Below, one piece after another: positions 1 to 64,000 of a stretch of DNA of 64,000 bases (position 1 is its first letter; the number at the start of each line of letters is the position of its first letter). The stretch covers positions 992,001-1,056,000 of the forward strand of contig SMSO01000036.1 in assembly GCA_004764695.1 (NCBI GenBank). The letters run 5' to 3'. This DNA comes from Schizochytrium sp. TIO01. Lineage: Eukaryota; Protista; Bigyra: Labyrinthulomycetes. The position numbers and the translations under genes were made by a program. The notes under the pieces were generated by a model. The model was not told the origin of the DNA, ran no database searches, and saw only the letters and a program-made list of their open reading frames with translations.

Positions 1-1259
1 AAGCGTTCTTTCTTGAAAGTTTCATGCATTCAGGACTCGGAGGACCACCGAAGAAGAGGCTTTCTCTTTCCACTAGCGCCAACTAACTACCCACTACCCT
101 ACCCGATGCTAGCAGCCCTCTACGATGGATGCTAATAGTCTCGCAGCAGCACTCTGCCTAGCCATTCTCCTACCGAGCCAACGCTATGCCCCAGCTACGG
201 TAAACGATAGGCCTCCTGTTGGCCACCCTGAAGGCGCTCATTCGTCCTCTGCTCAGATAGATTGATAGACAGACTGACACACAGACACACAGACACACAG
301 ACAGACAGACAGACAGATAGTTAGTGATCGAGACGCATTGAGGCGCATTGTGCCTCGATGAGACTGATTGCAGCGTTAGTTAGTTAGCTAGCTGCTCACT
401 TTGTTGCGGCCTCGACTTCTCGCAGATTGCCACCCTATTGACCGCGAGCACGTGCTCCCTTACTTAAGACAAACGTGGGAATCAAACAAGTTTCGTGAAA
501 TAAGTTGCTTCGCTCTCGTGAACGGCAGTACTGCTTACCATGGGGCATTTCTGTTTCGTCAGGTGTGGACTTGAGCAAGTGGGCAAATGCTTCATGGAGC
601 CTAACGCATCTGGCTCAGGTGACTTGAGGACACCACTTGCCCAGAAGAAGGCTCCTACCTCTGCGAGTGAGAGAACAGCTCGACGGGGTTACTTCAAGTT
701 TTATGCGTTAAATGTCGAGGAAGTACGCACGTACCTTAGGCTATCTACCTCCTAATCCTAAGACTAGGGCCGCAGCAAAGTACACACCGTAGCAGAGATC
801 GAACTTTGCTGCCTTGGTTTTAGGGGGAAATAGAAGTTTGTTTGACTTGATCCACAAGCAGTGTATTAATGTTTTCAAGTTGGGTGGCTGAAGGCGCACG
901 AATTTATGAAATAGACCACCCTACAACATCTTGACTTTGCCGATCCTTCGTGGGTGCAATTCTATTCTATGAGAATGGTCGCAACGGACCTCCGATGAGA
1001 AGTCTTATCATTTCATGCATCAGGTTTAGACTACTTTTTACACCTCAAACAGAAACTCCAATGGTCTGTTCCAGTCATCAATAGTACGCACATGCAAAGG
1101 ATATGAAAGTAAATTAGAACAAAAGATATAGCACAAAATACTTGCATCAGGTTTTACACACCGATGGGGAAACACAAAAGGTCTGAGTTTGCTTTCGCGC
1201 AGTGAAAGTGAAGCCACTGCGTAAGACAGCTACCTTGTCCTCTTTCAAAGAAAACAGAA

Positions 1260-1679
1260 ATGGATATTGAGGAGCTGAAGCTGGACGCGCTTCTCGAAGA
1301 AATTAATCTGGGGAAAATACTTCAAATTTTCGTGCGAGACCATTGGTCTGATATTGAAGGATTCCGAGATGGGCCACAGAAATGCGGGCCTTGTCAGTGT
1401 GGGCATGCTCCTCATGGGCACTCCAAAGGTGAATACTGTCATCTACTAGTCAATATCTTTGAGGAATTTCAAGAGCTTGTAGAATCTCGTATGCAGGTTG
1501 AACTTGGGGCGATTGGGTGGACTCGCGCGCAGCTGAGCGAAGCTTTGCTTCGAAACAGTCTCAACGAGCATTTAATAATTGCTGACACCATCACAAACAT
1601 TGATGCTTTTGCGGATTTACTTTTCAGAGAAATGGAACATCACGATCAAATTGCAGTGGAAACAAAAGATCTGTGGTGA
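1260..1679 (+). CDS. BART (ARL2-binding protein/CFAP36-like) domain protein, 139 aa
   Basis: ATG-started ORF. 'GEYCHLLVNIFEEFQELVESRMQVELGAIGWTRAQLSEAL...ITNIDAFADLL' follows the BART pattern (EYT.IH.EY..LVE..LE..L..LG.T..QF.EA...DDF..F..MM). Carries a Cys/His-rich insertion, CGPCQCGHAPHGH. Confidence 0.6.
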   Translation: MDIEELKLDALLEEINLGKILQIFVRDHWSDIEGFRDGPQKCGPCQCGHAPHGHSKGEYCHLLVNIFEEFQELVESRMQVELGAIGWTRAQLSEALLRNSLNEHLIIADTITNIDAFADLLFREMEHHDQIAVETKDLW

Positions 1680-2404
1680 AGAGGTGATTTTTATCTGAGA
1701 TATAAAACCAAGGTCTCATCAGCAGATCATATTCAGAAAGGTGCTGCAAACTAACTTGGAGATATCTCATACACTATAATTTAGAATCTAGAATATTACT
1801 ACAAACGTGCGTTGGCTGGGATTCCTTTATTCAAATATACTAAAGAGCAAAATATTGTACTCCGTGCTTAAAGCAACCTCAAAATCTTGTATCAAGCGCT
1901 ACATACTCATGGCTATGCCCTTTTCTTCAATGTGAAACTTCAATCTAATGTAACAGCACATTTGTTTGTCATGTTTTTTTCAACCCAATATTACAAAGAT
2001 GTGAGGCTACTCTGACGAGGTAGATGACTAAAGATAGCTCTTAGATATCTCCCCTCTAAAATCTTTGTCCAGAAAAAGGGGGAAAGAAAGAAAGAATGAA
2101 TGAAAATCTAACTTCTAACCACGTCATACGACTATAGTTTGTTCGCCAATTGCTGTGCTTCGTGTGTATAAAACAAACAAACAAACAAATAAATAAATAA
2201 ATAAATAAATAACTCCGAGTGTTCATGGTAACGCTACGTGTTCATGTTATATTTCTTTTGCGGTTCAAGAAACCTTGTTTCAGAGGGTTGTCAACCCACA
2301 ATTACTTAGAATTTATACCAAGTTTTAATTTAAAAGATCTATCCTAGTCAGAGTGACAATAAAATCGTAGACCACGTGCTTGTGTGCTTCTTCTCACGAA
2401 GCTT

Positions 2405-2450
2405 TAAAGAGTATTTATAATCTACTATAAAGAGTATTTATAATCTACTA
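2405..2450. repeat. Perfect 23-bp tandem duplication (TAAAGAGTATTTATAATCTACTA x2)
   Basis: Read directly: 2405-2427 equals 2428-2450. Confidence 0.9.
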
Positions 2451-3216
2451 CAGCCTCAAGGAGGAGAGGCCCTTCAAATCGGTGCTGGAACCTTAATCAT
2501 ATGAACCTTAAAGCTACACTACTCCTAAGCAGCAACAGTAGACAAGAGCAGTTTCTCTTCTCCTCTGCGCTTATTTGCGCAAAGTTATTCACAACTGGTA
2601 GAATTGTTTCTTATGTTCTCCAAGTGGTCTATATTACTTACTGGCGATGGTACTCTCACGAATTGGAGTCCTAAGAGATCTTCTTTAATTCAAGTCAGTC
2701 AAAGCAGTCGCTCGTTTGACGATGGTACCTGCCTACCTACCTAAAACGTTAAAATCTTTTAGCAAGGTGGGGAAAACCCCACGTCAAAACGCTTTTACTG
2801 ATTACCGCATCGCTGGAGATGAAGATATTGAAGACGTGAATGGATGTTATGGGGTGCTAGAAAGCGAGTCAGTCTCTAAGCTCTATCGCATCGGACGACA
2901 AATTCACTCAAGCTTGGGAGTCTCTCGGCGGAAGAAGGCTTACTCAACTACGAACCTATCTTTCTACCTACAATACAAATCTTTTAGCTTGTTGGACAAA
3001 CAAAACAAACAAACAAACAAACAAACAAACAAAAAACAAAAAAAACAAAAAGCATGAACTTCAATGATCTCTTAGAAAACTAAAGGCCCTTTGGCTTAAT
3101 ATGATCACGGAGCAGCAAGGTTTTTGGTAGAACATGTTAACCAGGCAGTACGTGTTTGTTGTCTTGATTCGTCCATTTCTCATCATTTGATCAATTATTT
3201 CTTTTCATTAAAATTT

Positions 3217-4044
<828 letters not shown>

Positions 4045-5838
4045 TAAAAAGAGTTTAAAAAAATAAGAAAAAGAAGGTAAAAATCACAAAGGAAGGAAGG
4101 GCTCTTTCCAAAGGACCTCGAGCAGAATAGAACTACCTCAGCTCAGAACCAACCAATGAACAACGTCGAAGTCGAAGGCCCCACGCCCCCATTAAGAACC
4201 AACAAGACTCGACTTCGCCCAGCTCTTCATGCCAGAGCTTGCTAGTCTCCCGATAAATAAACACCTACTCTCGAGCAGCTGAGGTATCTTTAGCCCAAGT
4301 GCCCATTGATTGCACTGGTCTCTGCTTGCAAGGCGCAGGTATCAACGCCTCTGCCAATGCTCCAGCCCATGAACTAAGGACCATGGGACGGCTCAGTCGC
4401 GAAGAAGAGCGCTGAGCAGAGCCCCGGAAACGGCACGTGTTTCCAAGGGAGGAATTGAATGACAGACAGATTCCGAGGGGAATGTTGACTCTTGGATTCC
4501 TCCATTCTTTCGACCTCCCGACCTCGAGAGTTTGTTTCTGACGGGACAGAGGCTTCAAGCCATGAGCAAACGCGTGAACAAACAAGTCGAACCGTGCTCG
4601 ATAGTAAAAGCTCTCGTCGCGCGCGTCAAGCTCCATCTGCGGAGCGCTTGGGCTTCTTCTGCCCAAGAAGGAGATTGAGCGCATGCATGTGCTCGCCCCA
4701 TCGGCACCAGTTCCTTCGTTCAGTTTCTCCCATCTCTCTCCAAGACCTCAGCGTCGCAGATGCGTGGAGAGGAACCGTGGCGCAGGAACTTCGCCGCCGA
4801 GGCATAATAGCGGCGTCTGCGAACCCACAAACAGACCGGCAGAGGGGGCCTGGTCCGCCTCGCTTCGAGAGGACCAGCGCAGTGCTGTGCATTGAGCTCT
4901 ATAGTGAATATGAACTGTTTCCAAGAACCAGAGCTGATTGAAAGAAAGAAAGAAAGAAAGCAAAAGCGCTCACTCCCTTACTTACTTACTTACTTACTGA
5001 GGCGTCGAAAGCGAGTGAGTGGTCCGGCCTGAAAGTCCTGGAGAGAGATGGGCTGCGAGGGTGGGCACGTGTCTACGAAATGCCTTTGGATCATCGTTGA
5101 TTGCCTCTTGCTTGGGGAGGGAGGGAGTGAGTGCGTGCGTGCTTATTCTTTGAGAGTTGGAGGACCGGAAGGGATGCGTCTTTTTCGTTTCTTTCTCTTC
5201 TTATTATTGATTGTAAAAACAGCCAATTACTTTGAAAGAAATTATGATTATCATTATAGTTGTAACTAAATTAGACAGGTAAGTAAATGAACAGAGTAGG
5301 ATTCTAACGAAAATGTTACAACTTCAAGTTGGAACTTGGATAAAACTAATAAATTGAAAACGCTCTTCTTTCTTTCTTTTTCCATTTTTTTTTTAATATT
5401 TTTTTTTAAGTTTTATTTTTTAAGTTCTACTTTCCAAAAGTGATATTTTCTAAAAGCGAGTGGGTACCTAGATGCCTTCTAGCTTTTACTATACAGGTGG
5501 TACTCATCAGCATCACTAGTGGGGAACTACAAGCAACAGTGGTCCGGGCCCGCGTACAGACTTAGTTTTGAAGAAATTACCAAGAACCGCCAAGAAGGAT
5601 CTTTGCAAACCCATATTGCGGAGTTGCTCGTGCGGCTGCCTGATTGGGTACCCTTCGGCGCATAGACACGGAGGTGAACCAGAGCAGCTACACCAAAGGA
5701 ATTGTGCTGCTAGACACACGCCTGATTTTAGCTTTTGCAAACACGACTCTGTCCGAGTTTGAGTAGTCTGTCAACGAGGGGTCCACGCCACGCAAAGAGG
5801 ACGAGCGAGACCTTGACGTTGAACATCAGTGCATAACA

Positions 5839-7000
5839 ATGGCCGATGAGCAAAATGGCGACAGCGTGGTTTTAGAAGAAGAGATTGACCCAGATTATAC
5901 ACCAACGATTGACGAGCAGATTGACTATGGACAATGGCTGGGTATGAGCTTTCCCGAAGATGATGACCTACTCTGGATTGCTCGCGAAGGACTCAAAGCA
6001 CCGCTGCCAGAACATTGGAAACCGTGTCGCACCCTTGACACCGGTGAAATCGTAAGTTGATCAAATGAAGCAAAATGAATGAATAGCCTCGGGGGGCGAC
6101 TTTGCGTATTTGTCATCGAGCTTGTTCCTTGTTCTAGCTTGGTTTGAGGAATGTTTGAAAGACTAACTTTTGGCTGTGGAATTATACTGTCTTGATCGCT
6201 GGGGTTAATTGTGAACGTGTTACTTTTTTATTTATTTTGGGTGCATGTTTGTGTCAACTTTGTGATCATTTCTGAACGCATTAACATTTTGATAGTACTA
6301 CTTTTCTTTTGCTGATGGCCAATCAAGTTGGGACCACCCGTGCGACTCTTTCTACCGCAACCTATATCAAGAGGAGAAAAGAAACCGGAACCTTCGTTCC
6401 AGATCCCAAAACAATCATAGGTTGAACAGCGATACCGGAAGTGAAGAACAATCGGAAACCTCCAGCTCAAGTGAGGAAGACGAAGCGTCAACTACCCCTT
6501 TCGTTTCCCTTTCCCAAGTAAATGAAAATGGAAGCGAGGAATCCACCATCAGTCAACAGCGCACGGCAGCTCCAGTCACTCAAGCAGAAGATTACTTGAG
6601 TTCACCACAATCCGATTTGTCTGGGAACGCACGAAACTCACTCACTGCCAACCAAAACACAGAGGAGGTTTCTTCTGTTGACCCCGGACACCTCGATGAT
6701 GGTGTGACTCACGCAAAAACTGTCACTGTAGCCACGACTCTTGACGAAATTGCCCAAGCAGAAGTTACATATGCTGTACCAAAGCAGCAGCAACATGCTA
6801 TTTTCGATCTTGAAAAGCAGCAAATTGAGACCGCCCGAGCCTTCCACTTGATGAAGAATGTGGACGACAAAGATGATAAAGGTTATGCACGCCCTCTTCA
6901 CCGCGCAAACTCGAGGCTCCAACATTACCTTTACGTTTTGGCATTTTTGGCCTTAGTTCTCTTTCTCTGCATTAATTATCATCGTTGCATTGAAATCTAA
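5839..7000 (+). CDS. Truncated CEP164 paralog: N-terminal WW module, disordered linker and C-terminal transmembrane helix; exons 5839-6051 and 6296-7000, ~305 aa
   Basis: Exon 1 (VLEEEIDPDYTPT..EQIDYGQWLGM....DDDLLWIAREGLKAPLPEHWKPC) is the CEP164 N-terminal signature. The GTAAGT...TTAAC...TAG intron (6052-6295) splices in frame to YYFSFADGQSSWDHPCD, which completes the WW domain and continues into ORF 6422-7000. That ORF ends in hydrophobic YLYVLAFLALVLFLCI. Confidence 0.85.
5850..6363 (+). repeat. Copy 1 of a 514-bp direct repeat (copy 2 at 9892-10405, offset 4042)
   Basis: By eye only 4 mismatches (5893, 5932, 6218, 6230) across exon 1, the intron and the start of exon 2. Confidence 0.95.
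6052..6295 (+). other. Spliceosomal intron (244 nt, phase 0) splitting the WW domain
   Basis: GTAAGT donor, TTAAC branch-like motif at 6281 and TAG acceptor; removing it restores the WW domain. Confidence 0.9.
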
Positions 7001-9880
7001 ACCATACAAGTCATACTTTTCACAATCTAAACTAGTTATTTGACAAACTTCTGAACCTTGGTTGCATCGCTAGTTCTCTATTGAGGTGGGTCCAAATTTG
7101 AGTCTCCTGGATTATAATTTCTCTTCTTGACTTCCAAATCTTTCATAACTCTTGTTGAAGTTTTGAAGGGGGGGAAATTGTAATCTGAATATCCTCGGGC
7201 TAGGCATGGACTTGTTTTCTTTTCTTTTCCAGGCACCAAAGAAACTCACCTCTTTGAGGATGATGAATCATCTTCCAACTGTGCCTTGCAGGCTGCCTAA
7301 TTTAAATCTAATTCCACGGCTCACCAAAGATTCTCGAGGTTCATCCAGTTACATTCATTTGAGAACCCAGGCTAGTACAATTTATCTAGTGACCAAATCA
7401 TTCTTTTTACCCAATATATAACGGTGCATTATTAGACCTTCTTCATCATGATCTCGAGGCGATAATTATTTAGATTAAAACTCGTTACCTGCTCGATATA
7501 CTCAAAACTTCTCGGTTCCAGAGGCTTTTGTGCGACAATGTGAAAAACATAGTCGAGCAGGTTTTAATTACACAAATTGTCCTGTACACTGCCTGTTTAT
7601 GGCAAACCTACTGAATTTTGAAACACAGTCAATTCTATCGACATCAAGCACCTAGTATATACCATCACTCTTGCTCTTTGCAATGTCACCGAACATCATA
7701 TGTAGTATTAAAGAAAGAAGAAGAAGGAGAAGAAGAGGTGCCAGCAATTTACAATGATTTGATAGGTTCTTGAGAAGAAAAGGATGCGTCAGAATGTGCC
7801 ATCTTTCCAGTTTCTTTTCTAAAGAGAAAGGTGAAACGACGTCTAAAGGTTAATTTGGAAAAAAGAAGAAAAGACAAAAAGGTGACTTTGAAGACCTGTT
7901 TCTGTATCCCAGTCCCATCTTTCATGGAATCATCCTTTCTGCAGGATTACAAGCACAGCGAGAATATGACTCAAGAGAAATGTTGGACTTCCAGCTGATT
8001 GCCTGCCAGCCCTAAATGAGATCAAGGGCTCTCTGCACCACTAACCAAGAGAATTCACTATCAACTTAGGAGTTCCCTCACACTTAGAACGCAGAAATGA
8101 AACCCTTTTTGTAGCATACGTTCCTACTCTGAAAGATCATTTGAAGTAGTGGACAGGGAAGTGAAGTGAAAGACCTGTCCAGCAGCAGCGCACTTTACTG
8201 TTATCTTAGACCTACTCGAAACCATCCTACCACTCGGCCTAACAGTCTTCTTCCTGAGCGATGAAAACGTTGAAAACTCGAGCTTCTTGATGTAAAGCTT
8301 TCATTTGCGAACTCAAATATGCCCACATATTCGGAGTTCCACGAAGTCCACGAAGTGGAGTCGCAGCTTCAAGCAGGGAGCAAACGGCCCACGGAAAAGG
8401 TGGGTTTGCACACAAACAATCGGCGCACGGCCCTCGTGTCGCACCACCTACTACCACCACTACCTAATTCGGTCTTCGACACCACTAACGAAAATGAAAA
8501 TGCCAACGAATTTGATTGATTGTGATTGTGATTAGTTGCGATGAATTGAACGAAGGAAGTAAGGATTGAATGAGCTTGCTTACTCGAACTAGTGATTGCG
8601 AATGAGGGAATGAGTGAATGCATTGGCAAGTAAGTGCCCAAGTGCTCTGGCTTTGAAAGACACGCTTCGGCCTTTTATGTTTAATGCTAAACTTTCTTGG
8701 TTTTGATATCTCCTTATCTTGCTAAAAGTAAGTTTTTAACTCAAAAAAACCAAAACAAAAAAGAAAAAGAAGAAAGAATGAGCCCCAAAATAACAAAGTA
8801 TAGAATGAACATTGAATTAAAAAAACATACATAGTACTGTTACTTGTAATGATTATACCCGCCCATTTTTCATCAAAAGAATGGCAATCGCTTCAAGAAG
8901 GCATGGAGAAGAAGCCCTCGATAGCTTTTCTAGACAACGTTCACTCAGCCAAGGCGTCAAGAGAAGCAGAGGGCTGTGCTGTAGCGCGACCTCCACGCTC
9001 GCATCGGCGCTATGTTGCTGGTTTGATCGGTCGTTGCTGAGTTTGATTTGGCGTGCGCGTTTCATTATTTTCTTCTTATTCTGCATTAGTTTCGTGTGGT
9101 CTTTCATTCTGAAATATTATGCCTTTTTGCATACAGGAATACTAAGACTCGTGCAAAGAAGATATAGCAAATGTAGGCTATTAGGGTACTCCGTAGGGGC
9201 TCTTAGGTGGCATGGGAAAGAGTTAACATATTTTCCTCGATTGATGCAATCTCATCCAATTCTACTTCGACGTCTCGAGGAGCACGTCCGCTGCTAGGTG
9301 AGGCAGGACACTACAAACCGCGAGGGCAGCGGCGAGCTCCCGTAGGAAGGTCTTGCCTGCGATTTCCACACAAGCAAAGGGCTTGCGTGGTGGAAGAAAG
9401 ACCAAGGACGGGCTGTTTAGAAACAGCGACTCGTTGAATCGTTCAAAGGAGCCCCAAGGCAAAATACAATACTCACCACGCAAAACTACTTGCACAGAAT
9501 AATATAGACCTAGCTCTCTGTAGGGCTGAGGTCCAGTTGAAACCTCGCGGAGCTCGCTAAATAACAGTTTGAAGATCGTGCTGTGAACACAAAGTGAGCC
9601 TTGTTTTCAGTCTTTTCTTTCGTTGAAGAACGCCTTCTTTTGGATGCTAAGACGGTGACTTCGTTCACAGGGTTTGCCGAGCTCAAGGCTGTCCGAGCTT
9701 ATCGTTACATTGCTTTCTTTGAAGACGTAAAGCTAATACTGTCAAGCCTGCCCTGGCTGCGATCAAACCATCAAGTGGGGTTTCGTGTTTGGGGACGCAA
9801 ACATTAACTGGTTCGTTGGCCACGTCGTTGAGGAAGTCTTTTCGTATAACTTGAAAACCTAGGATAAAGGCGTCAGCATC

Positions 9881-12800
9881 ATGGCTGCTGCGCAAAATGG
9901 CGACAGCGTGGTTTTAGAAGAAGAGATTGACCCAAATTATACACCAACGATTGACGAGCAGATTGACTATGGAAAATGGCTGGGTATGAGCTTTCCCGAA
10001 GATGATGACCTACTCTGGATTGCTCGCGAAGGACTCAAAGCACCGCTGCCAGAACATTGGAAACCGTGTCGCACCCTTGACACCGGTGAAATCGTAAGTT
10101 GATCAAATGAAGCAAAATGAATGAATAGCCTCGGGGGGCGACTTTGCGTATTTGTCATCGAGCTTGTTCCTTGTTCTAGCTTGGTTTGAGGAATGTTTGA
10201 AAGACTAACTTTTGGCTGTGGAATTATACTGTCTTGATCGCTGGGGTTAATTGTGAACGCGTTACTTTTTTTTTTATTTTGGGTGCATGTTTGTGTCAAC
10301 TTTGTGATCATTTCTGAACGCATTAACATTTTGATAGTACTACTTTTCTTTTGCTGATGGCCAATCAAGTTGGGACCACCCGTGCGACTCTTTCTACCGC
10401 AACCTCTATGAAGAGGAAAAAAAGCGACGGAACCTCAGTAAACAAAACGGGCTGTCCCAGGATAGTTCAAAACGTCACGAATCCGAAAGTGATGATGTGC
10501 GCAGAATCATTGATATGCAGAAGCGCGAAGGAGCTATTGACACGTCTGTACAAAACAAACTCGGCAAAACACGTGGCAAAACTCCACACGATCTCAACGC
10601 TCACAGGCCTGGCCATTCTAATGACATGGGGATGGGATCTGGCGCAGCGCTCAACAAGAAGGCAGTGCTACCGAAAATCAAACGCTCTCCCTTGGAAACG
10701 AACATGCCATCATCAAGATCTGATGTGGAGTCAAATGATGAACAGTCTGAAAAGTCCAGTCCCCGGGCAGGCTCATCGTTGCTCGGGTCGGCACACTCAG
10801 ATCTTTCTGATCAGCGCATGAAGCGAACATCAGTAGCATCCGAAAGAGGATCACAATTGACAGAGGATCGTCGTCGTAAAGGTCGCCGCGGTGACTCAGT
10901 TATTGTAGATGATGGTAACAACTATAGCAACATGAATCGACGCCGCGCGAATGGACACCGCTTCGAAGCCAACAGTCACGTCAGTAGTGGCGAGGAGGAT
11001 GACGAGGATGATGAGGATGAAGATGGTGAGAAAGATGAAGTGATGGGCAATGGGCACGGCCACGGCAGAGACTACAACATGGGATATGGTCGTGACTACC
11101 GGTCTTCGAAAGAACCAGCTTATATGCCAATGCAAAACCGCGGGGAACAAAAACAAGAACATGTAAACGGGGGGCTCTCTAATATTCATGCTGAGAATGA
11201 GCGGAAATTACAGGAAGCTCAAGATGTCTTTGATCAAAGCTTGGAAAACTTACGATTGCGCCTTGCTGATGAGAAAGTAATTCAAGAAGAAGAGCATGAG
11301 CAGCACATTCAACAACTTCAGGATGATTTTAGTAAATTCCAACGCCAAATCAAGCGAGCCCAAGATGACGCTCATCAAAAACACGACGAAGAATTAGCGC
11401 GATTACAAGACGAGTTAGAAAAATTCAATCAACAATACCTGGACAAAAAAGAAGAACTTCAAGAAAATCACAAGAATCTTATGCAAGAGCAAGAAGAAGA
11501 GCTTTCTCGAATTCAACAAAAGTTCAATCAAAAGAAAAACACACTCGATCAGCTTAGAAGAGATGTGGAAGCCTTGGAAGAGCAGTACGATAGGCTTACT
11601 GATATAGGGGATCTTCAACAGCAGTTGCAAGAAATAACCGACAAGGAGGAGTCAAGTCAACAACTTCTGCGAAAGGAGCGAGAGCATCGGGAGCGCATGG
11701 TGTCACAAATTGATGACTTTGAGCGAGAAAAATCAGAACTCATAGCGTCATTCGAGCGTGAACGTTTACAGATTGAGGAGGACTATAGGATTCAGCTGGA
11801 GGCCCAATCAAAACAGCTTGATGAGAAGGGTATCTCTAGTGAAGGGTCTAACTCTCTTACCCCTTCTCAACCATCTCGTGATCCAAACGACGTGGCGGAA
11901 TTAGCATCAAAACAAGAACTGATTGCTGAGTTGCAGAGCCAGCTTCAAGATGTCCGGCAAGCCCTGGAGGCGTCAAGATTGGAAAGCAAAGACATTAGCC
12001 ATACATTGGCAAATGAACGCCTTAAGTTTGAAAACCTTGAAAGTTCACATCAAACACAAGTTCGGGAAATTAGACAAATACAAGCAAACTGCGAAGAATG
12101 GGAAGAAAAATACAATAAGGCTGTGGCATCCTTGCTCGCTTTTCAAGAAGACCAAACACAGTCTGGGAAAACTCTAGATGACGAGGTGACGAAGGCGGGT
12201 AGGCAAACTGAAGCTGCCCTTGAGCGAGCGCGTATTGCCGAGGAGCAACATTCAAGCCAGGCGTTGGCGCATCGCACAGAACGTGAACGGTTGCAGGAAT
12301 GCCTCTCTAAAGCTCAAACCGACGCCAAAGCTTTGGAGAGTCGAGTAGAGGCCCTTGAGCTTACCCTTATCTGAAACAGAAACTGAGGCAAGGCAGTCAA
12401 ACACTGAAAAACGAAAGCTTCAATCGTTACTTGACACTGCACATGAGAAATGTGCAAATGTAGAAAATAGGTGTAAGACGCTTGAGTCTTTGCTTGAGGC
12501 ATCGCGCTCAGAAAATGATCAGAACGAGGTTTCCCAGAATGCACTTGGAAGACTAGAAATGGAATTAAATGAGGCTCGTACTGATTTGATGAACGAGCGA
12601 TCGAAGGCACGTTCTGAACAAAATGCTTTAGAAGAAAACATCGAAGATCTGAAGGCAGAGCTACAAAAAGCAAGGGACCGGGAGATCTCCCTTGATGCAG
12701 AAACAAAGAAGAAAGTGTTCGATCTTCAGGAGAAATTGACTACAGCAGAAACACTTAGCGCAACGTTGAATCAGGAAATTTGTGTTCTTGAGGAAAGGAA

Positions 12801-15339
12801 TGCCGCTTCTCTGGCAGAAGTGCAGCAGGGCGTCGATGCAGAATCCCGCAAGCTCGAAAGTGCTCTTGAAGATGCCGAGGCTGCTCGCGAACAAGCTGAG
12901 GCCGCTCGCGAACAAGCTGAGACTGCTCGCCAACAAGCTGAAGCTTCTTGCAAACAAGCAGAAGTTGCTCGCGAACAAGCTGAAAATGACTTAAAAGAAC
13001 TCGAGCAAGACTTAGAGAATACCACTACGATGCTGAATCAGGAAATCGAATCTCTGCGGGTGCAGTTACTTAGTGCAGCGCATACAACATCTGGCGAAAA
13101 GGGCGATCAAGAAAACCGCCTTGCGCGTCTTTTGCAGGACCTGCATGAAGCAAATATGCAACTTGAGTCAACTGAGGCTCGCCATGCTGAAGATCTCGAG
13201 AATTGGCGGCAGGAGCAAGCACGGTTACGCGAGGATCTCTCAAACAGGGATGAAGATTTAGCTGTGCAGTTGAGAACTGCGCTCCGTGAAGCTACGGAAT
13301 TGCGAGAAGAGAGGGGAAGTCTGAAGCGTAATTTGGAGTCAACAAGGGAAGATGTCGCAAACCACAAAGCGAAGGTTGAGAGCTTACGTGCAGAGTTGCA
13401 TGGAGCGTTGGAGGATGCGCGTGCTTCGAGAGACGAACGAGACCAACTCCGCCAAGAGACTGAAAGACTCAGACGCGAATCTGCGCAGGCAGAGCATGAT
13501 TCTTCGCAACAACATGAACTGTCGTCAATGCAGCGCTCTTTGTATGCACTTCAGGCACAACAGCGTAAACTCGAAGCTGAGCGTAAACAGGCTCAGGAAA
13601 ATGAAGAAGTTGCAATTCAGGATGCCGAGAGCATCAGTCAAGAACTTGCACGAACTAACAAGCAGCTTCTCGAAGAACAACGTCGTGCTGCGACTTTGGA
13701 GCGAGCCCAGCGCCAATTCAGTAATCGTGAAGCATTCTTAAATTCTCGTGTGTCAGATCTGGAAATCGAGTTGGAGGACTTACATAACAAGGCCGACACT
13801 CAGGAAGAGAAAGTTCGTAAATTAAGCGACAGGTGCAATAAGCTTGAAAAGGAACGCAGTATTGTCATTACAGAACGCGACAGACTTCTCGAACAGAATA
13901 AGGAGTTGGAAGATTCTCTTTCCGCATTAAGCATGACCAAGTCAACCTCTAGTGATATGGAGCGTCGTCAGCGAAAACTAGACGTTGAGCGACAACAGCT
14001 GGATGAAGAACGCCGGGCTATGGATAAGGAAAAACGCAAGATTGATGAGCGAGCAAAGGCAGTTAAACAGCAACTCCTACGCATTGAAGAGCGTATCCGT
14101 CGGGAAGGGAAATTCAATAGTGAGAATGATATGTCAGAGGTAAATGCGGCTTCCTTTTCTCGAATGGGAGGGCGTATTTCCACTCCAAATAAAGAAGAGG
14201 TCCTTGCTTCCGCAACATATTGGAATGATGGTGCCGAGGAAGAGCGAAAGGCCTTTGATGCAGCACGCGACATCCTTCATACCCAACATCGAGAGCTCGA
14301 AGATCAACGTACTCGACTGGGCAAGCAACAGGATACGTGGCGGGAAACCGAGGGACGCTCTTCATTTGCAATCAGCAAGGTTGGCAGCATTCTAGAGCTT
14401 CAAGAGGATGAGTTGACAGAAACGTTGCGCGAGCTCTCGCAAAAGCTAGAGTGGCTTCAAACTGTATCGGAACTGCACGAGAAGGTTTCCAAGAGTGCCA
14501 TGGCGCTACTCGAGCACCCAAGTGATTCCGATCTTCGTGCAAACTTTCTGCAGAACCTTGATGAGTACCGTGCAGAACAATTTTTTGTGGAAGACCAGGA
14601 TCGTGGCGATGAGGGAAATTTGTATGGTGTAGCTGATGAAAATGAGTCTTTATTTGGCAACTCTAACCAGCACGACCGCTATGCATCGTTCGGCCCCTCT
14701 CATCGAATGAATAACAATTCGCGACTAGGGGGGGCAGCCATGAACGTGCCTCCTCCCCCAGTCCCACCTGGGCCTGCAAGCTATGCTTACCCTGTATACC
14801 CGGCACACACAATGCCTTTGCAGCCGATGTTCATGCCTGCGCGGCACCCGACTGGATCAACTGTGGTTTTTGTAAATGAGAATGGCCAAATCTTGCAAGA
14901 GTCGACTATTCAACCTGTCATGCATGTGCCTCGGTCTCGGGCTTTCCGTGGCTCAGGGAATAACCATGTAGAGAATGGTTACAACAGAATGGAGGCTATG
15001 CAAGGTTACGGGCTCGGGCCTGAGACTTCTCCAGTGCCAAGTGCACCATTACACGAAGTTTCTATGTTGCCTGAGGAGGTGCGATTGATGGAATCGCGAT
15101 GGAATGAACAGCAAGCCTTTGCACAAGAGCACTCTCAATGGCTGATGAATTTCCGCAGAGACCTTGAGCGTGTTTCATCCGTGCCCTCTGTAGTCTCTGC
15201 CTCGAGCTCGTCTTCGAGACGCGGAACGCTTAAATCCGAGCACCGGCGCTCACGTATTGTGCCACCCAAACGCGCCCGACAACGTACACGACGAGATCTC
15301 CCACGCACATATATACCAGATTTTGAAACAAAGATTTAG
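9881..15339 (+). CDS. CEP164: Centrosomal protein CEP164-like (WW plus long coiled coil); exons 9881-10093 and 10338-15339 with a +1 frame break at ~12365; ~1737 aa if corrected
   Basis: Same CEP164 N-terminal/WW signature, with the intron at 10094-10337. Exon 2 is in frame with ORF 10497-12374. Coiled-coil E/Q/L/R/K composition continues seamlessly into the overlapping ORF 12355-15339. Confidence 0.85.
9892..10405 (+). repeat. Copy 2 of the 514-bp direct repeat
   Basis: Near-identical to 5850-6363. Confidence 0.95.
10094..10337 (+). other. Spliceosomal intron (244 nt, phase 0)
   Basis: GTAAGT...TTAAC...TAG; same position as the paralog's intron. Confidence 0.9.
12880..12984 (+). repeat. 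Coding 21-bp minisatellite x5 (AAREQAE heptads) in the CEP164 coiled coil
   Basis: Consensus GCTGCTCGCGAACAAGCTGAR; five degenerate copies. Confidence 0.9.
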
Positions 15340-15556
15340 GTGAGCGCTGTTGTACCTTCACTGCACTACTAGATATTTGAAACTCAGATAAGTAAACACT
15401 GATTGTTTTTGTCACATGATTTTATTATAATACTGCAGGGCTCCGATAACCCCTGATATAAGAACTTTTCCATGCTAGCCTATTAGATCTCTCTAAAAGA
15501 ATGCAAGAGGGAACCCATCGTTTAAAATGTTTTATAAAACTAATATAAAGATCAAA

Positions 15557-16930
15557 CTAGATCGCAAATGTTCCTGGGCCAAGCCATTTTGCTGGCTCTG
15601 TGTGTCTCAAGGTAGCATTGAGCTCACGTTTCAACGGCGCCTCATATGGTTCTTGACATCTAAAGAGCTCGTCACGATGCTTTGCATCCTGCCTGGCAAG
15701 AAGTAGCTGTGCTTTCTTGCGCGCTTGTATTACCTCCCGACGGCGCATCACTTCAAAGTATTCTGCCTTAGTAAGTTTAATTGTAAATTTGGCAATATAT
15801 TTGCCATTTCTTTCCTGGTCGGTAAGCTCTTGGTCCTTTTTAGGGATACTCACCTTGAGCATCGGGGATGCTTGCATAAGCTTAGCTTTGGCAAATGGAG
15901 ACGTAAATGGTAAACCAAGTTCGTTAACTTCTGACTGATGTGCAGCTGCATACGAAAGCGCTGCAACAAGATCAGCTTCTTGAGACGGGTCTAGACGGGT
16001 TCTGAGCATGGCTCCTTGAGCTTTTCCTTGAATGCGTTGCCTTCTTTCCCAAGGATATAAGGTTGCATCTTGAGAAGGTTTAGATGATGGCGGTGATGCT
16101 GGTGAGGGTTGTGCAGAGGCCATACGAGAGTCTTGTACTCCAATAAGACGAGTCTGATCTGGTGATGACATGGTTGGGCCATCGCTCTGCGGCCTTGAGT
16201 TAAAGGAAGCATACTCATGCATAAATGTGTCTGCTACTTTAAGAGAGGGGCCTGTAGCATCCACTTTTAATTCCCCAAAGCTTTCAAGGCCAGCGTTTGG
16301 GCAAGAATTATTAGCTATCTTGTTGTGATTATCACGGTTACTGCAAAAGCTGAGTCTGCTTTCTTCGTCGATAGTAGAATCCTCATCACTGCTCTCTGTA
16401 TATTCATGTTCTTTGTCCTCGTCCTCATCTACGTGATCATCGTCCTGATCCTCTTTACTCTCTTCGTGAAAGCTATGTTGTGGATTTGAAGAAAAAGATG
16501 CCTCCAGAATCTTTGCTGATGCTTCGGATTGCAAGGCTTCTAGCAACCTGATCCTCATTCGTTCGATGAGCTTGCTTCTCGAGTCTTCTTCATTATCGAG
16601 ATAAAAGGCCTGTAATTCGTCTGCACGGAAGCTTATATGTTGATAAAGAGCTTCGCTCGGCGCTTTTCGGTACACGCTACAGATAAGATTGACCTCATCC
16701 TGCAATAAGGGAATAGTTTTCAAGGACAGTTGTGACCACATGAGCTGCTGGCTGTTCTTGTTCATGTCTTTGCTGCTCTTTGTTATATCCTGTACATTTT
16801 TGGGGTTATAAACGTCGACGAAGTCATGACACAACTCTGATTTGCTGTGATGTACATGCGTCGCTTTTGCTGGTTGTGGATGACTTGACGTTCGCAACCC
16901 GGGTGCTCGAGGCAGGGAGGTTGTAGGCAT
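15557..16930 (-). CDS. Hypothetical protein, 457 aa (acidic/Ser-Pro linker, basic helical C-terminus)
   Basis: Long ATG-started ORF with protein-like composition, convergent with CEP164; no family recognised. Confidence 0.75.
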   Translation of the reverse strand: MPTTSLPRAPGLRTSSHPQPAKATHVHHSKSELCHDFVDVYNPKNVQDITKSSKDMNKNSQQLMWSQLSLKTIPLLQDEVNLICSVYRKAPSEALYQHISFRADELQAFYLDNEEDSRSKLIERMRIRLLEALQSEASAKILEASFSSNPQHSFHEESKEDQDDDHVDEDEDKEHEYTESSDEDSTIDEESRLSFCSNRDNHNKIANNSCPNAGLESFGELKVDATGPSLKVADTFMHEYASFNSRPQSDGPTMSSPDQTRLIGVQDSRMASAQPSPASPPSSKPSQDATLYPWERRQRIQGKAQGAMLRTRLDPSQEADLVAALSYAAAHQSEVNELGLPFTSPFAKAKLMQASPMLKVSIPKKDQELTDQERNGKYIAKFTIKLTKAEYFEVMRRREVIQARKKAQLLLARQDAKHRDELFRCQEPYEAPLKRELNATLRHTEPAKWLGPGTFAI

Positions 16931-18756
16931 TGCAAAGTAATCAGCTCCGCACCACCTTTCGACTCGTGGTGAAGGTCCTCGTTAGGATCAATATATTGTC
17001 GCCTTGTCTACACAGAGGGGGCTGTTGGTTCGCCCTTTGCTCATGTCTATCTCGCGATTGTCTGATCTGCTGGTGCTCAAAACAAAGAACTTAAGCTCAA
17101 AACTGGTTCCTTGTGTATTTCTGCAAAACACTGATTTCTTTTCTTGGGAAGTTACAAGCCTACTATTAATCGATATTGAGACGGTAGTCGCAACTTCTTC
17201 TTGAGGTAGTAATGAAAAAAATTAAATTAAAAAAGTATGACGGATCAAGCATCTAGCAACTACATGAGAGAACCTTGGAAATCAGAGAAGAAGTAGTACA
17301 CACTACGCTTCTGCTAATTGAGGTAATCATACTATTATCTCAATACGTACGAAGGAGAATTGACTACCTACAAGTACGTAGTTTTATTTTCAATTAGAAA
17401 GTTTCCATTGGAATAGCCGTTGGGTCACATCGTGCACGATAATTCACTCGTCAGCTTTTATGCAGATGATGGGAAATAAACTAATAGCATGCTTATCAAT
17501 CTACCGAAGGCTCAACTCATCTTTTGCTAATCCTTCTTTGTGTCCAGACACTGTGTATGCTAAGCGATGAGACTATTACTGCTGTTATTTTGCACTCTTA
17601 TTCGCGAATGATTCGATGTTAGTAGGAAAAGACCGTGAATGCTTACCATGTGTGTGTTTCTCGATGAGTGATGATTTAGTGCCTGGATGATGTTTAGCAT
17701 ACCTGTCTAATCTTAAACAGCTGGTAATCAAATTGGTGCATAAGCCAAAATGACGAGCATTTACGCTAGTCAGAGGCTAGTCCAATGAAGCACTTTCTTA
17801 GTTGAGTAGAAAGTAGGGTAAGGAAACTAATTCAATTGGCTGGTAAAGAAAATCCGGATGATTAAACTCACGGGTATTTCGGTACTCTGGAAGGAAGTGT
17901 TGGGGATGCAAGGGAGGTTCTCCAATTTTCGGAAGTCAAGAATTTATCGGGCAAAGCACAGCGGAGTAAAATAGGAAATATCCGCCAAAATATCCACAAG
18001 GCATTCTAGTTTCCCAAGGAAGAGGGGTGGTAAATCTAAAAGACCAAACTTGCTCGTTTATGGTTTTTTCTTCATTCAGCTTGCCACCTTTAATGGACTA
18101 AGCGATGTGAAGGGTAAATAACTATATCATCAAGGCGAGGCATCGAGGAGCGCAAGAGGGGCCGATATTGAATCGTCAATGTCTTGGGCTGCTTTTGCGC
18201 TCTATAATTGTAGCAGTAGTATGTGTGTGCGTAAGGTGTTTTCGCTTCGTACGAAGTCTTTATAATAAGTAAGGGGGGCGAGATCTTCTCTGCGGGCAGC
18301 AGACAGGTGACTCAAAATGTACACTAAAGATCTTCGAAAAAAGACAAGGGCGCGTGCGCACGAAAATAAATGAAAACAGGCAGCCGAAGCTGTTATCGTA
18401 GCGGTGTCTCCTTGCAGCGTGCTTGGTCTACACAAACACGGCGTGCGAGGTAAAGACCTTTCTCTACCCAATCCACTGTAATCTATCTCAGCCAACGACG
18501 TGTTGATGGTTATTTTGAGATCGCTCTGTTTCGAGAGCACTTTCAAAAAACCAGCTTTGATTCGTCTAGCTTGCTAAAATGAGACAACATCCAAAGGGAT
18601 TGCGAGGAGAAGGGCCTGTGTTTGTGTTCTTTTGTATCAAAATGTGAGAATTGAATGCCCGATTATTTTGGTAACATTGCTAAGAGAAATGCAGTGCACC
18701 ATGAATCTGAGTTATGCGGGCAGCAGCGGCGGCGTGGGCGGCGGCGACGGAGACAC

Positions 18757-20184
18757 CTAGAAATTTGTGGAGCCAAAGATGGAATCCATGTCCGAGATGG
18801 TCGGTACGAAGCCATCGTCATCATTGACGAGGCCAAGAGAGTGGGACCGCGGAAGCGGTAGAGGAGCAATGGTGATAAGCGGTGACGGGTTAGGCTTTGT
18901 ACGTTTGTACATGCGAGGTTCGTCATTAAGGACGTAGAACTCATCGAGCTGGCGCTTCAAAGAGCGGTTCTCTTCTTCGAGAGCGTCAATGCGGCGAGCA
19001 GAGTCAATAACGGTCTCGTTGTACCGTTGGATCTGTCGTTGAAGTACGCGAAGCTTGTCGTGAACCTCGTGAAGAATCGCGTTAGTCTGAGGATCATACT
19101 GTGGCGCTACCGGAGCTACTTCAACGGGGGCTTCTCGCTGATTCATAAGCCCCGATTCGCTTGAGCTTCTCGAGCTATTCGACAAACCTCTGGCTACAAC
19201 GCGGCGTCCTCTCGAAGTCATCGCACGGGGCACGTACTCAGGATCGTCATCCTCCTCTTCTCCAGACGAGTGCGCTGAGTATTGCGAAACGCTCGCTCCG
19301 CACTTGTAATTGCCACCGTTGATGGTACTGGCATTGACTCCACTGCTCACTTCATCGCGATGGCCGTGATGGTTATGATGAGATGCGTACATGTGGATAT
19401 CCACAGGCGTCGGGTACTGTTCCTCCAGGGCTTCCATACCCGCAAGCTCCCGAACGTGTACATTCATATTGTTGCAGGCTGTCTCCGCTTGGGCTTCCTT
19501 GCCAAGGACTTCATTCTGTCGAACTGCAAGATCTTCGAGTTTTCTACGTTGCTCACTCTCATGAGCTCTCTCGCTTGCGCGTAGCCACTTGCGTTTCGAC
19601 AACACTAGCGTGGGTCTCGACTCAGCTTCCGCGACATCTTCTTCGCTGGCGCCTTCGATACCCACACGAAGTCTAAATTGTTTCCCGTCATGGTTGCGAG
19701 ACAACTTGAGAATGCGGTACCTTACAGATCCCGCGCATGATTCAAGACCGCACGAAGCAGCAGCCTCCTCAGGCTTGCCCTTCCCGCCTGCGCCACCAAG
19801 CACTTGCAGTGCTGGTTTGCCGAGACGCGTAGGCACAGGGCTTCCGTCTTCGTAGACGAGTTCGCAACGCAGAGGCAGACGACCTTCCGTGTCAGCGAGG
19901 GCTTGAAGGCGCGGTGAAGGTCCACCTGGACCACAACGCAGCACAAAAAAGAGGCAGAGATAGTTGAACTTGCCACCCTCGTCGCGGAAGATTGAAGTTG
20001 CGGGCTCCAGAGTCACCTCGAGACGGGCTGTAGAGCTGGGACTCATGCTAGCCGCGCAAGAGGGTTCAAAGGAAGTAGAAGGCAGCAGGGTTGGGGCCTG
20101 ATGGAGGATGCCGCTCATCGCGTCGTCGTCGTCAGTGGAGACGCAAAGGCCGGAGGCAGCATCATCGTCAGAAGAGGACGTCAT
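18757..20184 (-). CDS. Putative transcription factor with an Ig-fold/beta-sandwich DNA-binding domain (CudA/velvet/CBP60/Rel-like) and a C-terminal coiled coil
   Basis: 475-aa ORF with motifs FRDEGGK, LVYEDGSPV, VRYRILKLSRNHDGKQFRLRV and EAESRPTLVLSKRK, which resemble the 'F.I..VS.NH..Q.F.L.......S.PI.V.SKR' pattern. A leucine-zipper-like segment, RIDALEEENRSLKRQL, follows. Confidence 0.65.
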   Translation of the reverse strand: MTSSSDDDAASGLCVSTDDDDAMSGILHQAPTLLPSTSFEPSCAASMSPSSTARLEVTLEPATSIFRDEGGKFNYLCLFFVLRCGPGGPSPRLQALADTEGRLPLRCELVYEDGSPVPTRLGKPALQVLGGAGGKGKPEEAAASCGLESCAGSVRYRILKLSRNHDGKQFRLRVGIEGASEEDVAEAESRPTLVLSKRKWLRASERAHESEQRRKLEDLAVRQNEVLGKEAQAETACNNMNVHVRELAGMEALEEQYPTPVDIHMYASHHNHHGHRDEVSSGVNASTINGGNYKCGASVSQYSAHSSGEEEDDDPEYVPRAMTSRGRRVVARGLSNSSRSSSESGLMNQREAPVEVAPVAPQYDPQTNAILHEVHDKLRVLQRQIQRYNETVIDSARRIDALEEENRSLKRQLDEFYVLNDEPRMYKRTKPNPSPLITIAPLPLPRSHSLGLVNDDDGFVPTISDMDSIFGSTNF

Positions 20185-20589
20185 TGGAGAAGAGCGGGAA
20201 TCTTTTCAAAGATGTGAAGACGAGAAGGCTTTGAGAAAGCTAGAACTACTTTTAGGAGTTCCTTATGGTGGTGCAAGAAGCTCGGTTCTATCTAATTCGG
20301 CCTTTGGTAAAAAGGGCCAAGGCTAGCACAAGGGGGTGAGCGAAGTTCTGGCGCCCGGAGTCTTTGGGCAATCTTCCTTCGTCGTCGCAAGGTTTTGAAG
20401 TAACCTGCGTCGATGTCGAACGACTCGCGTTGTAAATCTCTCGTGGTCTCGGCGCTGCTGAGTTTCTGGTTTGCTTGCTGCGCCCCTTCAGTCAGTCAGC
20501 TCCCTGTACAAACTACTGAGGAAATACGTAGTTCTACTCCTACTTGTTATGGCTGCTAAGTACTACTGAAGGCAGGAGGGAGCAGAAAG

Positions 20590-20933
20590 CTGGTAAGAAT
20601 AAAAACTTCAAAAACAAAAATAAAAACAATTATAATTATGAAAATAAAAACATTTTAAAATATTTAAAAACATTCTAAAATAAAATAAATTTTATTTATT
20701 TGTTTATTTGTTTATTTGTTTACTTATATATTATTACAATTGTTATTTCATAATAGTGTGCTTTGACCTTATCTTTCTATTGAAGAATTGAACTGAGTTT
20801 CATTTTAAATTTTTTTTTTAAAAAAAAGCAATTTTAAAAAGTAGGCATCTGTTTTGTTTGCCATTTTAGAATAGTAGGAATACATTTCTTTAATAATACA
20901 TATATTGTTAAAGAATAGTGACACATAAAATAC
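20590..20933 (-). other. Probable 5'-UTR intron of the transcription factor gene
   Basis: AT-rich island. On the minus strand it is bounded by the donor GAG|GTATTT (20933) and a T-rich tract ending CTTACCAG (20590). Confidence 0.45.
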
Positions 20934-22977
20934 CTCTTCTGTGTGCAGCTTTAACTGCGCTAGGAGCCGACTAGCAACGTTTTCTCCTCTCCTGCCCGCT
21001 ATCACTGCTGGGTATTTCGCGTTCAATGGCACCTGCTGGGGGCCCTTTGAGAGTCTACGCCGACCGCCGATTCTTCCCACAGTCTACTCTCCTCGCTAGG
21101 GCATGCTCCGTATTCTTGGGAGTTCACATTGGTGGCGCATGAGGACTGTGGGTGTACCGATCCCCCATAGCTCCCGCACCCGAGCCCCGCAGTGACCCCG
21201 CACCGTCTGCGTTCTGTAGCTCAAGAGGTAGCTAGCTGGCTAGGTAACCAAAATAAAGTAGTACATCAGCAGTGAGTGGGGTGTGCTCCTTTTGGCCTTT
21301 TGCAGACAGATGGATCACAGCGACGTAGAGCACATCGACATCGACTCGCGAGGTGCTGCAAATGCGTTCTTTTGCACAACGCACTCCGCTGACAGTTCGA
21401 TGATCACCTTTTCTCCATGGATCCAGTGGCATTCGTACAAGTATCGCCTTTATTCGTGGTCATATCCTTCCATCCGCGACGGCCCGTGAACTGAGGTGTG
21501 AAGGAGGAAGGAGCCTCTTCTTCTCTGCCTTTTTATTGCATATACATACATGACATACATGATCTTTTGGGGGCTAAAACCGACCTCTATCTTTCAAACT
21601 CGAGATGATTTTCAAGTTGTTTGGTACATGCATACATATATATATACATACATATATTTGGTGAAAAGCCAATGAAACAATCCGTACAACTTCTTTCCTC
21701 TCTCTCTCTCGCCTAACGCTGTACCACATTCCATGATATGATGGCTTCATCTACATACTTCAAAATAAGAATTCAAAAAATCATTCATTTCGGTTTCTTC
21801 TCTTTATCTTTTTACTAATAATCTTGAAACTGCTTACAATGTTGGTTGCATAAAAAACAAAAAGTAATCAACTTTTGAAAAGAACATCTTACGTAGACAT
21901 CCCCTTCTCAAAAAGCCTACGCTAACTCTTTCATTCCTTTTAAAGGAGAGTTTATTCGATGAAAGAAGAAGAAGGAAAAGAAAAAAAAGTGTGTGTTCGT
22001 ATAAAAGTACTTAAATTTAACTTTCAAAGTAAAAATTTCAAAAAATTAAAATTCGAGATTTAAAATTAAAGACCATCTCATCATCGTGGAGCCCAAATGG
22101 GTTCCACGTGGTCATCCTCGCGGTCCTCCGGCTGCTCGCGCGGGCGGGCGTGCGGCGGCGGCGGCGGTCCCGGGAAGCGCTGCCGCCGGATTCTGCAGAC
22201 CCCCGCGCCGCAGCCGCAGGCCCCTCCCGCAAGCCCGCAGCCTCGCCGGGACCCGGCTTCAAACCCACTTGGCGGGCAGCGGAACCGAGGAACCGCCTGC
22301 CAAGCAAAGCACACCCGCGAGGCGCATTGCACGCACTGCCGCCGCCAACCCAGGTTTGCTCTGAGCAGCGCGGCGCAGACCAGCCCGGCTAGCTTCGAGG
22401 TCACGCAGTCCACGCCGCTCGGACGGGTCCTCCTCTCCGGCCCCTCTCCGGCCCTCGCGAGCAAGGAGGCGGCGGCATCCGAGCGGAATCCGCGACTTGG
22501 CCCTCGCTTGTGTGCTCGCTGAGCTCTATACTCCGCGCGACTTGGACTTTCGACGGCCACGGCGCAACAAACGCATGGAATGTGTGAAGGAAGGGCCACC
22601 TCAGGCTTGCGCGAGGAGCTCGAGAAGACGCATCAAAAGGCCTCGTGGGATGGGGTCAGCCTGTGGGAACGAGAGGCAAAGCAGCAGCATCGAAGGGAGG
22701 TAGGTGCGAGTTCGCCTTCATTTTGGGCAGCTTTCTCTCATGTGGTTCTTCTTGGTTATGCTGCTGCTCGAGACGTGCTGCGGTCGATCTGTTCGCGCCT
22801 CTGCTTGATTCGCTCACGGGAGCTAGTTACCGAAGTGCCTCATCGCGCTGCATGAGACCAGGGGCTGTGCCGAGGTGCCTCCAAGGCCAGGAGTTCGCAC
22901 ATCCGTTTCTTCTTCTTCTTCTTCTTCTTCTTCGCGAACCAGTTCTGGAGAAATCCTACCATATCTCCAGCGAGCAA

Positions 22978-23070
22978 TGCATCCATCCATCAATCGATCT
23001 GTTCAATCAATCAATCAATCAAATCAAATCGAATCAAGCAAGCAAGCGAGCGAGCGAGCGAGCGAGCGAG
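22978..23070. repeat. Compound tetranucleotide microsatellite (ATCC, ATCA, AAGC, GAGC)
   Basis: Read directly. Confidence 0.9.
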
Positions 23071-24951
23071 GGTCCGAGTCGAGTTCTAAGCTCCAAACCC
23101 AGCAGCCTTTAGTTCTGTCGAGCCTCCTCGAAGACAGATCATCTGCACACCAGCACACACACACAGACTCAGACTCAGACTCAGACACAGGCACAAGTTT
23201 CAAGAAGATCTTGGAGTTCTTCTTTCTCTCCGCACGATGTTGGTCGTCATCGTCATCGTGATCGTCATCGTCATCGTGATCGTCATCGTCATCGCCATCG
23301 TCTCCTGAGCCTAGCTCTAGCTCCGGGCTGTTCCAAGACGATCCTGGTGCTGCTCCGACTTGGCACATGGAGCCTTGAATCAGCCAATCAGCCAATCAGC
23401 CAGTCAATCAGACAGACACATCCATCGGCTTCGCTTTGTGTACCTTCGCACCACCTCCATTCACTTCATCGTGGACCAAACCAAACCGAACGACTCGAAC
23501 TCGAGGTGTCTCGAACTCGAGGTGTCTGTCTGCGAAATTACAGCAGAGAGGCAGGCGAAGGAGTGCCAAAGAGGCGATTGCATCCATGCAGGTGCCTGGT
23601 CGCTCGCAATCAATGAATCATCCAATGAATGGATCAATCAATGAAACAATGAATCAATGAAACAATGAATCAATCAATGGATCATTGCTGTGGTGGACTG
23701 CCGTTTCCCTTTCCTTGTGCATCTTCGCCTGTGATTTGAGCACCTATTGATTGCAGCAGACGGATCGAGAGAACAAAGACGAGCGAAATGGAACGAAGAA
23801 GTTAGGTTTTTATTATATTATTATTATTATTATTATTATTATTGTTGTTGTTGTTGTTGTTTTAAATAAATTTAGATTTAAATTTAGTTTAATTTAAATG
23901 AACAACTTTGAATGATAAAGCGTGTTGTTCCTTTCTCTTTTTTCCTTTTTCCTTTCTACTTTTTCCTTTACAAAAACAGTAATAATAACATTTACACTGA
24001 ACAAACTAAAAGTACTCTTTCTCGTTCAACTCCTCCTCCTCCTCACAACCGGAAAGTTTTCTCTCTTGCATAAAGTAAAAACCCACGACAGGAGTTAATA
24101 ATAGGAGAAGAAGGACAAAGTGAGCGCGAACTGAACAAACCAAGGCAAGGAGAGATAAAAAAAGGAAAAAGAAAAAGAAAAAGAAAGGAAAGGAAAACAC
24201 CATCCTCCCTGTTACTATTGCCTATTATGAGCTTACGTACCTAATCAATCACACAGCGCTGAGTCTCTTCAGATTGGCGCACCATAGCCCCTCGCACGCG
24301 GCACATCGTTCGTGAAAAGCACGGGATAGGGGGTATCTTACGCACTCAAGGTTCTCTGCCCTGCCAACTATGGGGAATGGAGATGAATGGAGTATGTCAT
24401 GTCTGTCCGTCTATTTGACCCTTCGTCCCCATAGTTCCATCTTCAGTTCGACCTTGAGAGTGACTGAATGAAAGAAAGAAAGAGTGAATGAATGAAAGAA
24501 AGAAAGAATGTGAATGAAAGAAAGAATGAATGAATGAAAGAAAGAAGTGCGAGACCAAGATGGCGCTACCTGCGCACGCCCTTCATATGTTATGTATGTA
24601 TGTATATATGCATCGAATGAATGAACGAAAGGATCAAAATGAGGGCCTTGAAGAAGAAGAAGAAGAAGCTCACGAAGAGTTCTTTCCTGATCGAGCAAGT
24701 TCTCGAGCGAGTTCTCGCCGCTGTCTGCGGCGTGCCTAAGCAAGCTGACTGGGCGAGAGGTCGCAGTCGACGCTCCGTCTGACTGCTACCTAGACCGGCC
24801 TGAAGAACCAACCGTTGCTCGATCTTCAAGCCTCGTAATTTATTTCTTTTGGGATCTTCGCTCGCTTCCTGCTTCGCCTCGCTGGCTTCACAGAACCGCT
24901 GTGTACCTCCTATTCCCCAAACCTCGAGAACCTTAGCTATCGCTGAGCTCT

Positions 24952-24991
24952 CCTTCGAGAACTTCTTCGAGAACTTCTTCGAGGACTTCTT
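24952..24991. repeat. 12-bp tandem repeat x~3 (CTTCGAGAACTT)
   Basis: Read directly. Confidence 0.85.
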
Positions 24992-25260
24992 CAGGTATGA
25001 TGCAACCTGCGTACACCGCCATCGCCACCGCCAGCTCGAGCAGGCGAGCAGGCTCCGCGTGGCCATCCTCGCGGCGTTGCCGTTCTCGAGCGCAGCTTGC
25101 GCAGCCTGCCTGAGAAGCCGGGCGGGTTGGCGAGTAAAAGTTCTGCGCAACTCCGTTTGTTTCCGCGGCTTCGAAGCACAGCCGAGCACGACTTCGAAGC
25201 GAGTCTTCTCCATGCCTGCTTTCCAATTTCAAGATATTGCAAGAGAGGTATGAGGATTCC

Positions 25261-25374
25261 CAGGTATCTCAAGATATTTCAAGATATCTCAAGATATTTC
25301 AAGATATTTCAAGATATTTCAAGATATCTCAAGGTATTTCGAGATATTTCGAGATATTTCAAGATATTTCAAGA
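25261..25374. repeat. 10-bp minisatellite x11 (consensus AAGATATTTC)
   Basis: Seven copies contain AGATATTT, two contain the palindrome AGATATCT, and two are degenerate. Confidence 0.95.
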
Positions 25375-28300
25375 CAGTTAGTTTGAGCTATCTAATTATC
25401 CCTCTCCCTTTTTCAAGATGATGTCATCTCGAAAAGATACAGACAGACATACTTACGCCCTGTACACACCTTCTTGAGATCTGCAGAACACAGTTCACTT
25501 CCCTTCCGGGCGCCTCCTGCTTCTGCGGATAAGCGCGAGGGTACCTTAAACTCTATCATCACAGCTTCGGCCAACTTTCAAGAATCTAGTCAACCCAGTT
25601 CTTCTGTTTGCGAATTCCTGAGAAGAAAAGAAAAGGAAGAAATCTTACCTTTGTTGTTGCATTACTCGATTCAATCAGCACAGAGAACAAAGCCATGGCC
25701 ACGGCAGAGCTGTTGTTCCATCGAATCGAGTGCGTGGGCAATTGGGTATTCGGGAGGCGACAGTGGCAACGCGAAGGCCTGTCATGTCTGGATGCAGGCA
25801 GACTTTGTTCGACCTCCTCGTCAGAAACTCGTGCTTCTTCTCCTGCTGAGATGAAGAACAGAAGAAGACATTCGAGGATCTGTTCCCGAAACGGTGCTGT
25901 GGGCAGTGAGGGGCGGGCATTCATCTACAGACAACGCTGTGGGTACATACCCATTATCAGCTGACTTCTTTCCCCACAGCCCATCTCTCGCTGGCTTTTC
26001 CTTCCTTGCGCCCTCAGCTCAGATGGTTGATTGCCAGTACTGCCTGCTATCTTCTCAGAAAGCAGCAGTAGGCACACAGAACTCACAGAATTCCTGCGTA
26101 CGCCAGAAAAGGCCTCTGCGTAGCCCATATAACGTACTCGTACTCTGTCTAATGATGGCTCGAGTCAAGGCGCAACGAGCATCTCATTTAGGATCCCCAA
26201 ACCTGAACGTTTTACGAAAGCCTTCGACACAGTTTAACATATATTTTTTAATCAATGACAAACAAAAAACCAATTACTTTAAGTTTTTCTCTACAATTAA
26301 AAGAAAGAAGAAAGAAAAGCTGCTTTTTTGTTTTCTCTCTCCCTCTCTCTCTCTCTCTCTCTTTTTCTTTCTCAGTCATTCTCGAGAGTCTTTCCCCTCA
26401 AACGATTTGATAACTCTCCGCGGTACACCCAATACCCGTCCCTAAACCCGCAAGCGCGGAAGCTACTCTAAACACATAGGACCTCTGGCGCCTCTGCAGC
26501 AGTCGGTTAACTTGCAGAGCAGAACAGAGAAGACTCCCCTGATGAAAACAGAGGAGTTAGGAGCTAGATAGGCGCTGCTAGGGACTGGAGAGGTTCGAGG
26601 AAGAAATTTCTCTCTTCTCTGTTCCCTTCTCCAACGTTAGCAGTAGTGAGGGCCGACGCGCTCGTGCGGGAGTCAGGTAGTTAGCTGGTTAGCTAGTCAG
26701 CTACGTACGGCATAGGACCCATCTACACAGACAGCTAGAATGGCTCCGGTGCTCACTTGGCGTGGCTTTTTACTTTATCCCCACAGCTAAGACATATTGC
26801 CCCACAGAGGTCGGTAGTGGCAGTAAGGACGAAGCCCGCCTCAGTCCCGCAGTGCGCCTGACGATAGAATGAAAGAGCTCCGGCCTCCACCGTTTAAAAT
26901 TTATCTGTGCTGATGGATTGGATAGATTGATGAAATGCAGAAGGACAAATAGAAGAATCGAGTTGGCTTTCTTCGGTTTCTTCACTTGACTCGCCTCACC
27001 TGTTCTATTCGAGCCAAACCAAAGCCGATCGCAAGAGATCCTTCACGTACCGCCGTGACTCAAAGAGAGACAGACGGACCACTTAACCACTCGGCGGTCG
27101 AAGATCTCTCTCTCTCTTATCACGATAGAATGTAACCATTTCCTTTTCCTTCGCGAGTAGTCTTCTTCTTTTCGTGCTCCTGCCTAGCCTGCAAATAGCA
27201 CAAACCTTAAGCGAGGCGGCGTATGTATCTTTGGAGGGACCGGATTTGTACCCAGTTTGTACTTGAAACTTCGACGAAACTGCGAAGAGCTGTCACAGTT
27301 CTTTCCGCTTCGACGGCGCTTACGTGAGAAGGGATGGTGCTTCAGAAGCGATCTGCTGTTGAGGTAATCTGCAGCAGCAGTGGATTATTTCGTGCGCTGG
27401 AATGTTCGTACCAAACCAATCGGTTCTTGCTCTTGTTCTTTTCTTTTCTTTTCTTTTCTTTTCTTTTCTTTTCGTTTCCTTTCCTTTCTCTCTCTTGTTG
27501 GCCGTCTTGGTCTTCTTTTCTTTTGAGATTACTAACTACTGTGAATAATACTTTCTTTACCTTCTTATTAAAACGTTTTTAAAATAAAAATAATTAACAA
27601 TAAATTAAAGTAGTAGGGTTGAAGGTAAAATAATAGATGACTACTGATTTGATTTTCTAACTTCGTTATTGTTATTATTGATTAAAAATAAGCTTTGATG
27701 CTTTTTAGTTTTTATTTTCGGTTTTGAACAAAAGGATTGATTACATTTCGTTTTTGTTTTTGTTTCAGATCCCGCAATTACTGGATTGAATGGAGCGCTC
27801 ATCGCTGCTCGCCTTGGCAAGCAAACAAAGAACAACAATTAAACAAACTAACAATCAAATCATCGATCGGGCCCATCAAAGGTTCGAGAAAGAAACCCCC
27901 GACTCATACCTACTTATTTATGCCACCATCCATGTATCCATCTATATATGGTCATGAATCGAGCATTGATTTAGTGCCTTCGAGATCACAAAGTTTGATT
28001 GAGCTTTGAGCTGCGGCAGTTCGTTCATTCTATTCCACCTCTATTAAGAGAAGGAGCAGCGATCAGTCGCAGAAACTTTTGGCTCTTCATTCATTCATTC
28101 ATTCATTCATTCATTTATCTCTCTATTTGAGCATGTAAGTGCGTGTTTTCCAATTCCTTCCTACGCGCTGAAAGGACAAATTAGGCAGTGACTAAAGTAG
28201 CAGTGATTCTGATTCCTCTCCAGCCAGTCGATCGATCGATCGATTCCCACGTCAAAACTAATGGACAATTCGCAATCACTAAATCAGACAGCCTTCGAAA

Positions 28301-28561
28301 TGATACGCTCACTACCTCAAGCAAACGCTGACCTCATGGAATCAGCCAAACTAATCGAATGTGCGGCAGCGACGAGGTATACATATGGATTTATACATTA
28401 CACAGAGCCACAAAAGGGAACGAAGAGAAGACGTGGCGTACCTCGCAAACAGGAGACACTGTTAGCACTAGCTAGGCCTTGCTTACCTCAGCAGAGAGAC
28501 TGCTACCTACCTACCTACCTACCGGTAATTAGTGTTTTCTTCTTTCTTTCTGTTTTGGTTT

Positions 28562-28592
<31 letters not shown>

Positions 28593-29894
28593 GATCCACG
28601 TTTACTGTTATTACTATCTTACTTAGTTAAACAACAAAAAATTAAAATTAAAAAGCATCTAACAGGTACCTGTTATCTGTCTCTGAAGGAGCCCTTCTTC
28701 ATCTTCATTTTCCTTCACATGTTAAAATAATATATACTAAAAAAGATGAAGATAAAGATAAAGATAATAATAATAATAATAATGAATAGGAAGAGATCTC
28801 ATTCGACTTCGCGATGGAGGTCGCTCGAGTAGTACAGCAGATCTCGCGCAGGTTACTCATAAAGCAACAAATGCGGAGCAGCAGGTCTGTCTGCTCATGG
28901 GCGGCATCCTAAAGGCCACCTTCATCCTGCAAATGCGAAGGCATTGCAGCAGCGAGGAGAGCGATTTCCTCCAAACATCAGCTCCTTTTCTCATCGCTAA
29001 ACAAATAAACAAACAAACAAACAAACCAATACCTTAAAGAAAAGCAATAACCCGAAATGTTGATTTCCTCTTCCACCCTGAAAGCTTTTCAAAAGCCTCC
29101 AGGAATTCATTTAAAATAAAAAATTTAATTAAAAAAAAACTTCAAAAAAAACTTCTAGTCTAACTTCTTGAATCCCTCCCCACTTCCTCCCCCGCAGTGA
29201 AGAAGAAGTTCCTCCCTCTTCTCCTTCCTCTCCCTCTCCTCCCCCTCCCATGCGCTGCTACGTGCCCCCGCAGTCCAGCCCGGTGGAGACAGAGGCCGCT
29301 CGTCCCACGCGTGAGAAAAGCCGCCGTCGAGGCTGCCTCTGACGACATCGAAACGATGGCCATCTCGCAGACGCCGCGTGCGCAGATGACAGACCTCTGA
29401 GGTCGAGCTCTGCGCTCGCTGCCGCTGGGCTGCGCGGGCTGGGCAGGCGTGGACTGTGCTGGGCTGGGCTTTATTTATGCACGCACTGCGTGGCGAATTG
29501 GCAGGCACGCCGGGTTTGCAGGGAATTCGAATTTGATTGGCCGCTCGGAGGGAATTCGAGGACAATTTGATGGCGCTGGTTTTGCCAAAGTTCGAGGAGA
29601 TCGATCGATCGGTCGATCATCGATCGCGTGCGCCAAGCTGACCAGCTCAGCTCAGCGCAGCTCAAGGCACGGGAAGACCTCGTCGCGATTGAGAGAGCCG
29701 CGGCGATGATGAAGCAGGCAGGCAGAACCCAGCAGGTTGGGCTCGTTGGCAGAAGATGTCAACGTCAAACGTCGAGGATTCATTCCGGCGGCCAAGTTAG
29801 CTGTCGCTGGCGAATTTGCGTTCATGATGGGCCGACGGCGGCAGCGAGTGGCGGTGGAGCGCGGCCATCGCGATGGCGATGAGGCGCTGCAGAG

Positions 29895-29944
29895 ACGCAC
29901 GTATGCATGCACGTATGCATGCATGCATGCATGCATGCATGCGT
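29895..29944. repeat. (ATGC)n-based self-complementary, purine-pyrimidine alternating tract (50 nt)
   Basis: Starts ACGCACGTATGCATGCACGT, continues as (ATGC)n and ends GT. Confidence 0.9.
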
Positions 29945-30045
29945 CAGCAGGCCAGCGAGAAGTTGAATTTGGAGCTCCAGATGACGCCGCGAAATCAATT
30001 CACAGTCGAATCGCCTTCGCCTCTCTGGGCAGGCGCAAGAAGAGC

Positions 30046-30098
30046 CAAGACAAGACAAGACAAGACAAGACAAGACAAGAAAAGACAAGACAAGACAA
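30046..30098. repeat. (CAAGA)n pentanucleotide microsatellite
   Basis: About 10 units, read directly. Confidence 0.9.
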
Positions 30099-30700
30099 GC
30101 GAGGTTATCCGCTTCTACATCGCCAGCAATGAGTTGACCTTGAGTGTCTAATGCGATCAACGGACATGGCGATCGATCGTCTGGCCAAGCGAGCTTCAAG
30201 AAGTTCACCACAACCATTTGGAGTGATCGCTGTTCATGGACCATGAAGCTTCGAACTTTAGCAAGTAAGCAAGCAAGCAGGCAAGCAAGCAACACACACA
30301 CATACATCTATCTCCCAAGGTGTCGAGACTTCACGCCGACACACCCGCGTGGCATCCTCCTCCTGCTCGTTGAAACCCCTCGAATCCACTTCGAAGCAGC
30401 TGCTGCCTGATATCGCGATTCGTGCACCTGGAGTGCTACGTGCTGCTGCCTACTGCCCTGTAGGTGCCTCTTCTGTCTGTTTTGGTACGCTCACGTCACC
30501 GTGGCAAGTCGCAGACTCATTCAGGTCTACGAATTCGTGAAGCAACTAAACCAACCCAACTCGAAGGCATGCGTCAAGTCAAACCAATGAATGCCTCGCG
30601 GCGGCGTGCCACCAAGAACGAGCGATTCCCGTGCCTCATTCATCTCGCTCGCCCAGCCAGACACAGCTAGCCAGACACAGCCAGCCAGCCAGCCAGCCAG

Positions 30701-30746
30701 CGACCTCAACGACCTCAACGACCTCAACGACTTCAACGACCTCAAC
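30701..30746. repeat. 9-bp tandem repeat x5 (CGACCTCAA)
   Basis: Read directly. Confidence 0.9.
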
Positions 30747-32456
30747 GTCAAGACCGCTGCACCTGGAACCCGGGGAAGTTCTTCGCACACAGCACCATCA
30801 GCATCTCCTCCACCACCGCCAACACTACCAGCAGCAGCAGCAGCAGCAGCTTGGGATTACAGAGCTCACTTCCATCATCGTAGTAGCCTTCCATTGATTG
30901 ATTGATTCATTGATTGATTGCATTCATTGCATTCATTGATTGATTCATTCATTCATTCATTCATTCGGTCATGAGCCTGCTGCCTCACAGGCCAACGCTG
31001 CGGCGCTGCGTCGAGAATGGGAATTGCCTGCGCACGGAGCTCGAGCGGCAGCTTGAAAGAAACTAAATTGCAGCGCTCGAGATTGGCGGCCTCGAGGGGC
31101 CGCTGAAGAGATGACGTGCACGTGCGAAGCGAGTTCCGGCAACGAAGACACCGCGGTGCCGGAACGATGCGGCGGGTCCCCGCAAAACTGTGGGGGGACG
31201 GGTCTGTGACGGTGTGCGATGACTGACTGACTGATTGACTGATGGCCGGGGCTCTTTCTTCGCTGTCTGCTATCTAGCTAGAGGAATGCAGGTGGAGCAA
31301 CCAGGAACTCTAGAGATGGGTAGGTATGCAGAAGGAGTTTGGGGAAAGACGAACGGGTTACTGATTGTGGCTTATGGCCGTAGAGGGAGGGGAACTGCGA
31401 TGGCCATCGTCGTCATGGTGACCAGCATGAAAAGAGTGTGGAGGAATCGTCGGGAGGCAGTTGCTTGAGCTCACCGTCGGTTTATCTTGATATAGATTCA
31501 GGAAGGATACTACCATGGTATCCATTTCTACTTGGTTTTTTTTAAATCAAAATAGCTCTCACAGCTTCAGGGTTGGGATCATTGAGATATGGGGAGGGGG
31601 GGTTCAGCAGGAGGATACGCAAGTTCTCAAGAGTTTACCTGTGATGGGGGTGTGCCAAGATGAAACGTACTTATTTTCCTGAAATGCATGTCATAACAAG
31701 AATATTACATCTAATGTGATAAGTACATGTTCACGAACACTTGAGTGCGTGAAACAGCCCTCGAAAAGAAACTTTAACAACTTTGAAGCAAAGGAGGGCA
31801 ACAAAGTTGACAAATATTGGATTTTAGGCACACTTCAAACCAGGGACATTGACAACTTTACCTTTCAACATTTTAAAATAACAGGCTTTTAAAACGACAA
31901 TGTCTTCAGTTTTCTTCTGCATTCTAAACTAGTATTTATGATAAAACAGAGACCCACATTTGATATTTACTCCTCAGCAGTCAGTAAAGAAAAAAAATTG
32001 GGATTTTACAGCTGTTTTTGCTCATAAGACCACAAGGTTTAGAGGGTATGTATGAAGTTTAGCTTTTGATCGCCTGAAATCTTCTGTCATTCCCTCTATC
32101 TCTTGTATATCAATTCATATGAGTGAGGAATTCTCTAGTATCAACTCGAATGAGCGAGGAATTCTAAAGGCCAGGTGGCTTGCCTTCAACAGAGACAGTT
32201 TCCTCTACGAAGCCTTAGCCAAGTGGCTTTCCGTACACGAATAGTTTGTGTTCCAATTACTTCTTCTCTTTAAAAAAATAAAATAAAATAAAGGTATTGT
32301 AGAAAGAGCAGGGCGAAAGTTTTCAATCTACAAATTTGCTCCACAATCAATCTTGACTCTTTGTAAAGTACAGACATAAGAAATACGTCTCGGCTTCGTA
32401 GACTGTGTTTGGTCCAGTTTTTATCTTCAATATTATATACACACTTTTTTACGAGC

Positions 32457-34079
32457 TCACTTGAGGCGGGGGTGAAGTAAAAAACGTATCCACGTGCCGG
32501 GCATCAAAAACTGGAACAAAATATCCTCTGCCCAAATCGGAAATGGAACGGTGATCTTAGCAGATTCATGGAGTTGCAACAAGCTCGAAAGACGAAGACT
32601 TAATTCAAGAACTCCGGAAAGATCTTCGGCACGAAGGATGATAGATTCAAGACCAGAATTAAAATCCAAGTTGCCATCTTCGAAGTTCTTGAAAGCAGCA
32701 TGTAGATGTGGCTCAACATCTTGTATAGGTGGGTATATTGCTGTGATGCGGCCTATAAATGCGCTCAAAGCTTGAGATTGTCCGGAAAAACTAGTGTCCC
32801 AATGAGTGGCAACATATAAGGGTTCACAAATAGCTCTGTGCATTTTTAAAAAGTTCTGAGCAGAATATTCCTTAAGCGATGGAAGTTTCGAAAGATCAAG
32901 GGTGGGGCACACAAAGTTCACAATCTCCATATCAACTGCAGGAATGTGAGATGAAGATGAACTGGAACTACTGGTCATAACCCCCTCGCCTTTCTCCTGC
33001 ACTGAAGATGAAAAATCCATATAACCTTCTTGATCAGATTTGTCAGAAACAGACATAGTAGCCTGCTTATCAATCGACGAAGACCTACGAGAGAACGACA
33101 AATTCAGTTCTTCTGCATTTTCTCTCGGTGTACTGCTACTCCTTTCATAATATTCAGAAAATATCAAAGATACAGTGGCCTCAGGGACTTCAACCTCCTG
33201 CAGTACTATAGACCTACCATTACGGTCAGGGTGAAGGTGCGACATCTGCAAAATTGTGGTGAAACCTTGCAATGCTTCAAGAGTTAACAAAACTCTTGTT
33301 CCACTGGAAGAACTTTTTTTTTTCACTGCTTGTAGTCTTACCCAGCATCCGTTTGGACAATCTCGGAGAACTGTGAATTTGGCAAGTCGTTCCGTAAGGT
33401 GCAATTCTGCTTCTCGAGGTGCGTAACTAGCATCCGTAATGTAAAAAACAAGTGGAGCGACCTCTGAGCGTCGAAGAACTTTTACAAGAACATTGAAAAC
33501 CGCATCACTATTTACGGGAAGGCGAGAATCAACATGTTGTAGATGCACGCCTTCCCAATAAGAGCTTTGTTGCATTTGAGGAAGGGGTAAAAGGTTATCT
33601 GCTCGCTCTCTCATCAAAGTGAGAGACTCCTGAAAGTTGCGAAGGGATCTCATCCGCCCCGCTCCGGTTGTACAATATGAGCTTTGCGGCGAATCCTGCC
33701 GTGAGAAAGCAGCGAAGACAACCTGTTTGCGCAAATTGACAGTGATTTGTAAATTGTCGTTGTACATGCTCATCTTGACATTTTGCAAATATACAATGTC
33801 ACCAATACTATGAATGCGTGGGAATAGATCAGCCTTTCCTGCAAAAAGTTGAACACGCACCCGTCGAACTGGCCAGGCCTGATCATACGGCAGGATCCCG
33901 TCAGTTAGATCAAGCGTCATAAATAGATCTCTTCCGCGAGACGGTTTAGGTGGCGTCAGGCAGAGCAAGATACCCATAAAGTTCGCACTAAGATAGCTCA
34001 CTTGTTGGGACTTTTCGAGTGCATTTTGGGCAGATCCAATCGAAGTCACAACTTCATCGTCGCGTAGCTCAGTTACCAT
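32457..34079 (-). CDS. POT1: Telomeric ssDNA-binding protein POT1 (OB folds); likely ATG at 34079, C-terminus uncertain
   Basis: 'ANFMGILLCLTPPKPSRGRDLFMTLDLTD...VQLFAGKADLFPRIHSIGDIVYLQNVKMSMY' matches POT1 OB1 (VNVYGVV....PP..S.G.D....V.IVD....LLF......LP.I...GDIV.FH..KIQ.Y). A second OB-like segment is 'VFNVLVKVL...FYITD...GCWVRLQAV'. Confidence 0.8.
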   Translation of the reverse strand: MVTELRDDEVVTSIGSAQNALEKSQQVSYLSANFMGILLCLTPPKPSRGRDLFMTLDLTDGILPYDQAWPVRRVRVQLFAGKADLFPRIHSIGDIVYLQNVKMSMYNDNLQITVNLRKQVVFAAFSRQDSPQSSYCTTGAGRMRSLRNFQESLTLMRERADNLLPLPQMQQSSYWEGVHLQHVDSRLPVNSDAVFNVLVKVLRRSEVAPLVFYITDASYAPREAELHLTERLAKFTVLRDCPNGCWVRLQAVKKKSSSSGTRVLLTLEALQGFTTILQMSHLHPDRNGRSIVLQEVEVPEATVSLIFSEYYERSSSTPRENAEELNLSFSRRSSSIDKQATMSVSDKSDQEGYMDFSSSVQEKGEGVMTSSSSSSSSHIPAVDMEIVNFVCPTLDLSKLPSLKEYSAQNFLKMHRAICEPLYVATHWDTSFSGQSQALSAFIGRITAIYPPIQDVEPHLHAAFKNFEDGNLDFNSGLESIILRAEDLSGVLELSLRLSSLLQLHESAKITVPFPIWAEDILFQFLMPGTWIRFLLHPRLK

Positions 34080-37000
34080 GGTTTTTTCTGGAAAGACCAC
34101 TTCGACTGATTTTGGTCTGTGCGCAGAGCCCAAACCGTCCTTTTGGACAAGAAAAGAAAAGACGCTCAATTTCGTCGTTCTTTGCCAGGGAGTAATATTA
34201 CCTTGAAGAACCCGCACCGTAGCAACAGCAATGGTGACAAACCCCAACAAGAGAACCTTCGATGAATCGAACAATCTACAGATAAAAACTAAAGAAGAAT
34301 GTAAAGGAGAAGACGACCGAGACGAGGGGAAAAAAAGAAAAGTGACCAGAATCAGATTTCACAGTGTCAAAATGCTACAGTTTGCCAGACGCAGCTTTTG
34401 CATTCAGAATCGCGCAAATACCAAGATACCCTCCTACGATAATGTAGTACAATCGTGATCTGGACTGACAAGGTCACCGCTGTCTCGACAATGAAGAAGA
34501 AGAAGAAGAAGAAGCAAAAGCTTGGTGGTGGTTAACAAGCAATAGCGATGAGAACACTCGCGCTTGCAATCGCTGGCTCAGCGCCAAACTTGAGCAGAAG
34601 TCCGAGCCGTGCGCCCAAGGTCCTCCTATTGAGCCCTTCGCCAAGCTTGCCTCTTCACAATAGGCGACACCCCTTGTTGTTGTTGTTGTTGTTGTTGTTC
34701 TGCGTTGCTGTTGTGTTCGATGGAGCAGAGGTAAAAACTAAAATATTGGTTTCGCAATGGCAGCCTACCCTGGACCATATTTTCTTCTTTTTTTTTTTAA
34801 AGACTTTCCTGTTGACAAACAAGTAGCTTTCCACGCTTGCATATTGGAAAGCTCAGACACGCAGGAGCAAACTCAGTGAAGCTGGATCTTGTTGAACGCG
34901 AAGCAAGAGCAAGATGGGTTCCACGATACCTAGGTAGGTAGGTAGGTGGTCCTTTCATTGTCGGTTTATCTAATCTCCCATCATATAAATGTAGGATACA
35001 TATGCTACATTATTTTATTCTTTCCTCTCACTGTAAGCTAACAAACTTGACCGTGGTGAACTCAACTTCACCAGCACGAGTGAGTGAAACTTCTCTCGGA
35101 GCGCCAGAGATTCACCGGAAACAAGCCTCACTCAAAAGCCGGCCGCCGTAAAGTGCCCATGAAATCGAATTGCTCTGGGAAAACGCGGTGGGGTCTCAAG
35201 AGGCATTCAAGTTGATGTCATCTTCTGTAGCAGTATTGTCATCATCAGCCAGAAACAACAATCGAAGAAGCCGAAGATTGATTACCAGAGGAAGGCGATT
35301 TGACAAAGCTGCAAGGTCGCCCTGTCATGGCGGCGCCCCGACCATGTCATCTCGCCCACGCCATGCCTTGGCAGGGAGAGGCATGCGTCGGGTGCTGCGT
35401 ACTGTACGTTCCTACGAAAACGTTTTATCTCATACTATAACCTCCAAATAAATAGCCATATATCATATATATAAATAAATACTCCACATTATAATTGTTT
35501 CAAAGTGGAGTTCTGCGATCGTAATACATTGCGAAGGCAACATCAGAGATGTCCTCCGCGCAAGTCTGTCCAAGGCGAACCCGAGTGCTCCAAGCCTAGG
35601 CGCTTCGCTCCTCGAGCACGGTCGCTGGAGCCCGGGCGTGCGTGATTTTCGAGGACAGCGGCTTGGCTGGTCGTGGGTACTGCACTGATGGAAGTACTGA
35701 AACGAATACCGAAGAGAACGAAAGAAACTCCAACTTCAACTTGAGCTTGTACATACAGACATACGATACATACATTCATACATTCATGCATTCATACATT
35801 CATAAATGCATACATCTTCAGTTGGTGACCCGCAGAAGAATCAAAGCGCCGCCGCCGCCGTCATCACCACCAAAGATTGACTAGCTATGCAAGCAGCAAT
35901 CGTGGTTTTGATTGCAGAGAACTGCAAAGAAACGAGCTTCTGGCTCAGAGCTGAAGGACCGGGACTCTCGAAATGTCCAATGGCCCCTTCCGCTGTTATC
36001 TCTTGCTCGTAGATCTCCGGGATTGGCTGGCCACGATGGAGCCCGTGTCTATCGCGGCAGCAGCGATTGCCTCGAGTTCGACGAAGCAGGTTCGCGATAT
36101 CCACTGCCTCGAAGTCTCGCGATGGTTGGCGCCCATCCTGTCCATGAGGTCGATCTCCTTCGCCTCACGGACCTTCTCAGAAGCCTATGCAATGAAATGA
36201 ATGATGTCATTTTGCAGTGGAGATCCGTCCGTCCATGAACCAAGGCTTTCATAGAAGTTGGGTACTGTACTGGTGCGCAGGAGGACTCAGCGACCTCGAA
36301 GCTTCTGGCCACCACGTCCTCCACCCGCGGCAGAAACGTGAGTTGAGCGAGGGTCGATTTGGATTTCGATTTGAATTTCGATTTGGATTTGCATTTATTA
36401 AATTGCAAACTTGAGCAATCAGTCTTAAGGGGGCCTCTTCTTTTTCTTTTTCTTTTACTTTCAATGTCACGGAATTAAGTTGATTTTATAGAATTATGAA
36501 ACAGTAAGAGTTAGTTATCAGTATTACCATATAGTTTGTTCATTTCAGCTTTTTTTTTTTTTTTTTTAAAAATTAAAGAATAAAGTTTGTAAAAGACGAA
36601 CTCAAGTAGGAATGAAATAGTAACGAAGGAAGTCATCGATGATGGATCAATCATCGTCAGCTTTGGTGAAGAAAACCAGAACAGAAAGAAATGAGCAAAC
36701 AGGTCCGTAGGTATTTCTTGCGCTCTGCAGATGTGCTGCGATGTGCAAGAAACGCGAACCTCGCAATGACTGCTCTGCGGTAAAATCCAACACAGGAAGA
36801 TGAGGTACCTTACCTGTCAATCAGTTATAAGAGCATTGATTCTGCCATTGCAATGACGCTTCGAACACTCCGTATCTGTAAGCAGTAGGAGGGCATTAGT
36901 AGTAGTAGTAGTAGTTGTAGCAGATGAATCAATACATCGATCGTCAATGATATCCGATGCCACGGCATTGAAATCAGAGCGTCGTGCTGAGCTAAAGGAC

Positions 37001-37402
37001 CAAAAGCCATACCTCATGGCCGTCATGGTGGTAGTAAGAAGAAGAAGAAGAAGAAGAAGATGATGTCGATCATCGTCATGGTCCTAATATTTATTTAGAA
37101 ATTCTTTAGCACATATCTATGCTTAATGCGTAGTAGCCGTGATGTAGAAAAGTAAGTTTGTTATTGGCTTTTACTTTTTGTTTGTTTGTATGTATGTTTG
37201 TTTGTTTGTTTGTTTGTTTGTTTGTTTATAGTTGTAAGAGTAAGTAGATAATAAATTAATTTATTAAAGTCAAGAGGAGACGGCGTCGCAAGAGGAGCAG
37301 CAGCAACACCTTGGAAAGGATGAGTAGAGCAAGATCGCAAGATCGCAAAGGGTCACGGGGGCCTTGGATCCGAAAAGGATCGGGTGTGCGAACATTGGAA
37401 AG

Positions 37403-39034
37403 ATGCCTGTGCCGAGAAGGTCGGCGCTGGTGCGATTCCTGGCGATCAATGACGTGTATACGCTGGAGAACCTGAGCAGGCTGAAGCATTTGTACGTCAC
37501 TAAAGAACGTGAGGCCAAAGGGCTCGCGGACGATGTTACAGTGCTGCGAACGCTCGCAGGCGACTTTCTGAGTCCAAATGTGCTCTCTCCGATCGACAGT
37601 GGATATGCTTTCATGAGGTGTTTCAATGCCGTCGGAGTTACGCATCTCTGTTTCGGCAATCACGAAGCGAATATCAGCATCAACCAGCTTGAGGAGCGCA
37701 TGCACGAGTGCAAAGGAAAACTCCTCAATACCAATGTTCCAAATTACAGCCGGCCCAAGCTTCCCGTGTATGACATTGTCGAAGCAGGCCATCTCCGCCT
37801 TGGTCTCTTCGGCCTTGTTACTAATGAGAAGACGGTTTTCGTAAATAGCACCTTCAAGAAATTCCCCATCCTGGATCCGATTGAGGTCGCTCTTGATATG
37901 GAGAAGAAGCTCCGCGAGGAACATGGATGTACGCATGTCGTTGCCCTCACGCACCAGTCCATTGCCAGAGACCGTGAACTCGCAACAGCTACGACACTAA
38001 ATGCTATTCTTGGTGGCCATGAGCATACCCCGTTTGACGAACTGGTCGAGGGTTGTCGCATTATCAAAACCGGAAAAGACGCAGAGACCGGAGGGGTTCT
38101 CGACCTTTACTTCTCTGGTAAAAACGAAACTACTGTGTTCTACCACACGGAATCGACAGCAGACTATGACGAGGATCATGAAATTGCGGACCTTGTTGAC
38201 ATTTGCATGGATTCCGTCAGTCAGCTTGGTACAGAGATCATGATCGACACCAAGAAACCTTTGTCTGCGAAAGGAACGCGATTTCGTCCAACTGCGCTCG
38301 GGTCACTCTTTGGAACTTACATCAAGCGTGAGCTAGAGACTGAAGTTGCCATGATCAACGGAGCCACTATTAAAGCACGCTCAGACTTTGCCTCCGGCCA
38401 AGTCTCCCTTGCCGACCTCAACACTGTGCTTCCCTTCCCCACCAAGCTTATCTCCACCAAAATCCCTGGTCATGTTCTTCAACACGCGGTGCGCTTCTCC
38501 CGCTCAAACCGCCCGTGGGAGGCTGAAAAGCGTGGTTTTTTGCAGCTCGATGGCGAGGTTGTGATTAAAAACCCCACTGTATCTGGTGTATATGGAGCGA
38601 AGCCCGATGATATCAAGCCCGAGGAATTCGATACCATTGTGGAAATTGATGGCGAGCCTTTCGAACCGGAGAGGGTGTACACTGTTGCATTGCCAAGAAA
38701 TTTGCTCAATGGGTTCTGCGAGATCGAACCCTTGATGGAATATAGCCAGAATAACCCAGGCGTCGTCCCCGACGCAGACAACTTCATCCCAGCCAAGGAT
38801 GTAATTGTTCGCCGCTGCGCCCGTCGTCTATGGGCCCAGTTGGGAGACTTTGAGCTCATTGACCTTGATAAGGATGGTTTTGTCACAAGACCTGAACTCA
38901 AACAGCGTATTAAGGACATGGTCGGCGTCACTCCTTCCGAAGCTATCCTAGATGGTCTCATCGATGCTCTGGATGTCAACCGGGATGGCATCATCAGCCA
39001 TGAAGAGTACACTCATTTGCGGAACAAGCTCTAA
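37403..39034 (+). CDS. 5'-nucleotidase/apyrase-family metallophosphoesterase with a C-terminal EF-hand pair
   Basis: Calcineurin-like motifs NDVY, AGDFLSP, FGNHE, LTHQ and GGHEH; 5'-NT C-domain motifs AMINGATIK and VLPFP; EF loops DLDKDGFVTRPE and DVNRDGIISHEE. No signal peptide is seen. Confidence 0.9.
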   Translation: MPVPRRSALVRFLAINDVYTLENLSRLKHLYVTKEREAKGLADDVTVLRTLAGDFLSPNVLSPIDSGYAFMRCFNAVGVTHLCFGNHEANISINQLEERMHECKGKLLNTNVPNYSRPKLPVYDIVEAGHLRLGLFGLVTNEKTVFVNSTFKKFPILDPIEVALDMEKKLREEHGCTHVVALTHQSIARDRELATATTLNAILGGHEHTPFDELVEGCRIIKTGKDAETGGVLDLYFSGKNETTVFYHTESTADYDEDHEIADLVDICMDSVSQLGTEIMIDTKKPLSAKGTRFRPTALGSLFGTYIKRELETEVAMINGATIKARSDFASGQVSLADLNTVLPFPTKLISTKIPGHVLQHAVRFSRSNRPWEAEKRGFLQLDGEVVIKNPTVSGVYGAKPDDIKPEEFDTIVEIDGEPFEPERVYTVALPRNLLNGFCEIEPLMEYSQNNPGVVPDADNFIPAKDVIVRRCARRLWAQLGDFELIDLDKDGFVTRPELKQRIKDMVGVTPSEAILDGLIDALDVNRDGIISHEEYTHLRNKL

Positions 39035-39789
39035 TTCTTCTCTTGCCTTTTTTGAATTCGAATCATGTGTCCAAGTCTGTACATCACGTTTTGTTTCGCT
39101 TTGTTGCTAATACTGTTTTTGGTTATAGCACTTGCAAGTTCGTTCGACATCAACTATTCTATCGGACCACACCTCCACCTCGTGCCCATGAACATTGTTT
39201 TACAACATCTTGTTTCCAAATCCTGCCTTCGAGCACTCCCGTCAGCCCACAGGCTCACTGACCTTTCTCGACGACCTAGTTACTGTAATCAATACAGAGA
39301 TTATCGGTGTTCATTTGCATCTTTTCTTGATTTCAATCTTTCTATTTGTACGGTGTGAGTATCATCTCAAATGAATCTCAATTTATCTCAAATATTCAAA
39401 AGAAAACTCGAGCCTGTCGTAAACTTGCCAGCATTGAGTTGGGAAGTCTGTGGTCTCCTAGATCAAGTCTTTGGTATTTTGAAAGGAAGCACGGAAGTAT
39501 TCAAATCCTTTCGAAGGAGTACAAAAGCATGATAACTAATCCTTTAAAACGAGCACAGATCTTGTACTCCTTTATCCAGTGGAGCTCACCTGCCTATCTT
39601 TTGCTGAAAGTGCAGAATTCATAGGAAGACCCCTTCTAAGCTGTACTTGTTCAAAAACTAAAATATTTCAGTGATTTAGGACGTAGAATACAATCAAAAT
39701 TATGATAATCGATTCCATGGTTCTTGGATGATGGAATATCAAAAGGTAGCAACAGATTAGGTTTAATAGTTTGTTTTGAACTGCAGGAT

Positions 39790-40731
39790 TTACGAAGAAT
39801 AAGAAGGGCCCTGAAACTTAAGCTTCCTAAATAGTGCATTCAATGTTGCCTGCTGCTGAATTTGGACTGCATCTTTATAGCGTGAGTCGCGCATCTTCAA
39901 AAAGTCGAGTTTCTTTGTAGATGAGGGCTTCGTTAACTTTTCTACCCGTTGGGCTTCCCGCAACTCATCCTGGTGACAGATGACTAACCTAAGTCGACGT
40001 CTAGCTTCTAAAAGACTCAAGTCGGCTTCTCGAGCTTCCTTGCGCGCAACAGCGACGCGTTGAAGAAAAAGGCCCTGGCGTGCATTAAGTAATTCGGCTT
40101 CTAAGGTCAATCGGGCTTTCCTATGCTTGTCATGAAGTAATGTTTCACGTAGTTCGGCAAATGTGCGATCCAAGTTGCGATGAATAATTGTTAACTCCTG
40201 CCCCGACTTGCTCGCTCGAGCTCGGCAATCAGAAGCTATAGCTTCAAGGTTGGCAACCTTGGTTTGCAGGTCATGGAGGCGAATGACACCCTGTCGTATC
40301 GCGGTTGTACGCTCTGCTTCAGTAATTTCGTTCTTTTGTCTTTTTGGTATCTCGATACGATTTTCTTCGAGACGCTCAGTGTCGCTTTTATTGTTCTTCG
40401 AGTCACTGGGCTCAGAAGCTGGCTTGATATTCTTTGCAGCTCTTCCAGGTGCAGGCGGCGCAGACCGGCTCGTTCTACTTGGATCCAGAGAAAACACTCT
40501 AGTCTTAACTGAGCGAGGAGTCTTTGGCATGCGCGGTACTTTTGGTTGATATGGCCCATTCTGCCATAGTTTTAGCTGCGAAAGCTCCTCGCTTTTGGCG
40601 TACGATAGCCCTTGCCCATTACTTCTTCGCCGCACCTTGGACTTCTTTTTTGCGTCTACTGGCGTTGCTGAGTTTGATCCAGTCAAAGAGTTCTTGCCCA
40701 CGTGCGCGATATTGCCTTGCACTTTTGTCAT
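39790..40731 (-). CDS. Hypothetical protein, 313 aa (basic disordered N-terminus, coiled-coil C-terminal half)
   Basis: ATG-started long ORF with heptad-rich composition; no family recognised. Confidence 0.7.
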   Translation of the reverse strand: MTKVQGNIAHVGKNSLTGSNSATPVDAKKKSKVRRRSNGQGLSYAKSEELSQLKLWQNGPYQPKVPRMPKTPRSVKTRVFSLDPSRTSRSAPPAPGRAAKNIKPASEPSDSKNNKSDTERLEENRIEIPKRQKNEITEAERTTAIRQGVIRLHDLQTKVANLEAIASDCRARASKSGQELTIIHRNLDRTFAELRETLLHDKHRKARLTLEAELLNARQGLFLQRVAVARKEAREADLSLLEARRRLRLVICHQDELREAQRVEKLTKPSSTKKLDFLKMRDSRYKDAVQIQQQATLNALFRKLKFQGPSYSS

Positions 40732-43700
40732 AATACTGAGTCCAGTCTATCCAAAGAATAGCTATTCTTGGCCGAGCTTGCCACTGTTCAACACAGTCTG
40801 CTTTGGTTTTTGCGTCCGGCTCTGTGTAGGTGTTACAGGAGACGTCTCGCCTCTCGTTTGCGTCCGTCTGTCACTGCATGCGACGGCTCTGTGCCCAAAT
40901 ACGCATAAACGCGAGCTCGAGGTCGACGGTCGTTTACAGAATCGGCTCAAAACCGTTTGTCCTTCCTGCGAAGAACTGTAGTACCTGCCTTTACATATGC
41001 TGCTCCGCACATCGTCAAGCACTGAGATTTTCCACGTTCTTGCAGAAACCTGTGAAGAGGTGTGTACCTACATCTATAACTATAACTAGATAAGTAAACA
41101 CCTGACACATACAGTTAAGACAGCGAGCTTCAATCTAGTGGTGCTTAGATTCTCAGTGTTAGTTTAGCTTTTTGGCAAGGAAAGTAAGTGCAGCAGCTCA
41201 AACAGTTGGGCACTAGGAACCTAGTATGATTGCATCCAAGCTCAACGATTGTAGCTCTTGGACGTGTTCTGCTGTTCTATTTAGCGTGAGCGATTGGCGA
41301 ACAACAGGACTCCCGGAGTGGCTGTGGACAAGCAGTTTTGGCACTTTGTTCATGCTCAGTCTTAGTTTCCAAGGCAGTCATGGGTTCTTCAAAGCAGGGT
41401 GTGTAGTACGTAGAGGGCCTTAGAGCCATTGTTTTGGGTAGTGTAAGAGGATGGATTCTTCTTCTTCTTTATCTTGCCTCATATACACATGGAGGGGTTC
41501 ACACTTGAATGTAAAGTAGAATTAAGGCGCATTACACGTCAAACTATCATGCACTTCGCAATGAGAGTGACATAAGGGACGCGATGCGATGCCAGTTAAC
41601 TGTGAGATGACCACGCTTGTGCACTAAGACTGTCGCCTTCGCTTTGCACTGAAGCAAGGGCATAAGCAAGGGCATAAGCAAGCCTCTCCGTACGGCATTT
41701 TCCTGTAGAATTAGCAGCAGCGAATGCAGTGCAAGCTTTGCTTAAGCTGTTTCGAGCGCAGGCATTTTCAGGGAAGGAGCAAGTACGTCGCGACGGGAGT
41801 GATGGGGAGCACGCTATGCTGTTCAGGGCGATTCTTGCTGCCCTGTATCAAACACATCGAGCCGTTGAATGTGGAATCATGACCCTCCACTCGAAGCATT
41901 GACGGCCGTGTTAATGGAACATGCTCCTGTGGTCGCCGCGGAGGGAGCTCTGTACAAAGTCGTTTATGAAGGCTATGAACATCATGAAGTTAGCTATTGA
42001 GAAGAAACTAAATCATTGTGAAACCCTGACTTTACCTACGTACCTCTTGAAGCAGCAAATTATAGAGCACGAGCAGTGAGTGGTACACACCTGCGTCGTA
42101 GCGCAGAAAAGCGTTGATCGATGATTGTCGCTGTAAGTTCCTTGTCGCGCCTTGCACCATTCTTGCGCTGGGAGCCTGGGTAGGGTCGGGACGCGAGGCC
42201 AGCTAAATCTGGCTTAGGTATTTCTAATGACTGGCGCGGCACTGCAACATGCGGGGCGCGGACTAGGAGAGAGGAGGAGAGCACAGCTCGCATTTCTGAG
42301 ATCGATGAAACTTTTTTCTTACCTTTTTTCTTTCTCTTTTGGAGAACGAAAACACACTTAGAGGTCTATACAGGCTCTGCATCGATATCATTTAAGGGCG
42401 ACACCTGAGCGCGAGGATTGGCTGCCATCTGCTCCCGATGGAATGGCCTTACAACGCCTTACCACGAGGTTTTGTGGAGTACCCGAATTTCTGTTTGCTT
42501 TAATCAATTGAGCATCGGCGCTTGCTTTTTGTGTTGCTGTTATTATCAGTTATTATCAAACATATTTTACAGCAAGGTTGATTTGCGGACTCTACCAGGG
42601 AGAGGAGCCGTCGGCATGCAATACAAAAGTGAGAGTCGAGGCGAATGGAGGCGGACAGGGGTTTGAGATGATCCTTTGGCTGCGGTCTTTCTTGAAATTG
42701 GACTCGGACAGTTCAGTTGTAAAACGAAACATAATTTAATTGAAAAAGTTTTAATTGAAAGAAAGGTTTTTTAATAGTATGTCGGAAGAGATCATCTATC
42801 CGCTACGCGAATATTTGATGCTCGAGTTGAAGAAGTTGTTTCTACTCTGGCGCTAGGCTCTAAAGTCTCCAAGTTTTGAGTGCTTGCGCATCCTATTTTA
42901 TAGTTCAATGTGCTGATTTCAAATGAAAAACTAATGTGATTGGGAAAGATTATTACCCAAACCGCAAGGCGAAGATTAGTGTTCTTCTACACGTCGAAAC
43001 CTAATCTCCGTGGTACATCTGGTGTCGAAAAATAAGGTCACTATCTCGTTGCAATAATTTTATCAATACTCGATAACAACTTACTAACTTTAGAACGCAG
43101 ACAAAAGTCCTGTTGGCTGGCTAGATGCGCGTAACCTCGTTTGCTGGACCCAAAACCTTGCCATGATGTAAGAAACACTACTCAATCCAAATTGAATTCT
43201 CTTGCAACCAAAAGTCTTCTACGCAGAGGTAATGGAAAATGCTTCGATTGTGCAAGTTACTCACTTTCACGTACATGCCTGAGTAGGCGCCTACCTGATA
43301 TCCTGCGCCCCCAAAGCCGGTAAGTAGCTTTGTAGTTGACTTCTGTTCTGGGCATAAGCATTGTCAGAATGGTGGTTGTTGTAGCCAGGAAACTTCGCTC
43401 TTGAGAGAAACTTGCTTTTTCATTTCCTTTTATCTCCGAGTGAAAAAAAGAAAAGAGATAAAGAACCAGAATCGCGTTGCTGTAATATTTTCATGATCAC
43501 ATCACGTCGTGCATTCGTCCATTCTGAGCGACAGTGTATCATTGTTTCTCTCGTTGAACCTAATATCTTCAGTCCGCAAAAGTCAGCGTGTTTTAATGAC
43601 TGATCTTGCCCAGACGTGATCCATCCCATCTCAAGGTTATGGCGATGATAACTAATATATATATTTTCATATGAATGGCATAAAATGATATTCTTCGTCT

Positions 43701-44191
43701 TTTATGATAGCTTGCGGCTATTAGCTCATGTATGCTTAACTACTAACTACGCAAGTGAGCACTCGCTGATCTAGATATTGTTTCTTGCAAGTCGTTCTCG
43801 CGCCACACTCTAGAAATATCAAACATTCTAGCCTCTCCAGTTATCAAGTGCTGTGGTGATTGATGCCCTACGGTTCCTTTGTGCTACTTGTACTCTTCAG
43901 ATTTATGTTCTCTAACTGATGAGAATGAGAGACAATGGTTTTTTATCCGCTCAGGCTTTTTCTACAAATTTTTAGATGAAAAAAAAAGTGCTTTCTATTT
44001 AAAAACTTTTTTTTTTCTTAGTTGTTATCACCTACTACCTAATTTCTTACGCGCCCGCGTCTTACATCTCAAAGTTGGAAATGCTGATTCGATTGACAGC
44101 AATTCCCAATCCTTTGGAAATCAGTGACAGAATCAAGTGCAGCGAAACTCTCAAAGCGCCAGAAGGCTAACCTTCGGCGTATTGTGAGCAC

Positions 44192-45334
44192 ATGGCAAAC
44201 ATGAGGCGCCTGAAGCTTGAGCTTTTCCTCACTGTCTGCCTGTGCCTATTGACATTTGTTGAATCTCGTCCACATGCTACTACACATTTGCGCTCGAGGT
44301 CACGAACACTAAGTAGCACAAGCAACTCCATCCCGAGTGAATATGCATCAGATGATGAAGTGCCTGAAAAGGCATATGACGATAGTGATGAAGATCTTGA
44401 CGATGATGTAGAGATTACATACTACAACGACGATGGAGTTATAACAATTGCTGAACCAACCAGCGACATCGAGCCTCGCGGCGATGGATACACGAGTGAA
44501 GATAACGATGGAACTGTTACTATTGAAGATGGCGAACCCACGGACGACATCGAGCCTCGTGGCGACGGATCCACCACTGACGACGATGATGATGATGATG
44601 GGGTCGTGACTATTGCTGATGGAACAATCGAAATCGATCCCCCTGTCGAGGACTACTCATCTGATGATGAAGACCATCCTGTAACAGATAGGAAAATGCC
44701 TGTAGAAGCAAGCGAAGACGACGATGGACTCGTCACCATTACTGATGGAACAATTGAAATCGATCCCCCTGTCGAGGACTACTCATCTGATGATGAAGAC
44801 CAACCCGTAACAGACAGACAGACAAGCGAAGACGACGATGGACTCGTCACCATTACTGATGGAACAATCGAAATCGATCCTCCTGTCGAGGACTACTCAT
44901 CTGATGATGAAGACCAACCCGTAACAGACAGACAGACAAGCGAAGACGACGATGGGCTCGTCACCATTACTGATGGAACAATCGACATCGATCCCCCTGT
45001 CGAGGACTACTCATCTGATGATGAAGACCAACCCGTAACAGACAGACAGACAAGCGAAGACGACGATGGGCTCGTCACCATTACTGATGGAACAATCGAC
45101 ATCGATCCCCCTGTCGAGGACTACTCATCTGATGATAAAGACCAACCCGTAACAGACAGACAGACAAGCGAAGACGACGATGGGCTCGTCACCATTACTG
45201 ATGGAACAATCGACATCGATCCTCCTGTCGAGGACTACTCATCTGATGATGAAGACCAACCCGTAACAGACAGACAGACAAGCGAAGACGACGATGGTGT
45301 TGTCACAATCGCAAATGATGAATACGACGACGAC

Positions 45335-45366
<32 letters not shown>

Positions 45367-46744
45367 TGATTATGAGAGTACCGAAGACGACGATGATGAT
45401 GACGACTACGAGAGTGAAGATAACTTCAACAATATTGTTCTTGAATACACCACCCAAGGTTCATCGGATGAAGATAATGATTCGGATAACAACAGCAATG
45501 ATAACAACTCTACTGATGATGAGCGGCGTCGGTACACTCGAGGCTCGTTCAAGAAGATTGACCTCACGAGCCTTGTTCAAAAACCAAGCACTTCGAGTAT
45601 CGTTGGAGGCACAGAAGTTCCATCAACAAGCAATTATCAATTTATTGTGTCCCTTCAGAAAGGCTCGACGAACTTCGCATACTGTGGCGGTAGTCTTATT
45701 TCAAAACGTGTTGTCATGACCGCAGGCCACTGCATCAGCTATGCAGTTCCTACACGGGTTGTAATTGGCGCGTATAATCTTGCAGATGTTTCCTCAGACA
45801 ACATTTACTATGTGGAAACTGCTATCATTCATCCATCATATGTCGGTGTGCAGAATGATGTCGCGCTGCTATACCTCACAAAGGATGTGACAAATGTAAG
45901 CCCAGTAGAAATTAGTCGTGAAATGTTTGCTTCGCCTCAAGAGGCCAATGGTCAAATGCTTACCGTCATAGGATGGGGCTATACTTCTGAAGGAGCAGGA
46001 GTGGTGCAAAAGAAACTCCGTGAGGTAGACGTACCCGTTGTAAGCCAAACTAAGTGCTCCGAAAGTTACTCCGGAATCAAGAGTAGCATGATTTGCGCAG
46101 GCTACGATGTAGATGGAAAGGATAGCTGCTCGGGCGATTCTGGTGGACCCCTCTTTTACACGGACAATATCACTGGTGCTATAACTCAAGTTGGTATTGT
46201 TTCGTTTGGAAGCGGCTGCGCTCGCGCAAAGTACTATGGTGTATATGCTCGCCCTTCATATTTCATCAACTGGATTGAAGATACGCTTGAAGGCTACGGT
46301 GAGGTCTTAGGGTCTGGCACAGCAAGTCCAACAATTGCACCAACCCCTGCCCCAACAGTCTCCTCTGATGCTGACGAACAAGCTGAATATGACTATTGTA
46401 TCAGCTACGGCAATAAGAAAAAGTGTACTAGATCTGCTCGGTCCAATCGGTGTTTCTGGAACACAGGCGAAGTAGATAACATGCCTTCAAGCACTTGTCT
46501 TCCGGTCTGGATGGAACCATCGCAGGCACCAACGCCAGCACCCTCTGTCCTTGTACTCGATACACTCTCCGACTTTGAAGACGAAATGAACTTCTGTGCT
46601 ACAAACAAAGCTAGTTTATGCACATCTGGAAGTAGGGCAAGCCGTTGCTTCTGGAACAAAAAGCGAAATGGCTACCTTTCTGTTAAAGCATTCTACAACA
46701 CGTGCTTACCACTATATCTCAAGACTCTTTTCTCCGGTGCTTAA
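44192..46744 (+). CDS. Secreted trypsin-like (S1A) serine protease with a long Asp-rich tandem-repeat pro-region and two C-terminal Cys-rich repeats
   Basis: Signal peptide (LELFLTVCLCLLTFVES); IVGG at 45599; catalytic motifs MTAGHC, NDVALL and GDSGGP; specificity Asp in GKDSC; IVSFGSGC and YGVYAR. Confidence 0.95.
44585..45310 (+). repeat. Coding 114-bp (38-aa) tandem repeat: 5 near-perfect copies plus flanking degenerate/partial copies
   Basis: Units start at 44711, 44825, 44939, 45053 and 45167, with a partial unit at 45281: SEDDDGLVTITDGTI(E/D)IDPPVEDYSSDDEDQPVTDRQT. Confidence 0.97.
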
Positions 46745-47226
46745 GAGACTTGCCACTCTTGCTGAAAAGATGGTCACCTTGGGTTTGCTTTCTTCATGTT
46801 GTTCAATTTATCTTCATGGGAATTGTTATTATCTACCATGTCATAGCATAACACTTTTGCATGCGGCTCGTCGAAGAAGGTTAATCCCTGAAAGTAATAC
46901 ACTGTCACTTGTCTCAAATGTAGAATAAATTCTAAAAAGTTTTGATTGCAACTCTCGCATACGATGGAGAGCCTAAATTATATCACTTCATTTTGTAAAT
47001 TGAGGTATTGCTTCGCTGAAGGCTCTTGGATATGTTTATGAAGACAGGATAAAATCAAGACAATATACAAGAATTCGGCAAGTAAAGAGGAACCAGAGCG
47101 ATTCTTGCGTGGTTTTGTAGAAAGAAAAACAATTTATAATGTTCACAGTAGTAGACCTAATGAAACTTGAATTGCGAAACTCAAGATTCCTTTATGGAAA
47201 CAACGTTCTGTTCACTCCAGGGGTTG

Positions 47227-48993
47227 CTAAACCAATGGAATTCCAGCGTTCTCAAGAGCCTGACACAAAGTTTCATGTTCCACACTAAGACGTTCTTTTT
47301 CGGCCTTTAGCCGAACAAGATCCAGATCCACGGTCACGGAATTTGTTTCGTCATTCATAAAATTTCGTGCGAATGTGATAGCACGTTGATGAGCACTAGT
47401 TTCTTCAAGGATATCTGCGAGCTCCTCTCTTAGCTTAGTTGCCTTTGTTTCCAAGTCTAGTACTTCTTGATCTATCACGGACCCGCCCGATATCAAAGGC
47501 TCTGAGGAAACCCTTACTCTATCTGAAACTTGTGCCAGAGCTGCGGCTTGCAAACCTTTCATTTCACTCTTACGCTCTTCAATTTGCCTACGCAAATACT
47601 CGTTTTCTTCTAAGGTCTCCCGCTCGACGAGCTCAAACTCCAAGTAAGACTGTAAAAGAGCTACCTGAAGATCCTGCACCGAGCTCGTTAGTAACTGCTT
47701 ACCTGGGGTGCTCATCCGCGTTTGCCGTAGTCTTTTCTCCTTTGCAACTAATTTTTCTTCTTCTCTACTTGTAGAACCATCATCTGATGGCGTTGAAGTT
47801 GCTGCTGTTGCTCTTGATCCTACTGCTTCAACTGTTGTGGTGGCATTGGTGGGGTTGGCTGTAACCTCACGTTCGAACGCGTTAGCCTCCTGGTGTAGAT
47901 TCTTAGAAACGATTTTGGTTTCCACTTTGGTGGAGTCTAGCATATTTGTTCCACTTACTGTCGATACTGCATCCCTTGTGGAGCTCCCGGTTGAGGCCAC
48001 CATGGTGCTATTAGGGGGGGAGGGAGCAGAGGATGTCTCAAGCGCTGCGGCAGCTTGTGACTTCTCCTCTTTCTCTTCGCGATCTAATCGAGCGTAGAAT
48101 CTCTCGGTGACCTGACTAGCGTGATCTTCGTAAGTGAGCGGGGGGGCTTTTCCGCCGTAGTCACTTGGGATCTCCGAAGGGTCAATTACTTCCTCCAAAT
48201 ACTTGAAGTAATCAGAGCGAACTATACGCAACTTAGCAACGGTGTCCTTATCCAGGAAGGTCTTCACGATGGCCCAAACAGCAGAAAAAATGAAGGGAGC
48301 ATTAATGAGAATAGAACGAAACATGCGCTCCGGGAAAAAAGTCTGGTCAATCTGCATCGTTTTCTTCATAATGCTATAAAACGGCTTCTTGAGCTGAGAC
48401 GTAGACCCGTTCTCGAGATCCATCACGACAGTGAATTGAGCGTCGAGCGGGCTATAGTCCTTAATACCCATTTTTCGAAGCTGAAGATCACGCATTCGCA
48501 TCATCCGCTCGCGAAGCCAGGCATGATAGCGAATAAAATTTGTTTCGTTCACCTGTTCCAAAATCTGGTGTACGTTTAAGTAGCACGCTCGAGCATATAG
48601 AACAGGATGCCCATAGCGATCAGTACCACGAATATATAGCGGATAGCGCTCATGGATGAATTTGGGGTCGCCTTTGCACTGCAACACATCTTTCGCAGGC
48701 AGCCGATAAATCCGTTCAAGATTGAATTCCTCAAACCAGTCTGTATACTGGTCAATCTGTTTCGCAGCGGCATCAACATCTCCATTTGTGGCAATAATGA
48801 ACCTGCTCAGGAACGACACCTCATCTTCCGCAGACTCCTTCATTCGTGTTTGAACCTTTGCATTGCCTCGCAGATGTTCACGGAGTCGATCTCTTTGGAC
48901 CATGAAATCTAAAGTCGACGAAGGTACATCTGCTTTACGTTCCACCGCTCCTTCACCAGGAAAGGTGCCAGTAGGCATTTGCAAAGCAGGCAT
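47227..48993 (-). CDS. Sec14/CRAL-TRIO lipid-binding protein with a C-terminal coiled coil
   Basis: FLSRFIIATNGDVDAA (CRAL_TRIO_N), GTDRYGHPV, VVMDLEN, DQTFFPERM, INAPFIFSAVWAIVKTFLDKDTVAKLRI and IPSDYGG. Confidence 0.93.
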   Translation of the reverse strand: MPALQMPTGTFPGEGAVERKADVPSSTLDFMVQRDRLREHLRGNAKVQTRMKESAEDEVSFLSRFIIATNGDVDAAAKQIDQYTDWFEEFNLERIYRLPAKDVLQCKGDPKFIHERYPLYIRGTDRYGHPVLYARACYLNVHQILEQVNETNFIRYHAWLRERMMRMRDLQLRKMGIKDYSPLDAQFTVVMDLENGSTSQLKKPFYSIMKKTMQIDQTFFPERMFRSILINAPFIFSAVWAIVKTFLDKDTVAKLRIVRSDYFKYLEEVIDPSEIPSDYGGKAPPLTYEDHASQVTERFYARLDREEKEEKSQAAAALETSSAPSPPNSTMVASTGSSTRDAVSTVSGTNMLDSTKVETKIVSKNLHQEANAFEREVTANPTNATTTVEAVGSRATAATSTPSDDGSTSREEEKLVAKEKRLRQTRMSTPGKQLLTSSVQDLQVALLQSYLEFELVERETLEENEYLRRQIEERKSEMKGLQAAALAQVSDRVRVSSEPLISGGSVIDQEVLDLETKATKLREELADILEETSAHQRAITFARNFMNDETNSVTVDLDLVRLKAEKERLSVEHETLCQALENAGIPLV

Positions 48994-50419
48994 TTCAAGA
49001 AGGCACTAACTTTTGTTCTAAAACCCCCTCACGTTGGAAACCGCCACTTCGACAGCAGCTCTCCACAGCACAATGATGCCAGCGAGCCTCCTGCCAGTGC
49101 TTCTTCGCAGTAGCTTTGCGGTCTCCAGCTTCACAAGCGAAGTCTAGCTCTGCGAGCAGAAACAGCTTTGTATGCGCAAATCAAGTCAATTCTCAATTAC
49201 GCGATCACTCTGTACACTCTATCTACTACCTAATTCCTAAGGGCAGCCACACCCTACACAATCTCGTACTAAGCTACTATAAACAGTATATGGCTTGCAT
49301 TGCAAAGAGTGACTACTATGCACCGCTAAGTGTTCGTTAGAACCAGAGCGCTAGACTTCTGGATAGCTCCAGTTAAGACTCTGCTGCTGTTCTTGAACTT
49401 AAAGGTGAGCAGGAATGAAGATATTATTGGACAACGTATTACGGATTTGAGACAGCTTGGCCTGAGAGAGCCTATGAATCATTACTTGGACTTGCGGCGA
49501 GATGAAATCCAATTTTATCAAGATGAGTTGTTGCCAAAGTACCTTCTGTACCAGCAAAAGCCCTTTTTCATGTACGTTTCCATGTAACCAGACGTGGCTG
49601 GTCACGAAGAAGGATTGTGCCGTACAAAATGTGAATAAGGTTACATGCAAGATATTCGAACTTTGAGTGAGGTACTACTATGGACTTGTATATTAAGTTC
49701 TTTTATGTGAGTAAAAATGGAATGGATGCTGAGCGAATTCACAATTCGTGATCATATTCAAGCGATTGCAACTTGATTGTTTGTAGAGATGCTCCCAACA
49801 TTTAGTGCAGTGTTGATACTTTAAGCGCTTAAAAACGAATTCACATCGCACGAAGTAGAATCCTGGTGATCGCCCACAGCTGGATCATTTTTTTCATTGA
49901 ACCACTCCTTGGAGATATGATTCTTTGATACTTTCAATCTTTCCTCAATTTACTCCAATTCATCAAATTAAGATCTTAAATGATGCTTAAATCAGAATCT
50001 TTATCAGAGCCTCCGTCCAGGATTTCTGTGAGCAGGCCTCGATCGCAAAAAAGGCCTGTCTAAAGTATTTGCTAATAAATGAATAAATTTTGACTCCAAT
50101 TTAGAACAACCCTCTTCAGTACTTCTAACTCACATTCAGACGAAAAGATACTATGTCTTTCCAAAGTATCCACAGCCACGCCTGATCACCGCATCGAGGC
50201 AACAGTCTCAAAAGTCTCAGCAGCAGGAATAGCAGCGGCAAAGACGACTACAATGATTCAAGGGTAACAATACAAAAACAAGAACAATAATAAAGAAAAA
50301 AAAAAAAGAAAAAAAAAGAAAAAAAGATCGATTTTGAGCTCAAAGTGAATTAAATCCAAAATTGGCATCGTCGCTGATAGCCTTGCGGAGCTATCAGAAG
50401 TTGCGGGCTGCCACTTGGG

Positions 50420-53400
50420 ATGAAGCGGTCTCGAGCTGCAGCCGCGCTGGCGGCGCTTTGTCCGCCGCGGAAGCGCGGGGAGCGTGGCGCTGCTGCAGCG
50501 GCCTTAGCGGCGGCGTCAAGCGCCGCAGATGACCTCAACACCGCCGGTCGCGAGGCGCTCTCGCTGCAAGAAGTTGTGACGTCCTCAGTTTTGCATGTGC
50601 TAGGCCAGTTCGAAGAGCCTTTCGAAGGTACCTTTGAGGAGCTCGCAGAGATGGTGGAGGATGCTGCCAAACAGTTGGCAGCGGACCCCGAGTTTGAGCA
50701 AGCGTGGGTACGGAGCTGCTTGAACGTCTTCCTGGCTTTGGGTCTGCTTGAGGAGACGAAAATCAAGCCTGTTGTGGAGAAAAAACCAGGTGAGATTTCC
50801 CAGAAAACTTCGCAGGGACTACCTCAGAACAAGTCCGAGACAAAGGATTCTCCAAATGGCAAGGTTCCCGAGAACGGTGTAAAAAAAGATAGTTTTGTAA
50901 AGGACGACTCTGAGAACGGCGCCAAGGGCGATGATTCCGAGAAGGATAGCGCTGGGAAGATTAAGCCCCCAAAAGACGTCTCTGAGACAATTTCATCGTC
51001 TGAAAAGGATGAACCTACGGAAGACAAAGTCCGGAAGGATGACCCTAATGCCTCTTACGATTGTGCTGTAACGGGTTCTGAAGAAACATCCCAAAAGGAT
51101 CTTGAAAAGACGACAAAGATTGACCCTCCAAATTCACAGGATTCTAAGAACTCTGACATGGAAGAGCTCAAAGAATCGCCAAAAACGAAAACAAAGAAAA
51201 ACCTAGAATTGAAATCGGGGCTATTTGCTACAAAGGCAAAATGTTCCGAGGGACCTAAAGAACTAGAGGACGGCCTGGACATGCGCAAACTGATCTGCGA
51301 GGATGTTGTGGATACTAAGGACTCTGTGAAGGGAGCGGGTTCAATTCGCCATCTAGCTTCAACACTGCCACTGGGTCTGTCAGTGCGAAGAGATCAAGAT
51401 CATGTGCTGACGAACATTGACATGATGATTGCCCGGGTCCTGCACTTGGAAGTAGAAAAGCAAAAACTTGAGCGCGAAGAAGAATCTGCTTTGAAAGAAG
51501 TTTTCCAAAACTCACTGGAGCATTTTGAGGCCCCGCTCAGCCCTGATAGCAAAATCTCAGGCCCAAAAGATAAAGCCGAAGGAACAAAGCTGTCTACTCC
51601 GAATCGAACTCTGAAAGATGCCGCGGAAGCAGCGGCTACCGCTGCAGCAATTACAGATGTAGGCGATGGCTTAGAACCTGGTGGAAACTTCAGTCGCTAT
51701 GATGAGTATCTTCATGCTGTACCAGCGGGACGTGCTATAGAGCCACCTGTAAGGTCTGCGAAAGACCACAGCCGCCACAGCGAGCCTGCTCTGCCACCTT
51801 TGCCTGACAATAATCGTACGCGCTTTTTTTTACCGGGTAGGGCTAGTCTTATGCCAATCGGTCTTGAAAAGGAGCTAGAGACCAATGCGAGTGTCTCATC
51901 CCGAAACGTTAGCGCATCAAACTCTGGATTAGGATTTACTGCAGCCTCTTCCTCAATTCAGTATAGTAGCGAGATGGACATTCTTGACGTGGAGGCAGCC
52001 GCACGACTGAAGAAGGCTCGCGAACATATTAACCGTGTACGTGAAGTAGTCTTCCAGAGTGGTCCGAGGGTTTTTGATCAATTGCTAGAAGCAAGGCAAC
52101 GCTTTCTTGCTACGCAACTAAGAGTGAACAATGCCAATCCTAACAATGAGAGAAGCCGCAGCGAAAGTTTGGACGAAAGTCTGGACTCTGTTCGACGCCT
52201 TGGGCCAAGGGATGGCCCCAAGGTACGCGCGCCGAAATTTTTGCCCTCTATACAGTCATTTGTGGGACCTTCTATGGGCGTTCAACTTCACGAGGAATTG
52301 GACACAAGACCATTTGACTTTGCTGATATTGTTGTGCAATTTCGTGTGAGCGGAACCGACGATCCCAAATCATCCTCGTTCTCACCTTTGGCTAGAGTTA
52401 AGAGTGTGGACTCCATGACAAAGACCCCTCCACTAGAAGCAGAGGCCGGCTTGGCATCACCCGGTGCTAATACTCAGCAAAGCACTCAAACAGCCAAACA
52501 GGGCAGTGAAGGGGATGTCCGCAACTTTGAAGACGCCGCGAAGAAGACTGCAGAAGGCACAGATGTAGATTTGCCTTCCTGGCGTGAGTATGACTGGCGG
52601 AAGGATCCGGAAACACCTGGTCCCTTTGCCCCTCTGGATGATTGGCACGACGAAGCGTACACTAAACGTCACATGATCGCCCGTGAGGAAGCAAGTGCTG
52701 AATGGGAGGCTCACTTAGAGGAAAAGAAACGATTGAAAGAAGAAGAACGAGTTCGACGTCAATCCCTCTCCCATAAGGCGAGATCTCCGCGAGATCGACG
52801 CAAGTCAACCCCATCAGGATCGCCACGGAGCGCTAACAATAACAGTGAGGATGCAGTCCGACGACTTAATGCTTTATCTCGACGATCTCGTATTGCAACT
52901 GAAAAGGCGGCTGCAAAGGAAGCGGCTGCAGCTATTGAACGCACCAGCGAGGAACCTTCTGTGCCGATTACAAACGAGTGTTTACCCGTAGATATTCCAA
53001 CTGTGGACTCCCTTGAGGTAGTGGCAAGGACAATAGAAGAGGGAGATGACGATGCTATGGAGGTGGATGAGAAAATAAATCTCAACACCTCACATGATCG
53101 GTCTGAGAAGGCTAGTGAGAAGGACAAAATTAATGCTGAAAGCACAAGCAAAACCGACGAAGACAAGGTCATTCACAAAGATGAAAGTACAAGTCGAGGC
53201 TCGTCTGAGGATGTGGTTGGTCTAAAACCAGAACCAAAGAAAGACAAGGTTGAAAACCAAGAATCAGGTGATGGTGACGAAGTTCAAAGCGAAGATTCTT
53301 CAAATAATCCCGATACGAAGACAATTGAGGAACCTTCTGATACGATCAACTTGACTAAGGGAAATGAAACAAAACCCGAGTCAGATGTGGAAGAAGTCGC

Positions 53401-54402
53401 AGAGATTGTTGGAAATGGTGACGATGAGGAGCATAGAGGAGCTGAGCAAAATGATGATGGCGACAGTGATATTTGTACCAAAAAGGGCGACTTAGATGCT
53501 GAAGATGAAAAGGGTACCTCGTCAATGAACTCTGAAGTCGAAGAAGACGAAGAAGACAAGGAGGGTAGAAAGGAGGATATAGATGCTGAAAGCACAGAAG
53601 AGAAAATTCTGCAACCTAAGAAGATCATTGTCGAAGATACAGACGAGGAACCAAAACCAAAACACGAAGACGAAGACAAAGAGGAAGAGAAAGAAGGCGA
53701 AGAAGAAGACGCTGAAGAGGACGGGGAAGAAGACGAAGAAGAGAAGAAGAAGCAGCAGAAGAAGAAGAAGAAGAAGAAGAAGAAGAAGAAGAAGATGCTG
53801 AAGAAGACAGGGAAGAGGGAGAAAAAGAAAACAAGGATTCCAGTGATGAGGATGATGAGGATGAGAAAGAGGATGATAAGGGTCAAGCAGAAGATAGCGA
53901 ATCTGATGCCAAGGAAAGCGAAAATACGAAAACAATTCAAGAACCAGATGGGGATTTAACTCGCCCTCGCACTCGGACCAGGCGGAGATCTAGTAAGATT
54001 GCAGAAAGCACCCCTCGGAAGAGTCAGCGAAATGCTGCCTCAATTACTTCTGAAAACCCCACACCAATGATTACACGGTCAAGGCGTAGCAATGTAGATG
54101 TGAACCCTGTAAGTCAAATAACAGGACCTCGTACTCGGAAACGGCGCGCAAGTGCTCTCATCGAAGCTGCTGAAAATTCTACAAAACCAGCAACGGCTGA
54201 AAGTCCCACGAAGAGTATCTCTCCCAAGCCTCAAACAAGGCAGTTGCGAAGATCATCCAGGGGTGCTGCTGTAGCGGAAGCAATTACAGGCACACCAGCA
54301 AGGTCAACCCGATCCCGTAGCGCTGCAAAAAGAACAGCTAGTGCTGAAGAAGAGGCATCGACACCAGCTCCGCGCAGGTCAAAGCGTCAGCGTAAACGCT
54401 AA
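50420..54402 (+). CDS. Large nuclear scaffold with a PEHE domain (MSL1/KANSL1-like), an N-terminal E2F/DP-like winged helix, acidic tracts and a basic tail; frame break at ~53742; ~1327 aa if corrected
   Basis: PEHE-like 'LPSWREYD...DDWHDEAYTKRHMIAREEASAEW' at 52571-52706. Restoring one base in the GAA repeat turns spurious poly-Lys into Glu-rich sequence that runs in frame into ORF 54067-54402 (RRSKRQRKR NLS-like end). Confidence 0.7.
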
Positions 54403-54722
54403 GGGAAAATGAGGAATATGCGACATCGTCAGGCTCATTTGTGTACTCATGTACTACCGGTCTTGGAAAACTCACTGGTGCCGTAGACCCACAGCTCGGA
54501 TATAATAAACGATGTGACATGCAATGGTGCACAGTACAGCAGCGCAGATATACAAGATATAACAATAACATTTTCTTTTCCCTCTTGAGTCCTCTCACGT
54601 TTGCAGTTACATATATGATTTTCTTATTTTTTTCAAAGTATTAAAATTGAGACTTAGTACCAGGTGAACCATGAAGTGTATGCATTATAAAGATGAAGTA
54701 GCAGCACGTGGTAGAAATAAGT

Positions 54723-56261
54723 TTAAGGCCGGCGACGATGGAAGCGGAAGGGGAATCCACCTTGGTGGTGATTGTTGTTATTACCCTGGTTTTCGAATAC
54801 TTCCTCACCCCGGTCATACTTTCCACGCAGTTCATCGCTCGAGAGAACCTCATATGCTTCTGCAATAAGCTCAAACTTAACTTGAAGTGTTTTGCGCTCC
54901 TCCTCGGACTTTTCACTGTGGCGATCAGGATGAGTTTCTTTAGCTAGCTTTCGATATGCTTTTTTGATAGCTCCTGTTTCGGCATTACGTGGCACGCCAA
55001 GAATTTTGTAATAGTTCTTCTGCTTAGACTGTTTCAACGCAACCTCGGCACGGTGCAAGCCCTCGCGAATCTTTTGGTTTCCATGATCAATCTCAGCAGC
55101 GCGACGCCAGGCTCGCACCGCATCTTCAAAATCAGCTGATTCTTCAGCCACAGAGGTTAAAAGATCTGCAATGGTGATGTATGGCTCAATGAGCTCACGG
55201 TCAAGCCTAATAGCTGCTTCGCAAGCATCATTTGCCTCTTTGACCCTTTTAAGGCGCCCAAAGACGGTGCACAGCTTGTTATAGATCTTCTTGTTAAACT
55301 CTGTGTGTTCACTATCGACTGTGACAGCCTCTTTGAAGTATTCAGCAGCCTGCTGTAAACTTTGAGGGTTGTTTGTTTTCATTGCGGCTTCACCGTCCTT
55401 GTCTAGCTTTTCTTGTTTTTGTACTTTGCGCATCGCCTCCTTTGTACCCTCGTGCTCCGGGTCTTTCTTAAGACCCTCGCGGAAGTGCCGAAGGGCCATC
55501 TCGTGGTCTCCAACATGGTAATAGCCAAGACCGCGAAGAAGTAGAGCGTCCTGGTTATCAGGTTCAGCCTTCAGGACTTCACCAGCATCAGCGATGGCCT
55601 CGAAATACTTCTTCTGATGGAACCGTGCCTGTGCACGAAGATGCTTTACATAAGGGGCCTTTCCTGTAGTTTCCATGGCCTCCGTAAGCTTCTGCTCGGC
55701 GAGGTCGTACTTACGCATACGCATAAACCGTTCGCCTGCCTGAACTTCTCGAGCGCAGTCCTTAGCCTTGGGTAAAAGCTTCTTGGCGTCACCATGCGTA
55801 GGCTTTTCACGAAGAACATGCTCGTAGTCCTTGACAGCCTCTGGACACCTTCCAAGAGACATAAGTGTACGTGCACGAAAGGCAAAGGCGCTTAAATAAT
55901 CTGGCTTAATCTCCAGCGCTTTGTTGATATCTTCTAACGCTGCAGAGTACTTACCAGTTTTATCATACACCTTGTACCGCTTGTAGTAGTTCTTTTCATT
56001 CGCTGGCTCGATCTCGATTGCCTCAGTGTAGAAATTTGTCGCCTCGGTATATTTCTTTGCCATCATTGCGCTGTCACCATCAGATCTCAATTTATTAGCT
56101 TTCTTCTTCGCTGCAGCGGCATCTTCAGCACTGCACTCAGCAGATGTGGTTTCCGCTAAGCTCTGAAGTGGAGCGAGAACCAAAAGCACTAACACTAGCG
56201 CCAACATCACCACGGATGACCTTCTGGCTGTCAACAGCGTTGACGATGACGGAGAAAACAT
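54723..56261 (-). CDS. DNAJC3: ER co-chaperone P58IPK/DNAJC3 (signal peptide, TPR repeats, J-domain)
   Basis: Hydrophobic signal (MLALVLVLLVLAPLQSLA), multiple TPRs, and C-terminal 'LKQSKQKNYYKILGV...IKKAYRKLAKETHPD...IAEAYEVLS..ELRGKYDRGE'. Confidence 0.9.
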   Translation of the reverse strand: MFSPSSSTLLTARRSSVVMLALVLVLLVLAPLQSLAETTSAECSAEDAAAAKKKANKLRSDGDSAMMAKKYTEATNFYTEAIEIEPANEKNYYKRYKVYDKTGKYSAALEDINKALEIKPDYLSAFAFRARTLMSLGRCPEAVKDYEHVLREKPTHGDAKKLLPKAKDCAREVQAGERFMRMRKYDLAEQKLTEAMETTGKAPYVKHLRAQARFHQKKYFEAIADAGEVLKAEPDNQDALLLRGLGYYHVGDHEMALRHFREGLKKDPEHEGTKEAMRKVQKQEKLDKDGEAAMKTNNPQSLQQAAEYFKEAVTVDSEHTEFNKKIYNKLCTVFGRLKRVKEANDACEAAIRLDRELIEPYITIADLLTSVAEESADFEDAVRAWRRAAEIDHGNQKIREGLHRAEVALKQSKQKNYYKILGVPRNAETGAIKKAYRKLAKETHPDRHSEKSEEERKTLQVKFELIAEAYEVLSSDELRGKYDRGEEVFENQGNNNNHHQGGFPFRFHRRRP

Positions 56262-57259
56262 GGTATATTCCTCTAGAGTTCTATCTTTGCCCCCACAGAC
56301 TGCAGACAACTATTTTAAAATCTTAGTTGTGAAAAGAAATCTTCAACCAAACTTGCAAGATTCCTTAATAGGTGGCTTCGATCGTTTTGGCCAAAGAACC
56401 TGGTCTATATGATTCTGCACTATGTGACAAGCAAAACTGAACAGTTTTCGGGTCTCACTTGAACGTTGTCGAGCCGGTAGCCCTCCTCCAGGCGCCCTTC
56501 GACAGCAAAAGGGCCCCTGCTTCCCAAGTCGAAGCGCCTGAGCCTGTGCCCAAGCCTAGCCCACGTCCACGACTCCCGGGACTCCGCAAGCGATCGGAGT
56601 TTGCAATCGATAGATTGATTCTGCGCAACAACGCTTTCGCCTTCAATTCACATGCCATTTTATCTAACTGAGACAATCGGAGGTACTATCATTTTTGGTA
56701 TATCAATCCATAGTGTATTAAACTGTTGAGAGGAATAAAAGACACGGCGTAGATATTAGAACCAGCTAGATCACTACTAAGATACCCGTTGTATTTTAAT
56801 AAAAGCGGCGCTTTGGCCTTTTTGACAGACTGGAAGCCTTCTTTAACGGTGTGGGGTGGGCCACGGATGCTCGTGCAAGCCTTTTGAGAATGTCTTTGGA
56901 GATATAGGAAGCTTCGAATTAGATTCTCCTTCTTGGTAGCTAAACTTAAAATCATGCACCACTTCACAAGTGTTTTCACCTGGATATAATCAGGTTTCCA
57001 ATGCTAGCTAGGTACAGGGTCTTATCGTATCCCCTTCCGCTTAGGTGTGTGCAACGCACACTCTCTTGTGAGTACCCATCGCGCACCCCATGGGTTCAAG
57101 GGGTGGCAGCAGCGCTTCGTGCAGGTGGTAAAATCATAAAGCCCAGACTTCTTGGCTTGACTGCGTGAAGAGGTTGGCTCTGCGGTGAGCCAGCCCAAGG
57201 ATTTTATTCGTAGACGATAGGGTTAGACTTTGGCTGTCTCAGGCTGTGTGGACCTCACG

Positions 57260-58321
57260 ATGGACCTTGATGTGCCGTGTGGAGCTGGCACTGAAGCAGC
57301 TCTCCAGGCCTTGAGTGACTTAGGTTGGGCAGTGGCCGGTATTTCATGGACAGTAGACGCCGAAAAGGCACTTCGGGCGGCAGCTGAGTCGCGTCAAGAG
57401 AGTCTTCAAAATCAGAATCAGAGATTGAAAAACTCAAAAGCAAAATCGCAGCTTCGTAGTGACGAAAGCATGGATCTAGGCGGAGACTCTGATATGGAGG
57501 ACATGTCTGACGAAGATGGTGGACGAACGAGAGGTCCGAGTTCCAAAAGTATTTCAATGCAGCTTCCGCCTCCGGATAGATTCGAGGAGCTTGCAGGTTC
57601 GTTTCCTGCGAAAGATTACTTTGCTCGCAGACGCCAGTATGAACAAGGTGAAGCAGAAGAAGAAGAAGAAGACGATGGTGGAGACGGGGATGGCACAAGT
57701 GAAGAGAATGCAGAAAACCCACAGAAGCGGGGTGAGGATGCTGAGCCACAACTAGAGCGATACACCCGGCTTACAATTGAATTTCATGGCTTGCCTGGCC
57801 TAGACTATGTGTTGCGGCATCCATTCACAGCGCTTTTTGATGTGGTCGTTTTGCGTATTTCAACAGCACGAGCGTTTGATTCTATAATGCAGATTATCCG
57901 CAATACCCAGGATACCGCATTTGACGCAATTCAGGTTCCTCTCACACTTGATGATAAACTTCCTTTTCGCCTTGGTCCTCCGGAGATGAGAGATCTTCGT
58001 CAAGCTCAGGTCTTTGTGGAAATTAACTATCTTGAGGCGCTCCCCATTTCTGGAGCCCGTATTGAGCAGCGCCACCGTGCACTTACTAACGGCCGCGCAG
58101 CACTTGAACATGTTTCAGGTGGTGGGATTCCATCTAACTCAAACGTCATCTTCAGCAGTGGAACCATGCGTGAAGACCTGCTGCAGCTTCGCGCGCCCGA
58201 ACAAGTTATTGCAATCGCCACAACACTTGGTCTCAGCAAACGCCAGGCTCAGTGCGCGATTACAACAAATGGTGAGGCACTTCTTGAGCGAGCACGCCAG
58301 CGTCGCGCAAGGATACGCTAA
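57260..58321 (+). CDS. RPP30: RNase P/MRP subunit p30
   Basis: MDLDVP start, LSDLGW, YTRLTI, FDVVVL, KLPFRL, VFVEINY and 'VIFSSG....LRAP...IATTLGLS....CAITTN' are the RNase_P_p30 pattern. Contains a long acidic insertion. Confidence 0.88.
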   Translation: MDLDVPCGAGTEAALQALSDLGWAVAGISWTVDAEKALRAAAESRQESLQNQNQRLKNSKAKSQLRSDESMDLGGDSDMEDMSDEDGGRTRGPSSKSISMQLPPPDRFEELAGSFPAKDYFARRRQYEQGEAEEEEEDDGGDGDGTSEENAENPQKRGEDAEPQLERYTRLTIEFHGLPGLDYVLRHPFTALFDVVVLRISTARAFDSIMQIIRNTQDTAFDAIQVPLTLDDKLPFRLGPPEMRDLRQAQVFVEINYLEALPISGARIEQRHRALTNGRAALEHVSGGGIPSNSNVIFSSGTMREDLLQLRAPEQVIAIATTLGLSKRQAQCAITTNGEALLERARQRRARIR

Positions 58322-58781
58322 AGCCTAGGTCCTATTCCATCAGAACCAATACATACATGTGAAGAAGTACAATATTTGTGATCATTTTTTAAGTTAAGAT
58401 CATTGAAGAAGACTCCCAAAAGTCTATCAAGAATAAATAATACTAAGACCAAGCTAAACAAATGGCATTATCTATCTCATTACAATTTACATAGAAACGA
58501 AGCTATACGTTTATTTTGTTGCTGTTTTCCCATTTCCGTCGCAGTTTCTGTCTCCAGTACTTTCAGAAGAAAGCAAGTGATACATGGTTACATTTCAATA
58601 AAAGCCTTGTTTAAGATAACATTTCATGCGCGAACCGTGCGACAATAAATTTCATTCTAAAGAAAACAGAAAGCAGGTTCCTGGCGACTAGTTGTCTAGA
58701 TATTGCAAAAGTAATATCTCCTCGCAGAGCACGAGTACTTATGAGACACAAAACAACTCGAACTAACGCTGCAATTCTTCC

Positions 58782-59417
58782 TCATGATGCTGTGCTTCCT
58801 AGCAAGGCACTCAGGATCTCATCTTCCTTTGTCCGCAACAAGTTTGCGTAAAAGTCATTTTCACTCAATTTGTTGTTGACATTGTAATCTTTGGAATCTA
58901 CATTTTGATCATAGAAAGATGCACCCTGAGCCTGCATTTGTTCCATCTCCTGAATAACCTTTCGCTTAAAAGCAGCGTCTTCGCCGCGAATTGCCTGGGC
59001 CGTTTGAGCCCATGTGCCCTGGTCTGATCCCGCTTGCGCTAAGTTCTGGCTCGCTGCGAAGGCCTTTTCGCGGCGTTCGAGGTCCAACTCCATAGCCCTA
59101 GCCTCCTTTTTAAGCTCATTCTGGCGCCGAATCTCACGGGCTCGAGCCAGGAACTTGGCATCATAGGCGGCTCGGAGCTCATCATTTTGAAGAACCTCGT
59201 TTGCCAAAGAGACCGCGGCAAACCGTTCCTCGACAGCGGTGCGATTGGCTTCAGAGAGACCGGCTGGCTGCTTGTCAGGATGGAGCGCCAGAGCCAACCT
59301 GCGGAATGCACGGCTGATTTCTCGACGAGAAGGTAGCTCGTCAGCTAGGGTGGCATCTGAGAATCCCAATACAGCGTAGTGATCCACCCACGTGCCGTCA
59401 GCAGAGCCCCCCGCCAT
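58782..59417 (-). CDS. J-domain protein, DNAJC17/Cwc23-like
   Basis: DHYAVLG...ISRAFRRLALALHPDK...ANEVLQNDELRAAYD, followed by 'ARAMELDLERREKA', which resembles the DNAJC17 'KxDLExRE' helix. The true C-terminus may be in the +1 frame (stop at 58763). Confidence 0.85.
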   Translation of the reverse strand: MAGGSADGTWVDHYAVLGFSDATLADELPSRREISRAFRRLALALHPDKQPAGLSEANRTAVEERFAAVSLANEVLQNDELRAAYDAKFLARAREIRRQNELKKEARAMELDLERREKAFAASQNLAQAGSDQGTWAQTAQAIRGEDAAFKRKVIQEMEQMQAQGASFYDQNVDSKDYNVNNKLSENDFYANLLRTKEDEILSALLGSTAS

Positions 59418-59910
59418 CCTGAAGACTTCGAAATGAGGGCGAGAAAACCAGCGAATAAGCTTTATGCTTTGACTTGGGTTTTCCAGGTACCTATTAGTTT
59501 TTCTTCTGGTTTTACTTTTTCTTTTACTTTTTGTTTTCTTCCAAATCATGAATGAACTCTTTTTACAATGAAAGCCAATAATCCGAACCGTGGATGCTTG
59601 GGCTTCTCTTCGCTCGCTAGCTCTCCCGTTGTATGATTTAGGTCAGCGAATGCCCACTCCAGTTTAAGCTCTTGTGTGGTTGTGTTTGAAAATTCGGCGT
59701 GCAAATTAGTTCTGAAGTTTAGGCAATTTTCCGGAGCACTTAGAAATTACAGGCTGGAGCGGCGAGCGTATGCTTGAAAAGATCAACCCAGTATTTTGTG
59801 TATTAAACTGGATTGCATCAAAGGAAAACAAGGATTCGTATTTAAAGAAGAGGATTAAAAGGGATAAATTGTGATATTAATACTAGATACTGATTTACAT
59901 GCATAAGGGT

Positions 59911-62283
59911 TTAAGAGAAGGTAGCGGTCTCCATAGCAAGGCGGCAATTTTGCAATGCATCCTCAATGGCATCCTGGAGCTCTGTAAGTTCGCTGAGTTT
60001 CATCGACTTAAGATCTCGTCCATGAAATCGATTCAATTGAAGTTGAGCAGAAAGATGAGCATGCTGCTCACGATCAAGTTGCTGCTGAAGTGACTTCATA
60101 CTTGCCTCGGCCTCGCCAAGCTGAGCGCTCCATTGCTTCCGTTGTAGCATTTCACAGCGGCGGTGCTCTATGAGTTCAGAATACGCAAACTCTGAATGTA
60201 ACTTTAGACGATCTTTTTTCAACCTTCGAGCAAGCTTCCGAGCCGCGTTTACTCCTTTCTGTTTCTCTGGGTTCATATCAGATGCCGGGCGCTTGTTATT
60301 ACTGTCGAGTTGGTTCAGTTTTTCAGATTGAGTTAATCCAGGGGGGTGTAAACTAGCTTTTGGTCCTCGGGAAGTGGCTGTAACCTTCAGTAGTCCATTT
60401 TTGCCACCTTTTGTACCAGCTCCGCGATAGTCTTGAACCCATACGCGGAAACTACGCTCTTTAGAGTTTCTACTGGTTGGATTCGCTTCCTGGAGACGAG
60501 TTCCCTTGCATGCTGGCATCGGACACAGTTCCTCCGACTCTGAACTAGCTGTTAGTACCGGTTTGACGAATGGTTGCGCAGCACATCGCTTGTGGAGTTT
60601 TACTTCGCAGCTTGTACAATGGATAGTTCCCCTGCTTAGGCTCTCCATACATGCCCAGCATACTTCACACTCTGGCCAGCTGCCATCCGGATTATCAGCA
60701 AAGGCTCCTGGCTTCATCAAACTGGCATTACGAAGCATAGAAGTACCACACTCGATCAAGGCTCGATCCTCAGGAGTGAGAAGTTCACCATCAACACGGT
60801 GAAACAACAGCTCGCGAAGTAGTTCTCCCTTGCGATGCACTACTGTACAGCCGATTTTACCAAGTTGCAATAAAGCGGTCGGAGATTGAACGTTAAGGGA
60901 TTTACAGCGTGGGGGGAAAGTCCAGCGGCCAATACCATGCTTGAGACCATCTTTCCAGAAGCCAGCATAGGCTTCACCAGACTCACGATTAACTGTTTGA
61001 AGGCCTGATGCCTTCTGAGACTTTGTAAGTCTCAAAGTTCCAAATCCATGACGCAGACCTCTGTCAAAGTACCCATTATACTCTTCTTTAGATAACACCT
61101 CCTGCCCAAGACCATGTTTTTTATTGAAACGCCAGTGGCCCTTGTAAACTTCTTCGCCTGTCGCCTCATTTCTCAAGATACCATAACCATGGCATTGTCC
61201 ATGCTTCCAGTGTCCAGAATAAGAGTGTGGTTGCTCGCTAGATATACCATCAATTCCATCAATAGAGCGCCAGCCATACCCGTGAGGCTGCATCAGTTCA
61301 TTCAGATCACCCTCGTAGTCGCCAAGTTTATCCCAAAATTCATCATCGGTCTGATTAGATTCTGCGGACTCCACTTCTGAAAATGAAGGAATGGCTAAAT
61401 GCCAGAGTAACAAACTGGACTTAGTATTGGCGTAAATTTCCCTACATACTTTTGGCTGTGGAAGATTAAACGTTGCGTGATATTGATGCCAATATGAAAC
61501 GCTCTTAGCAGAGAAAGCACATTCTAGGGCAGCTGGTGATTCTACAATGCCAAGCTTTGATGAGGCATTGAACGGCTCCGTGCTCTCCGTGCCGTGCGAG
61601 GCTAGGAACCCACCGATGTCCCAAACTTGAACGAGCTCGTCTAGCGCCGCAACAGTCACCAACTTTTTGGTCTGAGGACACATATACATTGCGCTAATAG
61701 AGTTTCGTCGTCCCATCACTGAACATACGTGGCGTTGAGAGGCTGAGTAGTTTTTAATGTCAATTGTAACATCCCAAATGTGAGCTTTACCGATACCAAT
61801 ACCACAAGCTAAGCGCAGCACGAACTTTCCATCTTCGGTTTTATGAATGGGCAAGACAGCACCTAGACCTCGAACTTTGCCTTCACGGGGCTTTTCCAAT
61901 TCAATCTCACGCGTTGTGAAGCCTCCACAGAAACCATTTTCGCTTGGTTTGTCTGAATTTTCTTTCAACGAGTTAAGATTGTCGTCTGCCCTTTGCTCGA
62001 GGTGCCATATTTTCACAGCACGCTGTGTCTGTTTAAGGACTCCGGCCACCACAAAGGTTTCACCCTCGAGCACCACCACATCAATATGCATTGGAGTATT
62101 TTGGTAGGCAAGCTCAAAATCACCGAGCATCTTGCGTCTATACTTAGGCAGTTCACCACCCCCATTATCTAAAACTTCTGCCATCCAGACTTCGCCACGC
62201 AACCCCACTACTGCAAACCGACCTTGGCCATCGCACACAAGGTTGGGCAGCCGCCCATGGTCCCGCATCATGTCCGCAGCCAT
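59911..62283 (-). CDS. Multidomain protein: WD40-like repeats, 4 MORN repeats, PHD-type zinc finger and coiled coil
   Basis: WD-like ends VKIWH, AHIWD and VQVWD; MORN motifs YSGHWKHGQCHGYG, YKGHWRFNKKHGLG, YNGYFDRGLRHGFG and YAGFWKDGLKHGIG; C4HC3 finger CEVC..CTSC..HKRC..CPMPAC. The start is uncertain (frame open to ~62340). Confidence 0.85.
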   Translation of the reverse strand: MAADMMRDHGRLPNLVCDGQGRFAVVGLRGEVWMAEVLDNGGGELPKYRRKMLGDFELAYQNTPMHIDVVVLEGETFVVAGVLKQTQRAVKIWHLEQRADDNLNSLKENSDKPSENGFCGGFTTREIELEKPREGKVRGLGAVLPIHKTEDGKFVLRLACGIGIGKAHIWDVTIDIKNYSASQRHVCSVMGRRNSISAMYMCPQTKKLVTVAALDELVQVWDIGGFLASHGTESTEPFNASSKLGIVESPAALECAFSAKSVSYWHQYHATFNLPQPKVCREIYANTKSSLLLWHLAIPSFSEVESAESNQTDDEFWDKLGDYEGDLNELMQPHGYGWRSIDGIDGISSEQPHSYSGHWKHGQCHGYGILRNEATGEEVYKGHWRFNKKHGLGQEVLSKEEYNGYFDRGLRHGFGTLRLTKSQKASGLQTVNRESGEAYAGFWKDGLKHGIGRWTFPPRCKSLNVQSPTALLQLGKIGCTVVHRKGELLRELLFHRVDGELLTPEDRALIECGTSMLRNASLMKPGAFADNPDGSWPECEVCWACMESLSRGTIHCTSCEVKLHKRCAAQPFVKPVLTASSESEELCPMPACKGTRLQEANPTSRNSKERSFRVWVQDYRGAGTKGGKNGLLKVTATSRGPKASLHPPGLTQSEKLNQLDSNNKRPASDMNPEKQKGVNAARKLARRLKKDRLKLHSEFAYSELIEHRRCEMLQRKQWSAQLGEAEASMKSLQQQLDREQHAHLSAQLQLNRFHGRDLKSMKLSELTELQDAIEDALQNCRLAMETATFS

Positions 62284-62831
62284 ATTGCCAGCCAAACTCA
62301 GACTTTCGCAAAAGCTTTTCCTGTCAAAGGCCAAATCCTCCTAGGTCTGTAAGTCCCAATTGCTATTGTGCAAACAGTTTGCACTGCGCAAACGGGACTC
62401 GGCTTGGAGGCCTGCGACGCCAAGTTCGTGCGATCTCAACAACTGTAAAAGAAAAAAGAAAGTGCTTGAAAATAGTTAGAGAAGTAACTAACTAACTTTA
62501 TTAAACTCCTACCAATGCTAAGTCTAACTACCGGCAAAAGAGCGACCTGTGTAAGGGTCGCTAACAGGTCGATCTATGGGAGAATGAAGGATTTTCATGT
62601 TTTTACTAATCCTTGAATTGGTTTAGAGTGAGATTTTGCCGATACTGAATGAATATATGCGCAAGGGAAATTATGTTCTCGTGGCATCTTTTATCTCGCT
62701 TTTCAAATCTTTCAATAGAATTTTTCAATAATATGAAGGAAAGGACGAAATCTGGAGACGGCGCAATTTGCGAGGGTAAATCCGTTTATTTGTTCCAACA
62801 TGGAAATGATTTGTTTACAGAAAGACTAAGG

Positions 62832-64000
62832 TTACATGGGAAAACTTGTTGGGTACTGACAACCAATTTTGGACGATTTAGTGAGGAACCGGCCATCGTA
62901 GACTCTGTCAAAACCTCGCACATTAATTTCGTCGCCTCTCAGACGACCTTCAACATCAACTACATCAACCAGGTCGTTCAGGACATCGTACTTGAGCGCG
63001 TGGTCCTCACGATTAGACTTGGTAAGACTCGGAGATGCATTAACTTCAATGAGCCAGGGCTTAAGGTCTTGGTCGAAGAGGACGTCAAAGCCATAAAGCT
63101 CAAAGCTGTGCTTGTCTTGGATGATGGCTTGTTGCACAGAAATCAGTGAGCGAACCATCATATCTTGAATATCTGCAAAAAGCTTGTCGGTTTTTTCGCG
63201 CCCAAAATTCATGGTCAGATACACGCGAAGGTCATGCACATGCCATTTCATGCCTTGTTCCGCATCATAATTCTCAGCAGTCTTTTGAATTGAATGATTG
63301 GTGAGATGTACAAATGAGTTTGTCAGATCGTCAACTGCTGCAGAGTATCGGGCACCTGAAAACCGTGCAAAGCCTGCCCGATGAATCCAAGCCTGAAGTG
63401 GGGAGTAAGATGTAACAAGGCAGTACAAACGCAAATCAAATTTCTTGCCTCCGACTGTGAAAGGACGCTCAACGTATCGCTGAGCCACATATGTTTCGGC
63501 CTGTGGAGCATCAGCCTTCCACTTATGATCCTTTTTCCAGTCACTCACCTGGGACAGCTTATTAAATAAAAAGATTCCGCGACCTTGTGCTTTACCAATG
63601 GGCTTCATAATCCATGTTGCACCGGAGCTACGCTTAAACTCCTCCAAGAATAGGCTGTATTCCTGCGGCAATACATAAGTACTTGGAAAGAAGTTATACT
63701 CAGCAGCTTCTGTGTGTTGTTCACTTTTTTCAAGTTGGCGTTTCATACGTTTAAGATTTTTCACCAAGAGATCCTTGCGGGTCAACTCATAGTGGTTGCG
63801 AAAGTGGTTCACACGTTGACGGTCATCAAACTGGAATGTGATCATAAAAATCGCGAACCCAGCCAATATCGCACCAATTGAAGTCCCAATCAGTGTCGCT
63901 ATCAGTTTGTTCCCAGCCGGGTCGATTTTTCAGAACATCTAGCACAACGTTGTGAAAGCTCGTTCGAAACAATACTGCTGCTTCGCCGGGTCCTGCCAAC
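62832..64000 (-). CDS. TTLL9: Tubulin polyglutamylase TTLL9 (5' end beyond the window; +1 frame break at ~63834)
   Basis: HFRNHYELTRKDLLVKNLKR, WIMKP...QGRGIFL, KFDLRLY, VHLTN, FELYGFD and EVNASPSL. The upstream frame 63999-63829 gives FRTSFHNVVLDVLKNRPGW...DWDFNWCDIGWVRDFYDHI, the TTLL9 N-terminus. Confidence 0.92.

What the first reader, a model, noticed from the sequence alone, without database searches (positions are those of the whole stretch)
5839..7000. A membrane-anchored 'mini-CEP164': the kinase-recruiting WW module fused to a tail anchor
Seen: a spliced ~305-aa gene 4 kb upstream of full-length CEP164 has the intact N-terminal/WW module, lacks the long coiled-coil region, and ends in a ~16-residue hydrophobic helix with a short tail (RLQHYLYVLAFLALVLFLCINYHRCIEI) and no signal peptide. 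Known: the CEP164 N-terminus recruits TTBK2 to centriolar distal appendages, the coiled coil gives centriole targeting, and CEP164 is normally soluble. Inference: this is a tail-anchored adaptor or decoy that redirects the WW ligand to a membrane (ciliary vesicle, ER or organelle), possibly a lineage-specific control on flagellum assembly. The ORF track misses it because it is split into 73-aa and 192-aa pieces.
Basis: partly seen in the sequence, partly recalled or inferred. Interest (0 to 1): 0.85.

Follow-up and report, generated by a model that had tools for sequence, protein, structure and literature searches.

The report
Expressed tail-anchored mini-CEP164 paralog
Next to its normal basal-body gene CEP164, this non-photosynthetic marine protist has a real, transcribed and correctly spliced 305-residue gene that keeps only CEP164's kinase-docking head and ends in a predicted membrane anchor, so it may hold that docking site on a membrane instead of the basal body, although this function is untested.

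Summary
Exon 1 (5839-6051), a GT..AG intron (6052-6295) and exon 2 (6296-7000) encode 305 aa.

- **Expression.** The 6051/6296 junction is present in all four runs laid. One 1163-nt contig joins the copy-specific 5' UTR to the copy-specific 3' end. An MMETSP transcript ORF (P0002, 305 aa) has exactly this structure.
- **N-terminal domain.** Residues ~5-105 are a complete CEP164 N-terminal domain: three-helix bundle plus WW, Foldseek TM 0.81 to PDB 7O0S, Pfam WW above cut-off.
- **The rest.** An acidic disordered ~115-aa linker, one helix, and a single C-terminal hydrophobic helix six to eight residues from the end. This part has no relative anywhere searched, yet shows normal codon usage in the correct frame only.
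- **Origin.** The two paralogs are ~99% identical over 5851-6363, intron included, and unalignable outside. This fits gene conversion between older paralogs.

A tail-anchored topology is predicted, not shown. About 5% of arbitrary ORFs in the window end this hydrophobically, and the anchor is encoded by 47% T sequence. The decoy or membrane-adaptor function is an inference from the known dominant-negative effect of the CEP164 N-terminus. Verdict: a real gene and a new architectural variant of CEP164, with function untested.

The parts
5588..5838 (+). Copy-specific 5' UTR of the mini-CEP164 gene (5' end approximate; contigs start at 5573-5627)
   Evidence: RNA-type contigs start at 5573 (X14), 5588 (X6), 5618 (X13) and 5627 (X1) and run into exon 1. 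There is no similarity to the sequence upstream of copy B.
5839..6051 (+). Exon 1: 71 codons, helices 1-2 of the CEP164 N-terminal bundle and the first half of the WW domain
   Evidence: phmmer to PDB 7NWJ/7O3B CEP164, E 7e-14. Matches residues 1-71 of transcript ORF P0002 apart from D19N and Q32K.
6052..6295 (+). Intron, 244 nt, GT..AG, splitting the WW domain
   Evidence: Joint 6051->6296 in 4 of 4 runs, far deeper than the intron-containing contig. The human CEP164 alignment is contiguous across it.
6296..7000 (+). Exon 2: 234 codons plus TAA stop
   Evidence: Translation is open from 6296 to the stop at 6998-7000. Contigs cover 6296-7023/7031.
6296..6393 (+). Second half of the WW domain and helix 3 of the bundle (end of the segment shared with copy B)
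   Evidence: phmmer to CEP164 residues 78-106, E 3.5e-7. Pfam WW 56-86 of P0002, 27.5 bits against a cut-off of 26.9. Foldseek 7o0s_B E 9e-11, TM 0.81, rmsd 2.1.
5851..6363 (+). Core of the homogenised (gene-conversion) tract, ~99% identical to 9893-10405, intron included
   Evidence: blastn 5839-6393 vs 9881-10435, 97.5%. The binned identity profile is ~0.4 outside and 0.97-1.0 inside, with differences clustered at both edges.
6440..6775 (+). Acidic Ser/Thr/Glu-rich linker, predicted disordered (protein residues ~120-231)
   Evidence: AlphaFold2 pLDDT below 50. Composition S22 T16 E16 D13 over the 167 copy-specific residues between the shared module and the hydrophobic tail, net charge -16. 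Codon usage is of coding type.
6782..6862 (+). Predicted helix (residues 234-260) before the anchor
   Evidence: AlphaFold2, pLDDT ~70-89.
6926..6973 (+). Core of the predicted transmembrane tail anchor, YLYVLAFLALVLFLCI (residues 282-297), followed by NYHRCIEI
   Evidence: Kyte-Doolittle 19-mer 2.21, the only segment at or above 1.6. Lies inside helix 272-304, pLDDT ~94. The 60 bases 6917-6976 that span this core are 47% T.
7001..7031 (+). Short 3' UTR; transcript contigs end at 7023-7031
   Evidence: Contigs end at 7023 (X13) and 7031 (X6); there is no depth beyond in X6, X13 or X14.
9881..15339 (+). Neighbouring full-length CEP164-type gene (copy B): exon 1 9881-10093, intron 10094-10337, then ~1670 codons of coiled coil and C-terminal region
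   Evidence: Translation; ORFs 10497-12374 and 12355-15339; colinear match of its C-terminal part to a 1976-aa homolog; RNA contigs on 9277-9823 and 10417 onward.

Best explanation
**What it is.** A real protein-coding gene, and a partial paralog of the adjacent CEP164-type gene.

**Shown:**
- It is transcribed from its own 5' region, spliced at 6051/6296, and ends about 25-30 nt after its stop.
- It encodes 305 aa.
- Residues ~5-105 form the complete CEP164 N-terminal domain (three-helix bundle with an inserted WW domain). Its protein sequence matches the neighbour's almost exactly.
- The rest is an orphan sequence with normal codon usage: an acidic disordered linker, one helix, and one C-terminal hydrophobic helix.

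**Inferred, origin.** The pair is older than its ~99% core identity suggests. Gene conversion keeps the selected N-terminal module, and the intron trapped between its two exons, identical. Everything outside has diverged beyond recognition.

**Inferred, mechanism.**
- The protein is inserted post-translationally as a tail-anchored protein. By its short, uncharged tail the ER is the most likely membrane.
- The CEP164 N-terminal domain then faces the cytosol on a long flexible acidic tether.
- That domain should bind the same proline-rich ligand as the basal-body CEP164, which in animals is the tail of the CK1-family kinase TTBK2.
- The protein would therefore compete with the basal body for the kinase (a sink or decoy), or place the kinase on a membrane.

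**My odds:** real expressed coding gene ~0.95; membrane-anchored ~0.6; competitor or relocaliser of the CEP164 ligand ~0.25-0.3.
For: **Gene and splice**
- the joint is present in 4 of 4 runs, and one contig runs from the specific 5' UTR to the specific 3' end.
- P0002, a 305-aa MMETSP transcript ORF, has this structure.
- The own genome holds only two places with this module, both carrying the intron, so the spliced form is RNA and not a retrocopy.

**N-terminal domain**
- Sequence and fold matches.
- Structural residues named in PMC8752127 (A56, P59, W62, H86, P87, R93) have identical counterparts A54, P57, W60, H85, P86, R92. Five of these six (A54, P57, W60, H85, P86) are invariant in a 36-sequence alignment; R92 is conserved here but is not on the invariant list.

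**Coding status of the orphan part**
- In-frame codon log-odds is 0.221 bits per codon.
- Known long ORFs score 0.252 +/- 0.123. The other five frames score -0.32 to -0.63. Intergenic windows score -0.40, with a maximum of -0.18.
- The ORF is intact, with no indel in 6296-7000, in four runs from at least three organism labels and in P0001/P0002.

**Anchor**
-.

**Gene conversion**
-.
- In other strains copy A carries the copy-B base at 5893, 5932 and 6364.

**Depth**
- Copy-A-specific contigs have k-mer depth equal to or above copy-B-specific ones in three of four runs. This is a poor measure of expression.

**Precedent for competition**
- Overexpressed WW-containing N-terminal CEP164 is dominant negative for ciliogenesis, probably by competing for TTBK2 (PMC8752127, read).
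Against: - No experiment or dedicated predictor supports membrane insertion.
- 4.5-5.3% of arbitrary stop-to-stop ORFs in the window end with an equally hydrophobic 19-mer. The anchor is encoded by 47% T sequence, against 20% T in the rest of the specific region. Its last 34 codons score -0.07 in the codon test. The helix could therefore be a chance by-product of T-rich 3' sequence.
- No ortholog of residues 105-305 was found in the own genome, in metagenome contigs, in 1.84 billion representatives (only the top 150 were listed) or in the ESM Atlas. Long-term constraint is unmeasured.
- Within-species changes in the specific part are 3 non-synonymous to 2 synonymous, which is uninformative.
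- The ligand was not identified in this genome.
- All runs are contigs of unknown culture stage, so nothing links expression to flagellated stages.
Confidence: 0.5

Rival explanations
1. A young chimeric gene with little or no function. A partial duplicate of the 5' end of CEP164 is transcribed and translated. Its C-terminal part, including the hydrophobic end, is evolutionary noise, and the T-rich sequence happens to read as a membrane-like helix.
For: - The specific part is an orphan.
- The anchor is encoded by 47% T DNA, and about 5% of arbitrary ORFs end alike.
- T-rich non-genic sequence is known to yield TM-like peptides (PMC7005711).
- pN:pS is 3:2.
- Most of the specific part is predicted disordered.
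Against: - Codon usage of 6395-6997 is typical of genuine genes, and only in the used frame.
- About 200 codons stay open in all strains seen.
- The gene has its own 5' UTR and 3' end, and depth comparable to or above the parent gene.
- The sharp-edged identity block that starts at the ATG is hard to explain by a recent random 545-bp duplication landing in frame between a promoter and an open frame. It fits old paralogs with conversion.
Confidence: 0.25
2. A functional but soluble, non-membrane CEP164 N-terminal-domain protein. The C-terminal hydrophobic helix would serve for oligomerisation, for binding another protein, or as a degradation signal. The protein would act as a cytosolic regulator or competitor of the CEP164 ligand.
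For: - Short proteins carrying only the CEP164 N-terminal domain, without any TM segment, are listed in other lineages. Examples are a 201-aa Pythium oligandrum protein and a 239-aa Trypanosoma conorhini protein.
- The soluble N-terminal fragment is dominant negative in animal cells (PMC8752127).
Against: - A 16-residue stretch made only of Y, L, V, A, F, C and I, eight residues from the end, with no other hydrophobic segment and no signal peptide, is the textbook tail-anchor signature.
- Such a segment exposed in the cytosol would normally be captured by the tail-anchor insertion or quality-control machinery (general knowledge, not tested here).
Confidence: 0.15
3. Assembly artefact or collapsed duplicate: the upstream copy does not exist as such in the genome.
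For: The two copies are nearly identical over ~510 bp, a situation in which assemblers can err.
Against: - Independent data sets carry the copy-specific flanks joined to the shared core. These include the X13 contig 5618-7023 (spliced), the X1 contig 6296-8360, and the X6 and X14 contigs.
- A 1501-nt JGI contig carries both the 73-aa and the 192-aa ORF, and an MMETSP transcript matches.
Confidence: 0.02

Closest known systems
CEP164 (human; N-terminal domain structures 7NWJ, 7O06, 7O0S, and the TTBK2 complex 7O3B)
   Same: Complete N-terminal domain: a three-helix bundle with an inserted WW domain, 45-49% identical over 88-97 aligned columns, TM 0.81-0.84. The bundle/WW linker residues and the R93 equivalent are conserved.
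   Different: It lacks the ~1300-residue coiled-coil and C-terminal region that puts CEP164 on distal appendages. Instead it has an orphan acidic linker and a predicted C-terminal membrane helix.
Experimental CEP164 N-terminal fragments used as dominant negatives (Schmidt 2012; Cajanek & Nigg 2014, as cited in PMC8752127)
   Same: A WW-containing N-terminus detached from the centriole-targeting part. It is expected to compete for the same ligand.
   Different: This one is a natural, genomically encoded gene with its own promoter region, and it carries a predicted membrane anchor. Competition has not been tested.
Multiple CEP164 paralogs in protists (Trypanosoma brucei CEP164A/B/C, PMC11190437)
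   Same: Lineage-specific duplication of CEP164, with paralogs able to take distinct regulatory roles. CEP164C is part of a flagellum-length lock.
   Different: All three trypanosome paralogs localise to transition fibres. No transmembrane segment is mentioned in that paper (zero occurrences of 'transmembrane'). The paralog here lacks the coiled-coil and C-terminal region that gives animal CEP164 its centriole targeting.
Other database proteins with CEP164-type N-terminal modules in unusual architectures (P0012, P0143; P0004, P0005, P0006, P0008, P0153)
   Same: - P0012 (389 aa) has two such modules, a short coiled coil and a C-terminal hydrophobic helix five residues from the end.
- P0143 has one module followed by several hydrophobic segments.
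- P0004, P0005, P0006, P0008 and P0153 carry 2-3 modules in tandem.
   Different: There is no similarity outside the module. P0012 is a singleton with no family of its own. These look like independent inventions or unchecked gene models, not one family.
Tail-anchored proteins (Sec61beta, cytochrome b5, SNAREs; GET/TRC40 clients)
   Same: No signal peptide, a cytosolic N-terminal domain, and a single hydrophobic helix within 30 residues of the C-terminus.
   Different: This is an operational class, not a homologous family. Insertion and target membrane are untested here.

Membership tests
CEP164 family | N-terminal domain homologous to CEP164(1-109): WW domain inserted in a three-helix bundle | tested here: met
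   phmmer E 7e-14 (exon 1) and 3.5e-7 (exon 2), contiguous. Pfam WW 27.5 bits, above the 26.9 cut-off. AF2 model pLDDT above 90, Foldseek 7o0s_B E 9e-11, TM 0.81, rmsd 2.1.
CEP164 family | Conserved linker and core residues needed for a stable WW/bundle unit (human A56, P59, W62, H86, P87, R93; PMC8752127) | tested here: met
   The counterparts A54, P57, W60, H85, P86 and R92 are present. The first five are invariant in a 36-sequence alignment.
CEP164 family | Long coiled coil and C-terminal region that target the protein to distal appendages or transition fibres | tested here: not met
   The protein ends at residue 305. Residues 105-305 show no similarity to copy B, and AF2 shows a disordered linker plus two helices. 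It is therefore a partial paralog carrying the N-terminal domain, not a full CEP164.
CEP164 family | Binds the proline-rich tail of TTBK2 or an ortholog | not tested
The WW aromatic residues are conserved.
CEP164 family | Localises to the basal body or centriole distal end | not testable with these tools
   Needs tagging and microscopy.
Tail-anchored membrane proteins | Single hydrophobic helix within ~30 residues of the C-terminus | tested here: met
   Kyte-Doolittle 19-mer 2.21 at residues 279-297 of 305. It lies in helix 272-304 with pLDDT ~94. Chance baseline is ~5% of arbitrary ORF ends. No dedicated TM predictor was available.
Tail-anchored membrane proteins | No signal peptide and no other membrane segment | tested here: met
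   No other 19-mer reaches 1.6 (the next best in exon 2 is 0.75). The N-terminus MADEQNGDSVVLEEE is acidic.
Tail-anchored membrane proteins | Post-translational insertion and membrane residence | not testable with these tools
   Needs fractionation or imaging of an N-terminally tagged protein.
Partial-duplicate pseudogene | Disrupted frame or no transcription | tested here: not met
   The frame is open across 305 codons in the reference and in all strains seen. The gene is transcribed and spliced, and its codon usage is of coding type.

The most novel reading that the evidence does not exclude
A natural, membrane-tethered decoy for the ciliogenesis kinase. In non-flagellated vegetative cells, the tail-anchored CEP164 head would hold the TTBK-type kinase on the ER or another membrane, away from the basal body. 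Its down-regulation or removal would then license flagellum assembly when zoospores form. Gene conversion with the neighbouring CEP164 would keep the decoy's binding surface matched to the real docking site.
Probability: 0.15. Interest if true: 0.75.

Novelty: new variant of a known kind. Interest (0 to 1): 0.5.

Why it matters
Recruitment of TTBK2 by the CEP164 N-terminal domain is one of the earliest switches of cilium assembly. In animal cells the detached N-terminal fragment blocks that switch.

Here an organism encodes such a detached fragment itself. It expresses the fragment at a level comparable to the full gene, keeps its binding module identical to the real one, and apparently fixes it to a membrane.

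If functional, it would be a genetically tractable natural regulator of where the kinase-docking site sits. It would also be a clear example of gene conversion keeping a decoy or adaptor matched to its parent.

If not functional, it is still a clean case of a chimeric gene: an old domain joined to orphan coding sequence with a possibly de novo membrane helix.

Tried and rejected
- **Exon-wise Pfam scans** found nothing because the intron splits the WW domain. The whole-protein scan was done on the database transcript ORF P0002. All whole-protein analyses used P0002, which differs from the window's product at three residues (D19N, Q32K, one I->V).
- **Relatives of the specific C-terminal part:** none in the own genome, metagenome contigs, the ESM Atlas or copy B. 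Only its own cluster turned up in the protein searches. The HMMER list shows only the best 150 of 3178 hits, all driven by the N-terminal domain, so weak C-terminal-only hits could be hidden.
- **A conserved family of tail-anchored CEP164-head proteins** was sought and not found. P0012 is a singleton. P0185 and P0183 look like doubtful gene models.
- **pN/pS from strain differences:** 3:2 in the specific part, too few to use.
- **Depth as expression:** reported only as a rough comparison, since all runs are contigs.
- **Organism identity:** not established.
  - No silicon transporter and no chlorophyll a/b-binding protein is found in the genome, so it is not a diatom and probably not photosynthetic.
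  - The best matches to the N-terminal domain come from several unrelated groups, including stramenopiles, a haptophyte and a green alga.
  - My guess of a zoospore-forming heterotrophic stramenopile is unverified.
- **Complex prediction** was not used, because no ligand sequence was available.
- **Misassembly** was rejected.
Full report
**1. What is in the sequence**

Reading the DNA gives a GT at 6052 and an AG at 6294-6295.
- Exon 1 is 5839-6051: 71 codons, phase 0.
- Exon 2 is 6296-7000: 234 codons and a stop.
- Together they encode 305 aa.

Exon 1 aligns to human CEP164 in the solved N-terminal-domain structures (7NWJ, 7O06, 7O0S, 7O3B) over chain residues 13-75, E 7e-14. The first 29 residues of exon 2 align to chain residues 78-106, E 3.5e-7. 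The two residues left between them are accounted for by the last two residues of exon 1. The splice model is thus confirmed by homology alone.

Searches on the window were made exon by exon, by reference. Whole-protein analyses used a database protein (P0002, see section 2).

**2. It is expressed and spliced as predicted**

A protein search with exon 2 found one cluster. Its members are:
- a 192-aa and a 73-aa ORF, which the contig columns (same contig count and same 1501-nt longest contig) suggest lie on one JGI contig, i.e. the unspliced genomic form in another isolate;
- P0002, a 305-aa ORF from an MMETSP transcript.

P0002 reads MADEQ...TGEI|YYFSF...HRCIEI. This is exactly the spliced product, with three substitutions: D19N, Q32K and one I->V.

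Twenty-three public runs hold the stretch. Four runs from four studies were laid on 5450-11400.
- The joint 6051->6296 (244 nt skipped, GT..AG) is present in all four, at k-mer depth 223, 287, 7.8 and 105.
- The intron-containing contig has depth 43, 9.9, 0 and 17.
- The own genome has only two places with this sequence, both with the intron. The spliced form therefore comes from RNA, although the runs' labels are only guessed to be RNA.
- In run X13 a single 1163-nt contig covers 5618-6051 plus 6296-7023. It links the copy-specific 5' UTR through both exons to the copy-specific 3' end.
- Contigs stop at 7023-7031 in three runs, so the 3' UTR is only about 25-30 nt.
- Copy-A-specific contigs are as deep as, or deeper than, copy-B-specific ones in three of four runs: 168 vs 79, 144 vs 7, 7.8 vs 2-3, and 59 vs 75. 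Contig depth is a poor measure of expression.

**3. Anatomy of the protein**

- **WW domain.** Pfam finds WW at residues 56-86 of P0002, above the curated cut-off (27.5 vs 26.9 bits). It was invisible exon by exon because the intron splits it.
- **Model.** An AlphaFold2 model built with 35 homologs shows:
  - residues ~10-110 at pLDDT above 90;
  - residues 120-231 disordered;
  - a helix at 234-260;
  - a helix at 272-304 with pLDDT ~94.
- **Fold match.** Foldseek places the N-terminal part on CEP164(1-109): 7o0s_B, E 9e-11, TM 0.81, rmsd 2.1 A, 47% identity.
- **Key residues.** The paper on that structure (PMC8752127) singles out A56, P59, W62, H86, P87 and R93 for the stability of the WW/bundle unit. 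Their counterparts here are A54, P57, W60, H85, P86 and R92. All but R92 are invariant in my alignment.
- **Linker.** It is acidic and rich in Ser, Thr and Glu, with net charge -16 over 167 residues.
- **Hydrophobic tail.** The only hydrophobic segment is LQHYLYVLAFLALVLFLCI at residues 279-297, Kyte-Doolittle 2.21. It is followed by NYHRCIEI. The next best 19-mer in exon 2 scores 0.75.
- **N-terminus.** It is acidic, with no signal peptide.

By sequence criteria this is a tail-anchored topology, with the CEP164 head in the cytosol.

**4. The neighbour and the origin of the pair**

Copy B starts at 9881, 4042 bp downstream, with the same exon-intron structure. It continues through about 1670 codons of coiled coil. 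Its C-terminal region aligns colinearly with the end of a 1976-aa homolog. It is the full-length CEP164-type gene.

The two copies share only 5839-6393 / 9881-10435, at 97.5%. The identity profile is a step:
- about 0.4 (random) on both sides;
- 0.97-1.0 from 5851 to 6363, intron included;
- differences piled up in the first 12 and the last ~30 nt.

The block begins at the start codon and ends where the conserved N-terminal domain ends. Beyond it, the copy-A protein has no detectable similarity to copy B.

Consider a recent random duplication of 545 bp. It would have to start exactly at an ATG, behind a working promoter, and fuse in frame to 200 open codons with good codon usage. That is far less likely than old paralogs whose selected module is homogenised by gene conversion, with the intron carried along between two conserved exons.

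Three of the reference's A/B differences (5893, 5932, 6364) carry the copy-B base in copy A of other strains. This fits ongoing conversion, but also simple new mutations in the reference.

**5. Is the orphan part really coding?**

No relative of residues ~105-305 was found in any search:
- the own genome;
- JGI metagenome contigs;
- the ESM Atlas;
- the word-indexed protein search;
- the full HMMER scan, where 3178 hits all go through the N-terminal domain and only its own cluster matches 114-305. Only the best 150 were listed, so this blank is limited.

Strain differences give 3 non-synonymous and 2 synonymous changes in the specific part, which says nothing.

A codon-usage test does discriminate. 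The model was trained on the window's long ORFs, and 6395-6997 was scored:

| Sequence scored | Bits per codon |
|---|---|
| 6395-6997, used frame | +0.221 |
| Same-length windows of real genes | 0.252 +/- 0.123 |
| The other five frames | -0.32 to -0.63 |
| Intergenic windows | -0.40 (maximum -0.18) |

The training set included one spurious ORF across the AAT repeat, a minor contamination. The frame is open, with no indel, in every strain seen. I conclude that it is a genuine coding region, not a fresh read-through into non-coding DNA.

**6. How much weight does the anchor carry?**

Less than it looks.
- In this window, 4.5-5.3% of arbitrary stop-to-stop ORFs of 60 aa or more end with a 19-mer as hydrophobic.
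- The anchor is encoded by 47% T DNA, against 20% T in the rest of the specific part.
- Its last 34 codons score -0.07 in the codon test.
- T-rich sequence is a known source of de novo membrane-like helices (PMC7005711).

The helix is real and sits in the position of a tail anchor. Whether it was selected as one is open.

**7. Mechanism**

Shown: an expressed protein with a complete, conserved CEP164 N-terminal domain, no appendage-targeting part, and a C-terminal hydrophobic helix.

From the literature:
- This domain recruits TTBK2 through a proline-rich motif.
- The detached WW-containing N-terminus is dominant negative for ciliogenesis, probably by competing for TTBK2 (PMC8752127).

Inferred:
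- The protein is tail-anchored. The ER is my own inference for the target membrane, from the short hydrophobic core and the uncharged tail.
- It presents the docking domain on a long acidic tether.
- It thereby withholds the kinase from the basal body, or relocates it.

The Ser/Thr/acidic linker would itself be a plausible substrate for a CK1-type kinase; this is also inference. The ligand was not identified in this genome and no binding prediction was run.

**8. Comparison with what is known**

Lineage-specific CEP164 paralogs exist. Trypanosoma brucei CEP164A/B/C are one case, and all three sit at transition fibres (PMC11190437).

Short N-terminal-domain-only proteins and proteins with two or three tandem modules appear in several protist data sets.
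- One singleton, P0012, combines two modules with a C-terminal hydrophobic helix.
- It shares nothing else with this gene and has no family of its own.

Full-text searches combining CEP164, TTBK2, WW domain, distal appendage and tail-anchored listed no paper describing a membrane-anchored CEP164-type protein.

I file this gene as a partial paralog of CEP164 with a new architecture. It is not a full CEP164, because the coiled-coil targeting part was tested for and is absent.

**9. Context**

The genome is 64 Mb in 37 contigs. It has no silicon transporter and no chlorophyll a/b-binding proteins. The organism is therefore not a diatom and is probably heterotrophic. Its identity was not established. 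Whether the runs come from flagellated or non-flagellated stages is unknown.

**10. Verdict**

- The gene is real and expressed.
- The tail-anchor topology is a sound prediction with modest statistical weight.
- The decoy/adaptor function is a good, testable hypothesis without direct support.
- Interest is moderate: a natural counterpart of a laboratory dominant-negative construct, kept matched to its parent by gene conversion, in an organism where it can be tested.

Noticed in passing
window 3226-4045: An almost pure (AAT)n microsatellite of about 820 bp, with GC 0.00 over 3300-3899. It produces a spurious 305-aa ORF on the minus strand.
   Followed up: partly
window 12340-12380: The full-length CEP164-type gene changes reading frame here: ORF 10338-12371 versus ORF 12349-15336. 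A 40-nt GT..AG interval (12340-12379) would restore the frame, but it is far shorter than the gene's other intron. A tiny intron, an assembly indel or a real frameshift are all possible.
   Followed up: partly
window 9277-9880: RNA-type contigs cover about 600 nt upstream of the copy-B start codon (X6 9277-9823, X1 9162-9811). This suggests a long 5' UTR or an upstream transcript for the full-length gene.
   Followed up: no
window 7000-8360: In run X1 only (organism label A), one contig runs on from exon 2 through the intergenic region to 8360 at the same depth. A loose end sits at 7212. This could be read-through, an overlapping antisense transcript, DNA in the library or a structural difference. 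The other three runs stop at about 7031.
   Followed up: no
P0004, P0005, P0006, P0008, P0153 (database proteins): Proteins from other protists carry two or three tandem CEP164-type N-terminal/WW modules in one chain. P0004 has three nearly identical repeats of ~155 aa. Module multiplication seems recurrent in this family.
   Followed up: partly
window 44588-45297: Tandem direct repeats with a ~114-bp offset, 89-95% identical (self-BLAST). They lie inside the stretch another first-stage note describes as an Asp-rich repeat in a trypsin-like gene.
   Followed up: no
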